This document shows positions 1 to 64,000 of a stretch of 64,000 bases of DNA, one piece after another. Below the pieces are notes generated by a model. That model did not search any database. It was not told the origin of the DNA and saw only the letters and a list, made by a program, of their open reading frames with translations. Numbering within the stretch: the stretch's first letter is position 1; the number at the start of each line of letters is the position of its first letter. The DNA is from a virus. The stretch covers positions 1 to 64,000 of IMG/VR virus record IMGVR_UViG_3300030329_006602. One strand, 5' to 3'. A program made the translations under genes and the position numbers.

Positions 1-854
1 CCGCCACCAGCCCCTGCCCCTACGGCAGCAGAGCCAATTCCTGCGCCAACTCCTCTACTAGGAAAGTTGTAGGCATAAAGTTCCCCTCCTTTACCAAGGC
101 CATAGCCGTTGCCTTTTTCAGCTTTATCAAAATCTATATCACCCAACTCTGGTTCATCCCTAGCTAGGGTTAATCCAGCAAAATCTATATTATCTTCCGC
201 CTCTATTCCGATTTCCTTTTCGCGTTCCGCTAGGCGCCGATCTAATAGGCCACGGTCTTCATTGCTCTCGCGAATCGCCCTGTCTAATGCGCCTACATCT
301 ACTCCATTGATGTCATTATCGCGGAGGAGGTCCCTTCTATTTAAAACATCCCTGTCTCCCCGCCCCACAATATGATCGTCCACAACACCACCAATATGAT
401 CTCTATTGTAAATTCTCTCATCTCTATCAATTATACCAACGCTTCTGTCGTTGTCAATATATATTTCGTCGTCCCTGTCGCGGAGGATTACATGGTTAGG
501 GTTGCCTACAACCGCGACGTGGGGATCAATAACCCTGTCTCCTCGCACTACTATGTCGGGCGCGTTGTCTAGAACCACTCCCGTTAATCTGTCCCTCCCT
601 ACGCTATGATCCTGTAGTATTTCAACGGGGTGGCGATCTACGTAAACAATTTCGCGATCCACTTCTTTGTGGACTCCATTGAAGAGGTCTCCTTCTTTAT
701 TCCCGAAAACTTCCTCAAGGTCATCAACTGTAGCTATATTAATTTCCGTATCGGAGGGCCTATTGAGAGCTACTAGTAATATAAATAAAAATAGCATGAC
801 ATATCCAGCTATTAAATTAATGATCGAGAATCGTTTTAGTTTTTTGTTATTCAT
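1..854 (-). CDS. Membrane-anchored Asp/Arg/Gly-rich protein, runs off the window start (3' truncated; not in ORF track)
   Basis: ATG at 854; hand translation MNNKKLKRFSIINLIAGYVMLFLFILLVAL (TM) ... SAAVGAGAGG appears open to the window edge. Confidence 0.75.
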   Translation of the reverse strand, partial: MNNKKLKRFSIINLIAGYVMLFLFILLVALNRPSDTEINIATVDDLEEVFGNKEGDLFNGVHKEVDREIVYVDRHPVEILQDHSVGRDRLTGVVLDNAPDIVVRGDRVIDPHVAVVGNPNHVILRDRDDEIYIDNDRSVGIIDRDERIYNRDHIGGVVDDHIVGRGDRDVLNRRDLLRDNDINGVDVGALDRAIRESNEDRGLLDRRLAEREKEIGIEAEDNIDFAGLTLARDEPELGDIDFDKAEKGNGYGLGKGGELYAYNFPSRGVGAGIGSAAVGAGAGG

Positions 855-856
855 AA

Positions 857-882
857 TATATCGTCCACTGGTGGTGGGTTTT
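857..882. repeat. Dispersed 26-nt intergenic element, copy 1 (TATATCGTCCACTGGTGGTGGGTTTT)
   Basis: 24/26 identical to 36600-36625. Confidence 0.8.
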
Positions 883-908
883 GTTTTAAAAAAAATTTTC
901 TTTATAGG

Positions 909-1052
909 TTATTTACACTTGCAGTCTTCGCAACTTGCGTTACACCCACATGCTTCGCAGCGACAGATCTTATCGCCATTACACTTGTGAGTAAGTTTTA
1001 CGTGACTACAGGAGGTAGCCATTAAGGTTAGTGTTAATATTAGGAGTTTCAT
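909..1052 (-). CDS. 47-aa Cys-rich metallothionein-like lipoprotein (not in ORF track)
   Basis: MKLLILTLTLMATSCSHVKLTHKCNGDKICRCEACGCNASCEDCKCK*; ATGA overlap with upstream stop; signal peptide, lipobox-like ATSC, 8 further Cys. Confidence 0.8.
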   Translation of the reverse strand: MKLLILTLTLMATSCSHVKLTHKCNGDKICRCEACGCNASCEDCKCK

Positions 1053-1519
1053 TTGCTTTTATTTTGTGTGTTTTGAGATTCTTTAAATTTTTTTAGAAGG
1101 ATGAGTCGTTCCTGCGCCCCTCTTCTATAGTTTCCGTTGGAGTCTTTTTCATAAACGAGCCTTAAGGTTTCCACTGCGCCATTTTTTACTCCTGTAGGAA
1201 ACCCATGCGGTATGCCATACGCCTTCCGTGTACGCCACTGAAGGCTAATTTGAGGGGTGATTTGGTTTAACTCCGAAATGAGATCAAGATTATTGTTTAT
1301 TACTTCTTTCGTTGTTTTTTTAATATCTTCCTCGTGAAGGGGGAACCCCGAGGGAATTCCTAGAGCTTTCCTTTTTTTTTGTATTTTGTTATCAAGGTGC
1401 GTAATTATTTCCTGATAACGGAGTCGCAAGGCTTCCTCTTTAGGAGTTGGACGCAAGTCTTTATCCCCCTTTAGGACAGGACTAAGGTATAGAATAAGGG
1501 CTGCTAAAGGGACTCTCAC
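1049..1519 (-). CDS. Hypothetical secreted protein with duplicated GIPxGFP motif
   Basis: N-terminal hydrophobic stretch; KALGIPSGFP / KAYGIPHGFP; coupled to neighbours. Confidence 0.7.
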   Translation of the reverse strand: MRVPLAALILYLSPVLKGDKDLRPTPKEEALRLRYQEIITHLDNKIQKKRKALGIPSGFPLHEEDIKKTTKEVINNNLDLISELNQITPQISLQWRTRKAYGIPHGFPTGVKNGAVETLRLVYEKDSNGNYRRGAQERLILLKKFKESQNTQNKSK

Positions 1520-2319
1520 TATTCCCTGCGAGCCTTTGTTTGTATCCTATTTCGTACTTCTTCCGCAAGTGCTTTTTGCGCCGTCTTTAACTCTTGATGT
1601 TTCTCTTTTTGTGACTCTTTAAAGGCCTCTAAAAGTGCCGACTTCTCTTCTTTGGATTTTCCTTTAAGCTCTTGAGATAAGGATTTTCGAGCCAGGTCGA
1701 GACTGTTTTTGAGAAGTTTTACTTCCGCGAGTTTTGCTTTGACTTGGGGGGAAGGTTCGGGGCGTTTCGGACGCTCGGGCTTGTTATCTTTATGCCATTC
1801 TTGAATTTGCTTTCCAATATGTGTGGCATCCTCTATGCGTTCGGCATTCTCCTTGCGGAATGCTTCTACGACTTTTCTGACCTCCTCCTTGGTCGCCCCT
1901 TTTTCAAGTGCATCAATCTTTCTCTTGAGTGCTGCGCGCAGGGAGTCTTGAATCTTTTTATGTAGTTCAATCTTTTCTTTAATTTCCTTTGGTGGTCGTG
2001 GGACAGGCTGTATGGGGGGAATTGGTTTGGGTTTTTGTCCCTCAACGGGTTTTGTAGGCTTCTCCCTTTCCTTCTCTGCATCTTTTTTAAGGTTATTTTT
2101 AATCCAATGTGCTAAGGTAGAGCTTCCCTTGCCAAACCCTCCAGGGAGCGCCACCATATCTCGAGTCTGGATGCGTGGAGGTGGACCCCAATGTCGTGGA
2201 AAAGGCTTTCGTTCGGGACGGTCTACCTTGTCTTTACTTTCCTTGTCTAGGAAAGATCGGGGTTCACTAAATAAAAAGGGACAGAGCCCTAAACAGAGAA
2301 TTAAAATAAGCTTCTTCAT
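1519..2319 (-). CDS. Secreted Lys/Glu-rich helical protein
   Basis: Signal peptide MKKLILILCLGL; compact motif PFPRHWGPPPRIQTRD..LPGGFGKGSSTLAHWI; coiled-coil C-terminus. Confidence 0.75.
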   Translation of the reverse strand: MKKLILILCLGLCPFLFSEPRSFLDKESKDKVDRPERKPFPRHWGPPPRIQTRDMVALPGGFGKGSSTLAHWIKNNLKKDAEKEREKPTKPVEGQKPKPIPPIQPVPRPPKEIKEKIELHKKIQDSLRAALKRKIDALEKGATKEEVRKVVEAFRKENAERIEDATHIGKQIQEWHKDNKPERPKRPEPSPQVKAKLAEVKLLKNSLDLARKSLSQELKGKSKEEKSALLEAFKESQKEKHQELKTAQKALAEEVRNRIQTKARRE

Positions 2320-2328
2320 AGTGCTATA

Positions 2329-2357
2329 ATATTACACTATATAGCACCTAATGTCAA
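2329..2357 (-). promoter_or_regulatory. sigma70-type promoter overlapping a GTGTA motif
   Basis: TTGACA-17 nt-TAATAT on minus strand; GTGTA at 2333-2337. Confidence 0.6.
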
Positions 2358-2599
2358 GGATTTTTTTCTTTAGCCTCTCTTACTTGCCTGATTCGTTCTC
2401 TCATATATTCTTGAAAGAAAAAGTGGTAGGCCTCCTCATCTTCGTTTTCTACTGCCACTTTAATTTCGTGTTTAAAAACTTCCGCCCAGTCTCTGTTCTC
2501 CTCCTTAAGGGCCGTATCTATTGGCTGAGGGTCGTGTTTAACCATGACAGGGCTGCAAGCACTACAAAGTGCAAGCATAACGAGCGCGACAGCCTTCAT
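2354..2599 (-). CDS. Small lipoprotein
   Basis: Signal peptide with LCSAC lipobox. Confidence 0.7.
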   Translation of the reverse strand: MKAVALVMLALCSACSPVMVKHDPQPIDTALKEENRDWAEVFKHEIKVAVENEDEEAYHFFFQEYMRERIRQVREAKEKNP

Positions 2600-2600
2600 T

Positions 2601-2840
2601 CTACTCCTTGTTTTGGACGAGGTCGTAGAGTTTGCGTATATCTACACGCCTATCTTCCAACCGTTTATTTGCCGAGAGCCACCTTTCCTTGTCTCTTACT
2701 TCGTTTTTTGCAAGAGTCACTTGTATTGAGTTTACAAGTGTCTCAAGTTCTTCGAGCCGTTTATTTTCGCGCTTAAGGAAGTATCCTATTACAGAGATAG
2801 CTGTCCCTATGCCAACCAGTATGAATTCATTGTACTCCAT
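2601..2840 (-). CDS. Small protein, N-terminal TM plus coiled coil (holin/spanin-like)
   Basis: One TM helix then heptad pattern; GTGTA motif 9 nt upstream of ATG. Confidence 0.6.
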   Translation of the reverse strand: MEYNEFILVGIGTAISVIGYFLKRENKRLEELETLVNSIQVTLAKNEVRDKERWLSANKRLEDRRVDIRKLYDLVQNKE

Positions 2841-2854
2841 ACCGTACTATACAC

Positions 2855-2878
2855 AAAAGCGCCCTCCAAAAAGGGCGC
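2855..2878 (-). terminator. Rho-independent terminator after hsp20
   Basis: GCGCCCT/AGGGCGC stem followed by T-run on minus strand. Confidence 0.65.
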
Positions 2879-2901
2879 CTCTGAGGGTTTTGGGGTTAAA
2901 A

Positions 2902-3384
2902 TTAAAGAATTTTTACCTTCTTAGGGCTCGCTGCTTCCTTTTTTGGAACGCTAATTAAGAGTATTCCATTGCTGAAGTCTGCTTTAATTTTTTTTGAGTT
3001 AAAATTTGAGCCCAACTTAAAGGAGCGCTTAAAAGAGGAGCGTTTTAATTCCTTGCGGATATATCTGGTGTTGGTATCCTCTGTGTGACTATGCTTTAAG
3101 CCTGAGACCGTTAACACATTCTCTTCGAGGTCTACTGAAACTTCCTCCTTGGTGAGTCCAGGAATTTCTGCCTCGATAGTAATCTTATCGTCGTGATCAA
3201 TAACATCTACCTTGGGGTAGCTATTCTTTTCAAAAAAGCCTACGCCAAAATCTTCAGCGAGACTGGGGAACGCTTTGCCGATTACATTGTCAAATAAAGC
3301 GTCAAATGGAGTCAGGAATTCGTCCCGACTAAACGTGGATGGAACTATTGCGGATGTTCCGAGTCCTCTACTATACTGTGTCAT
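2902..3384 (-). CDS. hsp20: Hsp20/alpha-crystallin small heat-shock protein
   Basis: YPKVDV..EAEIPG..VDLEENVLTVSG..SFKRSFKL..KADFSNGILLISVPK. Confidence 0.95.
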   Translation of the reverse strand: MTQYSRGLGTSAIVPSTFSRDEFLTPFDALFDNVIGKAFPSLAEDFGVGFFEKNSYPKVDVIDHDDKITIEAEIPGLTKEEVSVDLEENVLTVSGLKHSHTEDTNTRYIRKELKRSSFKRSFKLGSNFNSKKIKADFSNGILLISVPKKEAASPKKVKIL

Positions 3385-3455
3385 ATTTATCCTTGGGTTA
3401 GTGATTATGAGCCCTTGCGGCGCTCGCGAAACCTCTTTTGAGTATTTCTACCTAT

Positions 3456-3484
3456 ATAGTAGCACAAAGTATGCCAAAAGTCAA
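3456..3484 (-). promoter_or_regulatory. Nested sigma70 and sigma54-like promoter of hsp20
   Basis: TTGACT-17 nt-TACTAT whose spacer holds TTGGCATACTTTGTGC (GG-N10-GC). Confidence 0.6.
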
Positions 3485-3490
3485 GAATTT

Positions 3491-4831
3491 TTAAATAAGT
3501 TCCTTTATAGGGGTCGTGTAATCTAAAAGATAGCGAGGGCGACCTGAAGGGTCAATAAGTTGGGTGTCTGCTGGATCAATTCCGCAGTGTTTATAGATGG
3601 TGGCCATTATTTCCTGCACATGTACAGGACGCTCTATTGGCTCTCCCGCTAAATGATCGGTAACTCCTATAACCTGTCCCATTTTCAGTCCCCCGCCTAT
3701 CATAAGAGCGCTTTGCACTTGAGGCCAGTGATCTCTTCCTGCCTTATCATTAACTATGGGGGTGCGCCCAAACTCTCCCCATGCCACCACTAAAACATCT
3801 TTATCTAAACCGCGTTGATAGAGGTCGCTAATCAAGGCCGACAGGGCTAAGTCAAAGGGGGGTAAAATAGCACGCATTTTAGGGTAATTATTATCGTGGG
3901 AATCGAAACCTAGATATCCTCCCCAATTTAACGATACATATCTGGTTCCTGCTTCTACTAGCCTTCGGGCCAAAAGTAACCTCTCGGTTTGTCCTCTCCA
4001 ACGCTCTGGAATTTTATCTACGTAGGGGTTTCTCGTTTTCTGGGGTTCTCTACTGAGGTCCATGGCCTCGGATATTTTTCCCGAAAGAACCATGTTTACC
4101 GACTCTTGGGCATACTGATCAAATAGCTCCATGTTCTGCGAATTATCCCAGTGGCGTTTTATTTTATCTAAACTCCCTAAGAGTCCCACCCGATCATGCA
4201 ACCTTTTCTCAGGAATTGTGGGGTGAAAATTGGCGGGACTAACCTGAGGATTAAAGGGAGCATAACGTGGGCCGAGCCAACCATGCTGCACCTCTTCTTG
4301 GGACCCTCCCGTTTTGTCCCAAACAAAGGCGGGCATCCCATCCCTTCCTCCTAGAATCTTACTAATCACTCCTCCTATAGGAGGAGCTCCACCAATAGCA
4401 CGCATGGCAGGCTTCGGGAGTCCTAATCCTGGATAACCTAATTGTGTGGTGTCATAGTTATGTTTATTAACATTACCAATAACTGTTCGGATGATAGTAA
4501 ATTTGTCTGTGAGTTGAGCTAAATGTGGCAAAAGCTCACAAATATGAGTGCCTGGAACCTTGGTCCGTATGGGTGAAAATTCTCCGCGCAACTCTAGGCT
4601 GGAATTCGGCTTCATATCGAAGGTATCCATTTGGGGAGGGCCCCCTTCTAGATGTAAATTTATTACGGCCTTATAGGAAGGATGCGGGTTGTTTTGTGCA
4701 GCTTGAAGTCGTAGCACATCAGGGGCTGCCAAATTTCCAAATCCTAATCCCAATGCTCCTACTTTAAGGAAATTTCTCCGTGAAATTCCATCACAAAATC
4801 CGTCAATGACGTCTCCCTTTATCGTAAGCAT
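3491..4831 (-). CDS. DUF1501 family protein, Tat-exported
   Basis: CDGISRRNFLKVG twin-arginine; GGPPQMDTFDMKP; LLLARRLVEAG; FDSHDNN; WGEFGRTP..GRDHWP. Confidence 0.92.
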   Translation of the reverse strand: MLTIKGDVIDGFCDGISRRNFLKVGALGLGFGNLAAPDVLRLQAAQNNPHPSYKAVINLHLEGGPPQMDTFDMKPNSSLELRGEFSPIRTKVPGTHICELLPHLAQLTDKFTIIRTVIGNVNKHNYDTTQLGYPGLGLPKPAMRAIGGAPPIGGVISKILGGRDGMPAFVWDKTGGSQEEVQHGWLGPRYAPFNPQVSPANFHPTIPEKRLHDRVGLLGSLDKIKRHWDNSQNMELFDQYAQESVNMVLSGKISEAMDLSREPQKTRNPYVDKIPERWRGQTERLLLARRLVEAGTRYVSLNWGGYLGFDSHDNNYPKMRAILPPFDLALSALISDLYQRGLDKDVLVVAWGEFGRTPIVNDKAGRDHWPQVQSALMIGGGLKMGQVIGVTDHLAGEPIERPVHVQEIMATIYKHCGIDPADTQLIDPSGRPRYLLDYTTPIKELI

Positions 4832-4834
4832 TAA

Positions 4835-5152
4835 TTAACTAAAAGATTTTCCACAGCCGCACGTAGCTTGAGCATTGGGATTCTTAATCTCGAATCCCTT
4901 GCCGCTCAAACCATCATCAAAATCTATTTCTACTCCTCTCAGATAGTCGGTGCTAGATCTCTCTACAAAAAGGGTCACCCCTTGGGACTCGACTTTTACA
5001 TCTTCCTTTTGCGGTACCCCGAACGTCATTTTATATTCGAAACCCGAGCATCCTCCTGGGTCCACAAAAACACGCAATCTCTGAGAAGGATCTTCCCGTT
5101 TTTTTTGGAGTGATTCGACTTGGAGGCCCGCGCGCTGGGTTAAGGTGATCAT
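4835..5152 (-). CDS. iscA: A-type Fe-S cluster carrier (IscA/ErpA/HesB family)
   Basis: GGCSGFEY and NPNAQATCGCGKSF; all three conserved Cys present. Confidence 0.95.
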   Translation of the reverse strand: MITLTQRAGLQVESLQKKREDPSQRLRVFVDPGGCSGFEYKMTFGVPQKEDVKVESQGVTLFVERSSTDYLRGVEIDFDDGLSGKGFEIKNPNAQATCGCGKSFS

Positions 5153-6435
5153 GAAAATAATTCTGTCAGTATTCTTCCTTGATTTAAAATTGGGTGGGGC
5201 CTGCCGCTGTGGTCGTAGTAGTGGTGCTTGATGTTCACTCCCATATGTTCATAGAGTGTGGCTAATACATCGGGAGGAGTAATTCCTACTACGGGTTCAG
5301 ACCCCGTCTTGTCGCTCTCTCCAGCCAGCCTTCCCCCTTTAATTTTTCCTCCTGCAATAGCTGCAGCCATAGAGCGAGACCAGTGATCCCTGCCTGCATT
5401 AGCGTTAATTTTAGGGGTGCGGCCAAATTCTCCCCAAGCAACCACCATCACATCATCTATTAGACCCCGCGCATGAAGGTCAATTATTAAGGCGCTAAAA
5501 GCTTTATCAAACTGGGGTAAATTGTTATTGCCCATAGATTTGTCGCTATTTTGGTGGGTGTCCCATCCAAAAGGAGTTTTAACGGTCACCATTTTCACTC
5601 CATTCTCTACTAAGCGGCGCGCTAATAACAAATCTCTACCAAAACCTGGCCCGTAAAGGTCTTTGGTAAAAGTGGATTCCTTTTCTATATTAAATGCATT
5701 TGCCGCTTTACCGCTGGTCAATAGTCCCTGAGCCTTCAAGTTGAACTCGTCGATGGATTTAACCATTCCCGATTTATCTAATACTTTTCTAAACTTATCA
5801 AAGGACTTCAAAAGATCCCCCCTATTATCCACTCTATTGATGGTGAGCGAGTCATCTAGGGTAAAATTGGTATCTTTATAATCCTCGGTGCTCGAAGGAC
5901 GCTGTTTGGTTTGATAGGGTCCAAATTCATGCCCCAGATAACCTGGGTAGGTTCCCCGAGTATGATTTGGAATAACTACATAAGGAGGAACTTGTGTGTT
6001 GGACTTGGCGTGTTCGGCAATAGTGGCACCAATACTGGGGTAAAAGTTTTGTTGTTGGTTGGGCTCCACAGCCTTATACCCAGAGTTCATTATTTCATGG
6101 GCTGAACTATGGTTGTTATTGGTGTGATGAAGCCCTCTGATAATCGACCATTTGTCCATGCAGTCGGCACAATTTACTAAGTGTTCGGGGAGCTGAATTC
6201 CATTCACATTAGTAGAGATAGCTTTAAAGTGTCCTTTGTAGGGTTGGGGGGCATCGGGTTTCGGGTCAAAAGTTTCATGGTGGGAGGGGCCACCGTTCAT
6301 CCATACTATAATTACCGCTTTCTTATTATTTAATGTCTTCGCTTTTGCTTGTAGTTCAATAAGTTGCGGGAGGCTTAAGGAGGTTAGTCCTCCTATGGCC
6401 CCAACCTTAATAAAGGATCGTCGCGAGGTGTTCAT
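5149..6435 (-). CDS. DUF1501 family protein, Tat-exported (second paralog)
   Basis: SRRSFIKVG; GGPSHHETFDPKP; LLLARRLVENGV; WDTHQN; WGEFGRTPKINANAGRDHW. Confidence 0.92.
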   Translation of the reverse strand: MNTSRRSFIKVGAIGGLTSLSLPQLIELQAKAKTLNNKKAVIIVWMNGGPSHHETFDPKPDAPQPYKGHFKAISTNVNGIQLPEHLVNCADCMDKWSIIRGLHHTNNNHSSAHEIMNSGYKAVEPNQQQNFYPSIGATIAEHAKSNTQVPPYVVIPNHTRGTYPGYLGHEFGPYQTKQRPSSTEDYKDTNFTLDDSLTINRVDNRGDLLKSFDKFRKVLDKSGMVKSIDEFNLKAQGLLTSGKAANAFNIEKESTFTKDLYGPGFGRDLLLARRLVENGVKMVTVKTPFGWDTHQNSDKSMGNNNLPQFDKAFSALIIDLHARGLIDDVMVVAWGEFGRTPKINANAGRDHWSRSMAAAIAGGKIKGGRLAGESDKTGSEPVVGITPPDVLATLYEHMGVNIKHHYYDHSGRPHPILNQGRILTELFS

Positions 6436-6449
6436 GTATGCATATACAC

Positions 6450-6479
6450 AAAAACCGCCCCCAATAGGAGGCGGTTTTT
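6450..6479. terminator. Bidirectional-type intrinsic terminator
   Basis: AAAAACCGCC-N10-GGCGGTTTTT inverted repeat. Confidence 0.75.
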
Positions 6480-6496
6480 GAACTAGAGGACTCTCT

Positions 6497-6745
6497 TTAC
6501 TTGCCCTTGGAGCAGCAGCTCTGCTTCTGAAGGAGTCCCACGATTAGAAGAAGGGTAATTAAACCAGCCAGGCTAGCTCCCTCACCAACAAAGCCATTTA
6601 CGATAGCCTGAAGGTTACTAATCACGTTCATCCCTGCTTCCTCACCGAAAACCACTTGTGCGAGAACAAGAAGTCCGATGACTGACGTTAACACTGTAAA
6701 TAGTCCACCGATGGCAGACTTAACTGTATTTGCTATATTATCCAT
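6497..6745 (-). CDS. Small two-TM membrane protein
   Basis: Two hydrophobic segments; directly downstream of the beta-barrel gene. Confidence 0.75.
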   Translation of the reverse strand: MDNIANTVKSAIGGLFTVLTSVIGLLVLAQVVFGEEAGMNVISNLQAIVNGFVGEGASLAGLITLLLIVGLLQKQSCCSKGK

Positions 6746-6758
6746 ATATTATTTGGGG

Positions 6759-7430
6759 TTAAAATTTAAGACGCAATCCGAGACCCCATACGGTCTCATA
6801 ATCACGAGTGTCGGTATCCGAAAGGGCTACATCAGCATAAACATTAAGGTTTTCCTTTAAGGTTTTAGAGGCTGTTACCCGCGCGCCATAATAAGTGGAA
6901 TCGGTAGTAGAGGTTAGGTCGGTTTGACCTAGAACACCCGCCACCTCCAGATTAACGACGTCTAAGTCGAAATCATGACTCAATTCCCCCTCAAAAGTAT
7001 ACAGGCTGTCATCTGTATCCCTATAGAGGCTCACTGAGGGCGATAGAAGGGTGTTTAATCCCAGCGAGGCAAAAGCCTCTAGGTTATCCCCGTTAGAACT
7101 GTTAGAGGTATTATAAACCCCCGCATAAGCATTGAGCTTATTATCCAACAAGGAAGTTCCCAGCCCTAAAACTGCCTCGTCGCTGTCGGCGCTTGAAGCT
7201 GAGGTGGCCTGATTGGTAAATAGATCCCCGAAGAAATCTACTTGTCCCACTCCCACATTAAATCCCACCTGAGCCTGAATGGCCTCATCAGAGACAATTT
7301 GGCCTCGGCGGTGGTAATCGGAGGTATATTTGGTACCAGCGTTACCCTTGACGTTAAGATCCTCTGCCGCAGCAAAGGTGAATGATAGTCCTAGAAGGAC
7401 AGTAATTAGTGATACTAATTTAGTTTTCAT
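6759..7430 (-). CDS. Outer-membrane beta-barrel protein (TIGR02001/Gcw_chp-like)
   Basis: Signal peptide; YTSDYHRRG motif (family form SDYxFRG); amphipathic strands; C-terminal Phe (GLGLRLKF). Confidence 0.8.
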   Translation of the reverse strand: MKTKLVSLITVLLGLSFTFAAAEDLNVKGNAGTKYTSDYHRRGQIVSDEAIQAQVGFNVGVGQVDFFGDLFTNQATSASSADSDEAVLGLGTSLLDNKLNAYAGVYNTSNSSNGDNLEAFASLGLNTLLSPSVSLYRDTDDSLYTFEGELSHDFDLDVVNLEVAGVLGQTDLTSTTDSTYYGARVTASKTLKENLNVYADVALSDTDTRDYETVWGLGLRLKF

Positions 7431-7477
7431 AAGTTATTAAATACAGTTATGTTGTTGTAAAGGGAGATTTTAAGTTT

Positions 7478-7687
7478 CTAATTTGTTTTTTCAAATTTAT
7501 TATCGCCGATATACCTAATCGCTTGTATAAATTCCTCTCCCAGCATGGATTCTTTGGGGGAAAATCTACTCAGGTGTTTTCTTGTTGGGTTAAAGTCGTG
7601 CGCCCGTTTATATATGTAATATATTTGCCCAACGACAAAGAGTCCTTGTGCTTGCACGCCGCTTAGGTCCACCTCTTCTTGACTCAT
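7478..7687 (-). CDS. Hypothetical protein
   Basis: Likely start MSQEE in ATGA overlap with the QueF-like stop. Confidence 0.55.
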   Translation of the reverse strand: MSQEEVDLSGVQAQGLFVVGQIYYIYKRAHDFNPTRKHLSRFSPKESMLGEEFIQAIRYIGDNKFEKTN

Positions 7688-8109
7688 ACCACTATCGACC
7701 ACTCATCATGAGGGTCGGACCAATCTTTATATTTTTCTTCTCCACCCCTTACGGACCAATCGGAATCGATGGCGAGTTTAGAGGAGATTCCCCCTCGTGG
7801 ATTGAAAATCATCACGAGCCTCAGCCTGTCGGGCTTATATGTTTTCATTAAATCCGCATAGAAAATATTAATTAAGCGTTCATATGATACCACGATATCC
7901 CGCAGGTGAAAGACGTAATGCTTTAAACTTTTGAGTTCAATAACCTTGTCCTCTGGATAGAAACTCAAGTACGCATTAGCAAAGTCGGGCTGCTCTTTTA
8001 CCCCCAAGAAAGTGAACTCTGGGATTTTTATTTTAATCTCATACGCTTCCTTTGATGGATTGGGTATGGATTTAAGAATAGAACTATTAATATCTGTATA
8101 GGTTTTCAT
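7684..8109 (-). CDS. QueF-family T-fold protein lacking the catalytic cysteine
   Basis: PEFTFLG..QPDFA, QueF motif ELKSLKHY, FNPRGGIS; no Cys anywhere in the protein. Confidence 0.85.
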   Translation of the reverse strand: MKTYTDINSSILKSIPNPSKEAYEIKIKIPEFTFLGVKEQPDFANAYLSFYPEDKVIELKSLKHYVFHLRDIVVSYERLINIFYADLMKTYKPDRLRLVMIFNPRGGISSKLAIDSDWSVRGGEEKYKDWSDPHDEWSIVV

Positions 8110-9122
8110 TAAAAATCGTCTTCGAGCGCGCCGCCCTGTTGGTACTCACGCACTCTACGCTCGAAAAAATTACCCATAGCTTGTACGTCAACTACTTCAC
8201 CTAGCCAAGGAAAAGGATTCTCATCACTGGGAAAACGAAAATCCAATCCGATTCCCTCTAGTCTCCTGTTGCCGATGAAGTGCATATAATCTACAAACAT
8301 ATCGGCGTTAAGACCTAAAATACCTGTAGGAAGAACATCATTGGCGTAATTTATTTCCAACTCGACGGCCTTCTTCATGTGTTCAATAAACTCTCCTTGA
8401 ATTGTCTTGGTCCAAATTGTGGGATTCTGTTCTATGATCGTGTTTATAAGATAAGTGCCGAAAGCAATATGGCTACTCTCGTCTCGCAACGTGTATTTTA
8501 TTTGATCGGAAATGCCCTGAAGTTTATTTTGTCTACCCAAGGCGAGGAGCATGGCGAATCCACTAAAGAAAAAGGTTCCCTCGCATACTATATAATAAGA
8601 GAGGAGGTTTCTTAAGATTTCTTGCTTGCCTGCTTTTGTCGAGGGGTTGAAGTCTTGCCTGCTAATATCCGAGGTAATCTCCATGAGGAAATCATCTTTA
8701 GCTTTGATGCTAGGTATTGTTTCGTAGGCATTAAATACTTCTTCGATATCCAGATCCAAACTGTCGCAAATATATACAACGGTAAGGTTATGAAGGCTTT
8801 CTTCAAAAGCTTGGCGCAAAATATACTGACGACATTCCCCATCCGTAACAAATCTAAAAGCAGAAATAAGAAGGTTATTGCCAACCAGAGACTCGCTTCC
8901 TGCAAAAAACCCGAGGCATCGCTTGACGAGGAGTTTTTCGTCGTCGGTGATTTCATTGTTTTTCCATTGTTTTATATCGTGCTGCATGGAAATCTCTGTG
9001 GGCATCCAATTGTTGGCGCAGCTTTTAAGAAATAATTCCCAAGCATACTTGTGCTTGTGCGGAAGTATTCTATTGACTCCTGCCACGTCGGCGCCTAAGA
9101 GTTCTCCAGTTTTATCTTTCAT
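8109..9122 (-). CDS. nrdB: Ribonucleotide reductase beta subunit, class Ic (R2c)-type
   Basis: WMPTEI; AGSESLVGNN; QAFEESLHNLTV; EGTFFFSGF; RDESSH; NFFERRVREY. Confidence 0.95.
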   Translation of the reverse strand: MKDKTGELLGADVAGVNRILPHKHKYAWELFLKSCANNWMPTEISMQHDIKQWKNNEITDDEKLLVKRCLGFFAGSESLVGNNLLISAFRFVTDGECRQYILRQAFEESLHNLTVVYICDSLDLDIEEVFNAYETIPSIKAKDDFLMEITSDISRQDFNPSTKAGKQEILRNLLSYYIVCEGTFFFSGFAMLLALGRQNKLQGISDQIKYTLRDESSHIAFGTYLINTIIEQNPTIWTKTIQGEFIEHMKKAVELEINYANDVLPTGILGLNADMFVDYMHFIGNRRLEGIGLDFRFPSDENPFPWLGEVVDVQAMGNFFERRVREYQQGGALEDDF

Positions 9123-9131
9123 AGTAAACCT

Positions 9132-9160
9132 ACTATAGCATATATTCTATTGAATGTCAA
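9132..9160 (-). promoter_or_regulatory. sigma70 promoter of nrdB-queF-like
   Basis: TTGACA-17 nt-TATAGT, 9 nt before ATG. Confidence 0.75.
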
Positions 9161-9163
9161 GTA

Positions 9164-11608
9164 TTATTGGCAGGATTCACAAGTTTCTCCGCGCGCCATT
9201 GCATCTATACTGCATTCCGTTGGCTCGCTAGAGCTTTCTTGCGTGGTAGCTTTTTCCACTTTGGTGGCTGCGCGATTTCGAAGATAATAGGTGGTTTTTA
9301 AACCGTATTCCCAACAGGCCATATATATGTCATTAAGATATTTGAGTGAAGTGGTTTTGTTGTATAGGTTAAAACTGATAGATTGGTCCATCCATTTCTG
9401 TCTCACCGCATTCGCTTCAATAAGTTTTAGCATATCTCTGTCGAAGGCAGTTTTGTATTTACTTTTAAGGTCATCTGGAATTGACCCGTTAAGAAGTCTA
9501 AGGTCCCCATCCGCTTGCTTGATTAAGGTTGCAATTTCAGGTCCCCATAGACCCCTGTTTTTCATGTCATTGACAAAATGTTCATTTACAATAAAGAAGT
9601 TTCCGCTTTTATTCTCATAAACAAACAGTACGGAAAAATTTGGTTCAATGCTTTGTTCTACTCCGTTGATGTATCCTATAGTTGCGGTGGGTGCAATCGC
9701 CATTACATTAGAGTTTCGCATCCCATCTTTAAGTATGTGGTTTCTCAGTTGGTCCCATTTTTCTTTTGTAAGTTGGCTATATTTGCTTTTGACGCTGTAA
9801 TCGTGCGAAATTTCCCTATACTCCATTAAGTCCTTATGGGAATCCACGGGAAGCTTACCTTGAGACCATAGGGATCCTTCATATGTTTCGTATGACCCTC
9901 GTTCTTGTGCCAGTTGGTTGCTTGCTTGGATGGCGTGGAAGGAGTAAAATTCAAACAAGCCATCACTAAAAGAGACGGCCTCATCGCTGTCTATTTTAAT
10001 GTCAAGGGTATGTAATACGTCGTGCAGACCCATTAACCCTAATCCTATTGGGCGATTTTTGAGATTTGAATTCTTGGCCTCGGGGGTGGGATAAAAATTA
10101 AGGTCTATAACGTTGTCCAGCATTCGGATGGCGGTATGGATAGTTTGCGCCAGCTTTTTATAGTCTATACCGTTTTTCTTTTCGGTTAGGTGATGAAATA
10201 GGTTGACTGACCCCAGGTTGCATACAGCTGTTTCTCCCACCTTAGTTTTTTGTCCATGTTGGTATTGTGAGGCTTTGGTGTGGAGGGTTATTTCTGTACA
10301 TAAGTTAGAGCTATGTACGACTCCTTCGTGTTGATTGGTGTATCGAATGTTGCATGGATCCTTAAAGGTATTCCATGGATGAGAGGTCTCAAATAGAACT
10401 TTGAGCATTTTTTTCCATAATTCCTTGGCTGAAATCTTGCGGAAGTTTTTTATCTCTCCTTGTTCGGCCAGCTTGCAGTATTTTTTATACTTTCTGTCGA
10501 ATTTTTTCCCAAATAAATCATGGAGGTCAGCACACTCTTTGGGGTCAAACAAGTACCACTCTTCATCCTTTTGAGCGGCCCGCATGAAAGCATCGGGTAT
10601 CCATGAGGCCGTATTTAAGTCATGACATCTTAAGCGATCATCTCCAGTGTTGCGTCGTAAGTTTAAAAACTCTTCGTAGTCTAAATGCCACGGCTCTAGA
10701 TAGGCGCAGCCAGCTCCTGGCCGCTTGCCCCCTTGATTCACCGCAACTAAAAGATCATTATATATCTTGAGCCATGGAATAAGTCCACTAGAAATGCCAT
10801 TGGTTCCTTGGATGTGGGACCCTGTAGATCTAAAAGGTGTTACATCAAGACCGAGCCCTCCTGCATATTTGGATTTGCGCGCTTCCTGCCAAGCTCCATC
10901 AAAAATTCCATCTATAGAGTCATCGAAGGTATTAAGATAGCAGGAGCTTAATTGTGAGTGGGCCGTCCCGCTATTAAAGAGGGTGGGGGTAGAGGATGTA
11001 TAAAGAAGGCGGCTAATAAGATTATAAAACTCCACAGCCTTTTCCTCTTTATTTTCCTCGTTAATTGAAAGCCCCATGGCAACCCGCATCCAAAAACCTT
11101 GAGGAGATTCCATGATCTTGTCATGCTCTCTGATGAAATAACGATCATACAGAATTTGAATGCCGAGATACTTGAATTTTTTATCTCTTTCTACCTGAAT
11201 TGCGTCGGCTAGGTATTTTAAATCAAACGTGAGGAGTTTTGGGTTGAGTCGCTCTGACTTTACTAACTTTTTAATGTTTTGAACAAAGCTTTTTTTATAT
11301 TGTAGCTCAAAGACATCGCTGTCTACCCCCTCCCTGAATACTTCTTTGTATAAATTATTAAGAACAAGCCTCGCAGCCGCCAGCGAGTAATTCGGCTCCT
11401 TCTCTATCTTCTCTCTCGCCGAGAGTACTAGGGCTTGGTCTATTTGGGCGCTGGGGATCTTGTCGTAAAGCTGTAGTTGTGCATCTAGTACAATTTCACT
11501 GGCTGAAACATTTTCTATTCCCTGGCAGGCCCTTTCTGCGCTGGCGTTAATTTTTCCTACTATAAATTCCTCTAGTCGTCCGTTCCTCTTTTTTACGTGA
11601 ATCTCCAT
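9164..11608 (-). CDS. nrdA: Ribonucleotide reductase class I alpha subunit with ATP cone
   Basis: VKKRNG ATP cone; TPTLFNSG; QLSSCYL; SNLCTEI; VCNLGS; APTA; LKTTYYLR; C-terminal CESCQ. Confidence 0.97.
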   Translation of the reverse strand: MEIHVKKRNGRLEEFIVGKINASAERACQGIENVSASEIVLDAQLQLYDKIPSAQIDQALVLSAREKIEKEPNYSLAAARLVLNNLYKEVFREGVDSDVFELQYKKSFVQNIKKLVKSERLNPKLLTFDLKYLADAIQVERDKKFKYLGIQILYDRYFIREHDKIMESPQGFWMRVAMGLSINEENKEEKAVEFYNLISRLLYTSSTPTLFNSGTAHSQLSSCYLNTFDDSIDGIFDGAWQEARKSKYAGGLGLDVTPFRSTGSHIQGTNGISSGLIPWLKIYNDLLVAVNQGGKRPGAGCAYLEPWHLDYEEFLNLRRNTGDDRLRCHDLNTASWIPDAFMRAAQKDEEWYLFDPKECADLHDLFGKKFDRKYKKYCKLAEQGEIKNFRKISAKELWKKMLKVLFETSHPWNTFKDPCNIRYTNQHEGVVHSSNLCTEITLHTKASQYQHGQKTKVGETAVCNLGSVNLFHHLTEKKNGIDYKKLAQTIHTAIRMLDNVIDLNFYPTPEAKNSNLKNRPIGLGLMGLHDVLHTLDIKIDSDEAVSFSDGLFEFYSFHAIQASNQLAQERGSYETYEGSLWSQGKLPVDSHKDLMEYREISHDYSVKSKYSQLTKEKWDQLRNHILKDGMRNSNVMAIAPTATIGYINGVEQSIEPNFSVLFVYENKSGNFFIVNEHFVNDMKNRGLWGPEIATLIKQADGDLRLLNGSIPDDLKSKYKTAFDRDMLKLIEANAVRQKWMDQSISFNLYNKTTSLKYLNDIYMACWEYGLKTTYYLRNRAATKVEKATTQESSSEPTECSIDAMARGETCESCQ

Positions 11609-11719
11609 GTCAAAAAATACACCCTATATTATTATGATTTTTGTTTTTTTAAGAAAAAATATAAAAAAGAATTTTAGCATTTTTCCGCGTGTATGTCGAG
11701 CTTAAAACGGGAAAGTTAT

Positions 11720-12130
11720 TCACAATGTGAGGAACTTGTCTCGTAGAAAAACCAAAGCATCCATAAGGCTCGGGTTGATGTAGAGGGTCTCCACCTTATC
11801 GAGTCTAAAGTAACCCCACTCAGTATGTTCGTAATCCAACACGGGGGAGAGAAACTCCGAAGCATTATGGAGGTAAAGATTAAAGCGTCCCCCATCGTGC
11901 CCCTTGAATGCAGTGACGTACTGCAACTCACTTGTGTTAATTTTAATCTGCGTTTCCTCCTCTAATTCTCTTTGGGCTGCAACAAACGGCGCCTCCCCTT
12001 TTTCTACAGCGCCACAAGGGACACTCCAATATCCACCAATTGGACCATTGGGCTGTCGTTTACATAATAAAATGCTTGCCCCGTGTCTCACAACAACACC
12101 GCTATAGGAGGGTTTAAAGGTCGAACTCAT
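11720..12130 (-). CDS. Nudix hydrolase
   Basis: Nudix box GAVEKGEAPFVAAQRELEEETQI; probable start MSSTF. Confidence 0.9.
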   Translation of the reverse strand: MSSTFKPSYSGVVVRHGASILLCKRQPNGPIGGYWSVPCGAVEKGEAPFVAAQRELEEETQIKINTSELQYVTAFKGHDGGRFNLYLHNASEFLSPVLDYEHTEWGYFRLDKVETLYINPSLMDALVFLRDKFLTL

Positions 12131-13178
12131 CTTTTGGTTTAGGGGTATTCCAGTGTGGGCAGCCCTCGTAATGCGCGTTAGTAATTTTATCTCCATCTTT
12201 TTTAAGTTTTTTTAAAGCCTCCTCGTCCTCTAAAAATCCACTTTTAATTAAGTTTCCCTCTGCATCTTCGAGGCGGAGGTAGTCAAAGGGGAATTTATAA
12301 GTGCAGTACCACATGGGGGTTCCATCTTTTTTTAACTGATTGGGTTCTTTGGCAAAACCACAACTTAAGGGCCCACCGAAGCTGCCATCACTCGGGTAGT
12401 TTTGTTTGGCGGCAAAGTTGCTGCAAGCCTCTTCTTCTGTAAAGTTTTCGAGGTACTCCTGAACCTCCGTAAGATAGTACTCGAACCCCTCCAGCTCTTC
12501 TTCCGAAATGGGTTCCATACCCAAGAATCCCTCTCCCTTTTCCCCTAATAGGTCGGGCTCCAGGTCAAACTTTAAAAATAAAAATTCTAGCTCCCGCTTG
12601 AGGTACTTGGGGTATAAATGTTTTACTGCTAGAGAGTACATAAGGGCCTGGAGGTTATCCGTGGCCTCTTTACCCTTAAATTTAAACTTGCTGGTTTTGA
12701 AGTCTCTGATTATTGCCTTTTTCTTTTTTGAATATAAGAAGAGCTTGTCTATAAAACCGAGTATGTTGTATTTTTTTCCATCCTCATCCACCCTGATTGT
12801 GAATTTCTTTTCTGAAATGGCTGTCGTGGGCTTTCCCTCGTCTTCGCCGAAGAAGTCGTACCGTAGGCCATTCATTATAAAATCATTTATCATGGATAGG
12901 TTTTCTTTATCGTCTACGTTTAGGGATTTTGCCTGAATCATTACCATGCGAGCTACTGGACCGCAGTCCCAGATCTCCCCATCCTTAATAATTCTTTTAT
13001 AGTGTTTTTTATGCCTTGGATTACCTAAGCATTCAAAAATGTTATGGCAAACGGAGCCGCGAGATGCTCCATCATTGCTTGAGTCTGGTAGTTTTAATTT
13101 ATACTTAGACCAATAGAGCCAAGTGCATTGTTGGGCAGTCTTGATTCGACTGGCGGAAAGTTTTACTTCAGCACTCAT
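12114..13178 (-). CDS. PD-(D/E)XK exonuclease, Cas4/AddB-like, probable Fe-S staple
   Basis: LSASRIKTAQQC; GSVCH; GFIDKL..IIRDFKTSK; QALMY; one N-terminal plus three C-terminal Cys. Confidence 0.85.
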   Translation of the reverse strand: MSAEVKLSASRIKTAQQCTWLYWSKYKLKLPDSSNDGASRGSVCHNIFECLGNPRHKKHYKRIIKDGEIWDCGPVARMVMIQAKSLNVDDKENLSMINDFIMNGLRYDFFGEDEGKPTTAISEKKFTIRVDEDGKKYNILGFIDKLFLYSKKKKAIIRDFKTSKFKFKGKEATDNLQALMYSLAVKHLYPKYLKRELEFLFLKFDLEPDLLGEKGEGFLGMEPISEEELEGFEYYLTEVQEYLENFTEEEACSNFAAKQNYPSDGSFGGPLSCGFAKEPNQLKKDGTPMWYCTYKFPFDYLRLEDAEGNLIKSGFLEDEEALKKLKKDGDKITNAHYEGCPHWNTPKPKDEFDL

Positions 13179-14224
13179 ACATTAAGGAGTTTATGATTCT
13201 TAAAAAGAGCCTTAGATATCTTGCGATCTTTATAGAGGGCTTTAGATAGGGTAGCTATTTGGGTAGCTTGATCGCTGGGATTAAGCTCTTTCAATTTGGT
13301 TTTCCATTGGGTAAAATCTTGGGGAGACATGTCTCCGAAATCGTTTTTTACAGGTAAGCATATTCTTAGTTTGTGTGGGTCAAAGTGGTTAAGTAGTTTG
13401 AGATAGTTTTTTATGGATGCATCTAATCCTCGATTGGATTCTTTGCCCATGTCGTTGTTGAATGCTATAATAATTTTCCGAGGGTTGATTTCTACCATTT
13501 CGCAAATAAGGGTGGGGGATATATCTAGACCAAATGACACAATTACATTGTTCAGTCCGTTTTGGTGGCAAGCTAGAAGATCCCCAATGCTTTCTACTAA
13601 AATTATCTCTCCCGCTCGTTCGATGACATCTCTAATTAATTCCTCTCCCGATTGGGGTACATATAGCGGGTATAGCCACGTAGACTTACGCCCTATATGT
13701 TTCCACTTAGGGCGATTGTCCTTATTTAACATATCCCTTCCTGAGAAGCCATGAATTTGGCTGTTTTTATTAAAAATGGGGAAAACAAAACGTTGGTAAA
13801 GTTGTCCTCCCGTTGCCAATCCGCCCGCGAGAGATTTGAGTATGGGTTTATCTATTCCTTTTTGGAGATAGAAGTCGTAATGAGGGAGGAGTTTATCGAG
13901 GGTGGAGTTTTCGTATATTTTTTCCATTTCTATTTTATCCCCCTTGTTGTGAGCCATGCCCAGTGTATCGAGGTCGGATTCCTTTAGGTATTGGGCTAGT
14001 ATTTTTTTATCTTCAGTTCCAAGGGTTTGGGCTATCAGAACTTCAAATTTTAAGTACGGAGTATTGTTTACATAATCCCTCCACACCCCACTATCTTTAT
14101 AGATCTGTAGCGCGGTTCTATTGTCACCATTTCTGAAAAGAGCATTGGTTTGCCAATACGATCCCCTATCATCAAGGCGATAGCCGAGGGATATCAAGGT
14201 GTCTTGAATTTTGTCAGGACTCAT
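13175..14224 (-). CDS. dnaG: DnaG-like Toprim primase
   Basis: RFVFPI..GFSGR..PKW; ILVESIGD; AFNND; NDFGDM; coupled to helicase. Confidence 0.85.
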   Translation of the reverse strand: MSPDKIQDTLISLGYRLDDRGSYWQTNALFRNGDNRTALQIYKDSGVWRDYVNNTPYLKFEVLIAQTLGTEDKKILAQYLKESDLDTLGMAHNKGDKIEMEKIYENSTLDKLLPHYDFYLQKGIDKPILKSLAGGLATGGQLYQRFVFPIFNKNSQIHGFSGRDMLNKDNRPKWKHIGRKSTWLYPLYVPQSGEELIRDVIERAGEIILVESIGDLLACHQNGLNNVIVSFGLDISPTLICEMVEINPRKIIIAFNNDMGKESNRGLDASIKNYLKLLNHFDPHKLRICLPVKNDFGDMSPQDFTQWKTKLKELNPSDQATQIATLSKALYKDRKISKALFKNHKLLNV

Positions 14225-15735
14225 AGATCTATTGCGATTTGATCTCCATCCTCATCGGGAACGGCATTAAGGCCCATACTGTCCACTTGATCCTGTAGGT
14301 CTCCCACTTCTTCAATCGAAAAATTACTGAAATCTAAATTAATATGGTTCTTTCTCTTGGACCCGTCCTCCAGCTCCACTAGGTTAAGGGCTCGATGTAC
14401 ATTCTTTCCTAGGTGTCGATGTTTGAAGCAACTTAAGACATGAGTACCGAACTGCGCTCCTTCGGCCTGAACCTCTTCATTGGTTTTGGAGCGTAAGTGG
14501 AACATGTGTGAACAGAATTGTATAATTCTGTCGGAGAGGGAGACGATGCTTTCATCGTCAAGAATATTTTCTACCCTACGATTGTTTGTAACCCCGCTGC
14601 GATTGCTTTGAACGCTGGTTATCATTGTGATGGTGGGACCCTCAGAGGTAACAATTTCTTTTTGAATAAGGTTTTTAAAAGCTGTAACCATATTTCCTAC
14701 CACTTCCCACTCCCTTTGGTTCTTTTGGATTGTGGCGTCGGTAGTTTTAATATAATCAAAACTAAAAATCATTTTATTTCCTCTTCCTACCTTTGAGTAG
14801 TAGAATCTCCTTAAGACATTAAGCATTGAGGAGATGTCCATTCCTGCCACGTTATAGTAGTAGAATCTAAACTTCTTTATTTGTGGCCACACGGCGCGTA
14901 TTTTATCTACGCACTCTTGGTTGTATCTCCATTCTCCTGTTTCTATAAGATGGAGGGGTACGCCCGAAAGTGCGGCGCACTGGCGCATGGTGAGCTCTTC
15001 TTGACTCATCTCGCCATTATCGAAATGTAGTACGGGGATATTGTCATATTGCTGGGAGACCTTGGTTGCAAAATCTAAACAGAACGTCGTTTTTCCTACG
15101 CCTGCCCTGGCTACTACGACACTTATGTTGCCTGGACGCAGGAGAGATCCATAGAGATCATTAAGGCGAGAGTGGGGCCCCATCAGGCCAAATTCGGTAA
15201 CAGGATTATTTCCTCTATCCTCCACCATTTCCTCCATAAGGGAAAAGATGTTTTCAGGGACTGTTCTTTCTACCGAGTAGGAATCTATTTGTTCATTGTA
15301 GATCTTGTCCGCAGTTTCCACTATCTCATCAAATGTGTGATCGCTGCCGAGGGATTGCATTTTTTTTGCTACCTTACGTGCGTTTTCAAAAATCTCACGC
15401 CTTACGGTGAATTTTTTGAGTTCTTTGGCGGCTGAGATTAATCCATCTCTAGATATCTTTCTCATACCTAGGGATTGAATGTAATGTGTTAGGTCTACGT
15501 TGTCCTCAAAAGATATATTGAATTGCTTGACTCTTTGAGCGAGCACAACTTCGTCTAGCTCTTCTCCACTCTCTAGGGCCGCTCGTAGTACTCTGAATAT
15601 GGTTTGGTGAACCTTGGTTTCTTCGGAGTAGAAGTCGTCGTCTCCAATACCTATAGATATTTCGGCATAAGCCTCGGGGTGTTGTATTAATCCAGCCAGC
15701 ACATGCTGCTCAAGTTCTTTCGAATTTATTGACAT
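14221..15735 (-). CDS. dnaB: Replicative helicase DnaB
   Basis: ELEQHVLAGL N-domain; Walker A ARAGVGKT; GEMS; FDYIK; QSNR. Confidence 0.93.
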   Translation of the reverse strand: MSINSKELEQHVLAGLIQHPEAYAEISIGIGDDDFYSEETKVHQTIFRVLRAALESGEELDEVVLAQRVKQFNISFEDNVDLTHYIQSLGMRKISRDGLISAAKELKKFTVRREIFENARKVAKKMQSLGSDHTFDEIVETADKIYNEQIDSYSVERTVPENIFSLMEEMVEDRGNNPVTEFGLMGPHSRLNDLYGSLLRPGNISVVVARAGVGKTTFCLDFATKVSQQYDNIPVLHFDNGEMSQEELTMRQCAALSGVPLHLIETGEWRYNQECVDKIRAVWPQIKKFRFYYYNVAGMDISSMLNVLRRFYYSKVGRGNKMIFSFDYIKTTDATIQKNQREWEVVGNMVTAFKNLIQKEIVTSEGPTITMITSVQSNRSGVTNNRRVENILDDESIVSLSDRIIQFCSHMFHLRSKTNEEVQAEGAQFGTHVLSCFKHRHLGKNVHRALNLVELEDGSKRKNHINLDFSNFSIEEVGDLQDQVDSMGLNAVPDEDGDQIAIDL

Positions 15736-15741
15736 GAAGTA

Positions 15742-15770
15742 ATGATATCATTTATTACTTCAAATGTCAA
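15742..15770 (-). promoter_or_regulatory. sigma70 promoter, leaderless dnaB transcript
   Basis: TTGACA-17 nt-TATCAT-6 nt-ATG. Confidence 0.8.
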
Positions 15771-15776
15771 GCATGT

Positions 15777-16064
15777 TTATACTTCAGGTTCGGAATCGTC
15801 TCCATCTAGACCTTCAAGGCCAATAGGCTTGTCAGCTTCTTCAAAATCGAGCACAAATTGTTCCAGCGCTTTTCTTAAGCCGAGTTCGATTATCTGATTG
15901 TCTGCTTTAAAGTAAACCATGGGCGCCCCATCTTGATTAATGTGAAGAAGTAGGAAGCCTCTCGTACCCTCCGTGTTACCTGAGAATTCGTAAAGTTGCG
16001 TTATGAGTTTGGGGGGAAGGCTAAATGCAGGAAGGGCATCGGGATCGAAGTCCATATCTTTCAT
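15777..16064 (-). CDS. Hypothetical acidic protein
   Basis: Clean ORF with GTGTA motif 11 nt upstream. Confidence 0.7.
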   Translation of the reverse strand: MKDMDFDPDALPAFSLPPKLITQLYEFSGNTEGTRGFLLLHINQDGAPMVYFKADNQIIELGLRKALEQFVLDFEEADKPIGLEGLDGDDSEPEV

Positions 16065-16094
16065 ATATTATATATTACACGTAGATTAAGGTTT

Positions 16095-16502
16095 TTATAA
16101 AATCACTTTATTTTTCTTAAAGAACTCTTTGGTTATTTTGTCTTCGTCGTAAACCTCTATTAGTTGTATGTTGTTGAGCGCGCAGAACTCTAATTTCTGC
16201 TGATCTCTCCGCAGTTGGTTCAGGTAGTTCATTTTAGTGCCGTGAAAAAAAGGCACATACTGAGTGTGCTGCCTTCCTTGTACTTCTATGGCTACTTTTT
16301 TATTGGCATTATAGAAATCAAAAGTCATACGAGTGCCTACCACAGGGAACTCCTCAAAAACAATATGATCCTTCCAGTAGGGCCGTAGAAAGGTTTTAAC
16401 CGCCCTTTGTCGTTTGCTGCGACTTTTCCCCTTCCACTTTATTAAATGCTTTTTAGGGTGCCTCACGCCCTTTACAGAACCCGTGAGAGTTTTAAACTTC
16501 AC
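16095..16502 (-). CDS. Vsr/DUF559-like restriction-fold endonuclease
   Basis: EEFPV..FDFY..AIEVQGRQH..RDQQKLEFC..IQLIEV. Confidence 0.8.
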   Translation of the reverse strand: MKFKTLTGSVKGVRHPKKHLIKWKGKSRSKRQRAVKTFLRPYWKDHIVFEEFPVVGTRMTFDFYNANKKVAIEVQGRQHTQYVPFFHGTKMNYLNQLRRDQQKLEFCALNNIQLIEVYDEDKITKEFFKKNKVIL

Positions 16503-17595
16503 TTAGAAGGCTGTGAAAATAGTTAATTAAAAATTCTGTCAGCTTGGGGTTTTCTTCTAGTAGGAGGTTGAGCTTGTTTTCTCCTTGGATTTTTTCGGGA
16601 CAATCAAATTCATTTTCTTTTAATAGTTCGACGAACTCCTCGTCAAATGTTATCCATGCCCCCTTTTTCTGCAGGAAGCTCCATAGATAAAGCATGTCTA
16701 TTATTTCCCTTTCTACCCAGACGGAGTTCCCCCCTTCCCTGCCATATTTAATAGGATATTCTAGGGTATAATTAGTTTTTTCGTTGGGAGATTTTTTAAC
16801 TGTAACCTTTACATTATGTCCTAGAATAGGATTCTTTTCCTTATCTATGGGTTGCGTGGGGTTGGGTAAAATTAAATCTTTTTTAAATCTGGGTTCAAAC
16901 TCTAATATATAGTTTGCAAAGTGCAGTAGAGCGTTGCCCCCTGTAGCTGTCGTTTGGCGAATGGGGGCTTTGCTGTATGGGTCTAGTTTAATGTCTGCTC
17001 TAACTTGAGAAATAAAGAGGGCCATATGTCCTCTTTTGGCTAACGCTATACTCATTTTTTGCATAAACTTAGCTCCCAACAGGGCTCCGCCCGCAACCTT
17101 GTGGGCATCCGCAAAGTCTTTTTTTAAATCTTCTTTCATTATTAATCCATCTAAGGAGTCTAATACAAAGCAATACTTTACTTTGTCCTTGTTGTTTGAA
17201 ACCAGGGTGCGCATAAGATCCAGAACGGTTTCATAAATATTGCTTTCTAAGACAAAACAGGTGCCGTTTTCCCATTCGCTTTCGTTAAAAACAAATTGGA
17301 CTCCCGAGCGCTTTTTCATCTCAGGTGGAAGGCGCCCTTCGGCAGAAATTAAAAACCCTCTGGAATTGGGAACCTGCTTAAGAAAGTTTTTCATAACCTC
17401 TAGGGATTCAGATGTTTTTCCTCCCTCATTCATTCCTACAAAACGGTGAAGCCCAGGGCCAAAGCCACCGCCTAGCTCGAAATCCACCTTCATACTGCCA
17501 CTGGAAACTTTGTAGGTTACCTCCTCTTCAAAATTGTAGTGGTGTTCTTTGTTTTCTTTTAGAAAATTCTTTAATACTTCTGATGCCTGATCCAT
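16492..17595 (-). CDS. recA: RecA/UvsX-like recombinase
   Basis: SSGSMKVDFELGGG; GMNEGGKTS; VLDSLD; FISQVR; GGNALLHFA; KKGAW; probable start MDQAS. Confidence 0.9.
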   Translation of the reverse strand: MDQASEVLKNFLKENKEHHYNFEEEVTYKVSSGSMKVDFELGGGFGPGLHRFVGMNEGGKTSESLEVMKNFLKQVPNSRGFLISAEGRLPPEMKKRSGVQFVFNESEWENGTCFVLESNIYETVLDLMRTLVSNNKDKVKYCFVLDSLDGLIMKEDLKKDFADAHKVAGGALLGAKFMQKMSIALAKRGHMALFISQVRADIKLDPYSKAPIRQTTATGGNALLHFANYILEFEPRFKKDLILPNPTQPIDKEKNPILGHNVKVTVKKSPNEKTNYTLEYPIKYGREGGNSVWVEREIIDMLYLWSFLQKKGAWITFDEEFVELLKENEFDCPEKIQGENKLNLLLEENPKLTEFLINYFHSLLSEV

Positions 17596-17596
17596 A

Positions 17597-17926
17597 TTAT
17601 GATAAAAAGTCTTTAATTGTTTTAGGGGGTTTGCTAAATGATCTGTCTTCCCCCACCTTCTTTCCAAGATTATACTCCTTAGGGGGTGGTATGTCAAAAT
17701 TAAATTCAAGATATTTCCTTCTCAACTCTCCCTTCCCGAAGTCCGTTTTGAGGTAGGCTAGACTGGGAAAAATAGTAGGGAATTTTACCTTGGCCCAAAA
17801 CCGCGGGTTGTCAAATTCTGCCATAAGATCATTTAGGAGTTTCATTTCCTTTGCCCAGAACGGGCGCTTGTTCTTTGTTGGTATTTCTACCAGTCTTGAT
17901 ATGATTTCCCTTTTATTTACCTTCAC
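17597..17926 (-). CDS. Hypothetical protein
   Basis: GTG start placed 6 nt after a sigma70 -10 box. Confidence 0.7.
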   Translation of the reverse strand: MKVNKREIISRLVEIPTKNKRPFWAKEMKLLNDLMAEFDNPRFWAKVKFPTIFPSLAYLKTDFGKGELRRKYLEFNFDIPPPKEYNLGKKVGEDRSFSKPPKTIKDFLS

Positions 17927-17932
17927 CCGTAT

Positions 17933-17961
17933 ATTATGCACGATAACGAGTCATTTGTCAA
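17933..17961 (-). promoter_or_regulatory. sigma70 promoter, leaderless
   Basis: TTGACA-17 nt-CATAAT-6 nt-GTG. Confidence 0.75.
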
Positions 17962-17962
17962 G

Positions 17963-17998
17963 AAAAAAAGCCCCCTGAACATTACGTCCAGAGGGCTT
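17963..17998 (-). terminator. Terminator downstream of tmRNA
   Basis: AAGCCC..CTG/CAG..GGGCTT hairpin followed by T7 on minus strand. Confidence 0.7.
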
Positions 17999-18012
17999 GA
18001 GGGGCGAGGGGA

Positions 18013-18416
<404 letters not shown>

Positions 18417-18441
18417 ATAAAATTTTCAAAGATCTAACTAT

Positions 18442-18470
18442 AGTATACAACTATTTTTTATAAATGTCAA
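18442..18470 (-). promoter_or_regulatory. sigma70 promoter of tmRNA
   Basis: TTGACA-17 nt-TATACT. Confidence 0.8.
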
Positions 18471-18477
18471 CTTATTT

Positions 18478-19182
18478 TTAAAAGAATTTCTTTTCTAGCT
18501 TCTCTATTATGAATTTTAAAATTTCACTTCTAAGGATGTCGTCCTTGTCGAATTCGAAGTATTCTATTCCTCTTTTTTTGCTTTCTTCATCATGAAAGAT
18601 GTTTGCTATGTCCCTGAAGCCCGTCTTTCCGTTAATGTCACTCTGCAGAAAGTCTCCACAAATAAATAGCTTACTACCCTCTCCGATGCGAGTAATTAGG
18701 GTTACCAGTTCTTTGGCGGTAAAATTCTGCGCCTCGTCTGCTACTACTATTTTATTTTTCCAGTTGGCCCCCCTTAGGTAGTTAACGGGTATGGCTAATA
18801 ACCTGTTGGATTTTCTTAAAGATTCTTGGTCTGCAGGCTTTAGCATTTCTTCTAGTTTATCGTATAGGGGGCGAAGGTATGGATCAAATTTTTCATCCGC
18901 ATTGCCTGGGAGGGATCCCATATTTTTCTCAGCACTTTCGATAATAGTTCTTACATACAGTAAGTCGAGGTCCGTACTGCTAGAGAGCCAGCGGAGTGCC
19001 GAATATACTGCCATATAGGTTTTAGTTGAACCTGCGGGGCCGCTCAGGAATATAATTTTAGTTTGTGCCGCCAAAGAAATGCGGAGAAAATCTTTTTGTT
19101 TTTCCGTGAGGCGGGGGGAATTTATTGATAAAGTTTGCTTAAGGGTGGGTATACGTTTTTTGTTATTTTTTTGGTTCGTCAC
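18478..19182 (-). CDS. phoH: PhoH-like ATPase
   Basis: GPAGSTKTY; GSLPG..EKFDPY..PLYD; YLRGANW; DEAQN; TRIGEGSK..GD..QSD; DILRS. Confidence 0.95.
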   Translation of the reverse strand: MTNQKNNKKRIPTLKQTLSINSPRLTEKQKDFLRISLAAQTKIIFLSGPAGSTKTYMAVYSALRWLSSSTDLDLLYVRTIIESAEKNMGSLPGNADEKFDPYLRPLYDKLEEMLKPADQESLRKSNRLLAIPVNYLRGANWKNKIVVADEAQNFTAKELVTLITRIGEGSKLFICGDFLQSDINGKTGFRDIANIFHDEESKKRGIEYFEFDKDDILRSEILKFIIEKLEKKFF

Positions 19183-19507
19183 TTGATTTGCGATGTTTAT
19201 AAAGTTTCACTGCCTTGTGGGTTAGGGCTGGAATCATGGGTAGTACGCAAATAAAGGCTATTCCTAAAATTAAGGCTCCAAAAATTTTTAAAGGAGCGGT
19301 GGTTGTATCGGGAGCTGTGGCTTGCTTTAGTTCGGCTTTATCAAGGCTTCCGTCTTTGTTGGTATCGATTTCATCAAAATCCTTGGGGGTAAGGTGATGT
19401 ACAGCTTTGACAGGGGGCGGCACGGGATTAGGGGCGCGATTAGAAACGGGTGCCCGAAGCATGCAGCCTTGCAATAGAAGTGTAATCGCTAATAAAAGCT
19501 TGTTCAT
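19163..19507 (-). CDS. EF-hand lipoprotein with C-terminal TM
   Basis: Start MNKLL; LLQGC lipobox; DTNKDGSLDKAE EF-hand loop; TM helix. Confidence 0.75.
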   Translation of the reverse strand: MNKLLLAITLLLQGCMLRAPVSNRAPNPVPPPVKAVHHLTPKDFDEIDTNKDGSLDKAELKQATAPDTTTAPLKIFGALILGIAFICVLPMIPALTHKAVKLYKHRKSSDEPKK

Positions 19508-19543
19508 ATATAGTATATACACTACTATGGACAAAAGATATAT

Positions 19544-20986
19544 CTAATCGGCTCGATGTCCTGGATTATAAGGCCCTATCGGCCTGGGAGTATCGGAAGG
19601 AGGCGGTGGAGTGGGGACTTCTTTTATTACTTCAATTTCCTTGATCACCTCCACCTCCTTAATGACTTCAACGGGAACCTCCACCTTCTTTTCTACCTCT
19701 TTAATCACTTCCACTTCCTTAATGACTTCGACGGGAACCTCCACCTTCTTTTCCACTTCCTTAATGACTTCCACTTCCTTAATGACTTCGACGGGAACCT
19801 CCACCTTCTTTTCCACTTCCTTAATGACTTCCACTTCCTTAATGACTTCCACTTCCTTAATGACTTCCACGGGAACCTCCACCTCCTTGATAATTTCAAC
19901 TTCCTTGATTAGGTCTGCCTTTTTTTTAAACATTTTAGCAAGGCTCACATTGGCAGCTATAACCAGAAGAATGGCGAGAGGATCAAAGACTAGCATGATT
20001 ATTAATATAATTAATCTAACCGCTTGGTCGGATTCTAGTTTGGTGCCACCCATATCCTGCACCGCTTCCGCCACATATTTTAGGGGCCCAATTTCGGCTT
20101 CCAGCGCCCGTATTTTTTCTCCATATTTTAGTTTTTCTTTTTGGAGTTCTTCTATATTGTCCATGGATAGGCGGATTTTATTATTAGCTTCATCTATTTG
20201 AGTATGTATCTCCTTGAGGTTCACACTGCTTTCGCTATGTCCCGCTTCCACGGAGTTTCGTATGGCAGCTATCTGCGTAGAGGTTTCCTTTCGGAATGTT
20301 TCTATGTTCGAGTTGTATGCCTTTAGGGTTGTTGTTATTTCTTGTCGCTCCTCAGCCTGTTGGCCTTTTAACTCCTCTAATTTCTTTTTCTTATTGGAGA
20401 ACAAACCACCCCCTTGCTCCTCTAAGAGGGCGACGGCAGCGTCGAGCTCTTTACGTCGGTCGGTAAGTTTATCTATGCGCCCTTGCTCTATTGCAATATT
20501 TTTATCTAGACTTTCTAGTAGTTGAGCGACTCTTTTTTCTCCTCTGTCTGCGTCGATATCGCTCTGGCCAGAGTTGTATTGCAAGCGCTTTTCTGCCCCC
20601 GAGATATATTCCTCTTGCCTCTTTATGAGTTCGTTTTCTTTATTTATTTTTGTTTCAAGGGTGGCAATAAGGGTTTCTTCGTGGATGGCTTGAGATTGGT
20701 GTTCAATGTGGGACTTACTTAGGAATCCAAAGATTCCCATACTGGTTATACCCATAAGCACAATAACCGCAAAGGAGAGGTATGATTTAATTAATAAACT
20801 TGCCCGCTTCCAGTTTCTATGTAGCCAGACTGCTGCAATGATTTTGCCTATTTCAAGCACTATCCCCATTATTACTACGGAAATAAATGACCCAGGGAAA
20901 ATCGTGGCCAAACCTAATATACTAAAATACGCCGCAACACATGAAATGCTCAGCGCCGAGACTAAAGTTGTTATTGCAAATACCAT
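19544..20986 (-). CDS. Multi-TM coiled-coil phage protein with EVIKEVEVPV repeat tail
   Basis: AAYFSILGL, LEIGK, ITSMGIFGFLSKSH, EIGPLKYVA, VFDPLAILL motifs typical of large myovirus membrane proteins. Confidence 0.8.
   Translation of the reverse strand: MVFAITTLVSALSISCVAAYFSILGLATIFPGSFISVVIMGIVLEIGKIIAAVWLHRNWKRASLLIKSYLSFAVIVLMGITSMGIFGFLSKSHIEHQSQAIHEETLIATLETKINKENELIKRQEEYISGAEKRLQYNSGQSDIDADRGEKRVAQLLESLDKNIAIEQGRIDKLTDRRKELDAAVALLEEQGGGLFSNKKKKLEELKGQQAEERQEITTTLKAYNSNIETFRKETSTQIAAIRNSVEAGHSESSVNLKEIHTQIDEANNKIRLSMDNIEELQKEKLKYGEKIRALEAEIGPLKYVAEAVQDMGGTKLESDQAVRLIILIIMLVFDPLAILLVIAANVSLAKMFKKKADLIKEVEIIKEVEVPVEVIKEVEVIKEVEVIKEVEKKVEVPVEVIKEVEVIKEVEKKVEVPVEVIKEVEVIKEVEKKVEVPVEVIKEVEVIKEIEVIKEVPTPPPPSDTPRPIGPYNPGHRAD
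19617..19908. repeat. Coding tandem repeat, 60-nt unit with 18-nt subunits
   Basis: Lines 19681/19741/19801 nearly identical in register; encodes EVIKEVEVIKEVEKKVEVPV. Confidence 0.9.
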
Positions 20987-21004
20987 AACAGGTATTACAC
21001 TATA

Positions 21005-21310
21005 TTACATTATATAGTAGCCCACTTCAGATGCTCCCGCGAGGCTCCAGATTTCTTGTGCCTGAATAGGTGGATCTAATATGACGTCATTGGAAAAACT
21101 CACGGAAACCGTGTCTCCATTCGTGTCTTTATAATCAAAGGCCGCGGACGCAGCGATCCACGTTATGTAAATATATTGACTTTTCCGTGGGAGCTCCCCC
21201 GCCTGCCAGGAACCACTGCCTGGGTAGTTTGGCGATCCTGCCCCAGTTACCATGCAAATGCGGGCAGTGTCGGGGTTGAGTGTGATTGGTGGTACTTGTG
21301 GATATCCCAT
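21005..21310 (-). CDS. Hypothetical, putative virion protein
   Basis: Beta-rich composition; GTGTATAAATA upstream. Confidence 0.65.
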   Translation of the reverse strand: MGYPQVPPITLNPDTARICMVTGAGSPNYPGSGSWQAGELPRKSQYIYITWIAASAAFDYKDTNGDTVSVSFSNDVILDPPIQAQEIWSLAGASEVGYYIM

Positions 21311-21326
21311 CTTACTTATTTATACA

Positions 21327-21533
21327 CTATATTAATCCTAATGTGTCTCCTTTTCTACAATTACACCACTGCACTGAGCCTTGGGATGTCTTTTTTCTGC
21401 GCTTATACTGGCTATAACAAACGGCCGCGCGCTGTTTCTCGTCGGAATACTCCGATTTCATTATGTCATCACTCATGCAACGACTAACGAATTTGCTTTG
21501 TTCTTCTTGTTTATTTGGTTTGGGTATTGGCAT
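21327..21533 (-). CDS. Small conserved phage protein (PIPKP..FVSRCM..QRAAVCYS)
   Basis: Motif recalled from many tailed phages; function unknown. Confidence 0.75.
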   Translation of the reverse strand: MPIPKPNKQEEQSKFVSRCMSDDIMKSEYSDEKQRAAVCYSQYKRRKKTSQGSVQWCNCRKGDTLGLI

Positions 21534-21859
21534 TATTCTATTTGTTTGAGGTATTCTCTCCTGAAGGTTTTGATGTTTTCTAGGAAGAAGGTTAATAAAT
21601 AAGTTGTAGGAACGGGAGGATTGATTCCTGCTTCGGACTTCTCTTCGATGGTGGTTTTGCTGGCCACATTGACTGGAAACTCATCCTTTATCACTTGTGG
21701 AATGGCGACAGCGTCGGCCAATGCTACGGAATTTCCGTTTTCATCCGCATATAAAAATCTCTTTAATGAAGTGGGTGGCTGATTGAGGCTCGCCACAGCA
21801 GCTGTTGCTCCAACGGGGGAGGTGGACGCTTTTTTTTCATTAGATTTTAATAGAGACAT
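21533..21859 (-). CDS. Hypothetical protein
   Basis: TAATG-coupled ORF in late cluster. Confidence 0.65.
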   Translation of the reverse strand: MSLLKSNEKKASTSPVGATAAVASLNQPPTSLKRFLYADENGNSVALADAVAIPQVIKDEFPVNVASKTTIEEKSEAGINPPVPTTYLLTFFLENIKTFRREYLKQIE

Positions 21860-22200
21860 TAGTAGTTATGGTTTTCTATTACGGTAAAACGTCCTGCACT
21901 TACTCCCGTGAGGTCTACTTTAGCCTGCAGAAAGTTCCAAGTATCCGCATAAAGCAATCCCTCCGAATTAGTGGTACTATCTATGGTGTAATTGGCAACA
22001 GGTAAAAAACGTGCACTATCTCCTTCCTGATTTGAGACTAAAACTCTAAAGTGTCCCGAAGCTGGTAAGCCATCGGTTAAAACTTGATAACTATGCCGTG
22101 TATAAATAGAGGTTCCTACCGCCGTACCCGTATAATTAACACTAACATTATCAATGCTAGTGACAGTGAGATCGGTACCTAGTAAATGGGGGTCGGACAT
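21859..22200 (-). CDS. Hypothetical, putative virion protein
   Basis: Beta-rich Thr/Ser/Gly composition. Confidence 0.65.
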   Translation of the reverse strand: MSDPHLLGTDLTVTSIDNVSVNYTGTAVGTSIYTRHSYQVLTDGLPASGHFRVLVSNQEGDSARFLPVANYTIDSTTNSEGLLYADTWNFLQAKVDLTGVSAGRFTVIENHNY

Positions 22201-22271
22201 AGTCGAATAAATTTAGTGCATACTTCTAAGAAAGTATACACTTTTCACCCTCAACTATGAAGAACTAAAAT

Positions 22272-23912
22272 TTACAAATCGTATTTACCTCCAAACAGTG
22301 GGGTAATATGAGGATCCCCGCAGGCTTGAGTGGTGTTATTTATTATTTGCCAGTCGCCATCAACGTCGCTACTAAACAGTAAATCTCCCGAGTGACCGCT
22401 ATTTCCAAAATCTAGTCGCGATCCCGTACCCCATCCGTCTGGAGTTTCGGCGATATAAGTATTATCGGCGTTTGCTGTGCCACTAATAGTGCCTCCGTGA
22501 GGACACATGCACTGTCCCATGGTCCACAAAGTAGAAGCCACGGGATCTCCATAGCCCCACATGAGTCTAACGGGATTGCTAGCATTGGGATAATCCGCCG
22601 CGGTCACATTATCCCTGTTGTTGGTTGCGTCTTCGCCTAATCGAAAAAATGACACCATGCATTTATTTTCTGAAACGTAAGTGTTTTTCCAGTCTGAGTC
22701 TCTGCGGCCTATGCTTCCGCTAAATTGAACCCAGCCACCCCCTGGGCCATTTAAACCTCCAGTGGTAAAGACGAGGCCTACTTGATCGGATGGGGTTCCT
22801 GCTGCGCCCGCATCATCAGCATCAGCGTTTACGGTATAAGGGTCAAGGCTTAATACCATTGCTCCTGTTTCTTCTAGGTGAGTCATTTGAGCGCCGTTCT
22901 TCCATAGTCCATTCGACGGACCAGCGGAAAACCCTGTTTTTGCTGCAATTCCTGCTGCTGTAGTCTCACCAGGCGGTAATCCTGGAGGGCCTAGATATCC
23001 CCCTCCATCACGGGGAGATCTCGCAAAAGTCGTTCCCTTATAACCTCCCCCGTTGCCCATCATTATTGCCAGATTTCCGTAATACATATTGCGACTAGTA
23101 CCGTTTGATAGCGCAACTGAAGCTCCATAAGTTCGGACCATTCCCCCTGAGGGGGTAGTGTATCTGAAAGTGAGCCGCCTCCCTGGTTGCCAGGTATTTC
23201 CATTACCGACACCGCTAGTGTGATAGGTATCCACACCCCCAAACTGGTTAGGAATACGCACGTAGGAATCTCCTTTAAGTTTATAAGTAAAACTGTAGTC
23301 AGAAAAAGTTGGAGAAGCAACGGGTTCTGTCCAGGATCCAGCTTGAGCGTCCCAGGGATAATTGCTATCGAGCGCCGTGCGGCCTGCTTTGTTTGAGTAA
23401 TTACCTAGTTGCGCGGAAAACATCCAATATCTTCCTCCGAATCCGCCTTCGCCCCCATTCCATAAATATTTATCTAGACTGAAGTGATTGTATCTCCAGT
23501 AGGGCCGCCCATTGAATAGACCTTCCTGTACATATGTACCATTCCATGCAGAACCCAATCCCCCAACAGTAACGGTGCGACGAAAGCCTTCTCCTGAGGG
23601 TTTAATGCCTGCTGAAAATTTTCCATGGGAGAAAAGGGGTACGTTGTATTCTTCACTTCGTGGTAAGTCCCACGAGTTGGGGTTGTTCCCTGCGTTGTAG
23701 GGAGTTATGCAGGGAAACTCAAGCTGCCAACTGGGAGAACCATAACCCGCGCCTGTGGGAACATCGCTGGTCGTGGGTGACTGGGTTACTGAATCAGGGA
23801 GTCCTAAGAGGCCACTTATCTGAAAGTAGCTTATCTCCTGGTCTGGTGGCAAAAGATTGGCAAGCATCCCGCTTGAGGGAGTTGCAATAATGTCTATTTT
23901 TGTGGTGGCCAT
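22272..23912 (-). CDS. Gly/Ser/Thr-rich putative fibre or adhesin ending in a GDPH motif
   Basis: NGTY..FNGRPYW..WMFS module; C-terminus CGDPHITPLFGGKYDL. Confidence 0.7.
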   Translation of the reverse strand: MATTKIDIIATPSSGMLANLLPPDQEISYFQISGLLGLPDSVTQSPTTSDVPTGAGYGSPSWQLEFPCITPYNAGNNPNSWDLPRSEEYNVPLFSHGKFSAGIKPSGEGFRRTVTVGGLGSAWNGTYVQEGLFNGRPYWRYNHFSLDKYLWNGGEGGFGGRYWMFSAQLGNYSNKAGRTALDSNYPWDAQAGSWTEPVASPTFSDYSFTYKLKGDSYVRIPNQFGGVDTYHTSGVGNGNTWQPGRRLTFRYTTPSGGMVRTYGASVALSNGTSRNMYYGNLAIMMGNGGGYKGTTFARSPRDGGGYLGPPGLPPGETTAAGIAAKTGFSAGPSNGLWKNGAQMTHLEETGAMVLSLDPYTVNADADDAGAAGTPSDQVGLVFTTGGLNGPGGGWVQFSGSIGRRDSDWKNTYVSENKCMVSFFRLGEDATNNRDNVTAADYPNASNPVRLMWGYGDPVASTLWTMGQCMCPHGGTISGTANADNTYIAETPDGWGTGSRLDFGNSGHSGDLLFSSDVDGDWQIINNTTQACGDPHITPLFGGKYDL

Positions 23913-23949
23913 ATGGTATATTACACCACACTTTACCTGCTGTGAAAGC

Positions 23950-24690
23950 TTACCAGGTTAATGGTTTTGGAGCGGCATCTGGTTTTCTAGGCTCCGATCC
24001 CCTGGTCTGAGGATCACTGTTTAACCACTTTTCATGGGCCGCTATGGTGGCCTCCCATTGCCTGGCCAGGATTTTATTAGCGTAATCTATCTCATCCTGA
24101 CCTTTTTGCAGAGGGAGTATAGTGGAAAGCTTAGGTATTTCCTTTGCGCATAATTCGGATACAAGAGCACCACGCGAGGTTGCAGGGGTCACGAGTTTGA
24201 GGTTGTCATCCAACTGAATGTTCACCCCTCTGTTTTGGGTGGTTAGTTTTAGTGTCGCTATGTCGGGTATTGTAATTTCTATTCGCCTATTGAGAACGGG
24301 GCTATTTGCTGCAGTGGTGTGGTGGTAGAAAATGGAAAAACCCTTTATCCTATGATGCCCTTCCCTGAATTTAATATTTCTCAGAGGCCTAATAATAGTT
24401 CCATCCTTTAGGTCTATCTTTAGTTTTTTGCCTTGATGATTTACGAGAACAAATCGTGCGTAGCTAAGGCCTTTTTTTACGTCGGGATTATATTTTACTA
24501 GTTTTTTAAGTAGGTGGGGAAATCGAAATTGTCCACTTCGCCATGGCTGCCATTCCTCCAGTGCGTCATATTCGCAATACGAGTTTATCACTAGCCTATT
24601 ATCTTTTTGCATATTATCGAACATGCAGAAGATCTTGGGCTCCTTGGAGGGGGCTAGTAATAAGAGGATTAGGTCTTTCATTAATTTCAT
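23950..24690 (-). CDS. Hypothetical protein, possible vWD-like domain body
   Basis: KIFCMFDNMQKDNRLVINS; GTGTA motif upstream. Confidence 0.6.
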   Translation of the reverse strand: MKLMKDLILLLLAPSKEPKIFCMFDNMQKDNRLVINSYCEYDALEEWQPWRSGQFRFPHLLKKLVKYNPDVKKGLSYARFVLVNHQGKKLKIDLKDGTIIRPLRNIKFREGHHRIKGFSIFYHHTTAANSPVLNRRIEITIPDIATLKLTTQNRGVNIQLDDNLKLVTPATSRGALVSELCAKEIPKLSTILPLQKGQDEIDYANKILARQWEATIAAHEKWLNSDPQTRGSEPRKPDAAPKPLTW

Positions 24691-24706
24691 TGAATATAAT
24701 TACACT

Positions 24707-25246
24707 TCATGCGAATGTATAGTTATAGGTTTCTGTATCCTCCTTATATTTCTGCTGCACCCGTTTTTCGAGGGACGGGGTATAGTAATACTGGTAGGGT
24801 TCACGAGGACCCGTACACCTATCTCTTACCAAGGCGTCTATGGGGTAGTTAATTTTTTGTGATATAAGGCTCAGGTCCTCCGTCCGATTTTCAAACCTCC
24901 CCACGAAGTCCATGGCTCCATAATTTAAATAGTCTTTAAACGTTACTCCTTGTTCATGTGGACACGGGGTATAGTGGTCTAAAAAGAATTCTAAAGAATG
25001 GCCCGACAGGGCGTTGATCTTTTCATAAATTGGCTGATGCCATAAAGAAATAACCCTGTCCCACGGATTTCTCACAAAGGTAAACTTAAAATAATTATCC
25101 CAGATCTCTTGGCCTACTTTAAGGTAAATGCTTTTCGCACACAAATGTTTGGTAGGTTCGTCGGCAAAATTGAAGCTTCTTTCTAGAGCTGTTCCTCCTG
25201 TCCTAGGTATATGAATAAAAATACACTTGTGTTCGTGGCTGATCAT
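24707..25246 (-). CDS. Sulfotransferase (Sulfotransfer_2 family)
   Basis: FIHIPRTGGT; FVRNPWDRVISLW; FVGRFEN. Confidence 0.9.
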   Translation of the reverse strand: MISHEHKCIFIHIPRTGGTALERSFNFADEPTKHLCAKSIYLKVGQEIWDNYFKFTFVRNPWDRVISLWHQPIYEKINALSGHSLEFFLDHYTPCPHEQGVTFKDYLNYGAMDFVGRFENRTEDLSLISQKINYPIDALVRDRCTGPREPYQYYYTPSLEKRVQQKYKEDTETYNYTFA

Positions 25247-25259
25247 TATCTAGTAACAC

Positions 25260-26150
25260 CTAAGAGATATGAGGCTGAGAAAGACCAGCCTTTGAGATTT
25301 CTACATGCGCCCGTCTTTTTCCGTAACCATATCCGCGATTATTCATACCCATGGAGCATTGGGTTTCTGTAAATCCTGCGTCTTCTAACCATTTATTTAA
25401 ACAGGGTATAGAAGGAGTGTAACCATGAGCGTTACCTCTTCGTGCGCACGGAAACCAATCGCCTTTAACGGGACCAGAATCAAAAGCCGTAGTCTCTACA
25501 AAAATCTCACCGCCATCTTTTAATGAATTAAATAGTCGCCTGAGCCCCACTGTCGGGTCTGAGAGGTGATAAACTACACCTGGACAATAAACTATGTCAT
25601 ACTTTTTATCGCTTTCAAACTCATAAAGACTTTGACTTTTACAAATGACATTTTTCTGTTGATAAATTTCATTCACTAGTACGTTTGCTGTGGATGCATA
25701 TTTTTGAACCTCCTCTAGCGCTAAAACGTGATCTGCCCCTAGAATTTTAAGCATTAAGGTGGTTCCTCCTGTCCAGCATCCAACATCAAGCACATCTTTG
25801 TCTTGAAAGTGAGTATTAGGCAAATTATATTTAACCATAAACTGTGCCATTGAATTTATATGCCTGTCGGCCATTTGTCCTGTAACCTTGAGGTTATTAT
25901 TGAATATGTGATTATGTCCCCATACGAATTTTACCGATTGCTTTCTCTGATTTTCAGAAGTGTTAAACGTTTCATTGGCCACGCTTACTCGCCCAATCTG
26001 AGACAACAACTCTCTCGCCAGTTCTAATTGTTTTTCAGTGGTGATCCTGGAAAGCTCTTCATACATCTTAGATAGCTCCGCCTCTTTAATTGTTACGTGT
26101 TCTTTATATTTCATTGTTTTGTGTTTTTTATCTAAAATTTCTCCAACCAT
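25260..26150 (-). CDS. SAM-dependent methyltransferase (CmoB-like)
   Basis: VLDVGCWTG; YDIVYCPGVVYHLSDP; true start probably downstream. Confidence 0.8.
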   Translation of the reverse strand: MVGEILDKKHKTMKYKEHVTIKEAELSKMYEELSRITTEKQLELARELLSQIGRVSVANETFNTSENQRKQSVKFVWGHNHIFNNNLKVTGQMADRHINSMAQFMVKYNLPNTHFQDKDVLDVGCWTGGTTLMLKILGADHVLALEEVQKYASTANVLVNEIYQQKNVICKSQSLYEFESDKKYDIVYCPGVVYHLSDPTVGLRRLFNSLKDGGEIFVETTAFDSGPVKGDWFPCARRGNAHGYTPSIPCLNKWLEDAGFTETQCSMGMNNRGYGYGKRRAHVEISKAGLSQPHIS

Positions 26151-26982
26151 GAGACTCGTGGAAGTACTTAAAATCCAGTTTCATAATTTTTTCTTTTGGG
26201 CAAAACATTCTTAGGGCATTGGCCATTATTACATGATCTCCCCACCTGTGCTGTTCAATTCCAGCTAAAGAATAAATATAACTCAAATAAGCTGTTACGT
26301 CGGGGCGCCGCCAGAATTTTAAATCCATAAAGGCAAAGTTAGTATAATAATGGAGGCAGCTGATATCGCTCTCGGGGTCGCAGAGAATAGAGACTTTTCC
26401 ATCTCTTATGTATTGTTTTATTGCTTGTGGAAGAGTGGCTAGCGTGGGCTCGTGGGTATCTACCTTGCTTCTAATGTATCCGTAGGTATAGCCGCCTTGA
26501 ATGAATTTATCTACATTTAAGGGGGAGTGGAGAGTGGAGTCTGCGTCAAGTCTGATGCAGTAGTCGTAGTTTTTTAAGTAGTGGAACATTTCCATTGCGC
26601 TAAATAAAATCATTCCTTTGTATCCCAAAATTTTCTGCCTGGGATGCAAGGTCGAAATGTCTATTGTTTTATGCTGGCGTAAATGGTTTTCCAAAAGACG
26701 TTGCGCGGGGTTCTCCCAAACGTTAACAAACTGAGTATCTGTAATTTTTTTTAGATCGCTTTTTAGTTTATCGGAGAGCGCTATATCTTCAAAGATGATA
26801 TTATCAACCTCTACGTCGGGAGAATATTTAAGGTATTTTTTAATCAATTTATTCCTGTCGAGCAAAAGATGTTCGTGACGTTTATGGCACAGGCATGTCA
26901 CTGCGATTTTTTTAGGGCTATTCATTAATGAATTCATTTCTAATGAGTTTAATTTGTTCGGAAAAACCTCCTGTGTCCGCAA
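26128..26982 (-). CDS. GT15 (KRE2/MNT1-like) glycosyltransferase
   Basis: YDYCIRLDADS; HYYTNFAFMDLKFWR; GIEQHRWGD. Confidence 0.8.
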   Translation of the reverse strand: MRTQEVFPNKLNSLEMNSLMNSPKKIAVTCLCHKRHEHLLLDRNKLIKKYLKYSPDVEVDNIIFEDIALSDKLKSDLKKITDTQFVNVWENPAQRLLENHLRQHKTIDISTLHPRQKILGYKGMILFSAMEMFHYLKNYDYCIRLDADSTLHSPLNVDKFIQGGYTYGYIRSKVDTHEPTLATLPQAIKQYIRDGKVSILCDPESDISCLHYYTNFAFMDLKFWRRPDVTAYLSYIYSLAGIEQHRWGDHVIMANALRMFCPKEKIMKLDFKYFHESHGWRNFR

Positions 26983-27871
26983 TTAAATGCTCTGCGTTAC
27001 ATAAATAACAGATTTGATAATCTATCCTATGATAACCTTGAAGGCGAGCATGGTCAAGTATTTTTATTTTAAGGGAAGGAAACTCCTCTATGACGGAGGA
27101 AAATAGTTGTCTGTAGAGTTTTAAGTTTGCCTCAAGTTTTTCGTCGCTGTAATTAAACTGGCCCGACCAAGGGTGGTCTCCAAAATGCATTGCCGTTACA
27201 AAAGTAATAGAATTAATATTTGCGGGATCGCCAAGTGACATGGATCCCCTCTTTAAACATTCATTGGCATAATTATTAGGAACTAGAGGATCTGGCGGAA
27301 CTGGCTTGGGGTATTTGGCTACAGGAGGAGAGTTTATCTTTTTTCGAATTAAATCTATTAAGGTACCATTTTCCTGATTTTGGGGAAGGAGATGGAGATC
27401 GAATTTCCCCTCAAGCGCCGACCGTTCTTCAGGTCCCAGTACTAGTACGTCTCCCCCTCTTAAATTAATGCATAGCTCTGAGGGGGAGGGGAGGGCATAC
27501 TGACTACTTTGTTTTTTGACTATAGCTGCAAGTAGCTTGTAATCTCGCTCCTTAGAGTGATCGATAAATTTCCCCGTGAATTCCTCAAATTGGTTGCAAG
27601 TTTTTGTTGAGGCAAGAGGAATCTTTTTAAATTCATCTGTCGAAATTTCATTAAGGTAATCTCTGAGTATAGACCCCTTGAATTCTTTGTTATGTAAAAT
27701 ATGGACGCGCGAGTTTTCTGAGCGCTCCAAGCCGCGCCTGTCAATAATGTCTCCCACTCTATAATGCTGATTGGACTTCAGGATAGGGATTTGTTGTATG
27801 AGCTTCTCTAGATTTGGCATATTTTTTTTAATTGTTTTATGTCCAGGTTTATGCTGTAATCGGCACAGCAA
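26918..27871 (-). CDS. Hypothetical, possibly GT-related
   Basis: YRVGD and INLRGGDV (HxRxGD-like); GGFS. Confidence 0.55.
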   Translation of the reverse strand: MLCRLQHKPGHKTIKKNMPNLEKLIQQIPILKSNQHYRVGDIIDRRGLERSENSRVHILHNKEFKGSILRDYLNEISTDEFKKIPLASTKTCNQFEEFTGKFIDHSKERDYKLLAAIVKKQSSQYALPSPSELCINLRGGDVLVLGPEERSALEGKFDLHLLPQNQENGTLIDLIRKKINSPPVAKYPKPVPPDPLVPNNYANECLKRGSMSLGDPANINSITFVTAMHFGDHPWSGQFNYSDEKLEANLKLYRQLFSSVIEEFPSLKIKILDHARLQGYHRIDYQICYLCNAEHLIADTGGFSEQIKLIRNEFINE

Positions 27872-28812
27872 TCAGTGGCTATCCAATGATAGTCTAATTT
27901 CATAGTTTTTCCAATGCCTTCAAAGTTATGATCTTCTCGGCTTTTGGGACACGCCTCGTAGACTCTTGGTTTTTTTTCACTAAAAATTAGATTCGCTAAT
28001 AGGGAGCCGTGTGCTCCGATGATTATAGAGGCATTTCTAAACTGTCGAACATGTTCCGCCAGCCCTTCTGTGCCATTTAGAATTGTAAATCCCTTATTCT
28101 TTAAGAGTGGAATTACCTCGTCTTCGTTTTTAACTCTGCGTGAAGTGGTGCGTTGGAGATATAATTTTGTTGAAGAAGGGTAGGTTTTGCAGAGCGGGTA
28201 ATACTTGCTTCGTAAATAATCTAGCCCTACCAGCGTCCTTTGCGAGGGATATGCCGTGGGCGATGGATAATAAAGCGTTGGGACTCGATAGACGGTATCA
28301 CAAGCAGTCCTTCCTGGTAAATTTAAGCTAAGCGTCCTATCTCGGGGGTAACCTAACAATTCTAAATGTAGATTCAGATTGGTGACATGCGCAGAGCGCG
28401 GGGGCATGATTAAGATTTTATCAGGAATAGAGAGTCCTTCTATCTTTTGAAGGTCCTGGAAGACATCAAAGTTATGTCCGTAGACATAAATATTAAAATA
28501 GTGATGCGCATAGATATAGTTTTTTTTCTCTGGCAGTTCTTTAATTGTATAGTCGGCGAGGTTTATATTTTTTTTAATATCTTGCGACTCTAGAGTGTTA
28601 TTAGGTCGAGCTCCTTCATTGTGAAGGTTGTCCCAAAAATTATAGGTAAAATTTGCATGGGGGTGTAGCTCTCCGTTTTCATCATATATTGCTCCTCCCC
28701 CACCCAGGTAGACGTTTCTTAATTTGAGCACGTACTGCGGCCACTGTTTCTTATATAGGTGGGGAGGGAGGCTTGCGAAGGTGGTATTCGTTGGAGTATT
28801 TATAGGAATCAT
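27808..28812 (-). CDS. GT61 (DUF563) glycosyltransferase
   Basis: YGH; LYLQR..RRVKNEDEV; QFRNASIIIGAHGSLLANLIF. Confidence 0.85.
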   Translation of the reverse strand: MIPINTPTNTTFASLPPHLYKKQWPQYVLKLRNVYLGGGGAIYDENGELHPHANFTYNFWDNLHNEGARPNNTLESQDIKKNINLADYTIKELPEKKNYIYAHHYFNIYVYGHNFDVFQDLQKIEGLSIPDKILIMPPRSAHVTNLNLHLELLGYPRDRTLSLNLPGRTACDTVYRVPTLYYPSPTAYPSQRTLVGLDYLRSKYYPLCKTYPSSTKLYLQRTTSRRVKNEDEVIPLLKNKGFTILNGTEGLAEHVRQFRNASIIIGAHGSLLANLIFSEKKPRVYEACPKSREDHNFEGIGKTMKLDYHWIATDCCADYSINLDIKQLKKICQI

Positions 28813-28820
28813 TATAATCC

Positions 28821-29471
28821 TTAGCTAAATTTATATTCGAAGTACTCTATGTCCTTTTTGTAAATTTCCGCAACCACATTACGCGTACGAGAGTTGTAGT
28901 AATTTTTGTAATCTCCATGCTCGCTTTGGTTGGTATGGGGCACTGGTTCGTGGGGTATCTCAAAAATATTTTGCAAGGAAGCGACATCTTGATCTAGGTT
29001 TTCATATTTCCCTAGAAAATCAATGAAGCATTTTCCTTGCGAGTGAGTCCAGAGGTGTTGATTGAAAAAATGAAACTTTTTAAAGGGTTGTCTATCGTCG
29101 AAGTCATGAAAATTAAGACAAAAGTCTTCAAAGTTTTTAAATCTTTTAATGTTTGCTGCGGTTTGGTGGTCGTACTTGTATGCGAAATGCGTGCTGGTCA
29201 TATTGAAGAAATAGAAATATAAAGAAACAAATCGATCCCACGGGTTCCTTACGAAGGCAAATTTAAACGTGTCAATATTTCCTTGTTTCTCTAGTATTTC
29301 CCACGCTCCCGCTTGGAGAATGGGATGTATTGTAAGGTGACACTGCTGAATCAAGGCGGTTTGATTTAGGGAGGAGCCAGCCGTTTTGGGCACATGAAGA
29401 AAGATTTTCTTTTTTTTAATCATAATATGGATTGGGCGGACGCTCGTCAAGCCATTTTTCAAAGTCAACAA
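28821..29471 (-). CDS. Sulfotransferase (Sulfotransfer_2 family)
   Basis: FLHVPKTAGSS; FVRNPWDRFVSLY; FLGKYENL. Confidence 0.9.
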   Translation of the reverse strand: MLTLKNGLTSVRPIHIMIKKKKIFLHVPKTAGSSLNQTALIQQCHLTIHPILQAGAWEILEKQGNIDTFKFAFVRNPWDRFVSLYFYFFNMTSTHFAYKYDHQTAANIKRFKNFEDFCLNFHDFDDRQPFKKFHFFNQHLWTHSQGKCFIDFLGKYENLDQDVASLQNIFEIPHEPVPHTNQSEHGDYKNYYNSRTRNVVAEIYKKDIEYFEYKFS

Positions 29472-30273
29472 GCGAATGGTGCGTTGGCAGGTAACTAGGC
29501 CTATCCCCTCTGTACGTACAAATTAGTTCGGAAAACCCAGAAATGCTGCCGAGAAATACATCAGCATAAATGCAGTTTTGAAATTGGGTTAGCGTTCTAA
29601 GGGCGTCTTCCTTGCTTGGGTAATAGTTGAATTTTCCATGGTGTTCTTTGAGTAAAATTTTAAGGTCGGTGGGTTTGCCCTCTTCGTTGATGTAGTCACC
29701 GTTCTTTCTTGATCCGTCTGAATAGAGGTGTAGAAAATAGTCTTTGGGTTTATATGTTTTTAAGATTCTTTTAATTGCTCTAACGTAAAACTGATCGGAC
29801 CTTATGCGTTTTCGGAATTCGTCGCTCATCAATTTATTCCCCAAGAGTAGATCTCCCCTGCGAATCGAAATGGCTATATTGAGGACTTGCGGAAACATGC
29901 GGTCTGGAAGTGGGAGCCTTGACTGTTTGAATGAGTCTCGCAAGAACTCTTTAAAGTCTTGACTAAACGCTTTAAGTGGTATTGCAGGATGTTGGGCGTA
30001 AGTATACTTTTCTCGTTTAATACTATCAGGAAAATGGGTCTCAATGAACAGGCGAGCAGTAGATACATCGGGGAGCCCCAAGAAGTCTTCAATTAATCCT
30101 ACGTACCCCGTGGGAGGCTGACTTAGGCCAAACCCCAACTCTAATTGAGGAGGCATAAACTTTAAATCAAGAGATTGAGCTAACTTTAGTCCATGGGCAT
30201 AACAACAAAGGGCATGTCCTAGCCCTGACCCCTTGACTAGGTTATCATAAAAGAGATATCTTTCCTTGCTCAT
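29416..30273 (-). CDS. Fucosyltransferase-like GT-B protein
   Basis: GSGLGH; ISIRRGD; LYSDG; ADVFLGSISGFS. Confidence 0.6.
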   Translation of the reverse strand: MSKERYLFYDNLVKGSGLGHALCCYAHGLKLAQSLDLKFMPPQLELGFGLSQPPTGYVGLIEDFLGLPDVSTARLFIETHFPDSIKREKYTYAQHPAIPLKAFSQDFKEFLRDSFKQSRLPLPDRMFPQVLNIAISIRRGDLLLGNKLMSDEFRKRIRSDQFYVRAIKRILKTYKPKDYFLHLYSDGSRKNGDYINEEGKPTDLKILLKEHHGKFNYYPSKEDALRTLTQFQNCIYADVFLGSISGFSELICTYRGDRPSYLPTHHSLVDFEKWLDERPPNPYYD

Positions 30274-31256
30274 TGAAAATAGGATTTTACTTCCTCAATA
30301 TGGGGGGTGGTTCCTGTTGTGCCATTACAGTACCACTGGAAGTTTTTTTTAAAAATTTGAGAAGCATAAAGGTTCTCGTCCGTATATTCGTCTAGCACTT
30401 TTTGGAGTTCTCGTATAAATTTATAGCGATAATAGTTGGCGTGGGCTATGTGCGTATCCCGTATTCCTTGCGGGTCCCATTTTCTGGATAAACAGTCTTT
30501 AACTGCTTCAGCTACCCCTTCGGGGGTATCGTCACATATTATAGAATTTCCTTCATTATACCAAACATCCCTGCCTCCTTTAGAGGGTGTAGAAATCACG
30601 GGAATTCCGCATAAAAGGTATTCTGACGAGGAGTAGCAAGCCCCCTCTTCCTGTGAGAGTGATAGTCCGCAGTATGATTCATTTATAATATTGCATATTT
30701 CATCCTTGCTCAACCTTATACTTGGGTCGTTAATTGCAGGAGGTAAGTCAAAGCTTAAATCGTCGTGAGTGTGGCCTCCTGCTGCAAGAGCCAGGCGCGG
30801 AATTTGGGAGGCTAAATGGTGACGCTTGAAGTCTGTGGCTCGGGCGATATATAGTGCATTGTATTTTTTTTCTAGATCCCTGGGTTTTAAAAAGTCGTCG
30901 TCAAGCCATGCGTTATGATTTATAATAGTGCCACGCAGTCCGAAAGCCGCGCCATTTTTCTCTTCTTCGGGGGAGTTGTAGAGTATAAAGAAGTTGTTTT
31001 TGTTCAAGCCGAGGTGGTCCAGGATATAGCGACTCTGATTTGCGAGATGTGAAGACAGGTGCCATCCGAGGGTAACAAAGAAAAAATCGGTATCTCTAAT
31101 GTTTTTTGCGCACGACTTTAACCATGTATAGTTATGAGGAATGTTTTCTATAAGAAAAATTCTGCAATTGGCATCTTCGAATAAGGGGGAGAAGGGGAAG
31201 TGGGCGTTGGGCCAGGTGTATATGTTTTCCTCGTTTATGTTGTGGTATGGGTCCAT
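30270..31256 (-). CDS. GT4-like glycosyltransferase
   Basis: KRHHL; LSQEEGACYSSSEYLLCGIPVIST. Confidence 0.8.
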   Translation of the reverse strand: MDPYHNINEENIYTWPNAHFPFSPLFEDANCRIFLIENIPHNYTWLKSCAKNIRDTDFFFVTLGWHLSSHLANQSRYILDHLGLNKNNFFILYNSPEEEKNGAAFGLRGTIINHNAWLDDDFLKPRDLEKKYNALYIARATDFKRHHLASQIPRLALAAGGHTHDDLSFDLPPAINDPSIRLSKDEICNIINESYCGLSLSQEEGACYSSSEYLLCGIPVISTPSKGGRDVWYNEGNSIICDDTPEGVAEAVKDCLSRKWDPQGIRDTHIAHANYYRYKFIRELQKVLDEYTDENLYASQIFKKNFQWYCNGTTGTTPHIEEVKSYFQ

Positions 31257-31906
31257 GGGTTGAAACTGTTTTTTTTTATGAGCGAGATGCAGGTGTAGTC
31301 GACTCGCGTAAACTCGCTTACTTTGTCTCCGAAAAACTCGTCAACCGCTTTTTTGCACCCCTGCCAGTGTCCGTAGTCATCTATTATTAAGACTCCTCCA
31401 GGAGAAACCTTTTCCCATAAAACTTCTAGTTCCGCTTTGGTTGAGGCATAAAAATCAGTGTCCAGCCTTAGGAGCGAAATGGAGTCGGGTATATTTTTCT
31501 CACGGAGAAGCGTTTGGCAAACGTCTCCTTTTATGAAGTGTGTTTTTTCTTCGGGAAAGCGGGATTGAGATACAACTCCTTTAACTAACTCTAAGGATGC
31601 CATGCACTGGACTTCCTTCCAGATATCTCCCGCAAAGGTTTCGTGTAGATCACAATCAACCGCCTCAGGAGCTGTCATTCCCTCGAAGGTATCATAGAGC
31701 CATACATTTTTATTGAAAGACTGGTGGCTCTCCAGGTACTTCATTATTCCTAGAATATTACCCCCTTGAAAGACTCCGCACTCAACATAATCTCCTTCAA
31801 TTTTATTTACTCTAACATGCTCCAGGGCATCATGCAAAGCTTCGATCCTTTTGGGAGATGTAATGCTATAGGGCTGAACTATCTCCATGAAGCTTTGCTT
31901 ATCCAC
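31235..31906 (-). CDS. TylF/MycF/NovP sugar O-methyltransferase
   Basis: GDYVECGVFQGG; YDTFEGM; LLRLDTDFYAST; IIDDYGHWQGCKKAVDEF. Confidence 0.92.
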   Translation of the reverse strand: MDKQSFMEIVQPYSITSPKRIEALHDALEHVRVNKIEGDYVECGVFQGGNILGIMKYLESHQSFNKNVWLYDTFEGMTAPEAVDCDLHETFAGDIWKEVQCMASLELVKGVVSQSRFPEEKTHFIKGDVCQTLLREKNIPDSISLLRLDTDFYASTKAELEVLWEKVSPGGVLIIDDYGHWQGCKKAVDEFFGDKVSEFTRVDYTCISLIKKNSFNPWTHTTT

Positions 31907-32411
31907 TTGCTAGCGCTCCTTCCTTTTTTAGGATCCAACTGGAATCTGAAAAAATCTCAGGTTTAATGCCTATAACGGTATCAATGGACCGCTGAACCTC
32001 CGTATAATAATCGTGCCCACTTAAGTAACCTCCGTCTTTAATTAAAGGAAGGGATAACTTAATGTCTTCCCTTACAGCCTCGTAATCATGCATTCCATCA
32101 ATGTAAATTAGATCAAAGGATTGTGGCTGAAACTGTTGTGTTATTTCATTGAATCTACCCTGGTGGTGCACTATGTTGAGTAGTCCTTTTAGTCGCGGTG
32201 GCGCCGCCTGCACGTCGATTGTGTGAACTACTGCGGCGTACTGCGCAAACAGTTCAGCACTTACTCCTTGATGGCATCCCAACTCTAGTATTACGCTCTG
32301 GGGGCTCACATATTTAAGGCATAAATCGTTGAGGCCGTGGAGTAGGTTGTACCCCTGATCAGCTCCTCCACCCTCCATTCTTTCTTGGTCTAAGTTAAGT
32401 GATAGTGGCAT
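31899..32411 (-). CDS. Methyltransferase (Methyltransf_24)
   Basis: LELGCHQGVS; FDLIYIDGMHDYEAVRED; GGYLSGHDY. Confidence 0.88.
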   Translation of the reverse strand: MPLSLNLDQERMEGGGADQGYNLLHGLNDLCLKYVSPQSVILELGCHQGVSAELFAQYAAVVHTIDVQAAPPRLKGLLNIVHHQGRFNEITQQFQPQSFDLIYIDGMHDYEAVREDIKLSLPLIKDGGYLSGHDYYTEVQRSIDTVIGIKPEIFSDSSWILKKEGALASG

Positions 32412-33387
32412 CGTAATACTCCCTTATATTTCTTATAAAGTTTTTCCCTGTGCAAAGCTTGTATGCTTCTAGTCCTTTTTGTCTCATTGTTTCTTCTTGT
32501 TGTGGTGTAATGCGGGCGAGAATTTGCCGTAATTGATAGTAATCTTTTTCGGGTATTTTTACAGTGCATTCATCCCAGTTGACCCCTCTTATTGTAGGGA
32601 ACATCATGGTGTCTGCTAGGATTACGGGTATAGCCCCGCTCCCTAAGCTCTCTAGAAAGCGAATGGAGGTAGGTCCCGTACCCGAGGGACACAAGGAAAA
32701 TCGTGAGCGCGTTAATATCTTTTCATAAAATTTGGACTTTTCTTCATTGATGTATTTTTGCACCGCAGACGTCGGAGCGCCGAGGATTTGGTCGCCGTAT
32801 ACATCGCTGTCAAACTGCCATCCTTTGCGTTCTATTATTACCGCATTTGTTTCGTGATCATCTTTAAATATTTTGTCTCTTATTTTGGATATGTGTTTGG
32901 GGCCGTAGGAGCCAATGAAGGAATAGAATACGTCTTTGGTGTGGGTTGGTGTTCCTATGAATACGGGGGCTAGGAAAATTGTGTCTATGGTAATTCCATC
33001 GATAGTAGGGGCAGTTCCATCGGAGTGATAGTAAAACTCTTTTGTCGTGTAGCCCGACTTCGCTACCATATGGGAAGCAAAGAGAGTTTTTATTCCCATC
33101 GTTTTTAGAATGGGGAGGATAGTGTGAAAACGGTCATGCTGGCAGACCGTAAAGCCGTTTTTGACTTGTAGCTCTTGTAGCTCTTGGATATAGCGACCAG
33201 CTTTTTCCTTATCGGCCCGTGTGCCGAAATCTAATTTGTCTATTAAGGTGGACCACGCAACCGCCACATACGTTACATCCGCCCGAAGGGGAACCTTCTT
33301 AAGGAGATCGTAAGTATTTTTTTCGGTTAGTACGGGTTTTTGCCATTCATAGATATCCTGATGGACAATTTCCATTATTCGAGACAA
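32395..33387 (-). CDS. GT47 exostosin-like glycosyltransferase
   Basis: SFIGS; SRFSLCPSGTGPTSIRFLESLGSGAIPVILAD. Confidence 0.85.
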   Translation of the reverse strand: MSRIMEIVHQDIYEWQKPVLTEKNTYDLLKKVPLRADVTYVAVAWSTLIDKLDFGTRADKEKAGRYIQELQELQVKNGFTVCQHDRFHTILPILKTMGIKTLFASHMVAKSGYTTKEFYYHSDGTAPTIDGITIDTIFLAPVFIGTPTHTKDVFYSFIGSYGPKHISKIRDKIFKDDHETNAVIIERKGWQFDSDVYGDQILGAPTSAVQKYINEEKSKFYEKILTRSRFSLCPSGTGPTSIRFLESLGSGAIPVILADTMMFPTIRGVNWDECTVKIPEKDYYQLRQILARITPQQEETMRQKGLEAYKLCTGKNFIRNIREYYDATIT

Positions 33388-33851
33388 ATCTCGGAAACAT
33401 AAAAAGCAGCTCCTTTATAGCCAATAAATTTAAGAAGTTTTGCAGACTTGAGATCGCACTTAGAGGGCTCCATTGTGAGAGCATCTAAGGCTACCGTGAC
33501 GGTATGTTCTTCTCCTGACCCTGCGTCAAGCATATCTAATTCAAAATCTCCCGACTCTTCTCCACTCTCATCCTCTAGTCTAATAAGGCCCCCACATTCC
33601 TCATCCGTGTAGACTGTAAATTTTAACACGTTAAACTCCGTAACATCCAAGGGGTCCCAGGAGCTCTGGAGGGGAATTGCACACGCAAACCAATCTTGTT
33701 TAGAGGTTGAATCGTGTACGAGCTTAAGTCGAGGGACTCCCTGGGCAACTTCAATGGGTACTTTTTCAGGATCAAGGGTGGTGGCTAAATTAGTTGACCA
33801 ACTATTCTTTAATTCTTTTGCTAAACACAGTGCTGGGTTAAAAATATCCAT
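33375..33851 (-). CDS. Carbohydrate-binding-like beta-sandwich protein
   Basis: LDVTEFNVLKFTV..FYVSEI pattern resembling galactose-binding-like/CBM11 folds. Confidence 0.5.
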   Translation of the reverse strand: MDIFNPALCLAKELKNSWSTNLATTLDPEKVPIEVAQGVPRLKLVHDSTSKQDWFACAIPLQSSWDPLDVTEFNVLKFTVYTDEECGGLIRLEDESGEESGDFELDMLDAGSGEEHTVTVALDALTMEPSKCDLKSAKLLKFIGYKGAAFYVSEICLE

Positions 33852-35256
33852 AAGTTTCTATTAGTTCTAATAATCCGTCATCATTAATGAATGAGACTCT
33901 GTCGATATTACTGAATTTTTGATTATTTTCTATATAAAAATTAAAGGGAGAGGCGTTAATATTGTCTGTCTTGAGTGCTACATAGTCTGGTCTTATTATT
34001 TTGTCGTGGGTTCTGAGTTGTTCTTTTATATGGTTTATTTGTTTAATTGTAATGGGTGCTGCCGTATCTGACAAGACAATTAGGTACTCGTGATCGCTGA
34101 AATAATGCCGTAGGAGGTTGAGGATTGCGTTTTTTTGATCTAATTTTTCTACGTTGCGGTTGGTGGGGCGGATAGGTAGGTATCCTATGTGGTTTATATA
34201 TCTTTTGAGCTGGGTTTCTCCACGGAGATATTCACAGAAAACGGCTTCTATTTTACCCTGTAAAAACGAGAGATTTCTGAGATTTTTAGTTAGAGAACGG
34301 GTGGCAGGGGAGCTTATTTTGTCTTTAAGTAAAACCACTGCGCAGTTTTTTTGCAACGATATGAGTTCATCCTCCATTAGACCGTACTCTATGGCCTGAT
34401 AGTATAGCCTTTTATTGTGTTTCCCTGCTGGCGAAAGGTTATCCTCGTCCCATTGTTGGGGGTGCATTAAATGGTATAAATCTTCTGTGTTTTGATTAAC
34501 TGGGTGGGCTTGTTTGAGTATGCCTGAAACCGCCGTGTCCCAATGAGGTTCTCCTATTATAAAGTCGGGAAGTAAATCTAAAGTTTGGGTTAGCATTTCT
34601 TTGGTGAGTGCTATGCCGTCTACCCCAATTTCATAGTGGCTAAATGGTTGGGAAAATATGTCTTCATAATTATCTACGGGGGGGATATCGCGCCTCATGA
34701 ATTCTGTGATGGGGTCTCTTGTTTTAATTAATTTTTTATAGATAGATGGGTGAACAGGGCAGTCCAAATTGGAGTATAGGATGACATCTCCTTTGTTGGC
34801 TAATGAAGAGGCTGCTTGAAGCATGTCCTTGAGGTAGGCTGTGTCAATGGGGTTGTTTAGTTCACTCCGCGCCGTACGGGTTAAGCGTCTAGTTTGCCAA
34901 CCCTTTCGGGCAATATTTTCTGAAACACACCCTAATAGTATAACATCTTTTGTTTTTGCTCGCTCTATTGATTCAAGGGCTAGCTCTATTCTATTGGCTA
35001 AATTAGGATTACGAGCTTGGCGGGGTAAGATTAAGTTTACTACGTGAATAACCTTACGTTTTTTGCGGGGAATAAAAACTTGGACAGGGGGAGAATTAAC
35101 TATGAAGTCGAAAGTCTTTTTTGGGGGCTTAAAGCAAAACTTCCACAACCATCTGTGCCACTTTTTCTCGGAGCGTTTAAGAAATTGATGTTCTCTGTCT
35201 AGTTTATTTAGTTTTTTATCTAGCCAGTTTTCTAGTTTTTGCAGGAAGGTAGACAT
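33838..35256 (-). CDS. Hypothetical GT-like protein
   Basis: LYSNLD; GVDG; PDFIIGEPHWD; YHLMH. Confidence 0.6.
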   Translation of the reverse strand: MSTFLQKLENWLDKKLNKLDREHQFLKRSEKKWHRWLWKFCFKPPKKTFDFIVNSPPVQVFIPRKKRKVIHVVNLILPRQARNPNLANRIELALESIERAKTKDVILLGCVSENIARKGWQTRRLTRTARSELNNPIDTAYLKDMLQAASSLANKGDVILYSNLDCPVHPSIYKKLIKTRDPITEFMRRDIPPVDNYEDIFSQPFSHYEIGVDGIALTKEMLTQTLDLLPDFIIGEPHWDTAVSGILKQAHPVNQNTEDLYHLMHPQQWDEDNLSPAGKHNKRLYYQAIEYGLMEDELISLQKNCAVVLLKDKISSPATRSLTKNLRNLSFLQGKIEAVFCEYLRGETQLKRYINHIGYLPIRPTNRNVEKLDQKNAILNLLRHYFSDHEYLIVLSDTAAPITIKQINHIKEQLRTHDKIIRPDYVALKTDNINASPFNFYIENNQKFSNIDRVSFINDDGLLELIETYGYF

Positions 35257-35342
35257 CGCTTATTATAGTAAGCCCGAGCGCTAGAGCTTCTACCGAAAAT
35301 CCTAGGATCCCGTTATGAAGAGATTGTTTGGGTGCGCAGGAG

Positions 35343-35429
35343 TTAAGCGTGAGTGGGTGCCCTCACTAGTAAGGCGGCGCTTTGCTTAATGACTAAAGCT
35401 CCTAATTTTTTGATAATTATTGCCGCCAT
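35343..35429 (-). CDS. Possible 28-aa small protein
   Basis: MAAIIIKKLGALVIKQSAALLVRAPTHA*, 6 nt after the upstream stop. Confidence 0.35.
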   Translation of the reverse strand: MAAIIIKKLGALVIKQSAALLVRAPTHA

Positions 35430-35435
35430 AATTCA

Positions 35436-35870
35436 CTACCTTCTTTTACTGGGAATGGCGTAGAATCCAACCACCATAAAGCATAAATCCATGAATGACA
35501 TCAATAGTAACCCTCCTGTCATCCTAACCATTTCCCAGTCATTGCCTCCAAAGAGCCAACTAAATATTCCCCATTTAGCATTGGAGCCCCTTGGTACGAG
35601 TACATCATAGGTAATATGAGGATTCATTGCGTAATAAATCATTAGGAAGCACATTGTCATGGTAATACTAAGAAAGAGTACTCGTCTCGTAGCCTTTACG
35701 AAAGGGTCTTTCGCTTGTTGGGCTTGGTTGTCTAGGAGAGCTGTAACTATTTTGTCATCTCGCGCGGCGAGAAGTAGTTGGTCTTGTCTTTTTTGTTCCA
35801 ACCAGCTGTTTATGAGGTTTGCGGCGAGCTTGATTCCTGCACCTATAATAGTATTTAGTATTGGTCCCAT
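35436..35870 (-). CDS. Membrane protein (holin-like topology)
   Basis: Amphipathic N-terminus, two TMs, basic C-terminus. Confidence 0.6.
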   Translation of the reverse strand: MGPILNTIIGAGIKLAANLINSWLEQKRQDQLLLAARDDKIVTALLDNQAQQAKDPFVKATRRVLFLSITMTMCFLMIYYAMNPHITYDVLVPRGSNAKWGIFSWLFGGNDWEMVRMTGGLLLMSFMDLCFMVVGFYAIPSKRR

Positions 35871-35873
35871 ATT

Positions 35874-36521
35874 TTATCCTGCACTCACATGTAATGCCGT
35901 TCCTTGTCGGAAAAGCTGTCCCCTATTATTGGGGTCACTACTCGGCAGGGTATAGTAATTAATAAAGACTCCAGTTCCACTCGCCATAAAGAGATAGTCT
36001 CCCGTATCCCAGGCTCCTGTTCCTACTTGAACTCCGAAATTAGACTGCATAACCCCACTTTCAGTGTCCGTGGGGCCTGCCCCGCTCACATGTAAATGAT
36101 GATCGGGGGTAAAGGTGCCTCCTACAGCAACGCGATCATTGGCATAATCATAGGTTAGTCCCGAGGCTCCCTGTAGTGTGTTGCCTGAATTAAATTGAAA
36201 TTGAGGTTCACTCCCGCCAATTGGATTAGGGTTTCCCGTATAACCTACAGCAACCCGAGAAGTGCTGGAATCAACTATGGTATAAACATCTCCTGAGCCG
36301 CTTATAGATAAGAGGTTATTAAACCCATTTAATTCCCAAACTCCCTCGTTGCCTGTCACCCCACTAAGGGCCGTAGGGGCCCCATCTTCTAAAATGGCAC
36401 CGCTTATATCTCCTATGGCGAATCGACGCTCGCCATCTGCTGCGGCAGTATTGTACCCAACTACAAATTGACCAGTTTGTGGGTTGCCTTCCTGTGTAAA
36501 CTCTCCGAAATTCTTTGGCAT
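35874..36521 (-). CDS. Tail-fibre-like virion protein
   Basis: QFQFNSGNTLQGASGLTYD; RVAVG..PDHHLHVSG; LPSSDPNNRGQLFRQG..LHVSAG; GTGTA motif upstream. Confidence 0.75.
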   Translation of the reverse strand: MPKNFGEFTQEGNPQTGQFVVGYNTAAADGERRFAIGDISGAILEDGAPTALSGVTGNEGVWELNGFNNLLSISGSGDVYTIVDSSTSRVAVGYTGNPNPIGGSEPQFQFNSGNTLQGASGLTYDYANDRVAVGGTFTPDHHLHVSGAGPTDTESGVMQSNFGVQVGTGAWDTGDYLFMASGTGVFINYYTLPSSDPNNRGQLFRQGTALHVSAG

Positions 36522-36599
36522 CTCACTTTTATATACACTAATCGCGCGAGGGCCAGAATTTAAAATGCTATTTTTATGCTATCCTGTGTATTTTCAGTC

Positions 36600-36625
36600 T
36601 ATATCGTCCACTGCTGCTGGGTTTT
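36600..36625. repeat. Dispersed 26-nt intergenic element, copy 2 (TATATCGTCCACTGCTGCTGGGTTTT)
   Basis: 24/26 identical to 857-882. Confidence 0.8.
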
Positions 36626-37583
36626 ATTTTTTATTTTTTTTATTTTTCTTAAACCATTCGTAAGTGAGGTTTAAGCCTTGTTTTAGGCTAGTTTTTTGAG
36701 AAATACCTAGCTGAGAGGCCCTTGAGACGTCCATTAGCTTGCGCATAGTGCCATCAGGCTTGCTCGAATCGAAGGAAATATCCCCTTTGAAGCCTGTAAC
36801 TTCTTTAATCTTTAGGGCCAGCTCTTTAATGGTAATATCGGTGCCTGATCCTATGTTTAATTGGGAGATTCCTAAATTATATATGTCTGAAGCCTCAATT
36901 TTCTCCAGGCATGTAACTATGGCAGTAGCCAGGTCATCCACCAGCAGAAATTCTCTGCGTGGGGCGCCGCTTCCCCAAATTTCCACACTGCCCATCCCTT
37001 TTTCCTTGGCCTCATGGAACTTGCGCAATAAAGCGGGGAGTACATGGGAGGTTTGTAGGTCAAAGTGGTCATTGATGCCATAAAGGTTGCATGGCATTAA
37101 GGAATAGAAGTTACAGTCATGTTGGTGGTAAAAGCTTTCGCATAATTTAATTCCTGCGATTTTAGCTACGGCGTAAGGTTCGTTAGTGGGTTCCAGGGGT
37201 CCTGTAAGTAGGGATTCCTCGGTAATGGGTTGAGGGGCCTGCGTGGGGTAGATACAAGAGGATCCTAGAAAGATCAGTTTCTTCGTTGCCGTTTCTTTTG
37301 CTGCCTGAATTACATTTGTCTCTATCTGTAGATTATTGTATAAAAAATCCCCTCTAAAGGTGTTATTGGCGAGTATGCCGCCCACGGTCGCTGCAGCTAT
37401 AACGACATAGCGAGGCTTGTACGCCTGAAAAAAGGCCCCTACTGACTTTTGATTTCTTAAATCGAGATTAGTGCTTGAGACATAAAGAATATTCGTATAA
37501 CCCCGATCCTCTAACTCACGGACCACCGCTGAACCCACCATTCCGTTGTGGCCCGCCACGTATATAGCTGCATTTTTATCCAT
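36624..37583 (-). CDS. fcl: GDP-L-fucose synthase
   Basis: AGHNGMVGSA; VGGILAN; LGSSCIYP; LEPTNEPYAVAKIAG; SHVLPAL; KPDGTMRK. Confidence 0.97.
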   Translation of the reverse strand: MDKNAAIYVAGHNGMVGSAVVRELEDRGYTNILYVSSTNLDLRNQKSVGAFFQAYKPRYVVIAAATVGGILANNTFRGDFLYNNLQIETNVIQAAKETATKKLIFLGSSCIYPTQAPQPITEESLLTGPLEPTNEPYAVAKIAGIKLCESFYHQHDCNFYSLMPCNLYGINDHFDLQTSHVLPALLRKFHEAKEKGMGSVEIWGSGAPRREFLLVDDLATAIVTCLEKIEASDIYNLGISQLNIGSGTDITIKELALKIKEVTGFKGDISFDSSKPDGTMRKLMDVSRASQLGISQKTSLKQGLNLTYEWFKKNKKNKK

Positions 37584-38616
37584 TGGAAAGGAGTTCGTGG
37601 TCTCTTCTGTACATTTTACTTACTAACTCCTTGAAGTTTGTTTTTCTCTTCCATCCCAGTTCATTTTCTGCCCTAGATGGGTCCCCGCAAAGTTCGTGCA
37701 CTTCAGCTGGCCTGTAAAACTTTGGGTCCACTTCAAATATTAGCTCCTGAGTGTGTGAGTCGAAGAGTTTTTCCTGCTCTCCGTGTCCCGTGGAATAAAA
37801 GGTTATTTTTGCGGCGTCGAGAGATAATTCCAGAAACTCTCTCACTGTGTGCATTTCTCCACTAGCCAGTACATAATTCTCTGGATCTTTTTTCTGATTA
37901 AGCATTAGCCAGACGCCCTCCATAAAATCTTCCGCGTCACTCCAATCTCTCTGGGCCTCAAGGTTCCCGAGGGTAAGTACTGGAATCTTCGTCTCGCGTT
38001 CTAGCGCTAGTTTTATTTTAGCTACACCGTTAGTGATTTTTCGGGTAACAAAATCAAGCCCTCTTCTTACGCCTTCGTGGTTAAAGAGCCATCCTTGAAC
38101 TGCATACAATCCATATGATTCTTTATAGACTCTTACAATGTGGCGAGCGGCGCACTTTGCGGCACCATATGGAGATTGGGGTCTAAGAGGGTGATCCTCG
38201 TCCTGGGGCGAGCTAATAACATCCCCGAACTCTTCGGAAGATCCCGCGTTGTAAAACCTACAGTTGGGAGCAAAGCGCCTAATGGACTCCAGTATATGTA
38301 GTACGGCATCAGAGTCGGTCACCCAGGTTTGAATAGGATAATCCCAACTCCCCGCCACAAACGATTGGGCCGCAAAATTAATAAAGTAATCTGGCTGGTG
38401 TTCGATTATAACATCCCTGATACTATGTGCATCGTTGAGGTCCATGTTTAGGAGTTTAAAGCGGGGTTCTCCTTCGAGGTGGAGAATGTTTTCGTGGTTT
38501 TTTACGCTGAGTCGTCGAACTGTGCCAAATATTTGGTGGTCGGTATGGGCTAATAGATAGTCAACCATGTGACTACCGTCTTGTCCTGTTACTCCTGTTA
38601 CTATAATTTTTTTCAC
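37576..38616 (-). CDS. gmd: GDP-mannose 4,6-dehydratase
   Basis: TGVTGQDGS; AAQSFV; SPYGAAK; LFNHE; FVTRKIT; LGNLEAQRDW; YRPAEV; GTG start. Confidence 0.97.
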   Translation of the reverse strand: MKKIIVTGVTGQDGSHMVDYLLAHTDHQIFGTVRRLSVKNHENILHLEGEPRFKLLNMDLNDAHSIRDVIIEHQPDYFINFAAQSFVAGSWDYPIQTWVTDSDAVLHILESIRRFAPNCRFYNAGSSEEFGDVISSPQDEDHPLRPQSPYGAAKCAARHIVRVYKESYGLYAVQGWLFNHEGVRRGLDFVTRKITNGVAKIKLALERETKIPVLTLGNLEAQRDWSDAEDFMEGVWLMLNQKKDPENYVLASGEMHTVREFLELSLDAAKITFYSTGHGEQEKLFDSHTQELIFEVDPKFYRPAEVHELCGDPSRAENELGWKRKTNFKELVSKMYRRDHELLSNG

Positions 38617-39551
38617 TTTTCTAGAATTAATTGTTTGAGGCCTGTGGAGAACTGTATACGTGGAGACCAACCCAACTGGGCCTTGATCTTTGTGTTGTCT
38701 ATGGCGTACCTCCAGTCATGTCCTAATCTGTCCTTTACAAATTGTATTTGATTTTCGCCTTTTTTCAATAAAGAAAGTATGTTTTTTACAATGTCCACAT
38801 TTCTTACTTCATTGTCTCCTCCTATGTTATAGACTTCTCCAGCTTCTCCCCTGTGTAGTACCTCATCTATTGCAGAGCAATGATCTAGAACATGTATCCA
38901 GTCTCTGATATTACGGCCATCCCCGTAAACTGGAAGCTTATTCCCAGCCTTTGCATTCTTAATCATTAAGGGGATTAGCTTTTCCTCGTGTTGGTTTGGT
39001 CCATAATTATTTGAGCATCGAGTGAGTAGAATTGGATACTTAAAGGTTTCATAAAAGCTTCGACATAGTAGGTCTGCCGCAGCCTTGCTGGCGGAATAGG
39101 GGCTGTTGGGTTGGAGGGGCGTGTTTTCGGTAAAAGGTGAATCTCCCTCTTTTAAGCTTCCGTAGACTTCATCTGTCGATACCTGTAAGTATCTTTTTAT
39201 GGTTGAACAGTCGTGTAACAGGTTTAATAGGGAATGTGTGCCGTTTATGTTTGTCTTTATGAACGGCCCTGAGTCCTTGATGCTGTTGTCAACATGGCTT
39301 TCTGCAGCAAAATGAACAATAAGGTTTATGTTGTTGTCTTTTACGAGCTTTTTGATAACTTCGTGGTCGTTAATGTCGCATTTAACGAAATTGTATCTTT
39401 TGCTTTTTTTAATTTCCTCGCTTAGTCGGTCGAGGCTGGCTGCGTAGGTGAGGGAGTCTATGTTCCAAATATTATAATTATACTTTTGGAATATATGGGT
39501 GATGAAATTACTCCCAATGAAGCCGTAGCCGCCTGTAACTAATAGATTCAT
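38613..39551 (-). CDS. rfbB: dTDP-glucose 4,6-dehydratase
   Basis: TGGYGFIGSNF; HFAAESHVDNSI; STDEVYG; SPYSASK; CSNNYGP. Confidence 0.97.
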   Translation of the reverse strand: MNLLVTGGYGFIGSNFITHIFQKYNYNIWNIDSLTYAASLDRLSEEIKKSKRYNFVKCDINDHEVIKKLVKDNNINLIVHFAAESHVDNSIKDSGPFIKTNINGTHSLLNLLHDCSTIKRYLQVSTDEVYGSLKEGDSPFTENTPLQPNSPYSASKAAADLLCRSFYETFKYPILLTRCSNNYGPNQHEEKLIPLMIKNAKAGNKLPVYGDGRNIRDWIHVLDHCSAIDEVLHRGEAGEVYNIGGDNEVRNVDIVKNILSLLKKGENQIQFVKDRLGHDWRYAIDNTKIKAQLGWSPRIQFSTGLKQLILEK

Positions 39552-39985
39552 TTATTCTGGGATATCTCGGGGTTTTGTTTTAGGGTCTGGATAGTAATAA
39601 GATCTTTTAGGCGCGTTGTAGACCATTCGTGAGATCGAGTGGTGTAGATTACCTTTGGGGGTAAATCATCCCCAGTGAAACTCCTTCCTATGTAGTCTTC
39701 TCCTAAGATTCTTATGTCGGGCTTCCAGAATTTAATGAGATTAATTAATTCCTCTTCTGTTTGGTACATATATACGTCGTCAATGTATCTGATCGCCATT
39801 AGAGTCTTGTATCGTTCGTAATAGGGAATTACGGGCTTGTATTTAGTATATCTTGTTTCCGACGGGTCTCGTTGTAAAAATACAAAGAATTTGTCGCAGT
39901 GGCGCTTGGCCTCTTCAAAGGTATAAATGTAGCCTGGGTGAAGTAAGTCAAAGTTTCCAGCCGTGAAGCCAATTGTTTCTTTCAT
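39548..39985 (-). CDS. Cytidylyltransferase-family nucleotidyltransferase (TagD/HldC-like)
   Basis: GNFDLLHPGY; GEDY; RSHEWSTT. Confidence 0.85.
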   Translation of the reverse strand: MKETIGFTAGNFDLLHPGYIYTFEEAKRHCDKFFVFLQRDPSETRYTKYKPVIPYYERYKTLMAIRYIDDVYMYQTEEELINLIKFWKPDIRILGEDYIGRSFTGDDLPPKVIYTTRSHEWSTTRLKDLITIQTLKQNPEISQNK

Positions 39986-42567
39986 AAATTATTAATTGTG
40001 AAGTCCTCATATTGTAAGTCTTTGATGTTAATAAACTCAATACCGCTATCAATTAAGTCTTTATTGTGTTTTTTAATTTCGTCAGCAAAGTTCCATGCTA
40101 ATATAATCACCTTCATATTGGTTCCATTAATTTCAGTTTTAGGTTTAATTGGGATATTTGTTCCTGGCACAATTTTATTATGTTTTAATTTATTGTCCTC
40201 AACAATAAAGTCAATATCATTGACTGTTATACCGTAATAATTTAAAGCTGTTGTTGCCTTAGCTGGTGAAGCATAACCAATTAATGTGTTACCTTCGTCT
40301 TTAAGTCGTTTGATATTTTTAATTACATTGGCTTTACAATCTTGAACTCTTTTACCAAAGTCTTTATATGTCTGATACTCTGTTAACCCAAATTCTTCTT
40401 CATTTATTAGGAAAGTGTTAACATTTTCTGTGGACACCACTCTATGATGATTGCCAACATAAACACGAATTGAACCTCCATGAGTATCAATATGTTCGAC
40501 ATCATATACCTTAACACCTAAACTATCAAGGAATCGAACTATCGATGTTACTGACCAATAGTTAACGTGTTCATGATAAATGTTATCAAACGTCAAATCC
40601 TTAATAGTGTCTAATAAATATTGAACCTCAATCACAAATGTTCCTGTGTCTTTTAATAGTTTAAACACATTTTTTGTGATACCTTTTAAGTCATCTGCGT
40701 GTGCAAATACATTAGAAGCAGTTACTAAATCGGCAGTACCATCTAGCCCTTTAAATGTATTTTCATCAAAGTAGCTGTTAATTGTTGGGATTCCATTATC
40801 AGTAGCTATTTCTGATACATTAGTGGCGGGTTCTACTCCGATTACCTTAATGCCTTTATCCTGCAATGGCTTTAAAGCAATTCCATCATTTGAACCTATA
40901 TCTACAACTAATGATTTTTCATCTAGTTTGAATTTGTCTATATACTTGGTGGCGGCATCTTCAAAATGTTTTCTAAATGATGACGAAGTAGATGAGACAT
41001 ATAGATAGTTGTCAAACATTTTACCTGGAGGAACTACATAGCTTAGTTGAGAGTTATGACACTCGGAACAATAATCCATTTCTAGTGGGAACTTCTCAAA
41101 AGAATCGTCTTTGAAGTCTAATAAGTTGTTGGCCATTGGTGACTTACCTAATGATATAACTTTCTTCATATGAATGTTACCACAACACCTGCATTCCGTT
41201 TTGTATCCATCAATAAGTTGTTTCCTGAAATCCTCATCAACAAGTATATCCCTAATTGTGTGTGTGATTCCATAATTCTCATGTTCTCTTTCGCCCCTAA
41301 CAAGGTTTAAGAAAATAGAATCTTCTAAGAATACCATTGCATGTGAAACATTAGGCCTTATAACTGCAATGTCACCCTCTTTTATCAATCTGGTTTCGAT
41401 AACCGAATTTGGGTCAGCTAAATCTTTAACAACGCTAATATATTTACCTTTAATCAGTAGACATTTTTGCTCTTGTATGGGATGGTAATGATTCGCTCTA
41501 ACTGTACCCTCTTTGGACTCAATATAACCAATTAAATTAATCGGTTCAGTTAATTCAAAATTAGATATTTTACCCCTCTCATCAATATATTCTTTGCCTC
41601 CTCTAATTATGTATTCCAAATCTTCTGGTTCTTCTTTGCGGGACCAATTAGTAATCATTTCTTCAATGCACCCTTTAAGGTCGTACCTAAATTCAAAACC
41701 AGTGTCTAGTAATTTTTTATTTGATATTGTATAGCCTAAGTTTGGTATTTCATCATCCGTTTCCTTAATTTTTAATTTTGGATTTATTTTCTTACAGATA
41801 TCTGCAACTTCTTTAACGGTCGTATTCTCTTTTGACAAATGAAAAATTTCATTATTTATGCCGCTTTCGGCCATAAATTTAAAGCATCTTGCAACGTCAA
41901 CGAGGGGCACTAAACTTTTCAGTTGTATCCCCCCAGAAAATAATTTTATTGTGCCGTCTTGGGAGGCTATTTTTGAAAAAAGATTTGGCATGATCCCTGT
42001 GCGCATGGTGTCGGTTGAGTAGCCGTAAACAGATGCCAGCCTTAGTATAACGTAATTATTGCCAGAATTTTGCAAATCTTTTTCAGATTGTACTTTTCCA
42101 GATGAATAAGTTAGGACAGGGCACGGGGGCACGTCTTCTGCTAGGTTGGTTTTGGTCTCCTTAAATCCTTCATAGACCACATGGGTGGACGGGAAGAGGA
42201 TTTTTGAATTTTTATTAGCGTACTTAATAATATTTTTAGTGCCCTGAACTCCAGTACGTGTTATGGCTTGATCCTTTTCGGTATCCGCATCTGTTGCGGT
42301 ATATGCGACGTCAGTTATGCCAGCTAAATGTATGATGATATCAGCTTGGGCGAGTTCTTGTTTTAGGATGTCTTCTTCTAATATTGAAGATTCTATAAAT
42401 CTAATGCCCCAGTCTCTTAATTGCTTAACTCTTTCAGAAATAAATCTAGAATCTATTACAACAATATCTTTATATCTAGCTTCGCCCGAGTACAATTTAC
42501 ACAACTCCGTTCCAACGTAACCCAGGCCACCAGTGATGACAATTTTTTGTATTGTATTGTTTTTCAT
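39982..42567 (-). CDS. Trifunctional fusion: NAD-dependent epimerase/reductase + cupin + NDP-sugar C-methyltransferase
   Basis: TGGLGYVG and YSSGK; DERG..RANHYH cupin; CRCC..CSEC Zn site, DIGSNDG, NVFAH, IYHEH, HGGSIR, LAWNF. Confidence 0.88.
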   Translation of the reverse strand: MKNNTIQKIVITGGLGYVGTELCKLYSGEARYKDIVVIDSRFISERVKQLRDWGIRFIESSILEEDILKQELAQADIIIHLAGITDVAYTATDADTEKDQAITRTGVQGTKNIIKYANKNSKILFPSTHVVYEGFKETKTNLAEDVPPCPVLTYSSGKVQSEKDLQNSGNNYVILRLASVYGYSTDTMRTGIMPNLFSKIASQDGTIKLFSGGIQLKSLVPLVDVARCFKFMAESGINNEIFHLSKENTTVKEVADICKKINPKLKIKETDDEIPNLGYTISNKKLLDTGFEFRYDLKGCIEEMITNWSRKEEPEDLEYIIRGGKEYIDERGKISNFELTEPINLIGYIESKEGTVRANHYHPIQEQKCLLIKGKYISVVKDLADPNSVIETRLIKEGDIAVIRPNVSHAMVFLEDSIFLNLVRGEREHENYGITHTIRDILVDEDFRKQLIDGYKTECRCCGNIHMKKVISLGKSPMANNLLDFKDDSFEKFPLEMDYCSECHNSQLSYVVPPGKMFDNYLYVSSTSSSFRKHFEDAATKYIDKFKLDEKSLVVDIGSNDGIALKPLQDKGIKVIGVEPATNVSEIATDNGIPTINSYFDENTFKGLDGTADLVTASNVFAHADDLKGITKNVFKLLKDTGTFVIEVQYLLDTIKDLTFDNIYHEHVNYWSVTSIVRFLDSLGVKVYDVEHIDTHGGSIRVYVGNHHRVVSTENVNTFLINEEEFGLTEYQTYKDFGKRVQDCKANVIKNIKRLKDEGNTLIGYASPAKATTALNYYGITVNDIDFIVEDNKLKHNKIVPGTNIPIKPKTEINGTNMKVIILAWNFADEIKKHNKDLIDSGIEFINIKDLQYEDFTINNL

Positions 42568-42666
42568 TTTAATTTTGACGCCTCCATGGGATGCGGTTAT
42601 AGGTCTTCATATAGTCCAACTGATTATATTCAAGATTTTGCATTTTTCTATACCATTCTTCGCGAA

Positions 42667-43590
42667 CTAGCTTTTGATTAGATATGGAAATTTAGATTCA
42701 ATCAAATGTATTGTGCTTTTTGGGTAATTGCATGATTCCAGGGTCATAGGCTTCATTCCTGAAAAAAAGTATTCTTGAAGCGGGTCTGAGTAGGTCGAGT
42801 TAGTTCTGTTAAATAAATCTGTATTAGATTCAATTTTATTTTTTATATCTGATAGGACGGCTTCATTGTTAAGTTCTTGGTGAGAATAGGCTTGAATTTT
42901 TTCTTTTATTCTCTCTGGACCACCAATGAAACTTAAATGCCAACCGCCATCAAGTATTTGTGTGAAAGTATCATTTTTGCACGCGGTCCTAAAATGCGTT
43001 AGGGATATGTTGCTTAAGTCAGAATACTTGAAAGACGTTGTGCCGTACCAATTGGTGTGGCATAAATTGTTTATATAAAAATTATGACAATCCATCATGA
43101 CAACATGGTTTGCAAGTTTTTGTTCTTTTATTTGTGATACAATATCTGGGTGTGGTATTTCATCTAAATCCGAAACAAGAATAATATCATTTGGTTCGCA
43201 GTTAGTTAAGCCTAGCTTCACGAATTCTCTTTGAATATAATCTCGAGCGAAGGTTGGGTGGCTTTTTAAGCCATTCTCGTCTTCTCTATTGAATAGATCA
43301 ACAATTTTATTGAATCTTAAATTATAATCAGAGGACTCTTCTTTTTTATTTATGTTGAATATGTCATCTGGCATTGCCTCTGTAATATAAATAATTTTAT
43401 CTAAATATTTTGAAAATTTCGATTTATTGGCTTGAAAATTAAGAGGTTTGTTATTATTGGAATGGGTTTTAGTGCTCTCGCTAATCACAAAATAATCCAC
43501 CTGGTCGTATAGCAATTCTAGCCTTATTTCTAATAGGTCTAGTTCGTTGAAGAATTGAAAACAGTCGTAGATTTTCATTTGTAGATTCAT
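42667..43590 (-). CDS. GT17 (MGAT3-like) glycosyltransferase
   Basis: IYDCFQFFNELDLLEIRL; ILVSDLDEIP; GGWHLSF; KIQAYSHQE. Confidence 0.88.
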   Translation of the reverse strand: MNLQMKIYDCFQFFNELDLLEIRLELLYDQVDYFVISESTKTHSNNNKPLNFQANKSKFSKYLDKIIYITEAMPDDIFNINKKEESSDYNLRFNKIVDLFNREDENGLKSHPTFARDYIQREFVKLGLTNCEPNDIILVSDLDEIPHPDIVSQIKEQKLANHVVMMDCHNFYINNLCHTNWYGTTSFKYSDLSNISLTHFRTACKNDTFTQILDGGWHLSFIGGPERIKEKIQAYSHQELNNEAVLSDIKNKIESNTDLFNRTNSTYSDPLQEYFFSGMKPMTLESCNYPKSTIHLIESKFPYLIKS

Positions 43591-43606
43591 ATGTAAATTT
43601 TAGTCA

Positions 43607-44548
43607 TTATTCAATTTTTATATTATTTTTATATGTATTTAGATTGTGCATCCTATAGTAGTCTTCAGCTTCTTTTTTGCAAGTATTATAATCTGAAATG
43701 GCCCCTTCTCTATCTATGTACTCAAAGGATGTTGTATAACTGTCGGCGTGAGACCAATATCCATCGCTTAAATTGTGTGATATGAAATATTTGGGCCCAA
43801 TAGTTTTGTGACAATATTGATTCAGCCATGCGCCCCACCAGGAGAAGGAAGAATTTGAGATTATAAGCCATTTGGCCTGGTTGACGACGTAAAAATCAAA
43901 GCCTATATCCACGTGAATGGCCTGTATGTCAAAGGGCATAAAACTTTTAGCGCAATTTATGTCATCAGTTATAATTAAAAATTTCATATCTTTATTTGCT
44001 TGTAGCATATGGCTTATGGAGTCCCGCCAGTACTCTTTTCTTGGAATTACGTTGTGAAGATTTTTATATTCTCCACCCCTAAAATTAATAATGCAGAGGT
44101 TGTCGTCTAGGCTGATCCCCAGGTCTTTTAATTTTTTTTTGTAGCCATCTTTGTATTCTTTTTTTATTTTAAACCATTTTAAGATAGAGGGTTTGTTGTC
44201 AATAATGTAATCTTCGCATTGGTAAATTCCGCCGAGAGCGCCGTTATCACCCAGGAGTATAGTATTATCCTCAATATCATATATTCGATCATCTAACCTA
44301 TTGAACCAAACCTTTTCCTGTTTAGCTTTATGAAATTGCCACTTTTCATGAAAATGGTGAGTTATGCCCGCAACGGATTTACCAAAATCCGCATCCATAA
44401 ATGTCATTTGGCTCTTACCTTGGTGATAGTCGTGAGAAGGTGTTGGGCTTATCCCCCAATCGTAACCTAGTTTTTCTGCAATAGTTCTACACACAGAATA
44501 TTGCCACATGTGATTACCTAAATTACCTGTTAAATTTATTGTTATCAT
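43607..44548 (-). CDS. GT11 alpha-1,2-fucosyltransferase-like
   Basis: GNLGNHMWQY; INFRGGEY; IITDD; ISNSSFSWWGAWLN. Confidence 0.85.
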   Translation of the reverse strand: MITINLTGNLGNHMWQYSVCRTIAEKLGYDWGISPTPSHDYHQGKSQMTFMDADFGKSVAGITHHFHEKWQFHKAKQEKVWFNRLDDRIYDIEDNTILLGDNGALGGIYQCEDYIIDNKPSILKWFKIKKEYKDGYKKKLKDLGISLDDNLCIINFRGGEYKNLHNVIPRKEYWRDSISHMLQANKDMKFLIITDDINCAKSFMPFDIQAIHVDIGFDFYVVNQAKWLIISNSSFSWWGAWLNQYCHKTIGPKYFISHNLSDGYWSHADSYTTSFEYIDREGAISDYNTCKKEAEDYYRMHNLNTYKNNIKIE

Positions 44549-45219
44549 TTTATATTATTGTTGTTAATTAATTCCCTATATTTATTATTTGCACCACCAA
44601 AATTATGGAACGCAAAAGGTTTAATGTCACCAAACTCTGTAAAATATTCTTCATGTGAAAAGTATTTCGCAATTTCAAAATCCCCATAACGCATACCTTC
44701 AGCTAAAAACATATCCCTATTTGCTACGCAAATTTGTGTATCTTCATTAAAATTATTATCAAAACGTTCCCATTTCATATTCATTCTTGTTGGCAACTCC
44801 ATTAGTCGTTTACTTCTTAATGAAACACTATTCCCGACTCTAATTATCTTACCTTTACTGTCGGATAAATGTTTATGACCCCAGGGCGCACCAATATAAT
44901 CATAATCTAAAAATTCTAGCCTCCATGACATAGGGTTAACGATAAAGCCATCATCATGAATTAAGATTGCAAATTCCGTGTCAACGTACTTATGTAAATC
45001 ATAAACCATGGCTCGATTCCATTCATCGATATTAGACATTTTATTACAATACTCATGTGTGATTAATAATGGTATATCCTTTGGTTTGGTGTCAGACACT
45101 AATTTAACGGAGCCGAAGTCGATATCTTTAGAACTATGCATTAACGCATTAATTGTTGCACTTAAATGTATTGAAGTCAAAGCAATGAGTGATACATTTT
45201 CTAACTTTAACCTTTTCAT
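44545..45219 (-). CDS. DUF5672 family GT-like protein
   Basis: LIHDDGFIVNP..W..EFLDYDYIGAPW; VGN..SLRSK; NED; FAFH. Confidence 0.8.
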   Translation of the reverse strand: MKRLKLENVSLIALTSIHLSATINALMHSSKDIDFGSVKLVSDTKPKDIPLLITHEYCNKMSNIDEWNRAMVYDLHKYVDTEFAILIHDDGFIVNPMSWRLEFLDYDYIGAPWGHKHLSDSKGKIIRVGNSVSLRSKRLMELPTRMNMKWERFDNNFNEDTQICVANRDMFLAEGMRYGDFEIAKYFSHEEYFTEFGDIKPFAFHNFGGANNKYRELINNNNIK

Positions 45220-45974
45220 TAGATAAATCTAAATCTATTTGTTTGAATGTGTTGTGGGGAGGATCCCCTGTGTGGATTATTGTAATTTAGCCAGTGACTG
45301 GGTGCAATTATTGCCTCTTTGTCGGATAGCCAGGCCCCCCACCAGGAAAAGGTTGAATTAGATATGATACAATATTTTGAGAGGTGGAGTAACTTGAAGT
45401 CTACCATCATGTGGTTACTTATGATATCTAATTCTGGTAATATGTTGTAGGCTGATTTTATATCATCTGTTATAACCACAAACCTTATATCTTTATTTAT
45501 TTTTTTAACTTCATCAATCGCTTCTAAATAATACTTCCGCGGTAGAAACCAATTGTGGGAATTTATATAATCTGTCCCACGTACATGTATAAAGCAGTAT
45601 TCATTTATAGGGTATTTACGTGCTAATGTTTTGGTGGCATCATCGATTTTAATATCAAACCATTTTCTTATCTTATCATGTTCATCATCATAATAATTCC
45701 CGCATTGAAAAAATCCTCTAATTTTTGTAAAGTCTGTTAAGTTTAATATGCGTGGGTTGTATTCGTTGTTATCATGGTAAGTATTTTTAATATTGCCGTC
45801 ACTAGCGCCTAGGTTGATATTGGGGAAGAATTGAGATAAATGCTGTCCTTCGCATGACTCTTTTCCGTTGGTGGGGATATGAAAATTATAACCATTTTTA
45901 TCTGCAATTAGCCTGCACATGCTATATTGAAACATTTGGTTGCCCATCCTGCCCATTAAATCAGTTGATATCAT
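45219..45974 (-). CDS. GT11 alpha-1,2-fucosyltransferase
   Basis: GRMGNQMFQY; GFFQ; HVRGTDY; ISNSTFSWWGAWL. Confidence 0.9.
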   Translation of the reverse strand: MISTDLMGRMGNQMFQYSMCRLIADKNGYNFHIPTNGKESCEGQHLSQFFPNINLGASDGNIKNTYHDNNEYNPRILNLTDFTKIRGFFQCGNYYDDEHDKIRKWFDIKIDDATKTLARKYPINEYCFIHVRGTDYINSHNWFLPRKYYLEAIDEVKKINKDIRFVVITDDIKSAYNILPELDIISNHMMVDFKLLHLSKYCIISNSTFSWWGAWLSDKEAIIAPSHWLNYNNPHRGSSPQHIQTNRFRFI

Positions 45975-46962
45975 TGTCTATTTTTTTTAATATATTCTCG
46001 TAGATATTCTTAAAATCTAAAATAGTAAGATCAAAATTTTTCATTTCTTCGAATAGGTGATCGTTGTTAATTAGTAACTCTTCGGTCACCTCGGAGAACT
46101 CATTAACGAATAAAACTGGTATATTTTTAAATATGCGTTCTAAATATGGTGAACTTTTAACTACGGGTACTCTTCTCATATAAATCACCTCCCAGTCCCT
46201 AGAGCACTCACACCCAATGGCGTTGCCGCTTGGGCAAATCATAAATTTATGCTTTTTAATTGTGTGGAGATATTCCCGATACCCCGCGTGGGTATTATTG
46301 GTTTTGTTTACTGTTGACCATTTATTATGGAATAAGTCATTTAGCCCAGCCCTTTCTTTAGGGTTTGTACCCTCCGAGTGATTAACATATAATAATTTTG
46401 TTGGTTCTGATTTGTGGTTATTCACTACGTCAGATAGCACTTCATGTCTGTCATCTTCGTGGCTTAATTTTCTCTGTACACCATATGGCATGGGGTGAAC
46501 TTTGCCACCAAACGTTATTGAGTTGGATGCATATATCCCTATAACATTTTCTGGTATTTTACCCCATATAAATTCATCAATGCAATTATCCTCGAAACCA
46601 GTAAAAATAACAAATTTAATATGAGGTAGTGATCCACAGAGTTTGAGTAGGTCATTTCTTGACCACAAGTCCGCTAAAACATTATTTTTATGTGATTTGG
46701 CAGATGATACATATTCTTCCATTGCAGTATCCTTAATACCACCCCTCTCATATAATCGTATATTATCAATAAATAATGTCATATATTTCTTGGCAGGTTC
46801 TATTTCTTTTACCTTATTTAAGAATTCCATATTACCCATATTGGCATCTTTCATATAACCACCCAGTATTCCACGACCAGATTGATCCCCAAATGAATAA
46901 TCAACGTTATCTCTTATGTATGTTGGATCTACATACATTTTTTTATAAGTCTCTAGTAACAA
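45961..46962 (-). CDS. Exostosin-like (GT47-related) protein
   Basis: HPMPYG; LLYVNH; KFMICPSGNAIGCECSRDWEVIYMRRVPVV. Confidence 0.7.
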   Translation of the reverse strand: MLLETYKKMYVDPTYIRDNVDYSFGDQSGRGILGGYMKDANMGNMEFLNKVKEIEPAKKYMTLFIDNIRLYERGGIKDTAMEEYVSSAKSHKNNVLADLWSRNDLLKLCGSLPHIKFVIFTGFEDNCIDEFIWGKIPENVIGIYASNSITFGGKVHPMPYGVQRKLSHEDDRHEVLSDVVNNHKSEPTKLLYVNHSEGTNPKERAGLNDLFHNKWSTVNKTNNTHAGYREYLHTIKKHKFMICPSGNAIGCECSRDWEVIYMRRVPVVKSSPYLERIFKNIPVLFVNEFSEVTEELLINNDHLFEEMKNFDLTILDFKNIYENILKKIDNDIN

Positions 46963-47557
46963 CTATTAAATAATTATCACCTGAATACAAGCCGCCACCT
47001 CTTAAATCTCTAGCTGATACAGAGTATCCTGGCGGTGTGATCGAACTAAGGTGCTGCAACCATTGTTCTGGCGCCTGGGCATCTTCCACAACTAAAACTC
47101 CGCCCTTATTTAATTGTGGTACATATGTATTCCACACGGCAAGTACATCAGGGAAGTAATGGCTCCCATCGTCTATAATTATATCGAATTTAATATCTTT
47201 AAGTTGTTCTGTAACTGAAGGATCTTTTATGTCTTTAAAGATATAAGTAACATCATCCATTCTATATTCAGGAAGAATAACATCAATTATATCGACACCA
47301 TAAATATTAGCCTTTGGAAAGAAATCTCTCCACGCCTTTAAGCTGCCACCCCTCTGCACCCCAATTTCCATTAAGTTTATTTCAGAGTTTTTTTCATAAT
47401 TATTAAAAATTTCTTGATATGAATCACCGTAAGTGTGACCTATCGGTGATTCAGGGTTATCTATGATTATTCTATCATCTAAATTATTAAAAATGTTTTT
47501 AATGGTGCCGTGATTTTTATCGGTGATATATTTTAGTAGTAATTCTCCTATTTTCAT
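46943..47557 (-). CDS. Sugar O-methyltransferase (MycE-like)
   Basis: HTYGDSY; MEIGVQRGGSLKAW; FDIIIDDGSH; GGVLVVED. Confidence 0.85.
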   Translation of the reverse strand: MKIGELLLKYITDKNHGTIKNIFNNLDDRIIIDNPESPIGHTYGDSYQEIFNNYEKNSEINLMEIGVQRGGSLKAWRDFFPKANIYGVDIIDVILPEYRMDDVTYIFKDIKDPSVTEQLKDIKFDIIIDDGSHYFPDVLAVWNTYVPQLNKGGVLVVEDAQAPEQWLQHLSSITPPGYSVSARDLRGGGLYSGDNYLIVVTRDL

Positions 47558-47562
47558 AATTT

Positions 47563-48330
47563 TTAATGTTTGCTGTGTTGGTAATAGCGGTTGTTTTCTA
47601 CTTCAGGGGTGCATGGTTTGACTGTAGGAAGTTTCTTATGGAACCCAAAGGGTAATATTCCTGAATTTTCAGGCACGGGGTTTTCGTAAGAAAAATATCT
47701 TGCAACTTCTATGGGGGCAAATTTACACCCCGCTTTTTCGAATAAGTGTTTATTGTGCACACAAATGTTTCCATCCTCATTTGTGTTAGTCTGCCCAAAC
47801 ATTTGATAAAAGTCTCTGCGCTCACTTACGTGAAAGGGGATAGGGGTATAATTTGGGACCGTTAGGAGCTTCTGACTTCTTAATGAAAAACCTCCGTTTC
47901 CTACGCGGGCGCGTTCATTAAAAGGAGTAATGTAGGTAGTCTCCGATAGTGGCCACGGGGCTCCAATGTAATCGTAATCTAGGAATTCTTCCCTCCATGC
48001 CTGGGGATTGATAATGAAGGCGTGGTCTTGAACAATGAGGACGTGGTTGGTTTCTATATGGTTGTGCAGATTATATAATATGTAGAAGTTGTATTCGTCT
48101 ATATTTGTAAGTGGTGCCACCTGCTCTTCTGCCACAATTTCATGGTGTGAGAGTGCGTCTTTATATTTTGAGCATAGGGCTTTTGTTGTGACGAGCTTTA
48201 CTTCGCTAAATTTCGCAACATTTTTACAATGGATTAAGGACTTGATGGTGTTTTCAATTCTATGGGTGTTGTCTATCGCAAGGCAAGTTGTATTGTGTAG
48301 GACGGGTGGGCGGTTTATTTTTTTATTCAT
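47563..48330 (-). CDS. DUF5672 family GT-like protein (second copy)
   Basis: IVQDHAFIINP..WREEFLDYDYIGAPW; VGNGGFSLRS; NED; FGFH. Confidence 0.8.
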   Translation of the reverse strand: MNKKINRPPVLHNTTCLAIDNTHRIENTIKSLIHCKNVAKFSEVKLVTTKALCSKYKDALSHHEIVAEEQVAPLTNIDEYNFYILYNLHNHIETNHVLIVQDHAFIINPQAWREEFLDYDYIGAPWPLSETTYITPFNERARVGNGGFSLRSQKLLTVPNYTPIPFHVSERRDFYQMFGQTNTNEDGNICVHNKHLFEKAGCKFAPIEVARYFSYENPVPENSGILPFGFHKKLPTVKPCTPEVENNRYYQHSKH

Positions 48331-48997
48331 TGAGCTCCTTTTGTAGCTTAGACAGGTTCATGCTTAAATCTCCTGGTACGTGGGCTGGCTTAAGAGATTT
48401 GCCGACTGGCCTCGTTTGTTTTGCTAATTGATAGGTTGTTTTTACTTCAGTGCCTACATTGAATACGCCAGTGGAATTTTTTTTTATTAATCTTATGATC
48501 AAATTTGAAATTACATCTACATAATCCATGTTGCTCGCCCTGTCTATCCAGGCCTCCTTGTATGGAAATGGCTTAGGTATTTGCGAGCATCGACAGAGTA
48601 AGAAATTGTTGGACCGCAACTGAACCAATCCGTCACTAAGGAGTTTTGTGTAGGCGTACCAGTTGTTGCAATGCACGGGAACGCTTTCTTCGTCTATATT
48701 TGGGGGCGATCCAGCATAAATATAGTCGGTCGATATGTGGACCAACTTGAGGGGTTTTTCATTGCAGTAATTTACCAACCTATCTACAAAGGAATAGTTT
48801 GTTTGCCAATGGGAGCTTTTGTCTGCAGAGTAGGTATTAGTGTTCGCTATGCAGTTTACTATGGTGTCGTAGCCACTAGGAAGTGTGCCCACATCGCGGA
48901 TATTGAATCCATCTTTCTTTCTGGAAATGTAGTCCCAGTCTGTTTGCTTGATGATCTCTGACCCTAGCAGGCCGTCTCCTAGAATTAGGGCTTTCAT
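48323..48997 (-). CDS. rfbD: RmlD-like NDP-4-keto-sugar reductase
   Basis: LGDGLLG; VNCIANT; HISTDYIY; YAYTK; adjacent to rfbC. Confidence 0.75.
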   Translation of the reverse strand: MKALILGDGLLGSEIIKQTDWDYISRKKDGFNIRDVGTLPSGYDTIVNCIANTNTYSADKSSHWQTNYSFVDRLVNYCNEKPLKLVHISTDYIYAGSPPNIDEESVPVHCNNWYAYTKLLSDGLVQLRSNNFLLCRCSQIPKPFPYKEAWIDRASNMDYVDVISNLIIRLIKKNSTGVFNVGTEVKTTYQLAKQTRPVGKSLKPAHVPGDLSMNLSKLQKELNE

Positions 48998-48998
48998 A

Positions 48999-49544
48999 TT
49001 AAAATGGGCTTTGGAAGTCCTCTAGTGACGGATGCATGGTATCTTTATGGGATATAATTGGAGCCTCGCACGTTCCCCAATGGATATTTATGGTGGGGTC
49101 ATTCCACCTGATTCCTCCTTCGGATTCCTTGTTGTAGAGTGCAGAGCACTTGTATTGTACTATAGTGTTGTTTTCCAGCGTTAGAAAACCATGAGCAAAT
49201 CCATCGGGAATGTAGAGCATTTTTTTATTTTGGGCCGACAAAATATGGCTGGAGTATTCTCCATAAGTCTTTGAATCTTTTCTAATGTCCACCGCCACAT
49301 CTAATATTGACCCATGGATCGCTCTAACTAATTTAGCTTGAGAATAAGGAGGGGATTGGAAATGAAGCCCTCTTAATACCCCTTTTTGGGAGAGGGATTG
49401 ATTGTCTTGAAGGAAGTCGGCCGTAATTCCTAGGTCGTGGAATTTTTGCTTATTAAAGGATTCAAAAAAATATCCTCGAGAGTCCTCCAGGACATTGGGC
49501 TCAATTAGGGCTAGGTCTTCTATGTGAGTTTTAATTTTTTTCAT
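48999..49544 (-). CDS. rfbC: dTDP-4-dehydrorhamnose 3,5-epimerase
   Basis: DSRGYFFESF; QDNQSLS; GVLRGLHFQ; QAKLVR; GFAHGF. Confidence 0.97.
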   Translation of the reverse strand: MKKIKTHIEDLALIEPNVLEDSRGYFFESFNKQKFHDLGITADFLQDNQSLSQKGVLRGLHFQSPPYSQAKLVRAIHGSILDVAVDIRKDSKTYGEYSSHILSAQNKKMLYIPDGFAHGFLTLENNTIVQYKCSALYNKESEGGIRWNDPTINIHWGTCEAPIISHKDTMHPSLEDFQSPF

Positions 49545-50838
49545 GATTAGTAAAGAACTCTTGTATTTGTTTAATGATGTAGTCTATCATCTTTTTTGTC
49601 AAGGTGGGTGAGCACCCGAGGAAGAATACTTTGTCTAGTACGCGGTTGGAGTGGGGGTATTTAGTGTAATCGTCTAAATGTTTATAGGCGGGGTGAATGA
49701 GAATGTTTCCCGCGAAGTAATTTCGTGTTTGGATTTTACATTTTTCGAGGTGCGATACTAGTGCGTCTTTTATTTTTTTATTTTTACAAACTATGGGAAC
49801 CCCAAACCAACTGGTGTGCGCGGCAGGCAATTCATCAACGGTATTGACGTCAGCGAGAGGTTTAAGCGCCTTATCTATCGCTTGCTTGTTGGCCCTGCGC
49901 TTTTTATGAATTTCGCTAAATTTTTCCAGTTGAACGCAACCTAGTGCTCCCTGTAGGTCCAGGGGCTTTAGGTTGTATCCCATATTAGTGAAGATATATT
50001 TGTGGTCCACTATCCCTGAGTACTCCTCTAGCCACTTGTCAAACCTATTTCCGCATGTACCGCACGCAGATAAATTGGCCATTCCAACGCAATAACAATC
50101 CCTACCCCACCACGCCAAGCTTCTTGCGGTTTTAACTATGTGTGGGTTATTAGAGGAAACCATTCCTCCTTCTGCCGTGCATATATGATGTGCAGGATAA
50201 AAAGAGCATGAGGAAGCAATAACGTATTCATTTAGATATTTTCCTTCCCATTGAGATCCAAGTGAATCACAGTTATCAAGAATTAATTCTAGGTTGTATT
50301 TGTTTTTTAGATCTAAAAGCTTATTGAAGTCAGGGGGGTTTGCTAAGACAGGGGAGATGAATATAGCTTTGGTTTTTGGTGTTATTTTCTTTTCCACCTC
50401 CTCTAGATCAAAGTTTAAGGTTTTAAATTCAATATCCGCAAAGACAGGCTGTAGATTGTGTTGGTAAATCGGGGCGATGGTAGTAGGAAACCCCACTGGG
50501 GAAACTATAATCTCGTCCCCATCCCTCCAGTTCAGTACTTTTTTAATCGCCCCCACCATAACTAGATTGGCGGAACTGCCAGAGTTTACCATTACGGACT
50601 GCGCTTGCTTAAATTTTTTGGAGAATTGAATCTCAAATCTATGAACAGCCTCCCCAGAAGATAGCCACTTACCTGCGAGCACCGAATTTAAGATGGTCTC
50701 AACCTCACTTTCGTCCCAGTAGGGACCTGAGTAGTAAATGGGAGACCGTCCTGGAGTAAATTCCTTTTTATTGTGAAGGTAGGGGGGTGTTATCTCCGAG
50801 GTGAGTTGAGAAATAATTTTACTTAGCTGTTCTGACAT
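49531..50838 (-). CDS. rfbH: NDP-4-keto-6-deoxyglucose 3-dehydrase (RfbH/DdhC type)
   Basis: VNSGSSANL; DNCDSLG; SFYPAHHI (His in place of Schiff-base Lys); GRDCYC..CGTCGNRF Fe-S motif; GYNLK. Confidence 0.9.
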   Translation of the reverse strand: MSEQLSKIISQLTSEITPPYLHNKKEFTPGRSPIYYSGPYWDESEVETILNSVLAGKWLSSGEAVHRFEIQFSKKFKQAQSVMVNSGSSANLVMVGAIKKVLNWRDGDEIIVSPVGFPTTIAPIYQHNLQPVFADIEFKTLNFDLEEVEKKITPKTKAIFISPVLANPPDFNKLLDLKNKYNLELILDNCDSLGSQWEGKYLNEYVIASSCSFYPAHHICTAEGGMVSSNNPHIVKTARSLAWWGRDCYCVGMANLSACGTCGNRFDKWLEEYSGIVDHKYIFTNMGYNLKPLDLQGALGCVQLEKFSEIHKKRRANKQAIDKALKPLADVNTVDELPAAHTSWFGVPIVCKNKKIKDALVSHLEKCKIQTRNYFAGNILIHPAYKHLDDYTKYPHSNRVLDKVFFLGCSPTLTKKMIDYIIKQIQEFFTNHEKN

Positions 50839-50848
50839 AGGTCTCCTT

Positions 50849-51568
50849 TTAGAGGTCTCTTGTTAGGTGTTGGAGCGTTTGCCATTCGTAAAGGTAATGC
50901 CACTCGGGTGTAGGTGAGGTTAGTAACTCCTTAGTCTGCGACGCGCTGTGGATTCGGTTGACCGTAAGGATATCGGGTATTATGGCTGGGGCTCCAAAGG
51001 CGTGAAACATTCGGCAATAAAATTCGCAATCTAAGTAAAATTTTAGGGTGGGATTAAAGAGGTATGGCCCGTGTTTATTATTTAATGTTAAGGAGGAGGG
51101 ACAACTCAGGGTGTTTTTTCCCGCTTTCATTCCTTGGTGATCGTACTTGGGTGAATATGGCCTGATGAATGATTTTCCTCCATTTTCAGTATGGGTGCAG
51201 GCGTTAATTATCCAGGATTTATCACTAGTAAGATGGGGAGCTAAGAGCTCTAAGCTTTGGGGGCTATAAAAGAAATCATCCTGCAACAGGATTTTCGTGA
51301 ATTTTCCATTGGATAACTCTAGCACGTTGTTGAGGTTGGGCCCAATGGAGCCGTAGCTGGCTGTAAAAGCGGAGTACCGTAAGTCTATCTTTTTTTCCCA
51401 TTTGGAACAAAGGTTCTGGATGGATGTGTCTTTACTGTTGTCCGAAACAATTACATTGTAATCCGTGAAAGACTGTGCTTCTATTTTTTTAAGGCTAAAT
51501 TCCAGAAACTCGCTACCCATTCCGTTGAATTCATAAGTAGGGATCGCTATAGATATAAGAGGGTTCAT
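50849..51568 (-). CDS. GT2 glycosyltransferase
   Basis: ISIAIPTYE; VSDNS; LLQDD; DCEFY. Confidence 0.85.
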   Translation of the reverse strand: MNPLISIAIPTYEFNGMGSEFLEFSLKKIEAQSFTDYNVIVSDNSKDTSIQNLCSKWEKKIDLRYSAFTASYGSIGPNLNNVLELSNGKFTKILLQDDFFYSPQSLELLAPHLTSDKSWIINACTHTENGGKSFIRPYSPKYDHQGMKAGKNTLSCPSSLTLNNKHGPYLFNPTLKFYLDCEFYCRMFHAFGAPAIIPDILTVNRIHSASQTKELLTSPTPEWHYLYEWQTLQHLTRDL

Positions 51569-51569
51569 C

Positions 51570-52304
51570 TTATAGTCTCCAACTAGAGTCTGGAGTGGGG
51601 GGTTGGGGGGTTGGTTGGTAGATGCTCTGAATCAGGTAGTGACCCTGGTCTTTATTTATGCCGTAGGCAGTGGTTAAAGTGGGCTCTTTATTTACTTCTA
51701 CATGGGGATAAGAAGAAAGGGGTTCGTCGGTTCCTAGGGAACTAGATTGGTAGAAGGGGGGCTTGTCGAAAGCATAAATGTTAAAATAGCGATGGATTTC
51801 TGCATAACCTATATCGAGGTGATTTGCTATTTTCATCCAGTGTTCGGCTACTCGGGCGCACATGTCTACATAGTCTTGGCTAATGAAGAGCATTGCGTGG
51901 GTGCTGAGCATATTAAATATCCTTAATAAATTTTCGTTGATTTTTTGTAGGTGAACGAAGGGTCCCGATCTTCCATCTAGTCTGCCCCACGAGGAGTTTC
52001 CTAGGTAGACCGCATCTGCGTCGTCGGGGAATTCGATAATTGGTCGAAAGTTTTTTTCCGTAGCGTCGTCTTCTAAAATAATGAAGGGGGGAGTATTGTT
52101 TTCCATTAGGTGGAGGTGCGATGCTGCACACCCTTCTGCCGCCGCGGAATCGTGGGCAGTCATATTCGTTCCTTTTATCCCTTCGAAGCGTGAGTAGTTG
52201 GTGAAATTGAGTCGCGCCAGCATTTCCTCCATATTTTTGCGCTTGTCCGAGGCTGTCGCCATATTAATGTAATGGACAGGTATGTCTCTAAGATCTAATT
52301 TCAT
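51570..52304 (-). CDS. GT25-like glycosyltransferase
   Basis: HYINM; RFEG; GCAASH; ILEDD; YLG; STHA. Confidence 0.75.
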   Translation of the reverse strand: MKLDLRDIPVHYINMATASDKRKNMEEMLARLNFTNYSRFEGIKGTNMTAHDSAAAEGCAASHLHLMENNTPPFIILEDDATEKNFRPIIEFPDDADAVYLGNSSWGRLDGRSGPFVHLQKINENLLRIFNMLSTHAMLFISQDYVDMCARVAEHWMKIANHLDIGYAEIHRYFNIYAFDKPPFYQSSSLGTDEPLSSYPHVEVNKEPTLTTAYGINKDQGHYLIQSIYQPTPQPPTPDSSWRL

Positions 52305-52995
52305 GATGGTCTTTGTTTAATGCTAACAGTCGGCATTTGAAGGGGAGGGGGTGTCCCTCTCCAAAGCAGTATCCTGGATCGAGGGCTAGGGTGGGGGGAT
52401 TATCGATAAAATAGCGATTCATATGGCTCTCATCATGCCATAGAGCGATAATGTCGTTTTTAAAATCCGTGTCAATGTTGTCTGCGAGAACGCGGGCCAT
52501 TTTTAAATACTCACTCGCTGTACCTCCATTAAATCCTCCCGCCATGTAGTACGAGTAGGGAAAATCTTCATTCTCATGAATGCAGGCCAAGGATTCGGGT
52601 CGCGTTTCGGGGTCTCCTCTAGGTTTATATAAATAACAACCTGGATGAGCCGTACCCACTAAAGTGGAGAGAATTTCATCCCCTACTTTATCCTTAAAAA
52701 GCATGTCTGCATCACTATAGTAAAGGTAATCCATTTTGGATAGCTCCTCTTGGTAAGTGGTGAAAATCCTATATCTTCCCAGCGTCATCCAGGGCCATTC
52801 TTTGTGTTCTACTTTGAGTTTGACTACCTTTCTCTCGCTTTGGATTTCATCTTCTCTATCGGTAAAGAGGAAGTAAGTGACATCTTGGTCTTGGAGGAAA
52901 TGCTCGTCGGCGCTGCTGATTAGGTCTTGAGCAAACCTAATATATTTATTTGATGCAATAATTAAGAGTCCTACCTTATTCATGCAATTTCCCAC
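52288..52995 (-). CDS. GT6 (ABO-like alpha-1,3-Gal/GalNAc transferase)
   Basis: YFLFTD; WPWMTLGRY; YSDADM; HPG; GGFNGG; WHDESHMNRYF; ALNK. Confidence 0.92.
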   Translation of the reverse strand: MGNCMNKVGLLIIASNKYIRFAQDLISSADEHFLQDQDVTYFLFTDREDEIQSERKVVKLKVEHKEWPWMTLGRYRIFTTYQEELSKMDYLYYSDADMLFKDKVGDEILSTLVGTAHPGCYLYKPRGDPETRPESLACIHENEDFPYSYYMAGGFNGGTASEYLKMARVLADNIDTDFKNDIIALWHDESHMNRYFIDNPPTLALDPGYCFGEGHPLPFKCRLLALNKDHHEIRS

Positions 52996-53948
52996 CCTTC
53001 AGGAATTAAATCATTTAGATAGTTTTGGGGATTTAGCGTCGACTTCTGCGCGTAACCTTCGCTAAACCAAAGCTTGGGGGCAATTACTCTTTTATTTTTA
53101 TTGGGGTTTAGCCATGCTCCCCACCAGCTAAACGACGAATTAGAAATCACGTGATCTTGACACCGAGACATTAAGATCATTTCCGTGAAATCGCTTTCTA
53201 GGTTAAGGTGCGCCCTTTTCTCGAAGTCTGGATGGGTTTGGTCCTTCTCTTCTTCGGTGTGCCCCCTTTCTGAAATGAAAGTGGCGTTGTCTAGAACGAG
53301 ATTATTTTTACACCAGTCTAGATCGTCTGAAAAAACTAAAACATGATCGGGCTTGAGGCGATCCAATGCACTTTGGTAGTAGTCTAGGGATTGTGTGGGG
53401 TGGGGATTATCAGGGTGTGATTCTTCTAACTTGACGTAATCCCCTCTTCTCACGTGCAAGGAGGCGTAGCGTTGGGCTTGGTCCAGTCTGTATTTGCTGT
53501 CTATGTAATCTGTGATGGTTTTTTTTGGTTGAAACAACTTGCGGATTACGGCTGTTGACCGCTGGAAATATTTTTCACTTTGAAAGTAGCCGTCAAGATT
53601 TATTAGTTGAGTCGGGTCTATTAAGGTATCTCGATCCAGGTGCTGTGGATAAATATTGGGCAGATGACCCCCTTTGGACTCCGCTAAGTTTAGTAGTTTT
53701 TGATTGTTAGGTAAATAGGTTTCTCCCGTTTCGGGGTTTATACCCTTCCATAAGGCGGAAATTATTTCATCATTCAAGGTTCTCCAGTTCTCTCCGTTGT
53801 GAAATAGTCTTGAAGGTGCGGTCCACACGCGAGGAAAAAGAACGTCGGTATTCAAGGAGTGGGATAGTCCTATGGCGGCAGCCGCTTGAAAAAGCTGATT
53901 TCCCAGGCGTCCGTTCCTTCCTATGTTGAGATTTGTTAGTACTGCCAT
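52980..53948 (-). CDS. GT11 alpha-1,2-fucosyltransferase
   Basis: GRLGNQLFQ; GYFQSEKYF; HVRRGDY; FSDDLDWCK; SNSSFSWWGAWLN. Confidence 0.93.
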   Translation of the reverse strand: MAVLTNLNIGRNGRLGNQLFQAAAAIGLSHSLNTDVLFPRVWTAPSRLFHNGENWRTLNDEIISALWKGINPETGETYLPNNQKLLNLAESKGGHLPNIYPQHLDRDTLIDPTQLINLDGYFQSEKYFQRSTAVIRKLFQPKKTITDYIDSKYRLDQAQRYASLHVRRGDYVKLEESHPDNPHPTQSLDYYQSALDRLKPDHVLVFSDDLDWCKNNLVLDNATFISERGHTEEEKDQTHPDFEKRAHLNLESDFTEMILMSRCQDHVISNSSFSWWGAWLNPNKNKRVIAPKLWFSEGYAQKSTLNPQNYLNDLIPEGWEIA

Positions 53949-53949
53949 A

Positions 53950-54873
53950 TTATTTATTATATTTGTGCAGATAGGGCTGTTGAGCGTAGTAGGTTCTTAT
54001 GTGGTCCTGCCTCATTTTCATAAAATTAAGATAGAGTATTGTGTTGTTGATATATTCTATGTTCTCTATGGCTGAATCCGCCAGTCTTTCATGCTCTAGG
54101 TGATATACCGCCCCCTGGTCTAGGTGGGCCACTTTTGCCCCAAGAGCCTTAAATCTGAAGTAGCGTTCCTTGTCTTCGGGGCCCCACGAGATGAAGTTTT
54201 CGTTTTCCATTCCGAAGGCGCGGTATGCGTTGGTATTGATGAACTGACAATGCCCTGCGAAAGATTCATCGTTGGTTACTATGTCTATTAGTGTGGTGAT
54301 ATCGGCCCCTGTTTCTAATTTCTTTTTAAGGAGTTTTCTTATATCTTGGGTTATTTTCTTCTGTGAAAAGCCCAGCTCAAAGGGGTAGACCATGTCTAGG
54401 TTTTCTTCTCGTAATTTGGCGGCGGCCGTTATGTATGACTGTAGTGGAAGGAGGATGTCCGCGTCGTAATTTACTGTAATAGGCGTCTCTACCTTGGCTA
54501 GCATTTCATTGAGCATTCGCGTGCGGTGAAATGGTTTTGTCGAAAGATTTAATTTCTCCAACTCGGAGGCTTTATTGAACTGCCGCCATTGTTCTTGGTA
54601 GTTCATGTATTCCTCACTACCTTCTTTTACGTAGCCGCTTTCAAAGTAATAATTGACGCGCGGGTGATTTTGTATAGAATCGGGGACAAGGGGAACTTCT
54701 TCTAGCGGTGAGGTGGCGGTTTCTTTACTAAGCTGTCCCATTTCATGTATAATGAATTTGCAGTCAAAATTATTGGAGAGGTATCCGAAGCTTATTTCTA
54801 GATTATCTAGACGGTCCGCGCTTTCTATCTTAATCGGGATTATGAATGTAACGTCTTGAAGCTGATCGATCAT
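53950..54873 (-). CDS. GT2/GT7-C galactosyltransferase-like
   Basis: VTFIIPI; FHRTRMLN; NYDADILLP; GMENENFISWGPEDKE; YHLEH. Confidence 0.82.
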   Translation of the reverse strand: MIDQLQDVTFIIPIKIESADRLDNLEISFGYLSNNFDCKFIIHEMGQLSKETATSPLEEVPLVPDSIQNHPRVNYYFESGYVKEGSEEYMNYQEQWRQFNKASELEKLNLSTKPFHRTRMLNEMLAKVETPITVNYDADILLPLQSYITAAAKLREENLDMVYPFELGFSQKKITQDIRKLLKKKLETGADITTLIDIVTNDESFAGHCQFINTNAYRAFGMENENFISWGPEDKERYFRFKALGAKVAHLDQGAVYHLEHERLADSAIENIEYINNTILYLNFMKMRQDHIRTYYAQQPYLHKYNK

Positions 54874-55637
54874 GCTAGTTTATAGTCTCTCGATAGGATA
54901 TTAAACTCTTGGGAAAGTTTTTGCAATTTTAATTTATTCTGTTCCTCTGTAAGCGCAGGGGATTCGGGGATCCCCCAGTTTGACCCCCTTATAAAGTGAA
55001 ACATTTTAGTATCTAATATCTCGTGGAATCTATCGGTTCCTTGATGTCGGTGTTCTTGCTTTATTCCCCTTACTTCCCTTTGCCCTAGGCGCTCTATATG
55101 GTGGTGTAATTGTCCCCCCGTGTCCGTCGACTCTCCCTTGATATGGGTGGGGAGAAAATCCATCTGGGGTATTTTGTTTAAATCTATATTTATATATGCA
55201 GGGCACATGTAGGAGATTTTTCCTCTGTGTTGTAGTAGTCCTTCTAGTGCATAATTACTTTCTATGTGAAATTTTTTAAAGGGAATAACGTCGTGGTCTA
55301 GTATGAGGAGTCTATTGAATCCTCTTTTCTTTATCTCCCTAAAACCCTCGTTCAGGGCTGGAGCGTGGCTAAAGCTTCCGCAAGCATGTTGATAGTTTGT
55401 TTTGGCAAAGGTGGCTTGGTACTCCTGGGTAGTATGAAGGATTTCGTTACTAATGCTTGATTTCTCTGGAGGAGTGTTATCTATAATTAGAATTTCTACA
55501 GGATCGACACAGAGATTTTGTATGCGATTCAGTTGGTGTTCAATAAAGAAAGAGGTACTGTGGGTGACTATGACTACCGCATTCATGTGGGTTTGTTTTC
55601 TTTTATCCAATCTAGAATATCTATCTGTGGACTCCAC
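54870..55637 (-). CDS. GT-A-like hypothetical protein
   Basis: IIDN; LILDHDVIP; DTGG; HFIRGSNW. Confidence 0.65.
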   Translation of the reverse strand: MESTDRYSRLDKRKQTHMNAVVIVTHSTSFFIEHQLNRIQNLCVDPVEILIIDNTPPEKSSISNEILHTTQEYQATFAKTNYQHACGSFSHAPALNEGFREIKKRGFNRLLILDHDVIPFKKFHIESNYALEGLLQHRGKISYMCPAYINIDLNKIPQMDFLPTHIKGESTDTGGQLHHHIERLGQREVRGIKQEHRHQGTDRFHEILDTKMFHFIRGSNWGIPESPALTEEQNKLKLQKLSQEFNILSRDYKLA

Positions 55638-56476
55638 TTTAGGATCTTTTTTGCTTTGGAGATATCTGCCAAGGTAAATTTAGGCTCAATGCGGGGCTCT
55701 ATATATTTTCGTTTTTTGGAAACGAGATCGCAGAGGTCATTGAGAGAGTTATTGGTCCCCGACCCAATGTTGAAAAAGCTGTGTCCACTCGTGGAAACTG
55801 TAGCGGCCTGGAGGTTGGCTCGCGCCACATCTCTTACGTTTATAAAATCTCTGCTGTTGTTTCCGTCTCCCGTGAGAGTAGGTAATTCTCCAGCTACCAA
55901 CTGGCGAAACCAAATCCCCACCACGGGAACATATGCCCCCTGTAGAGGTTGACGCTCGCCATAAACATTAAAGTATCTCAATGATACGCTATTTAGTCCA
56001 TATAGTGTATGAAATAGGTCTAGATATTGCTCGCCAAACAATTTTTGTAACCCATATGGACTCAGGGGGTGGGGAGTCGCTCTTTCTGATATCTTTCTTG
56101 GGGGGACATCTCCGTAGATAGAGGAGGAGGAGCTGAAAATTACTTTCTTAACTTTCGCCTCTTTTGCCGCAAAGAATACATTGAGTGACCCCTTCGTGTT
56201 GATTTCATCTGAAGGGAGGGGGTTCTGGATGGAGGGTTCTACTCGCGGTAGTGCGGCTAAATGGAAAACATAGTCTACTCCCTTGAAGATATGCTCGACG
56301 CGCTTAAAGTTACGGATGTCCTCTATATAATATGTTGCGTCTCGATTCGCGTTCTCCTTGGATCCAGTAGAGAGGTCGTCTATTACTGAAACCTCATGAC
56401 CTTCTTCGACTAGGAGGTCAACTACGTTGCTTCCAATGAAACCGAGGCCTCCTGTTACTAGTGATTTTATTTTCAT
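55583..56476 (-). CDS. NDP-sugar 4-epimerase (SDR)
   Basis: TGGLGFIGS; FHLAALPRV; SSSSIYG; SPYGLQK; LRYFNVYG. Confidence 0.9.
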   Translation of the reverse strand: MKIKSLVTGGLGFIGSNVVDLLVEEGHEVSVIDDLSTGSKENANRDATYYIEDIRNFKRVEHIFKGVDYVFHLAALPRVEPSIQNPLPSDEINTKGSLNVFFAAKEAKVKKVIFSSSSSIYGDVPPRKISERATPHPLSPYGLQKLFGEQYLDLFHTLYGLNSVSLRYFNVYGERQPLQGAYVPVVGIWFRQLVAGELPTLTGDGNNSRDFINVRDVARANLQAATVSTSGHSFFNIGSGTNNSLNDLCDLVSKKRKYIEPRIEPKFTLADISKAKKILKWSPQIDILDWIKENKPT

Positions 56477-57132
56477 TGGGACTTTTTAGGGATGCAGATT
56501 AATAATTTATCTTTTCTGGTTAAATTACTGAATAATTCATCTCCCCACGGCCACGAGGCGCGACCCTCCTCGGTTGCTTCCTCAGTTAAATGAAGATGAT
56601 AGGATGATAGGGCGTTATGCTGTTTAAAAATTTTTAAGAGTCGTGTTTCCGCGAAATCCTGATTTACGTCATCGACTATTATGGGATGATTAGGAACGGT
56701 ATGTGTGAGAATGGTGTGTAGTTCGTTTTCGATGATTTCCTCGAGGCTATACTCCTCCCCACCACTTCCTTCCCCACTGTGATGCGCGTCAAGAAAAAAT
56801 ACTGTGGGAGTAGTGATATTTTGAAGAATTTCAGGCAAAACTTCCTGGGATGGTCCGATGTGTAAGTCGATATCAGGCTCTTCCCATTCGGGGGCCTGTT
56901 CTTTAGCAGCGGTAATCTGGCTCGGTAGATACTGTGAGTTGTATGCTTGGCGGTCTTCCTGTAACTCTATAGAGTGGATTTTTTTAAAGTGGGTATGAAG
57001 GGAAAGAAGGAAGATAATGGTCCTAGCCTTATCGGTCCCTGTTTCCACAAAGATATCTGGGCTCAGCCCCTCTAAGAACTCATGGAGGTCTCCCTCTTTT
57101 TTGAATCCAAAATTTTTATAGGGTATGGTCAT
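56473..57132 (-). CDS. Methyltransferase-like protein
   Basis: FVETGT; HSIEL; VFFLDAHHSG; IIVDD. Confidence 0.75.
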   Translation of the reverse strand: MTIPYKNFGFKKEGDLHEFLEGLSPDIFVETGTDKARTIIFLLSLHTHFKKIHSIELQEDRQAYNSQYLPSQITAAKEQAPEWEEPDIDLHIGPSQEVLPEILQNITTPTVFFLDAHHSGEGSGGEEYSLEEIIENELHTILTHTVPNHPIIVDDVNQDFAETRLLKIFKQHNALSSYHLHLTEEATEEGRASWPWGDELFSNLTRKDKLLICIPKKSQ

Positions 57133-57833
57133 AGTGATTTCTTTATTTTTTCCTTGAGTGCGGTTGTGGATCTATCGTGGTTTCTTCCGTGGAAGTATAC
57201 CTCCATCCCTAAATTTTCCCCCGTGAATTTTTGGCCGCGATAGTCGGATCCCAGGATGCGGAGGTGTGCACCTGAGTTCTTTAATAAATCATAAAGATCT
57301 TGTTCGCGATCATAGGTTTGAATTTCATCAATGTATTTGATTGATTCGAGAATAAGTTTTCTATCCTCCAAGCTTTGGACGGGACTGGTCTTGTATGGCC
57401 TCTCCACACTCGAGTCTTCTTGCAGCGCGACGATTAAGTGGTCGCAAACCCGTTTGGCATCTTGAAACATGTAGATGTATCCCGCATGTATAAGATCAAA
57501 GGAGCCTGCTAGGATACCTATTTTTTTATTTAGCTTTCTTCTGAAGTCATCTATATGCATTGCCTTGTCGTCGATGTAGATGTCGGCCCCTAGTTTTTTG
57601 CCAACGCATAACTGGTGGTATTTGATTCCCCATTTCTCCATTTGTTCATGGGTAAATTCTCTCCAGTCTATCCCCGAGCTATATCCCCGAGCGGTAGCTA
57701 AACGGATAGTGTGTCCCTCTGCGTGGAGCTTATTGATTTCATCCACGACATCGGGAAAGGGTTCCGCTATTGTGTAATCGTGCTCAGCATTCGTACTGCA
57801 AATGGTTCCATCTATATCAAAACAATAAATCAT
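57129..57833 (-). CDS. HAD phosphatase fused to cytidylyltransferase-family domain
   Basis: FDIDGTIC..TARG..YIDDK; then GSFDLIHAGY..GSDY..RSTT. Confidence 0.85.
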   Translation of the reverse strand: MIYCFDIDGTICSTNAEHDYTIAEPFPDVVDEINKLHAEGHTIRLATARGYSSGIDWREFTHEQMEKWGIKYHQLCVGKKLGADIYIDDKAMHIDDFRRKLNKKIGILAGSFDLIHAGYIYMFQDAKRVCDHLIVALQEDSSVERPYKTSPVQSLEDRKLILESIKYIDEIQTYDREQDLYDLLKNSGAHLRILGSDYRGQKFTGENLGMEVYFHGRNHDRSTTALKEKIKKSL

Positions 57834-58324
57834 AGTACTGAATGTAAAAAGGTTTCGTGTGCGATTTCAACCACCCCATAGTCTTCTGAGTCTACCCAGT
57901 ATTCCATTTTTGCAAGAGGGGCAAACTTCCTTAAGAGGTTATTTTGTTTAAAGCCTGTTAGGATTAACATATCCAGGTTGTTGTTTTTACAGTGCGACGC
58001 ACAGTTTACTATGTTGAGGGATTCTCCTGATGAGGAGATGAGAATATGAAGGGTTTGGCTGGTGGAGAAGTCTTTAATAAACTCCACGTAGGCCTGCTCT
58101 CCGTAATCATTGAAGTAGCACGTTAGGCGGGGCCCATCCCCAAAGGCGAGAGCTCGTTTCTTTAGGACTTTTGAGTAATCCTCCGCAATGTGAAGGCAGG
58201 TAGCATTACTTCCGCCGTTCCCTAAGAGGATAACATCTTTATATCCCTGTAGCAGCCTGTTAAGTCTATCGCTATACATACAGTTTATTTTCTGAACCTC
58301 GGTGGATAGCTCGAATAAATTCAT
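57830..58324 (-). CDS. gmhA: SIS-domain phosphoheptose isomerase-like
   Basis: GNGGS..HIAED; TCYFNDYG; ISSSGESLN; LTGF; YGVVEIAH. Confidence 0.8.
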   Translation of the reverse strand: MNLFELSTEVQKINCMYSDRLNRLLQGYKDVILLGNGGSNATCLHIAEDYSKVLKKRALAFGDGPRLTCYFNDYGEQAYVEFIKDFSTSQTLHILISSSGESLNIVNCASHCKNNNLDMLILTGFKQNNLLRKFAPLAKMEYWVDSEDYGVVEIAHETFLHSVL

Positions 58325-59274
58325 AGTTTTTTTACGTGGGCGCCTTTGTGGGAGATATTAATTTTTACGCAGTGATTTTCTAGGTTATTTTGGCTTGGGA
58401 TCCAAGAGGGTTTTGTAAAAATTAAAAAGAATCCTCCGTTGCCCGCCCCACATAGTCTATGCCCTAAGATATTTGGGGACTCGGAGAGGGTGGCGTTTAA
58501 TTCTTGTACCCGAGGGTGTTTTATTATTTCAGGGCACGATTCTACTTTTTTTACCCATCCCTCGTTGATAATTTCAATAAGAGCGCTTAGGTTGTTCTCT
58601 TGTAGGGCTTTTTCGGCCTCATCGACAAGAGACAATAGCCTCCTGCATTTTTCGATATCTACCTTTTTCAAGAGTTTAGTAGAGGAGCGATACACGCCCG
58701 TATGACAGAGAAACATATTAGCCTCGTTGAGGGTGGCTGGATTGAGCTGAGTTATGGAAACCGTAGAGGGTTTTTTGATAGTAATTTTTTTTAACCCTTT
58801 TATTCCACAGCCATAAGGATCCTGGTATCCTGTAAGTGGATTAAATTTCCTTTCGAGCATAAGGGCTAATTGGCAAATTTTTTCGTTTGCCAGAGTTGTT
58901 CTGTTTTTGTGAATACAGGCCTTAATAAAGGCGATGAGGTAAGACGAGGAGGAGGCGAGCCCTGAGCCGCTAGAAAAGATATCAGCCGTAAGAGAACTGG
59001 TATTGGGATTAATATTAAAGTGGGAGAAGCACTCTCTTACTATGTCATTTTTTATTTCTTGTATGGTGTCGCACTCTTCTCTGGTGGAGTAATTGATGAT
59101 ATACTTGTTGTCTACCGAGCTTAATCCAAAGAGATCCTCGTTGATGGTGGCGTAAGTGTAAATGTCTGCTGCAAAATTGATTACCCTACCCTCTCCATAT
59201 TTATCTATAAATTCTTGAAGATCGGTGGCGCCTCCCACTAGGGAAATTCGCAATGGACATTTAGACACAATCAT
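58321..59274 (-). CDS. hddA: GHMP kinase, heptose-7-phosphate kinase-like
   Basis: PLRISLVGGATD; GSGLASSS; GYQDPY; LCGAGNGGF. Confidence 0.85.
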   Translation of the reverse strand: MIVSKCPLRISLVGGATDLQEFIDKYGEGRVINFAADIYTYATINEDLFGLSSVDNKYIINYSTREECDTIQEIKNDIVRECFSHFNINPNTSSLTADIFSSGSGLASSSSYLIAFIKACIHKNRTTLANEKICQLALMLERKFNPLTGYQDPYGCGIKGLKKITIKKPSTVSITQLNPATLNEANMFLCHTGVYRSSTKLLKKVDIEKCRRLLSLVDEAEKALQENNLSALIEIINEGWVKKVESCPEIIKHPRVQELNATLSESPNILGHRLCGAGNGGFFLIFTKPSWIPSQNNLENHCVKINISHKGAHVKKL

Positions 59275-60218
59275 TTTAGTGAACTGATGAGTTTATGGTA
59301 GTCGGGGACGCCTTTAGGATTATATGTGACATCTGTTAGGGTTCCCCCATTTAGGGTTTCTACTTGATAAATCCACTCCTTTAGTTCGGGGTTTTGGAAG
59401 TTGAGGGATAGCGCATGCCTACTGAGGTCGAAGGCTTCGGCGTGTAGGCCAGAATTAAAAAGCGACGAAGCGATTTGGGTTAGGACGTGAGGGGGAAAAT
59501 TAAGGTCCCAGCTCAGGACCCAATTTCCTTTACGGCTATTTTGTCGACGCCTACACATTTTTCCCACTGTCGTATAGGTGTCATCGTTATGCCAGACAAC
59601 TAAATCATGATTATGACTTATGGTAAACCCTTCCTCTCTGCATTTTTGCGCAAAATCGGTATCTTCATTGTGTTTTCCATTTATATAGTCTTTGAGGTTA
59701 CTCATCGAATTTGACCCTCCCGCCATGTTGAACTCTTCCCCCCAGCGAACCTTCTGGAAAACTGACTTTTTCATTATCCATGATTGGCCTCCCGACATAT
59801 AGAGGTGGGAGTCTGTTTCATGCCCCTCTAGTATAGTGTGTCCTTTGGTAGGGCTCTGATAGCAGACGTGGTCCCAGTATCTTCCTCCATCAGGGAGGCG
59901 TACTTTACTAGTAAGGATTTCGAAGGTAGGGGTCTGTAGGAGAGTTTTATACCATCCCTCTGAAAATAGCATATCATCATCTGATATAACTAAATTCTCG
60001 TGCGTTGCGTGGTCACACGCTAGATTTCTCAGAGCCCCCAAGAGTTTCTTCGTTGTGAGTTCTTTGGCGGGAATATAAGAGTAACCCTCTCCTTCTCTCC
60101 AGTCTCCAACGATAATAATCTCATAGTTGGGAATTTGCTGAGAGTGGATGCTTGCTAGTTGCAAGTTTAATTCTTGAGGCTTGCCTCCGTTTGTTACGAT
60201 TATAAAGCTCAGGTTCAT
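59271..60218 (-). CDS. GT2-like glycosyltransferase
   Basis: LSFIIVT; YEIIIVG; LRNLAC; ISDDDM; EDTDF. Confidence 0.8.
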   Translation of the reverse strand: MNLSFIIVTNGGKPQELNLQLASIHSQQIPNYEIIIVGDWREGEGYSYIPAKELTTKKLLGALRNLACDHATHENLVISDDDMLFSEGWYKTLLQTPTFEILTSKVRLPDGGRYWDHVCYQSPTKGHTILEGHETDSHLYMSGGQSWIMKKSVFQKVRWGEEFNMAGGSNSMSNLKDYINGKHNEDTDFAQKCREEGFTISHNHDLVVWHNDDTYTTVGKMCRRRQNSRKGNWVLSWDLNFPPHVLTQIASSLFNSGLHAEAFDLSRHALSLNFQNPELKEWIYQVETLNGGTLTDVTYNPKGVPDYHKLISSLK

Positions 60219-60556
60219 CTAACTTGAATTTCCTTTCCCCTGATAGAGTAGCGGCATTTATTTTCTATATATGTTTTTAGCTCTATTCGATTGTTGCCAT
60301 TGGTTTTCCGAGTGGAGATATGTCCCGCCCTTCTTAGTCTAGAGATACCCTTGGTCACCTTGCTGTGAGATATGGGTTTGCCATTCACCTTAAGGGTTTT
60401 TGCCAGAATCCTCTCAGGGGTAAAGGTAAAGCGTTTTTGGCCACATACCTTAATGAGGTGCCTCATTAAGCGATGGTCTGACTCGATTAGGCGGCCCGTT
60501 GCTATATCGTCGTCCAGTACATCGAGCGTCATCAAGAATGTTAATTTTGGATCCAT
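60215..60556 (-). CDS. Winged-helix DNA-binding protein
   Basis: PERILAKTL..ISHSKVTKGISRLRRAGHI; start MDPKL defined by a leaderless promoter. Confidence 0.7.
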   Translation of the reverse strand: MDPKLTFLMTLDVLDDDIATGRLIESDHRLMRHLIKVCGQKRFTFTPERILAKTLKVNGKPISHSKVTKGISRLRRAGHISTRKTNGNNRIELKTYIENKCRYSIRGKEIQVR

Positions 60557-60562
60557 TTTTCT

Positions 60563-60591
60563 ATGATAGCCTAAAAATGAAATAAAGTCAA
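60563..60591 (-). promoter_or_regulatory. sigma70 promoter, leaderless, leftward
   Basis: TTGACT-17 nt-TATCAT-6 nt-ATG. Confidence 0.8.
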
Positions 60592-60672
60592 GGTAAATGG
60601 GTTTTGACATTAATTGAGTTAAGTTTTAGTAAATTTTTACTCGTTGGGTTAATGTTATATTATATATAATTC

Positions 60673-60695
60673 AAACAAATACAAGGTATTTGTTT
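60673..60695. repeat. Perfect 10-bp inverted repeat in divergent AT-rich spacer
   Basis: AAACAAATAC-AAG-GTATTTGTTT. Confidence 0.8.
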
Positions 60696-60713
60696 ATTTA
60701 GTAGTATTTTTTC

Positions 60714-60742
60714 TTGACTTGTGCTCTGTATAATGTTATAAT
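60714..60742 (+). promoter_or_regulatory. sigma70 promoter, leaderless, rightward
   Basis: TTGACT-17 nt-TATAAT-6 nt-ATG. Confidence 0.85.
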
Positions 60743-60748
60743 TAGCTC

Positions 60749-61066
60749 ATGTTTACCAGAAAAGTAGATTCAGATTCAAAAGATCTCTTCTTCATTTCCT
60801 CTGCAGACTGGGAGGTTGTTGCAGAAGGTAATGATGCAACTGAAGCCGCAACCATTGCGGTGGAAAGGCATCTGGGCGAGAATCCTACATCTACAAACAT
60901 TTCAACGGTCATTCTAGCACTAAATATAAGTAAGTGCACGGAATCAATAGACGCCTCAGAATCTATTGAAATCTTATATGCTCCCAAGATCCTAGCCAAC
61001 GCAGGCTACCACTCGGAGTCCAAAAAATTACAATATATAATCGACGAAATAAAAGCAATATCATGA
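60749..61066 (+). CDS. Hypothetical protein
   Basis: First gene after a consensus promoter; ATGA-coupled to next gene. Confidence 0.75.
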   Translation: MFTRKVDSDSKDLFFISSADWEVVAEGNDATEAATIAVERHLGENPTSTNISTVILALNISKCTESIDASESIEILYAPKILANAGYHSESKKLQYIIDEIKAIS

Positions 61067-61653
61067 GTTCAGAAGAAATAACACGCGGAAAAGTGATAGG
61101 TGTGGCTGGTGCCGCTCGAAGTGGTAAAGATACAGTTGGCCATTTTACACAAGAATTATTATACGAGCGCAATGAGGAAATCTCCAAACAGTGTGGATTT
61201 GCCGATCTCCTTAAAAACGATCTAGAGAAATTTTGTAGAGAAAAGTTTGGCTTCTCGGCATTCACAAAGGATGACAGACAGAAAGAGATGATTCGCCCAC
61301 TCCTAGTGGCCTACGGCACGCACGTCATGCGCAAACAAAATGAAAACCATTGGGTTGAGAAGATGAAACCCACCGTAGACTTCTTTACTAGTGCAGGGCG
61401 CAATGTAATAATAACTGACGTCCGATATGAAAACGAAATCGATTGGATCCAAAAGGAACTAAGTGGTGCGTGCATTTACGTTACCAGGGAAGGTATCTCC
61501 CCAGCAAACAAAGAAGAGGAGCAGAATTGCCCCCTCCTTAAAGAGAAATCGGATACGCTCATCGAATGGGAAACCTTCGGCCCCAAAGAAATAGCCCTCG
61601 CGAAGGCCCCTGTAGAGGCCGCCCTCTCAAAACTGTCTTTAATTCATGATTGA
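61063..61653 (+). CDS. Deoxynucleoside monophosphate kinase
   Basis: GVAGAARSGKDT; FADLLK; RPLLVAYG; ITDVRYENE. Confidence 0.88.
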   Translation: MSSEEITRGKVIGVAGAARSGKDTVGHFTQELLYERNEEISKQCGFADLLKNDLEKFCREKFGFSAFTKDDRQKEMIRPLLVAYGTHVMRKQNENHWVEKMKPTVDFFTSAGRNVIITDVRYENEIDWIQKELSGACIYVTREGISPANKEEEQNCPLLKEKSDTLIEWETFGPKEIALAKAPVEAALSKLSLIHD

Positions 61654-62236
61654 TAGCAAAACAGACTTTGAATTAATTCAGGCTGTTCAAGAGGGAGTTG
61701 ATGCCGACGCGTGCCTGCGGGAGATCGTCAATAGGCATAGCGGAATCTATATCGAGATGGTCAATTACTTCATGCCCAACAGCATGCCGTTCGTAAACCG
61801 AACAGATTTAATCGACGATAAAGAATACAATATATATAGAGCGGTCATGAAATACGACCCCACAAAGGGAACTAAATTCAGTACCCACCTTGGTAATGAG
61901 ACAAAATGGATGTGTCTTAACTTATATAATAAAAACAAAAAGTATTCCCAAGTAGAATTTGACGAGAATTTTTTATCATCTTTACATGATGAGCAAAAGC
62001 CCTACCAAGACGAAATCAAGAGAGAACTCTTCAATAAAGTTATTGAAATCACAAAATCGCACCCCGACACTCGCGTCGGCACCATCTTCGAGATGAGGTA
62101 TGTAGTCGGCAATAAAAACAGGGTAATGCCGTGGAAGAGAATTGGTGAGCACTTAAATATGAGCGTTCAGGGCTGTATTAATATCCACAATAACACTTTG
62201 GAAAAAATAAAAACTAAACTACAACAAGAAAAATGA
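61646..62236 (+). CDS. Phage sigma70-family factor (regions 2 and 4)
   Basis: TDFELI; DL..IYRAVMKYDPTKGTKFSTHL; IFEMRY..PWKRIGEHLNMSVQGCINIHNNTLEKIK. Confidence 0.85.
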   Translation: MIDSKTDFELIQAVQEGVDADACLREIVNRHSGIYIEMVNYFMPNSMPFVNRTDLIDDKEYNIYRAVMKYDPTKGTKFSTHLGNETKWMCLNLYNKNKKYSQVEFDENFLSSLHDEQKPYQDEIKRELFNKVIEITKSHPDTRVGTIFEMRYVVGNKNRVMPWKRIGEHLNMSVQGCINIHNNTLEKIKTKLQQEK

Positions 62237-62571
62237 GCACAGTAAAAGGAAATATCAAAGTCATCAACGATGCACAAACTTTCGGATCCTTCACGAAAAG
62301 GGAATTCGTTCTTACGACAGAGGAAAAGTACCCCCAAGACATTAAATTCGAACTCTATCAGGATGCCTGCGCAGACCTAGATGCCCACACAGTAGGAGAG
62401 ACAATTAGCGTAGAGTACAATCTTAAAGGAAATGAGTATAAAGGCAAGTACTACGTTAACCTTCAGGCGTGGAAGCTTAGCGCCGAAGGCCCATGTCAAG
62501 CTCCTCCCCCCAATACATCAGGGGAAGACTTAACCGAAGGTGACGAGGATCTAGAAGACGTACCCTTCTGA
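62233..62571 (+). CDS. DUF3127 SSB-like OB-fold protein
   Basis: FTKREFVL..KYPQDIKFEL; YNLKGNEYKGKYYVNLQAWK; acidic tail EDVPF. Confidence 0.88.
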   Translation: MSTVKGNIKVINDAQTFGSFTKREFVLTTEEKYPQDIKFELYQDACADLDAHTVGETISVEYNLKGNEYKGKYYVNLQAWKLSAEGPCQAPPPNTSGEDLTEGDEDLEDVPF

Positions 62572-62575
62572 TATT

Positions 62576-63655
62576 ATGGATAAATTAGTTTTTAAAGCTC
62601 CCCTCAATAGCCTGAGTTTCGGGAATGTTTCCTACAACATTCTAAAAGAGCTCTACAATAGAAACGTAGCGGTATCTTTTTTTCCCATTGGAGACCAAAT
62701 TAGTCTAGAGGCGTATGATAAGATTGACCCAGACTTTAAAAACTGGATTGAGCAAACCATCAACAACAGACTCCTCTCCGTCGCCCCCGATACTCCCACC
62801 CTACAATTATGGCACCTTAATGGATCTGAGCATCGGGTGACCAGAGAGAGCACTCTCTTAACTTTCTATGAGCTCGATTCTCCAACCCCTCAGGAGATCA
62901 ATTTAGCTAAATTACAAAACAAAACCCTCTTCAGTAGCCTCCATGCTAAGAATCTTTTCCAGCGCCTTGGAATAAGTAACTGCGAAGCAATCCCTATGGG
63001 GTTTGACCCCGACTTTCATAAAACAGAAAAAGAGTACCTTAAGGGAAAAATCCATTTTGGCATCATGGGAAAGCTAGAAAAAAGAAAACATACTGGAAAA
63101 ATAATTAAAGCGTGGGCCCAAAAATACGGCAATAACTACGACTACCAATTGTCCTGTTGCATAACAAACCCCTTCTTTCAGCCAGATCAAATGAATCAGG
63201 CGATTGGCCAAATTCTAGAAGGCCAGCGTTATGGAAATATCAATTTCCTACCTTATCTTAAAACAAACTCAGAAGTAAATGATTTTCTCAATGCAATAGA
63301 TATAGACCTCAGCGGATTAAGCGGTGGTGAAGGATGGAATCTCCCCGCCTTCAATGCTACGGCCCTCGGAAAGTGGAGTATCGTACTAAATGCCACATCC
63401 CATAAGGATTGGGCAACGGAAACCAACTCTATTTTGCTTGAGCCAAACGGAAAGGAAGAGGCTGAGGACGGAATTTTCTTCAAAAAGGGTCAGCCGTTTA
63501 ACCAGGGCCAAATCTATACATTCGACGAAGAAGAGATGTTGGTAAAAATGAACGAGGCAGTAAAGAAGGCTAAGACCCCCAATACCGAAGGAGAAAAGCT
63601 TCAGCAAAATTTCACCTACTCACGTACGGTAGACTCTCTCCTTTCACATCTTTAA
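62576..63655 (+). CDS. GT4-like glycosyltransferase
   Basis: GKLEKRK; SGGEGWNLPAFNATALGK. Confidence 0.8.
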   Translation: MDKLVFKAPLNSLSFGNVSYNILKELYNRNVAVSFFPIGDQISLEAYDKIDPDFKNWIEQTINNRLLSVAPDTPTLQLWHLNGSEHRVTRESTLLTFYELDSPTPQEINLAKLQNKTLFSSLHAKNLFQRLGISNCEAIPMGFDPDFHKTEKEYLKGKIHFGIMGKLEKRKHTGKIIKAWAQKYGNNYDYQLSCCITNPFFQPDQMNQAIGQILEGQRYGNINFLPYLKTNSEVNDFLNAIDIDLSGLSGGEGWNLPAFNATALGKWSIVLNATSHKDWATETNSILLEPNGKEEAEDGIFFKKGQPFNQGQIYTFDEEEMLVKMNEAVKKAKTPNTEGEKLQQNFTYSRTVDSLLSHL

Positions 63656-63658
63656 CCG

Positions 63659-63835
63659 ATGAGACGCCCACGTTTAATCGCCCCCAAGTGGAAGGCTATT
63701 AAAAATATCCACACTGGAGACCTTGAGATTATTAGATGGAATCATGACCCTATAACCCCAACGCTTTTAAAAATAAAAACCCTACAAAAAACGTGGAAGC
63801 CGCCCTTTCCCCAACCTAAAATAATTAAAAAATGA
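63659..63835 (+). CDS. Hypothetical 58-aa basic protein
   Basis: Fills the gap after GT4; ATGA overlap with next ORF. Confidence 0.5.
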   Translation: MRRPRLIAPKWKAIKNIHTGDLEIIRWNHDPITPTLLKIKTLQKTWKPPFPQPKIIKK

Positions 63836-64000
63836 AAAAGTATGTGACCCTTCTCTTTGGAGTTATTCTATCAGGGTGTCAATCTATGACCTCCTCCCAA
63901 TCCCTCGACCTCATTGAATCACGAATACAAGAACTAAAAAACCTAGAGGCAACGGAGAGTGAATCTGATTTTTTTGGACGCCCCCCTGAAAAATGCCCCA
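63832..64000 (+). CDS. Lipoprotein, truncated by window end
   Basis: MKKYVTLLFGVILSGC lipobox. Confidence 0.6.
   Translation, partial: MKKYVTLLFGVILSGCQSMTSSQSLDLIESRIQELKNLEATESESDFFGRPPEKCP

Follow-up and report, generated by a model that had tools for sequence, protein, structure and literature searches.

A probable phage auxiliary operon that joins predicted exported DUF1501 proteins to an A-type iron-sulfur carrier

Why a phage should carry two genes of the DUF1501 family with the gene of an A-type Fe-S/iron carrier packed tightly between them, and whether the three products act together, are the questions raised by a locus on IMGVR_UViG_3300030329_006602. The stretch of DNA analysed here (64,000 nucleotides, referred to as the window) is part of a 76-kb IMG/VR virus record, and the operon sits in a cargo region adjoining nrdAB of a large uncultured tailed marine phage. 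An initial annotation had read the locus as a periplasmic metalloenzyme module, possibly loaded with iron through the carrier and equipped with its own pore. Its observations are confirmed and its interpretation is partly supported: the locus is very probably a genuine phage auxiliary operon of host-derived, predicted exported DUF1501 enzymes.

Organization and boundaries of the locus

The operon is a three-gene unit on the minus strand, transcribed in the order DUF1501_A, IscA/ErpA, DUF1501_B. The first gene (5149..6435; PF07394) encodes a predicted Tat-signal protein of the alkaline-phosphatase superfamily, the second (4835..5152; PF01521 and phrog_17776) a cytoplasmic A-type carrier of the IscA/ErpA type, and the third (3491..4831; PF07394) a second Tat-signal DUF1501 protein of recent cellular origin. 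On this strand the stop of DUF1501_A and the start of IscA overlap as ATGA (TTTTCATGATCACC), and the IscA stop is separated from the DUF1501_B start by a gap of 3 nt (TAATTAATG), so that the sandwich described initially can be read directly.

The 5′ boundary is formed by an intrinsic terminator hairpin followed by a GTGTA motif (6440..6490, minus strand). The hairpin folds at -24.4 kcal/mol (z -6.55), is followed by a T-run (a U-run in the RNA), and was also found by the terminator scan. The GTGTA motif, noted previously, lies 10-14 nt ahead of the DUF1501_A start codon; it is probably a promoter of phage type that, placed right behind the terminator, drives the three genes. At the 3′ boundary a sigma-70-like promoter precedes Hsp20 (3456..3484, minus strand), a consensus-scan prediction that reads TTGACT-17-TACTAT with an upstream TG.

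Upstream of the hairpin, on the same strand, are the two-TM protein and the outer-membrane barrel reported earlier. The former (6497..6745) has 82 aa and two hydrophobic segments recognized by inspection; the latter (6759..7430; 223 aa) is modelled by AlphaFold2 (pLDDT 93) as a signal helix and a barrel of 12 strands, and Foldseek matches it to PcoB and KdgM (TM 0.74 for each; rmsd 3.6-4.1). Its score against Pfam Phage_OMP (PF24653) is 18.8 bits, under the 27-bit cut-off, and a few of the 41 members of its family match Gcw_chp, OMP_b-brl or Porin_4.

One could therefore picture a five-gene envelope system, in which a phage pore and the two-TM protein work with two periplasmic DUF1501 enzymes. 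All five genes are adjacent and co-oriented, the barrel model has the fold of a small KdgM/NanC/PcoB-like substrate channel, and a distant relative (L251/L252) repeats the grouping, with Hsp20, barrel, TM protein, PSCyt2/PSD1 and two DUF1501 genes within 7 kb adjoining nrdAB. A strong terminator, with a fresh promoter motif behind it, nevertheless divides the two units, so the five genes probably do not form one operon. In G001, a relative with a complete genome, some 100 kb separate the barrel/TM pair (at 50 kb) from DUF1501 (at 159 kb). DUF1501_A occurs without the barrel in three further relatives (G002-G004), and searches around DUF1501 in L004-L008 and beside the DUF1501-IscA genes of another contig, L288, turned up no homologue of the barrel. 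A five-gene system is thus quite improbable, and the idea that the DUF1501 module has its own pore is not borne out. The barrel/TM pair is probably a separate unit; the two genes are again neighbours both in G001, at 74% and 50% identity, and in L251/L252, at 63% and 37%, the 82-aa protein being a conserved partner of the barrel in three phage genomes.

Viral context and origins of the genes

Instead of a phage operon, the locus might in principle be part of a cellular genome, or a chimera in which host and phage sequence were joined. DUF1501_B is 79-83% identical to cellular proteins, and neither a capsid nor a terminase gene was found in the 76-kb record. This record nevertheless has 27 of 102 ORFs in common with G001, a complete 211-kb genome that encodes TerL, rIIA, tail fibres and DNA ligase, which bears out the viral context. 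Genes in the window include those for DnaB, primase, a UvsX-like recombinase, a PD-(D/E)XK exonuclease, nrdAB, Hsp20 and PhoH; the locus itself is flanked by phage replication genes on one side and by an Hsp20 of the phage-typical family phrog_432 on the other. Five related viral contigs carry DUF1501_A, among them a complete one that has a terminase, and the same architecture is seen in other, independently assembled viral contigs. Even DUF1501_B has a phage-like codon composition, with a GC3 of 0.40 versus 0.65-0.75 in its cellular orthologs, the GC of the region is in line with that of its flanks, and the junctions fall exactly at gene boundaries. A cellular or chimeric origin of the locus is accordingly extremely improbable.

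Homolog searches and trees show that the three genes have three separate origins and ages. DUF1501_A belongs to a phage-only clade (59-82% identity), with cellular PVC proteins dropping to about 45%, and would be an old copy of the phage lineage. DUF1501_B shares 83% identity with a protein encoded on a 495-kb contig and 79% with one at a cellular locus of a MAG labelled Puniceicoccaceae, and would be a later capture from a cell. The carrier is 60-65% identical to Opitutae-type ErpA proteins, among which the tree places it; this cytoplasmic protein appears to have been taken from the host. A PVC bacterium is the most probable host, and the best guess, which rests on MAG labels, is a Verrucomicrobiota of the Opitutae/Puniceicoccaceae type. 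Descriptions of phages that infect marine Verrucomicrobiota or Planctomycetota are few, and the operon could serve as a host marker. Among the MAG labels encountered, that of Rhodospirillaceae for L009 looks inconsistent.

The DUF1501 proteins and their cellular relatives

Both DUF1501 proteins match the full Pfam model PF07394 (E 8.9e-89 for DUF1501_A and 1.2e-78 for DUF1501_B; 299 and 265 bits, respectively, cut-off 27; model positions 2-389/390 covered), yet they are only 34% identical to each other, in agreement with their first description as intact, divergent paralogs. The family-invariant motifs GG...D-x-K, H, W-D-T/S-H, W-G-E-F-G-R-T-P and G-R-D-H are all present in both copies, as are the invariant residues D57, K59, H109, D292, H294, E336, R339, D350 and H351. 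The twin-arginine signals were likewise recovered as motifs, SRRSFIK in DUF1501_A and SRRNFLK in DUF1501_B, each with a hydrophobic stretch after it, and the arginine pair (R5, R6) is kept in at least 90% of the aligned homologs (n=56). Both proteins would thus fold in the cytoplasm and then be passed by the host Tat system to the periplasm.

The AlphaFold2 model of DUF1501_A (pLDDT 86) resembles ENPP7 and Xac NPP (Z 19.8, rmsd 3.2 over 249 residues) and, with Z 17-18, sulfatases. The protein is therefore predicted to fold like the alkaline-phosphatase superfamily, with residues of Asp/His ligand type that are invariant in the alignment of homologs, the fold match being one at superfamily level. 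Compared with the superfamily as a whole (NPP/ENPP, PafA, S1 sulfatases and phosphonate monoester hydrolases), the predicted core fold is alike (Z 15-20, ~250 residues), and the paired D-x-H and D-H motifs of DUF1501 appear to stand at positions typical of the metal site. Sequence identity, in contrast, is ~10%, with no sequence-level match of DUF1501 to any solved structure, and a Tat motif is near-universal in DUF1501. Unlike S1 sulfatases, neither protein contains the C/S-x-P/A-x-R formylglycine motif (regex search), and unlike NPP and alkaline phosphatase, DUF1501 has no clearly conserved Ser/Thr nucleophile: no conserved Ser, Thr or Cys nucleophile was identified in the 56-homolog alignment, where the candidate columns vary (S51 is S in 40/56, T55 is T in 37/56 and S110 is S in 39/56) and H109 is invariant. 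Hydrolase chemistry is therefore not assured. In the periplasm the proteins would act as metal-dependent enzymes of this superfamily; hydrolysis or transfer of phospho- or sulfo-esters is the most plausible chemistry, and the likely benefit would be nutrient release for phage replication or envelope remodelling.

In cells, DUF1501 is found in modules with PSCyt1, PSCyt2 and PSD1 (DUF1549/DUF1553) in Planctomycetes, Verrucomicrobia and Lentisphaerae (Kamneva et al. 2012, PMC3542564). The phage copies belong to the same family, have the Tat motifs and all invariant residues, and find their relatives in PVC bacteria; they differ in lying behind a phage promoter motif and in mostly being without the large haem-motif partner gene. 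The absence of the DUF1553 partner, remarked on initially, holds: PSD1 (PF07587) had 0 matches in the window's record and in G001, whereas three cellular PVC genomes, included as positive controls, had 44-62 each. More widely, PSD1 neighbours DUF1501 at 5/80 viral loci versus 33/79 and 26/37 cellular loci (42-70%). The related phage contig L251 does have a PSCyt2/PSD1 gene. The two DUF1501 proteins of the operon would work without a phage-encoded PSCyt/PSD1 partner. At 44-62 partner copies per genome, DUF1501 with PSCyt/PSD1 is an orphan system among the most expanded PVC gene families, of which the phage version is a minimal form, reduced to the enzyme and, in some phages, an A-type carrier. 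Expression and assay should be much simpler for this stripped-down version than for the modules found in cells.

The A-type carrier and its linkage to DUF1501

The carrier matches Fe-S_biosyn (PF01521; E 1.9e-17, 63.9 bits, cut-off 26.3) and phrog_17776 (E 6e-33), and its Cys35, Cys98 and Cys100 (C-x(n)-C-G-C) are invariant in the alignment. DUF1501, on the other hand, has no conserved cysteines in the alignment of homologs, and is therefore neither an Fe-S protein itself nor a classical Fe-S client. ATGA overlaps are frequent in phage genomes whatever the function of the genes. It is thus a serious possibility, if somewhat less than an even one, that IscA is an independent auxiliary gene serving Fe-S/iron proteins generally (for instance nucleases, enzymes that modify sugars, or nucleotide metabolism in the neighbourhood of nrdAB), and that the sandwich reflects a shared cargo hot-spot. 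The different origins and ages of the three genes fit such a reading. Genes for A-type carriers are frequent in viruses, with at least 589 stretches in IMG/VR. They are also known auxiliary genes, dispersed over several groups of marine viruses and missing from close relatives of the viruses that have them, and radical-SAM, Cas4 and ClpP-type proteins have been considered as their Fe-S clients there (Nishimura et al. 2017, PMC5332604). The carrier described here is of the same family as these IscA/SufA/ErpA genes, has the same three conserved cysteines, and is similarly host-derived and patchy among related phages; it differs in being translationally coupled to a Tat-motif DUF1501 protein without cysteine ligands, and in that the 76-kb record yielded no radical-SAM client, which speaks against the independent role.

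The expectation that linkage between iscA and DUF1501 is conserved held in part. It failed among the nearest relatives, as IscA is present in 0/4 of those searched (one a complete genome), and in a distant clade that contains L288 the sister contigs L273 and L285 have none; IscA is dispensable in these phages. It held in that the linkage recurs independently in this distant clade. L288 carries DUF1501-IscA(ATGA)-DUF1501 adjoining a phage dNMP kinase and a PD-(D/E)XK nuclease, and DUF1501 is kept upstream in 16 contigs whose IscA is 74-100% identical to that of L288. Ten full-length copies from L288-type contigs placed in the tree form one orthologous group, and in this clade the pair stays joined while the flanks differ between contigs, contrary to what an independent IscA would suggest. 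The IscA of the window and the DUF1501 upstream of it fall in other clades than those of L288, and from the trees the order DUF1501-then-IscA arose twice in phages from non-orthologous parts. The position of IscA is therefore probably not accidental. Elsewhere the pairing is not encountered: DUF1501 lies within 5 kb at 0/80 other viral IscA loci and is adjacent at 0/80 cellular ErpA loci, and IscA accompanies DUF1501 at 0/117 cellular loci, a further difference from the PVC modules. The new point is this recurrent DUF1501-IscA link in phages. Both adjacencies arose in cargo regions, where host genes accumulate, and two origins are a small number.

Functional coupling of IscA to the DUF1501 enzymes is plausible on this evidence, at a level just short of even. 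The most likely reason for the link would be a cytoplasmic iron/Fe-S supply co-expressed with enzymes that need their metal before Tat export. The best explanation of the whole, held just as tentatively, is an auxiliary operon of exported metal-dependent DUF1501 enzymes with IscA co-expressed for their metallation. A more specific proposal, which is rather unlikely, is that DUF1501 needs an iron-containing, non-Fe-S cofactor inserted in the cytoplasm ahead of Tat export, and that PVC phages have twice recruited an A-type carrier as a dedicated iron donor, a role that is debated for these carriers. PhoX and PhoD, Tat-exported Fe/Ca phosphatases, are precedents for such a cofactor. If the proposal is true, this operon would for the first time open to functional study one of the largest orphan enzyme families in the Planctomycetes and Verrucomicrobia, and DUF1501 would be a new client class for A-type carriers. 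More generally, the repeated pairing suggests maturation that depends on cytoplasmic iron/Fe-S ahead of Tat export, a testable clue to what DUF1501 needs.

In line with the initial remark that DUF1501 is not a described phage auxiliary gene, no treatment of DUF1501/PF07394 as such was found in the searchable literature naming the family, and none of the GenBank phage records encodes it. It is not rare in viral contigs, however, with at least 429 IMG/VR stretches; DUF1501 would thus be an undescribed class of auxiliary gene that may bear on the turnover of organic phosphorus or sulfur in the ocean. The phosphate-acquisition auxiliary genes of cyanophages (pstS, phoA and phoH) offer a comparison. 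They belong to other protein families, and their hosts are cyanobacteria instead of PVC bacteria; in both cases, host-derived envelope or periplasmic proteins are encoded beside nucleotide-metabolism genes and are presumed to feed phage DNA synthesis, and the window also has phoH.

Locus layout and viral context

The minus strand carries every gene across the window's first 60 kb, and the operon lies in a run that, in transcription order, begins with nrdA (9164-11608) and continues through nrdB (8109-9122), a QueF-like gene (7684-8109), a 74-codon ORF, the gene for a 223-aa signal-peptide protein (the barrel, 6759-7430), the gene for an 82-aa two-TM protein (6497-6745), DUF1501_A (5149-6435), IscA (4835-5152) and DUF1501_B (3491-4831) to Hsp20 (2902-3384). 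DUF1501_A (E 8.9e-89) and DUF1501_B (E 1.2e-78) each match PF07394 along its full length; they are 34% identical to each other and share an S-R-R-x-F-(L/I)-K motif, with a hydrophobic stretch after it. IscA matches PF01521 (E 1.9e-17), possesses all three ligand cysteines (C35, C98 and C100) and lacks a signal sequence. The DUF1501_A/IscA junction is an ATGA overlap, and the IscA/DUF1501_B junction reads TAA-TTA-ATG. On the basis of the Pfam matches, twin-arginine motifs, junctions and IscA cysteines, the layout described in the initial annotation (two DUF1501 genes with Tat-type motifs around IscA, with an ATGA overlap and a 3-nt gap) is confirmed as written.

Between the two-TM gene and DUF1501_A a perfect 14-bp hairpin precedes a U-run (-24.4 kcal/mol, z -6.55), and none of its shuffled versions folds equally well. 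Directly 3' of this hairpin is GTGTATATGCATAC-ATG, at the DUF1501_A start, and a TTGACT-17-TACTAT element is found 3' of DUF1501_B, ahead of Hsp20. From these signals we infer that DUF1501_A, IscA and DUF1501_B form one three-gene transcription unit, with the barrel/TM pair as a separate upstream unit.

The window's source record (76,331 bp, IMG/VR, CheckV completeness 53%) contains no recognisable capsid or terminase gene, and PHROG and Pfam scans detected no structural genes at 64-76 kb, yet it encodes DnaB, primase, a UvsX-like recombinase, a PD-(D/E)XK exonuclease, nrdAB, Hsp20 and PhoH, and it has a complete relative with a terminase. Homologs of DUF1501_A at 64-82% identity occur on five IMG/VR contigs, among them G001, a 211-kb genome rated complete that has 27 of the 102 ORFs of the window's record. 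Matches in G001 identify a large terminase (phrog_2, E 2.6e-26) and rIIA (E 1.8e-85) as well as tail-fibre proteins and a DNA ligase. The window phage's lineage is one of large tailed phages. In five related records the Pfam Terminase_6C profile had no match, the terminase being recognized later through PHROGs (phrog_2); Gp23 (Pfam) likewise had none, a result that is uninformative because the Gp23 control matched nowhere. An identical DUF1501_A protein is encoded on 17 contigs, the longest of 187 kb.

A chimeric join at the locus was considered and is unlikely, because the GC3 of DUF1501_B (0.40) is phage-like (phage neighbours 0.43-0.45, cellular DUF1501_B orthologs 0.65-0.75), the gene junctions are exact, and the same architecture is present in independent assemblies. 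The operon is real and viral.

Several further features of these phages can be recorded. The PhoH-like gene, a common marine phage marker, is at 18478-19182 (PF02562, E 4e-46) and has a 65%-identical copy in G001. Giant ORFs of 6589 codons (185387-205156), 3810 codons (109068-120500) and 3032 codons (87476-96574) are present in G001, and a reading frame that stays open for more than 1729 codons runs off the end of the window's record (L003 7644-12830). In three other IMG/VR loci (L225, L271 and L272) DUF1501 lies immediately between a terminase-like and a portal-like gene (24-38% identity to their G001 counterparts), and, as judged from these neighbours, it sits inside a packaging module and not in an nrdAB cargo region. 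One 23,721-bp viral contig (L007; PBIO01000033.1, identical to IMGVR_UViG_2788500220_000010) is included in a MAG labelled Halobacteriovorax sp. SP2999, where it was probably binned by mistake.

Origins of the three genes and the DUF1501 fold

Homologs of DUF1501_A form some 20 protein clusters that are 59-82% identical to it, after which identity falls sharply to about 45-47% (Verrucomicrobiales, Gemmataceae and Planctomycetaceae). As for its phylogeny relative to PVC hosts, which the initial annotation had raised, DUF1501_A is placed within a phage clade whose sister group is those cellular PVC proteins, and DUF1501_B is nested inside the cellular clade of its orthologs. The best match of DUF1501_B (83%) is a protein on a 495-kb contig, and from there a graded series leads to Pirellulales at about 61%. 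Its best species-representative locus (L012, 79%), labelled Puniceicoccaceae, is cellular in context, since the neighbours are MoxR, DUF58, BamB-like, mandelate-racemase (MR_MLE) and DUF7133-cytochrome genes. The window IscA shares 60-65% identity with ErpA from Opitutae (Opitutaceae, Nibricoccus, Lacunisphaera and others), and is nested among these sequences in the tree. Joint capture of DUF1501_B and IscA can be rejected, as IscA is missing from the cellular DUF1501_B loci (L012 and L009, with the neighbours just listed), which argues that the two were captured separately. By their sequence relationships, the three genes have three separate histories.

Our best guess at the host is a marine PVC bacterium, with an Opitutae/Puniceicoccaceae-type member of the Verrucomicrobiota favoured from MAG labels. 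The L009 locus, which carries a 71% ortholog of DUF1501_B, is syntenic with Puniceicoccaceae-labelled L012 yet labelled Rhodospirillaceae; that label looks doubtful.

Searching the PDB by sequence and by profile for solved structures related to DUF1501 gave spurious matches only. Over residues 35-428 the AlphaFold2 model of DUF1501_A (pLDDT 86, pTM 0.85) can be aligned with members of the alkaline-phosphatase superfamily, with Z 19.6-19.8 for ENPP7, Xac NPP, ENPP4 and ENPP6, 18.9 for PafA, 16-18 for many S1 sulfatases and about 15 for MCR-1, EptA and LtaS. Nine residues (D57, K59, H109, D292, H294, E336, R339, D350 and H351) are invariant in 56 homologs that include both window proteins. Among them are a D-x-H and a D-H pair (D292/H294 and D350/H351), the type of metal-ion ligand used in this superfamily and candidate ligands here. 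The sulfatase C/S-x-P/A-x-R motif is absent from DUF1501_A and DUF1501_B, and among the 56 homologs no Ser or Thr is conserved enough to be named as nucleophile. No alignment column exceeds 57% cysteine, and the few cysteines of DUF1501_A and DUF1501_B do not align; because of this lack of conservation DUF1501 is, from the alignment, not an Fe-S protein. The fold, the conserved residues and the signal motif suggest that DUF1501 would act in the periplasm, after Tat export, as a metal-dependent hydrolase or transferase of phospho- or sulfo-esters.

The IscA link and the barrel pair

Whether the link between iscA and DUF1501 is conserved has a divided answer. No PF01521 gene is present in the four related records searched, the complete genome included (the record of L008, another related locus, was not among them), and in L007 two unrelated small ORFs fill the slot between DUF1501_A and Hsp20. 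The arrangement recurs independently, however, in a distant phage clade. A profile scan of IMG/VR yielded at least 429 DUF1501-encoding stretches, of which the best 80 were compared; among these, the viral contig L288 has DUF1501 (2291-3538), IscA (3535-3852, with an ATGA overlap) and DUF1501 (3882-5186), downstream of genes for a dNMP kinase of phage type and for a PD-(D/E)XK nuclease. The L288 IscA as query retrieved 36 viral loci. Where IscA is at least 74% identical to that of L288, DUF1501 is upstream on the same strand in 16 of 19 other loci, and in the remaining three IscA lies within 650 bp of the locus start, which leaves little of the upstream gene visible. Ten full-length upstream DUF1501 copies form one orthologous group in the tree (100% local support), and the flanks of the pair vary (nrdAB, or DnaB, dNMP-kinase-like or nuclease genes, or rIIA-like genes). 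Sister contigs, L273 and L285 among them, have DUF1501 genes without IscA.

The window IscA is 42% identical to that of L288, and both it and DUF1501_A belong to other clades than their L288 counterparts; the trees therefore indicate that the DUF1501-then-IscA order arose at least twice. For the background rates, DUF1501 is within 5 kb in none of 80 further viral IscA loci, and IscA is found at none of 117 cellular DUF1501 loci. A metagenome scan for IscA recovered cellular ErpA only (56-63% identity). A general ErpA-DUF1501 linkage in cells was rejected, with DUF1501 within 8 kb in just 3 of 80 cellular ErpA loci and adjacent in none. A-type carriers are established auxiliary genes of marine viruses with a patchy distribution (PMC5332604). 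In the window's record no radical-SAM client for IscA was detected, and the PD-(D/E)XK exonuclease there has 8 Cys without a clear Cas4 pattern. The link reads as non-random, but two occurrences, both in cargo regions, do not prove it. In four loci of the L288 clade (L318, L319, L324 and L329) gaps of 300-800 bp, which may hold small ORFs, separate DUF1501 and IscA.

The 223-aa protein is predicted to form a 12-stranded barrel (pLDDT 93), for which the best-fitting solved structures are PcoB, KdgM, VhGalP and NanC (TM about 0.6-0.74 by target, rmsd 3.6-5.4). Its family is small, with about 80 representatives in 1.84 billion proteins. The 82-aa protein ends in CCSKGK, and the two genes are adjacent in three phage genomes (the window, G001 and the related phage L251/L252). 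The proposal that the barrel is a dedicated pore for the DUF1501 enzymes is not supported, since a terminator intervenes in the window and the pair is about 109 kb away from DUF1501 in G001; renewed co-location in L251/L252 leaves such a role a small probability. The pair might serve as a channel installed by the phage or as an accessory to lysis or entry.

Relation to the PVC module

The closest described system is the DUF1501-PSCyt/PSD1 module of PVC bacteria (PMC3542564), tentatively tied to carbohydrate use (PMC5615132). The reported absence of the DUF1553 partner stands: PSD1 has no match in the window's whole record or in G001, whereas three PVC genomes have 62, 49 and 44. Within 5-10 kb flanks, PSD1 is a neighbour at 5 of the 80 viral DUF1501 loci versus 33/79 and 26/37 cellular loci. 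Tandem DUF1501 genes occur at 36 of the 80 viral loci and are common in cellular loci too.

DUF1501 had also been put forward as an undescribed phage auxiliary gene. The searched literature naming DUF1501, PF07394 or DUF1549/DUF1553 yielded no treatment of it as such, and no GenBank phage record encodes DUF1501 (50,697 records, with no match to the locus by blastn or to DUF1501_A by tblastn). The kind of gene, host-derived and auxiliary, is known; the combination is new. What appears new from the comparisons is that the three genes differ in origin and that the IscA link, set against background rates, recurs independently, together with the putative operon boundaries and the setting apart of the porin unit from the DUF1501 operon.

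The related phage L251/L252 (IMGVR_UViG_3300023084_000012 and 3300023176_007894, locus coordinates 1-11265), whose nrdB and nrdA are 89% and 76% identical to those of the window, encodes a single 694-aa protein combining PSCyt2 (DUF1549) and PSD1 (DUF1553) directly upstream of two DUF1501 genes, a full PVC-type module. Next to this module are Hsp20, the barrel and two-TM genes, a gene for a TSP3-repeat protein, and nrdAB; the gene set is that of the window in a changed order. On four related contigs (G001 160714-162678, L221 7155-9149, L251 1293-2960 and L264 3317-5002) phage-clade DUF1501_A directly adjoins a gene for a 654-aa protein that carries bacterial TSP3 repeats, which are calcium-binding; the window's record lacks this gene, and in L008 its slot is occupied by a gene for a 938-aa Ig-like and Laminin_G_3 protein. 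In phages, such neighbours may take the place of the PSD1 partner.

Follow-up and report, generated by a model that had tools for sequence, protein, structure and literature searches.

The window, the whole 64,000-nucleotide stretch of DNA that was analysed, encodes a 141-residue, cysteine-free protein of the QueF fold (the QueF-like protein). This protein is probably a 5,10-methylene-THF reductase that uses NADPH and no flavin, carried by a phage for methionine and SAM supply. It has lost the catalytic cysteine of QueF and kept the NADPH-binding motif; cellular relatives lie in methionine operons, some of them under SAM or cobalamin riboswitches, and their distribution is complementary to that of MetF. 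The window belongs to a 76-kb IMG/VR record that is classed viral and ∼53% complete, and its source was accepted as a large phage. Features around the gene are collected in Table 1; genomes and loci are numbered with the prefixes G and L.

Table 1. Features surrounding the cysteine-free QueF-like gene (positions in the window)
Feature	Position	Strand	Remarks
Cysteine-free QueF-fold (T-fold) gene, 141 aa	7684..8109	-	candidate NADPH-dependent 5,10-methylene-THF reductase; E-x-T-F-L-G / S-Y-E clade
TAATG stop/start overlap, nrdB / QueF-like gene	8107..8111	-	CATTA on the plus strand
nrdB, class I RNR small subunit	8109..9122	-	PF00268, E 3.3e-75; NF005550, 455 bits
nrdA, class I RNR large subunit with ATP-cone	9164..11608	-	profile matches
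Sigma-70-like promoter match, nrdA-nrdB spacer	9132..9160	-	11/12, extended -10; consensus match only
74-aa ORF	7478..7702	-	overlaps 3′ end of the QueF-like gene by 19 nt

The QueF-like protein contains no cysteine. Its motifs are EFTFLGV at residues 31-37, D42 within QPDFA, ELKSLKHY at 58-65, S75-Y76-E77 and P104-R-G-G-I108; the earlier note had read the cysteine-free protein, the QueF motif, D42, E77, PRGGI and EFTFLGV correctly. QueF (PF14489, E 3.7e-17) was the sole Pfam family matched, and the Pfam scan gave no homology to the TIM-barrel MTHFR family PF02219. Against the NCBIfam model TIGR03139 (QueF-II) the protein scored 87.7 bits, just above the cut-off of 86.9, so annotation pipelines would call it a preQ1 synthase.

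The gene lies immediately downstream of nrdB and is translationally coupled to it; the TAATG junction that had been described was confirmed as an overlapping stop and start at the bases concerned. A promoter shared by the two genes had also been claimed. The candidate site reads TTGACA-17-TATAGT with an upstream TG and is near consensus, total site counts were not above those of shuffled controls, and the only terminator-like match between this site and the QueF-like gene (8244-8215) falls inside nrdB; a shared promoter is thus plausible on the DNA sequence, and the claim was kept at that grade. The 74-aa ORF that follows gave no Pfam or PHROG match. In viral loci L063 (40% identity) and L069 the QueF-like gene is followed directly by a homologue of this ORF. 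The NrdB protein reads EESLHNLTV, with valine four positions past the histidine ligand, at the place of the radical tyrosine of class Ia enzymes, which suggests a tyrosyl-radical-free, class Ic-like R2.

Homologues were collected with a word-indexed search of 5.8 billion proteins, which gave 2193 matches, and by running phmmer exhaustively against 1.84 billion cluster representatives, which gave 1171. The exact motif EFTFLGV was found in 109 of the best 120 of the 2193 matches (71-97% identical), and the catalytic cysteine in none of these 120. The upper part of the phmmer list consisted almost entirely of proteins with E-x-T-F-[LI]-G followed by Q-P-D-F, and the canonical EFTSLCP started only lower down. 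Residues G36, D42, E58, Y76-E77 and R105-G-G were common to dozens of 50%-identity clusters. Across 64 diverse aligned members E31, G36, Q40, D42, L59, K63, P93 and R105-G106-G107 were invariant, and F34, E58, K60, S61, Y65, R70, S75, Y76, E77 and R78 were at least 90% conserved. The earlier note had named cysteine-bearing close homologues as the finding that would speak for isolated decay or a sequencing error. To judge from these alignments the absence of cysteine is a family trait and not decay, and its loss is fixed.

The cysteine-free proteins form a large sister family of QueF that is mainly cellular. A full-text literature search found no description of the clade, and a term search of a 2026 QueF review turned up nothing on it. 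Among cultured and GenBank phages only canonical, cysteine-bearing relatives of QueF were found, at below 46% identity.

Aligned by profile with B. subtilis QueF (4F8B), the protein has G36 at Cys55, D42 at Asp62, E58 at Glu78 and Y76-E77 at His96-Glu97; R105-G-G aligned with the P-R-G-G loop, and the cysteine loop was one residue shorter. An AlphaFold (AF2) model built on the 64-member alignment had a pLDDT of 89.5. Its best match in the PDB was B. subtilis QueF (TM 0.74-0.79, rmsd 1.3 Å over 111 residues), followed by V. cholerae QueF, FolE and QueF-L. On the strength of the model the protein is assigned to the T-fold superfamily, in the QueF/FolE branch. Compared with the published definition of QueF (PMC5372742), it has the equivalents of Asp62 and Glu97 and the QueF NADPH motif, E(S/L)K(S/A)hK(L/Y)(Y/F/W), matched by E58-L-K-S-L-K-H-Y65, and lacks the catalytic Cys55.

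With unimodular QueF (YkvM type, EC 1.7.1.13; 4F8B, 4FGC, 5UDG) the protein shares the T-fold, with ∼36% core identity, the NADPH motif, the counterparts of Asp62 (D42), Glu78 (E58) and Glu97 (E77) and the P-R-G-G-I loop. It differs from B. subtilis QueF in Cys55 to Gly, Ser54 to Phe, Pro56 to Val, Phe95 to Ser, His96 to Tyr, Asp98 to Arg and Ile130 to Ser, and in a C-terminal tail of 25-30 residues. The pyrimidinone edge of preQ0 is contacted by Glu97, Glu78 and the backbone of Val77, Ser79 and His96, according to a 2026 review (PMC13740343). These contacts are retained in the clade, whereas the nitrile-side residues Cys55, Ser54, Pro56, Phe95, Ile130 and Asp98 are replaced by other residues that are themselves conserved. 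This pattern of substitution indicates a pocket that was rebuilt rather than one that is dead.

Two other T-fold enzymes were compared. QueF-L, the archaeosine amidinotransferase of Crenarchaeota (5JYX, 5K0P), is likewise a neofunctionalised QueF fold and a weak structural match; it keeps the cysteine and has lost the NADPH motif, the opposite of the pattern seen here. GTP cyclohydrolase I (FolE) shares the T-fold and a pterin/purine pocket with the QueF-like protein, and the phage family is labelled 'GTP cyclohydrolase' in PHROGs, but the QueF-like protein has neither zinc ligands nor cyclohydrolase motifs, has the NADPH motif and is only 13-16% identical to FolE.

The contexts and regulation of the clade, unlike those of QueF, belong to methionine, folate and dNTP metabolism and not to queuosine. 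A split metH flanks the gene in Cyclobacteriaceae, Marinoscillum and Flavobacteriales, with the half for the Hcy-methyltransferase (metH-N) on one side and the half for the pterin, B12 and activation domains (metH-C) on the other. The gene lies beside metE in three Bacillota/Bacteroidales MAGs (directly after it in L021 and L055), in one of which (L006) it overlaps the stop of nrdD; it follows thyX in Syntrophorhabdaceae and is followed by metK-ahcY in five viral contigs. Scans with Rfam located a SAM riboswitch ahead of metH-N/QueF-like/metH-C in L003 and L005, and a cobalamin riboswitch ahead of metE-QueF-like in L055 and of nrdD-QueF-like in L006. In L021 a cobalamin riboswitch is followed by two unscanned ORFs (713 and 238 aa) and then by metE-QueF-like. 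No preQ1 riboswitch was found in the loci scanned with Rfam, and Q genes were never seen beside the QueF-like gene in the loci scanned. The methionine operons and the SAM and cobalamin riboswitches place the gene in methionine/B12 regulons, not in a queuosine regulon. Positions 4967-10473 of L006 hold tandem units with two cobalamin riboswitches, the first with nrdD and the QueF-like gene and the second with metE.

Carriers of the gene were then compared with the distribution of MetF (PF02219). A match to MetF was absent from 30 of 50 carrier genomes and present in the other 20. The MetF-less carriers include closed chromosomes, from Cyclobacteriaceae, a Marinoscillum MAG and Kangiellaceae; in three Kangiellaceae carriers, two of which are closed chromosomes, MetH is full-length and MetF absent. 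Both cultured carriers in the 50-genome set (Marinoscillum) retain MetF.

Counts were made with HMMs on species representatives, with species drawn evenly per order. A phylum-wide sample of Bacteroidota held 3 carriers in 301 genomes, too few to test, and samples were therefore taken at the level of the order. By Fisher tests, which ignore shared ancestry among carriers that fall in a handful of clades, MetF was present in 3/21 carriers versus 94/100 non-carriers in Flavobacteriales (121 genomes; p 1.2e-13), in 0/7 versus 122/144 in Cytophagales (151 genomes; p 5e-6) and in 3/28 versus 216/244 when the two orders were pooled (p 1.4e-17). Expressed as absence, the pooled figures are 25/28 carriers and 28/244 non-carriers.

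Methionine synthase was absent from 16 of 22 MetF-less non-carriers tested, and these 16 would have no need of MetF. Six genomes have MetH with neither MetF nor a match to the clade at E ≤ 1e-25, so the absence of MetF has other explanations too. A search with the clade profile gave no QueF-family match in five of these six MetH-positive, MetF-negative non-carriers. The five (G353, G382, G396, G527 and G528, from Cytophagales and Flavobacteriales) have either assembly gaps or another unrecognised methylene-THF reductase.

Three states of the same operon were found. A closed Cytophagales genome (G395) has metH-N/metH-C/metF, Marinoscillum has metH-N/QueF-like/metH-C/metF, and Cyclobacteriaceae and Flavobacteriales MAGs (L003, L004) have metH-N/QueF-like/metH-C with no metF genome-wide. 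Such a series is a classic signature of non-orthologous displacement. The direct genome-level count of carriers against MetF, together with this three-state series, is new here.

The earlier note had suggested an NADPH-dependent purine or pterin enzyme. The pterin half of this suggestion fits and can be narrowed to folate one-carbon metabolism. Substrate and chemistry we infer as follows. The QueF fold would have been neofunctionalised: it would retain the T-fold pocket for recognising a 2-amino-4-oxo-pyrimidine ring (through E77, E58 and the backbone), D42 as proton donor and the NADPH-binding motif (E58-L-K-S-L-K-x-Y, R105-G-G), and would have given up the thioimide cysteine. Reduced pterins share their 2-amino-4-oxo edge with 7-deazaguanine, their N8-H is the counterpart of N9-H, and pterin N5 is topologically equivalent to C7 of 7-deazaguanine. 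Because of this equivalence, ring-opened 5,10-methylene-THF would bring its N5-iminium carbon to the position that the nitrile/imine carbon of preQ0 takes, where it would face the nicotinamide. Transfer of one hydride from NADPH to the iminium carbon, with D42 as the acid, would give 5-methyl-THF. A covalent tether would not be needed for this reduction, which fits the loss of the cysteine. A place for the C6 side chain and its carboxylates could be provided by the enlarged pocket (Phe95 to Ser, Cys55 to Gly, Ile130 to Ser) together with Arg78, which is new and conserved.

In bacteria the product, 5-methyl-THF, would feed MetH or MetE, and the protein would be a functional analogue of MetF. 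FAD-dependent MetF (PF02219) has the reaction and role proposed here, 5-methyl-THF for MetH or MetE, and occurs in the same operons; it is a β/α-8 barrel unrelated to the T-fold, and the QueF-like protein has no flavin site. By analogy with the flavin-independent Mfr of mycobacteria, the hydride would pass directly from NAD(P)H.

Several observations count against a methylene-THF reductase. Carriers with both genes, and the metF that shares an operon with the QueF-like gene in Marinoscillum, mean that the two are not strictly exclusive. Cobalamin-riboswitch control also occurs in MAGs of MetF-positive anaerobes (Bacillota/Bacteroidales), for which simple redundancy is no explanation. The thyX, nrdD and nrdB contexts are not specifically accounted for and fit a broader folate role, and a T-fold pocket would take purines as readily as pterins.

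Part of this evidence suits an NADPH-dependent reductase with a different folate or pterin as substrate, in support of THF-dependent enzymes generally. The substrate could be 5,10-methenyl-THF or 5-formyl-THF, possibly taken in two steps to the methyl level in an echo of the two hydrides of QueF. Folate breakdown could also supply it as a dihydropterin aldehyde, and a folate that has been oxidised and needs repair is a further candidate. Conservation of the pocket and of the NADPH motif applies equally to such an enzyme. The range of neighbours (thyX, nrdD, nrdB, metH, metE) has folate and dNTPs as its theme rather than methionine alone, and MetF and the QueF-like gene occur together in two fifths of the carriers. 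These activities would, however, leave the loss of MetF with retention of MetH in carriers unexplained, and a direct route to 5-methyl-THF, which would explain it, merges with the methylene-THF reductase proposed above. A stand-in for DHFR was rejected, as FolA was present in 4/5 carriers tested. A reductase of this broader kind is considered unlikely.

A non-catalytic binder is less likely still. Such a protein could serve as a T-fold subunit with a regulatory or chaperoning role for folates or pterins, or, as the earlier note had proposed for host queuosine or deazaguanine-based defence, a 7-deazaguanine decoy or dominant-negative QueF subunit. The catalytic cysteine is gone while the base-recognition residues are kept, QueF active sites form between subunits, so that mixed oligomers are conceivable, and in the phage no other Q genes and no folate genes accompany the gene. 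Across the clade, however, the proton-donor aspartate, R-G-G and the NADPH motif stay invariant or nearly so, and would be superfluous for mere binding. The clade-specific changes S54F, P56V, F95S, H96Y and D98R (B. subtilis numbering) are likewise conserved, and most members are chromosomal genes in methionine operons under SAM or B12 riboswitches. A decoy in particular would find no canonical QueF to poison in G001, G002, G004 and G005, and that proposal is not supported.

Reduction of preQ0 to preQ1, or another step of queuosine salvage, would agree with the score just over the TIGR03139 cut-off and with four carriers (G001, G002, G004, G005) in which the QueF-like gene is the sole QueF-family gene and QueA is present (G004 also has QueC), but it is highly improbable, for the protein has no cysteine anywhere, E. 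coli QueF loses its activity on preQ0 when the Cys is changed to Ala or the Asp to Asn (PMC13740343), QueC is absent from G001, G002 and G005, G003 (Kangiellaceae) also has a canonical bimodular QueF, the scanned loci hold neither Q-gene neighbours nor a preQ1 riboswitch, and a 2017 census explicitly set aside sequences without Cys55 as 'non-QueF' (PMC5372742). A normal nitrile reductase is very unlikely, as had been argued from the single protein. The Cyclobacteriaceae and Marinoscillum chromosomes G001, G002 and G005 each have two QueA paralogues (∼350 and ∼410-460 aa) and neither QueC nor a canonical QueF, a gene set that implies salvage of preQ1 or queuine.

Searches of the 76-kb record, about half a genome, gave no match to TGT/DpdA or QueC, in line with the absence of Q-pathway genes that had been reported for the window. 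Within the window no cobalamin or SAM riboswitch was found, the sole Rfam match being a tmRNA. The neighbourhood of the QueF-like gene includes a divergent DnaB-like helicase, a primase, a PD-(D/E)XK nuclease, a NUDIX protein, nrdA, nrdB, a RecA-like protein, PhoH, Hsp20 and the tmRNA.

In a phylogenetic tree the phage protein and seven IMG/VR sequences formed a well-supported clade (98/95), nested among Flavobacteriales, Cytophagales and Kangiellaceae sequences in a group that was itself supported (95/90). Deeper in the tree, another viral clade grouped with Zixibacteria and Bdellovibrionota. No nrdAB genes were found within 6 kb of the gene in the seven closest viral relatives (0/7) or within 8 kb in the cellular loci (0/54), and a functional partnership with ribonucleotide reductase was rejected. 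The single coupling to nrdD (L006) sits in a cobalamin-riboswitch unit adjoining metE. More functional weight had been put on the coupling to nrdB than it can bear. Given that the closest viral relatives have no nrdAB nearby, the coupling looks like operon packaging or co-regulation.

If the protein is a methylene-THF reductase, we infer that in the phage its gene would be expressed along with nrdAB and would serve as an auxiliary metabolic gene that sustains regeneration of methionine and SAM during infection. Further along the window lies a glycan cluster with unusual glycosyltransferase families, sulfotransferases and at least four SAM-dependent methyltransferases, and the flow from methyl-THF through methionine to SAM could serve this heavy methyltransferase load.

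More tentatively, the clade may represent a third, structurally unrelated class of MTHFR, a flavin-free T-fold enzyme of ∼140 aa that uses NADPH directly, has displaced MetF in entire lineages of marine Bacteroidota and Kangiellaceae, and has been captured by phages at least twice as a methionine/SAM auxiliary gene, here wired into an nrdAB operon. If this holds, 5-methyl-THF would be made by a wholly different fold in many marine Bacteroidota, in Kangiellaceae and in some phages, and the gap left by a missing MetF in metabolic reconstructions of abundant uncultured flavobacteria would be filled. A systematic misannotation as preQ1 synthase would be corrected, the T-fold repertoire would gain a small, cofactor-simple reductase, and methyl-folate supply would join metK and ahcY among phage auxiliary genes.

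Further features of the window were recorded. The glycan-biosynthesis cluster extends over ∼22000-60200 (minus strand), is very large and has a counterpart in L079. It encodes nucleotide-sugar epimerases and dehydratases, glycosyltransferases of the eukaryote-type families GT11, GT6, GT17, GT61 and GT47, two sulfotransferases and a TylF-like O-methyltransferase, as well as an epimerase/C-methyltransferase fusion at 39982-42567. The tmRNA (18015-18416, minus strand; RF00023, 122.6 bits) lies within the replication module, and its tag peptide, as given by ARAGORN, is unusually long and basic and ends in LALAA. Two DUF1501 proteins are encoded in 3491-6435 (minus strand), of which at least the one at 5149-6435 has a Tat-like N-terminus (RRSFIK). 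The phage also encodes an Fe-S assembly protein of the IscA/HesB type (4835-5152).
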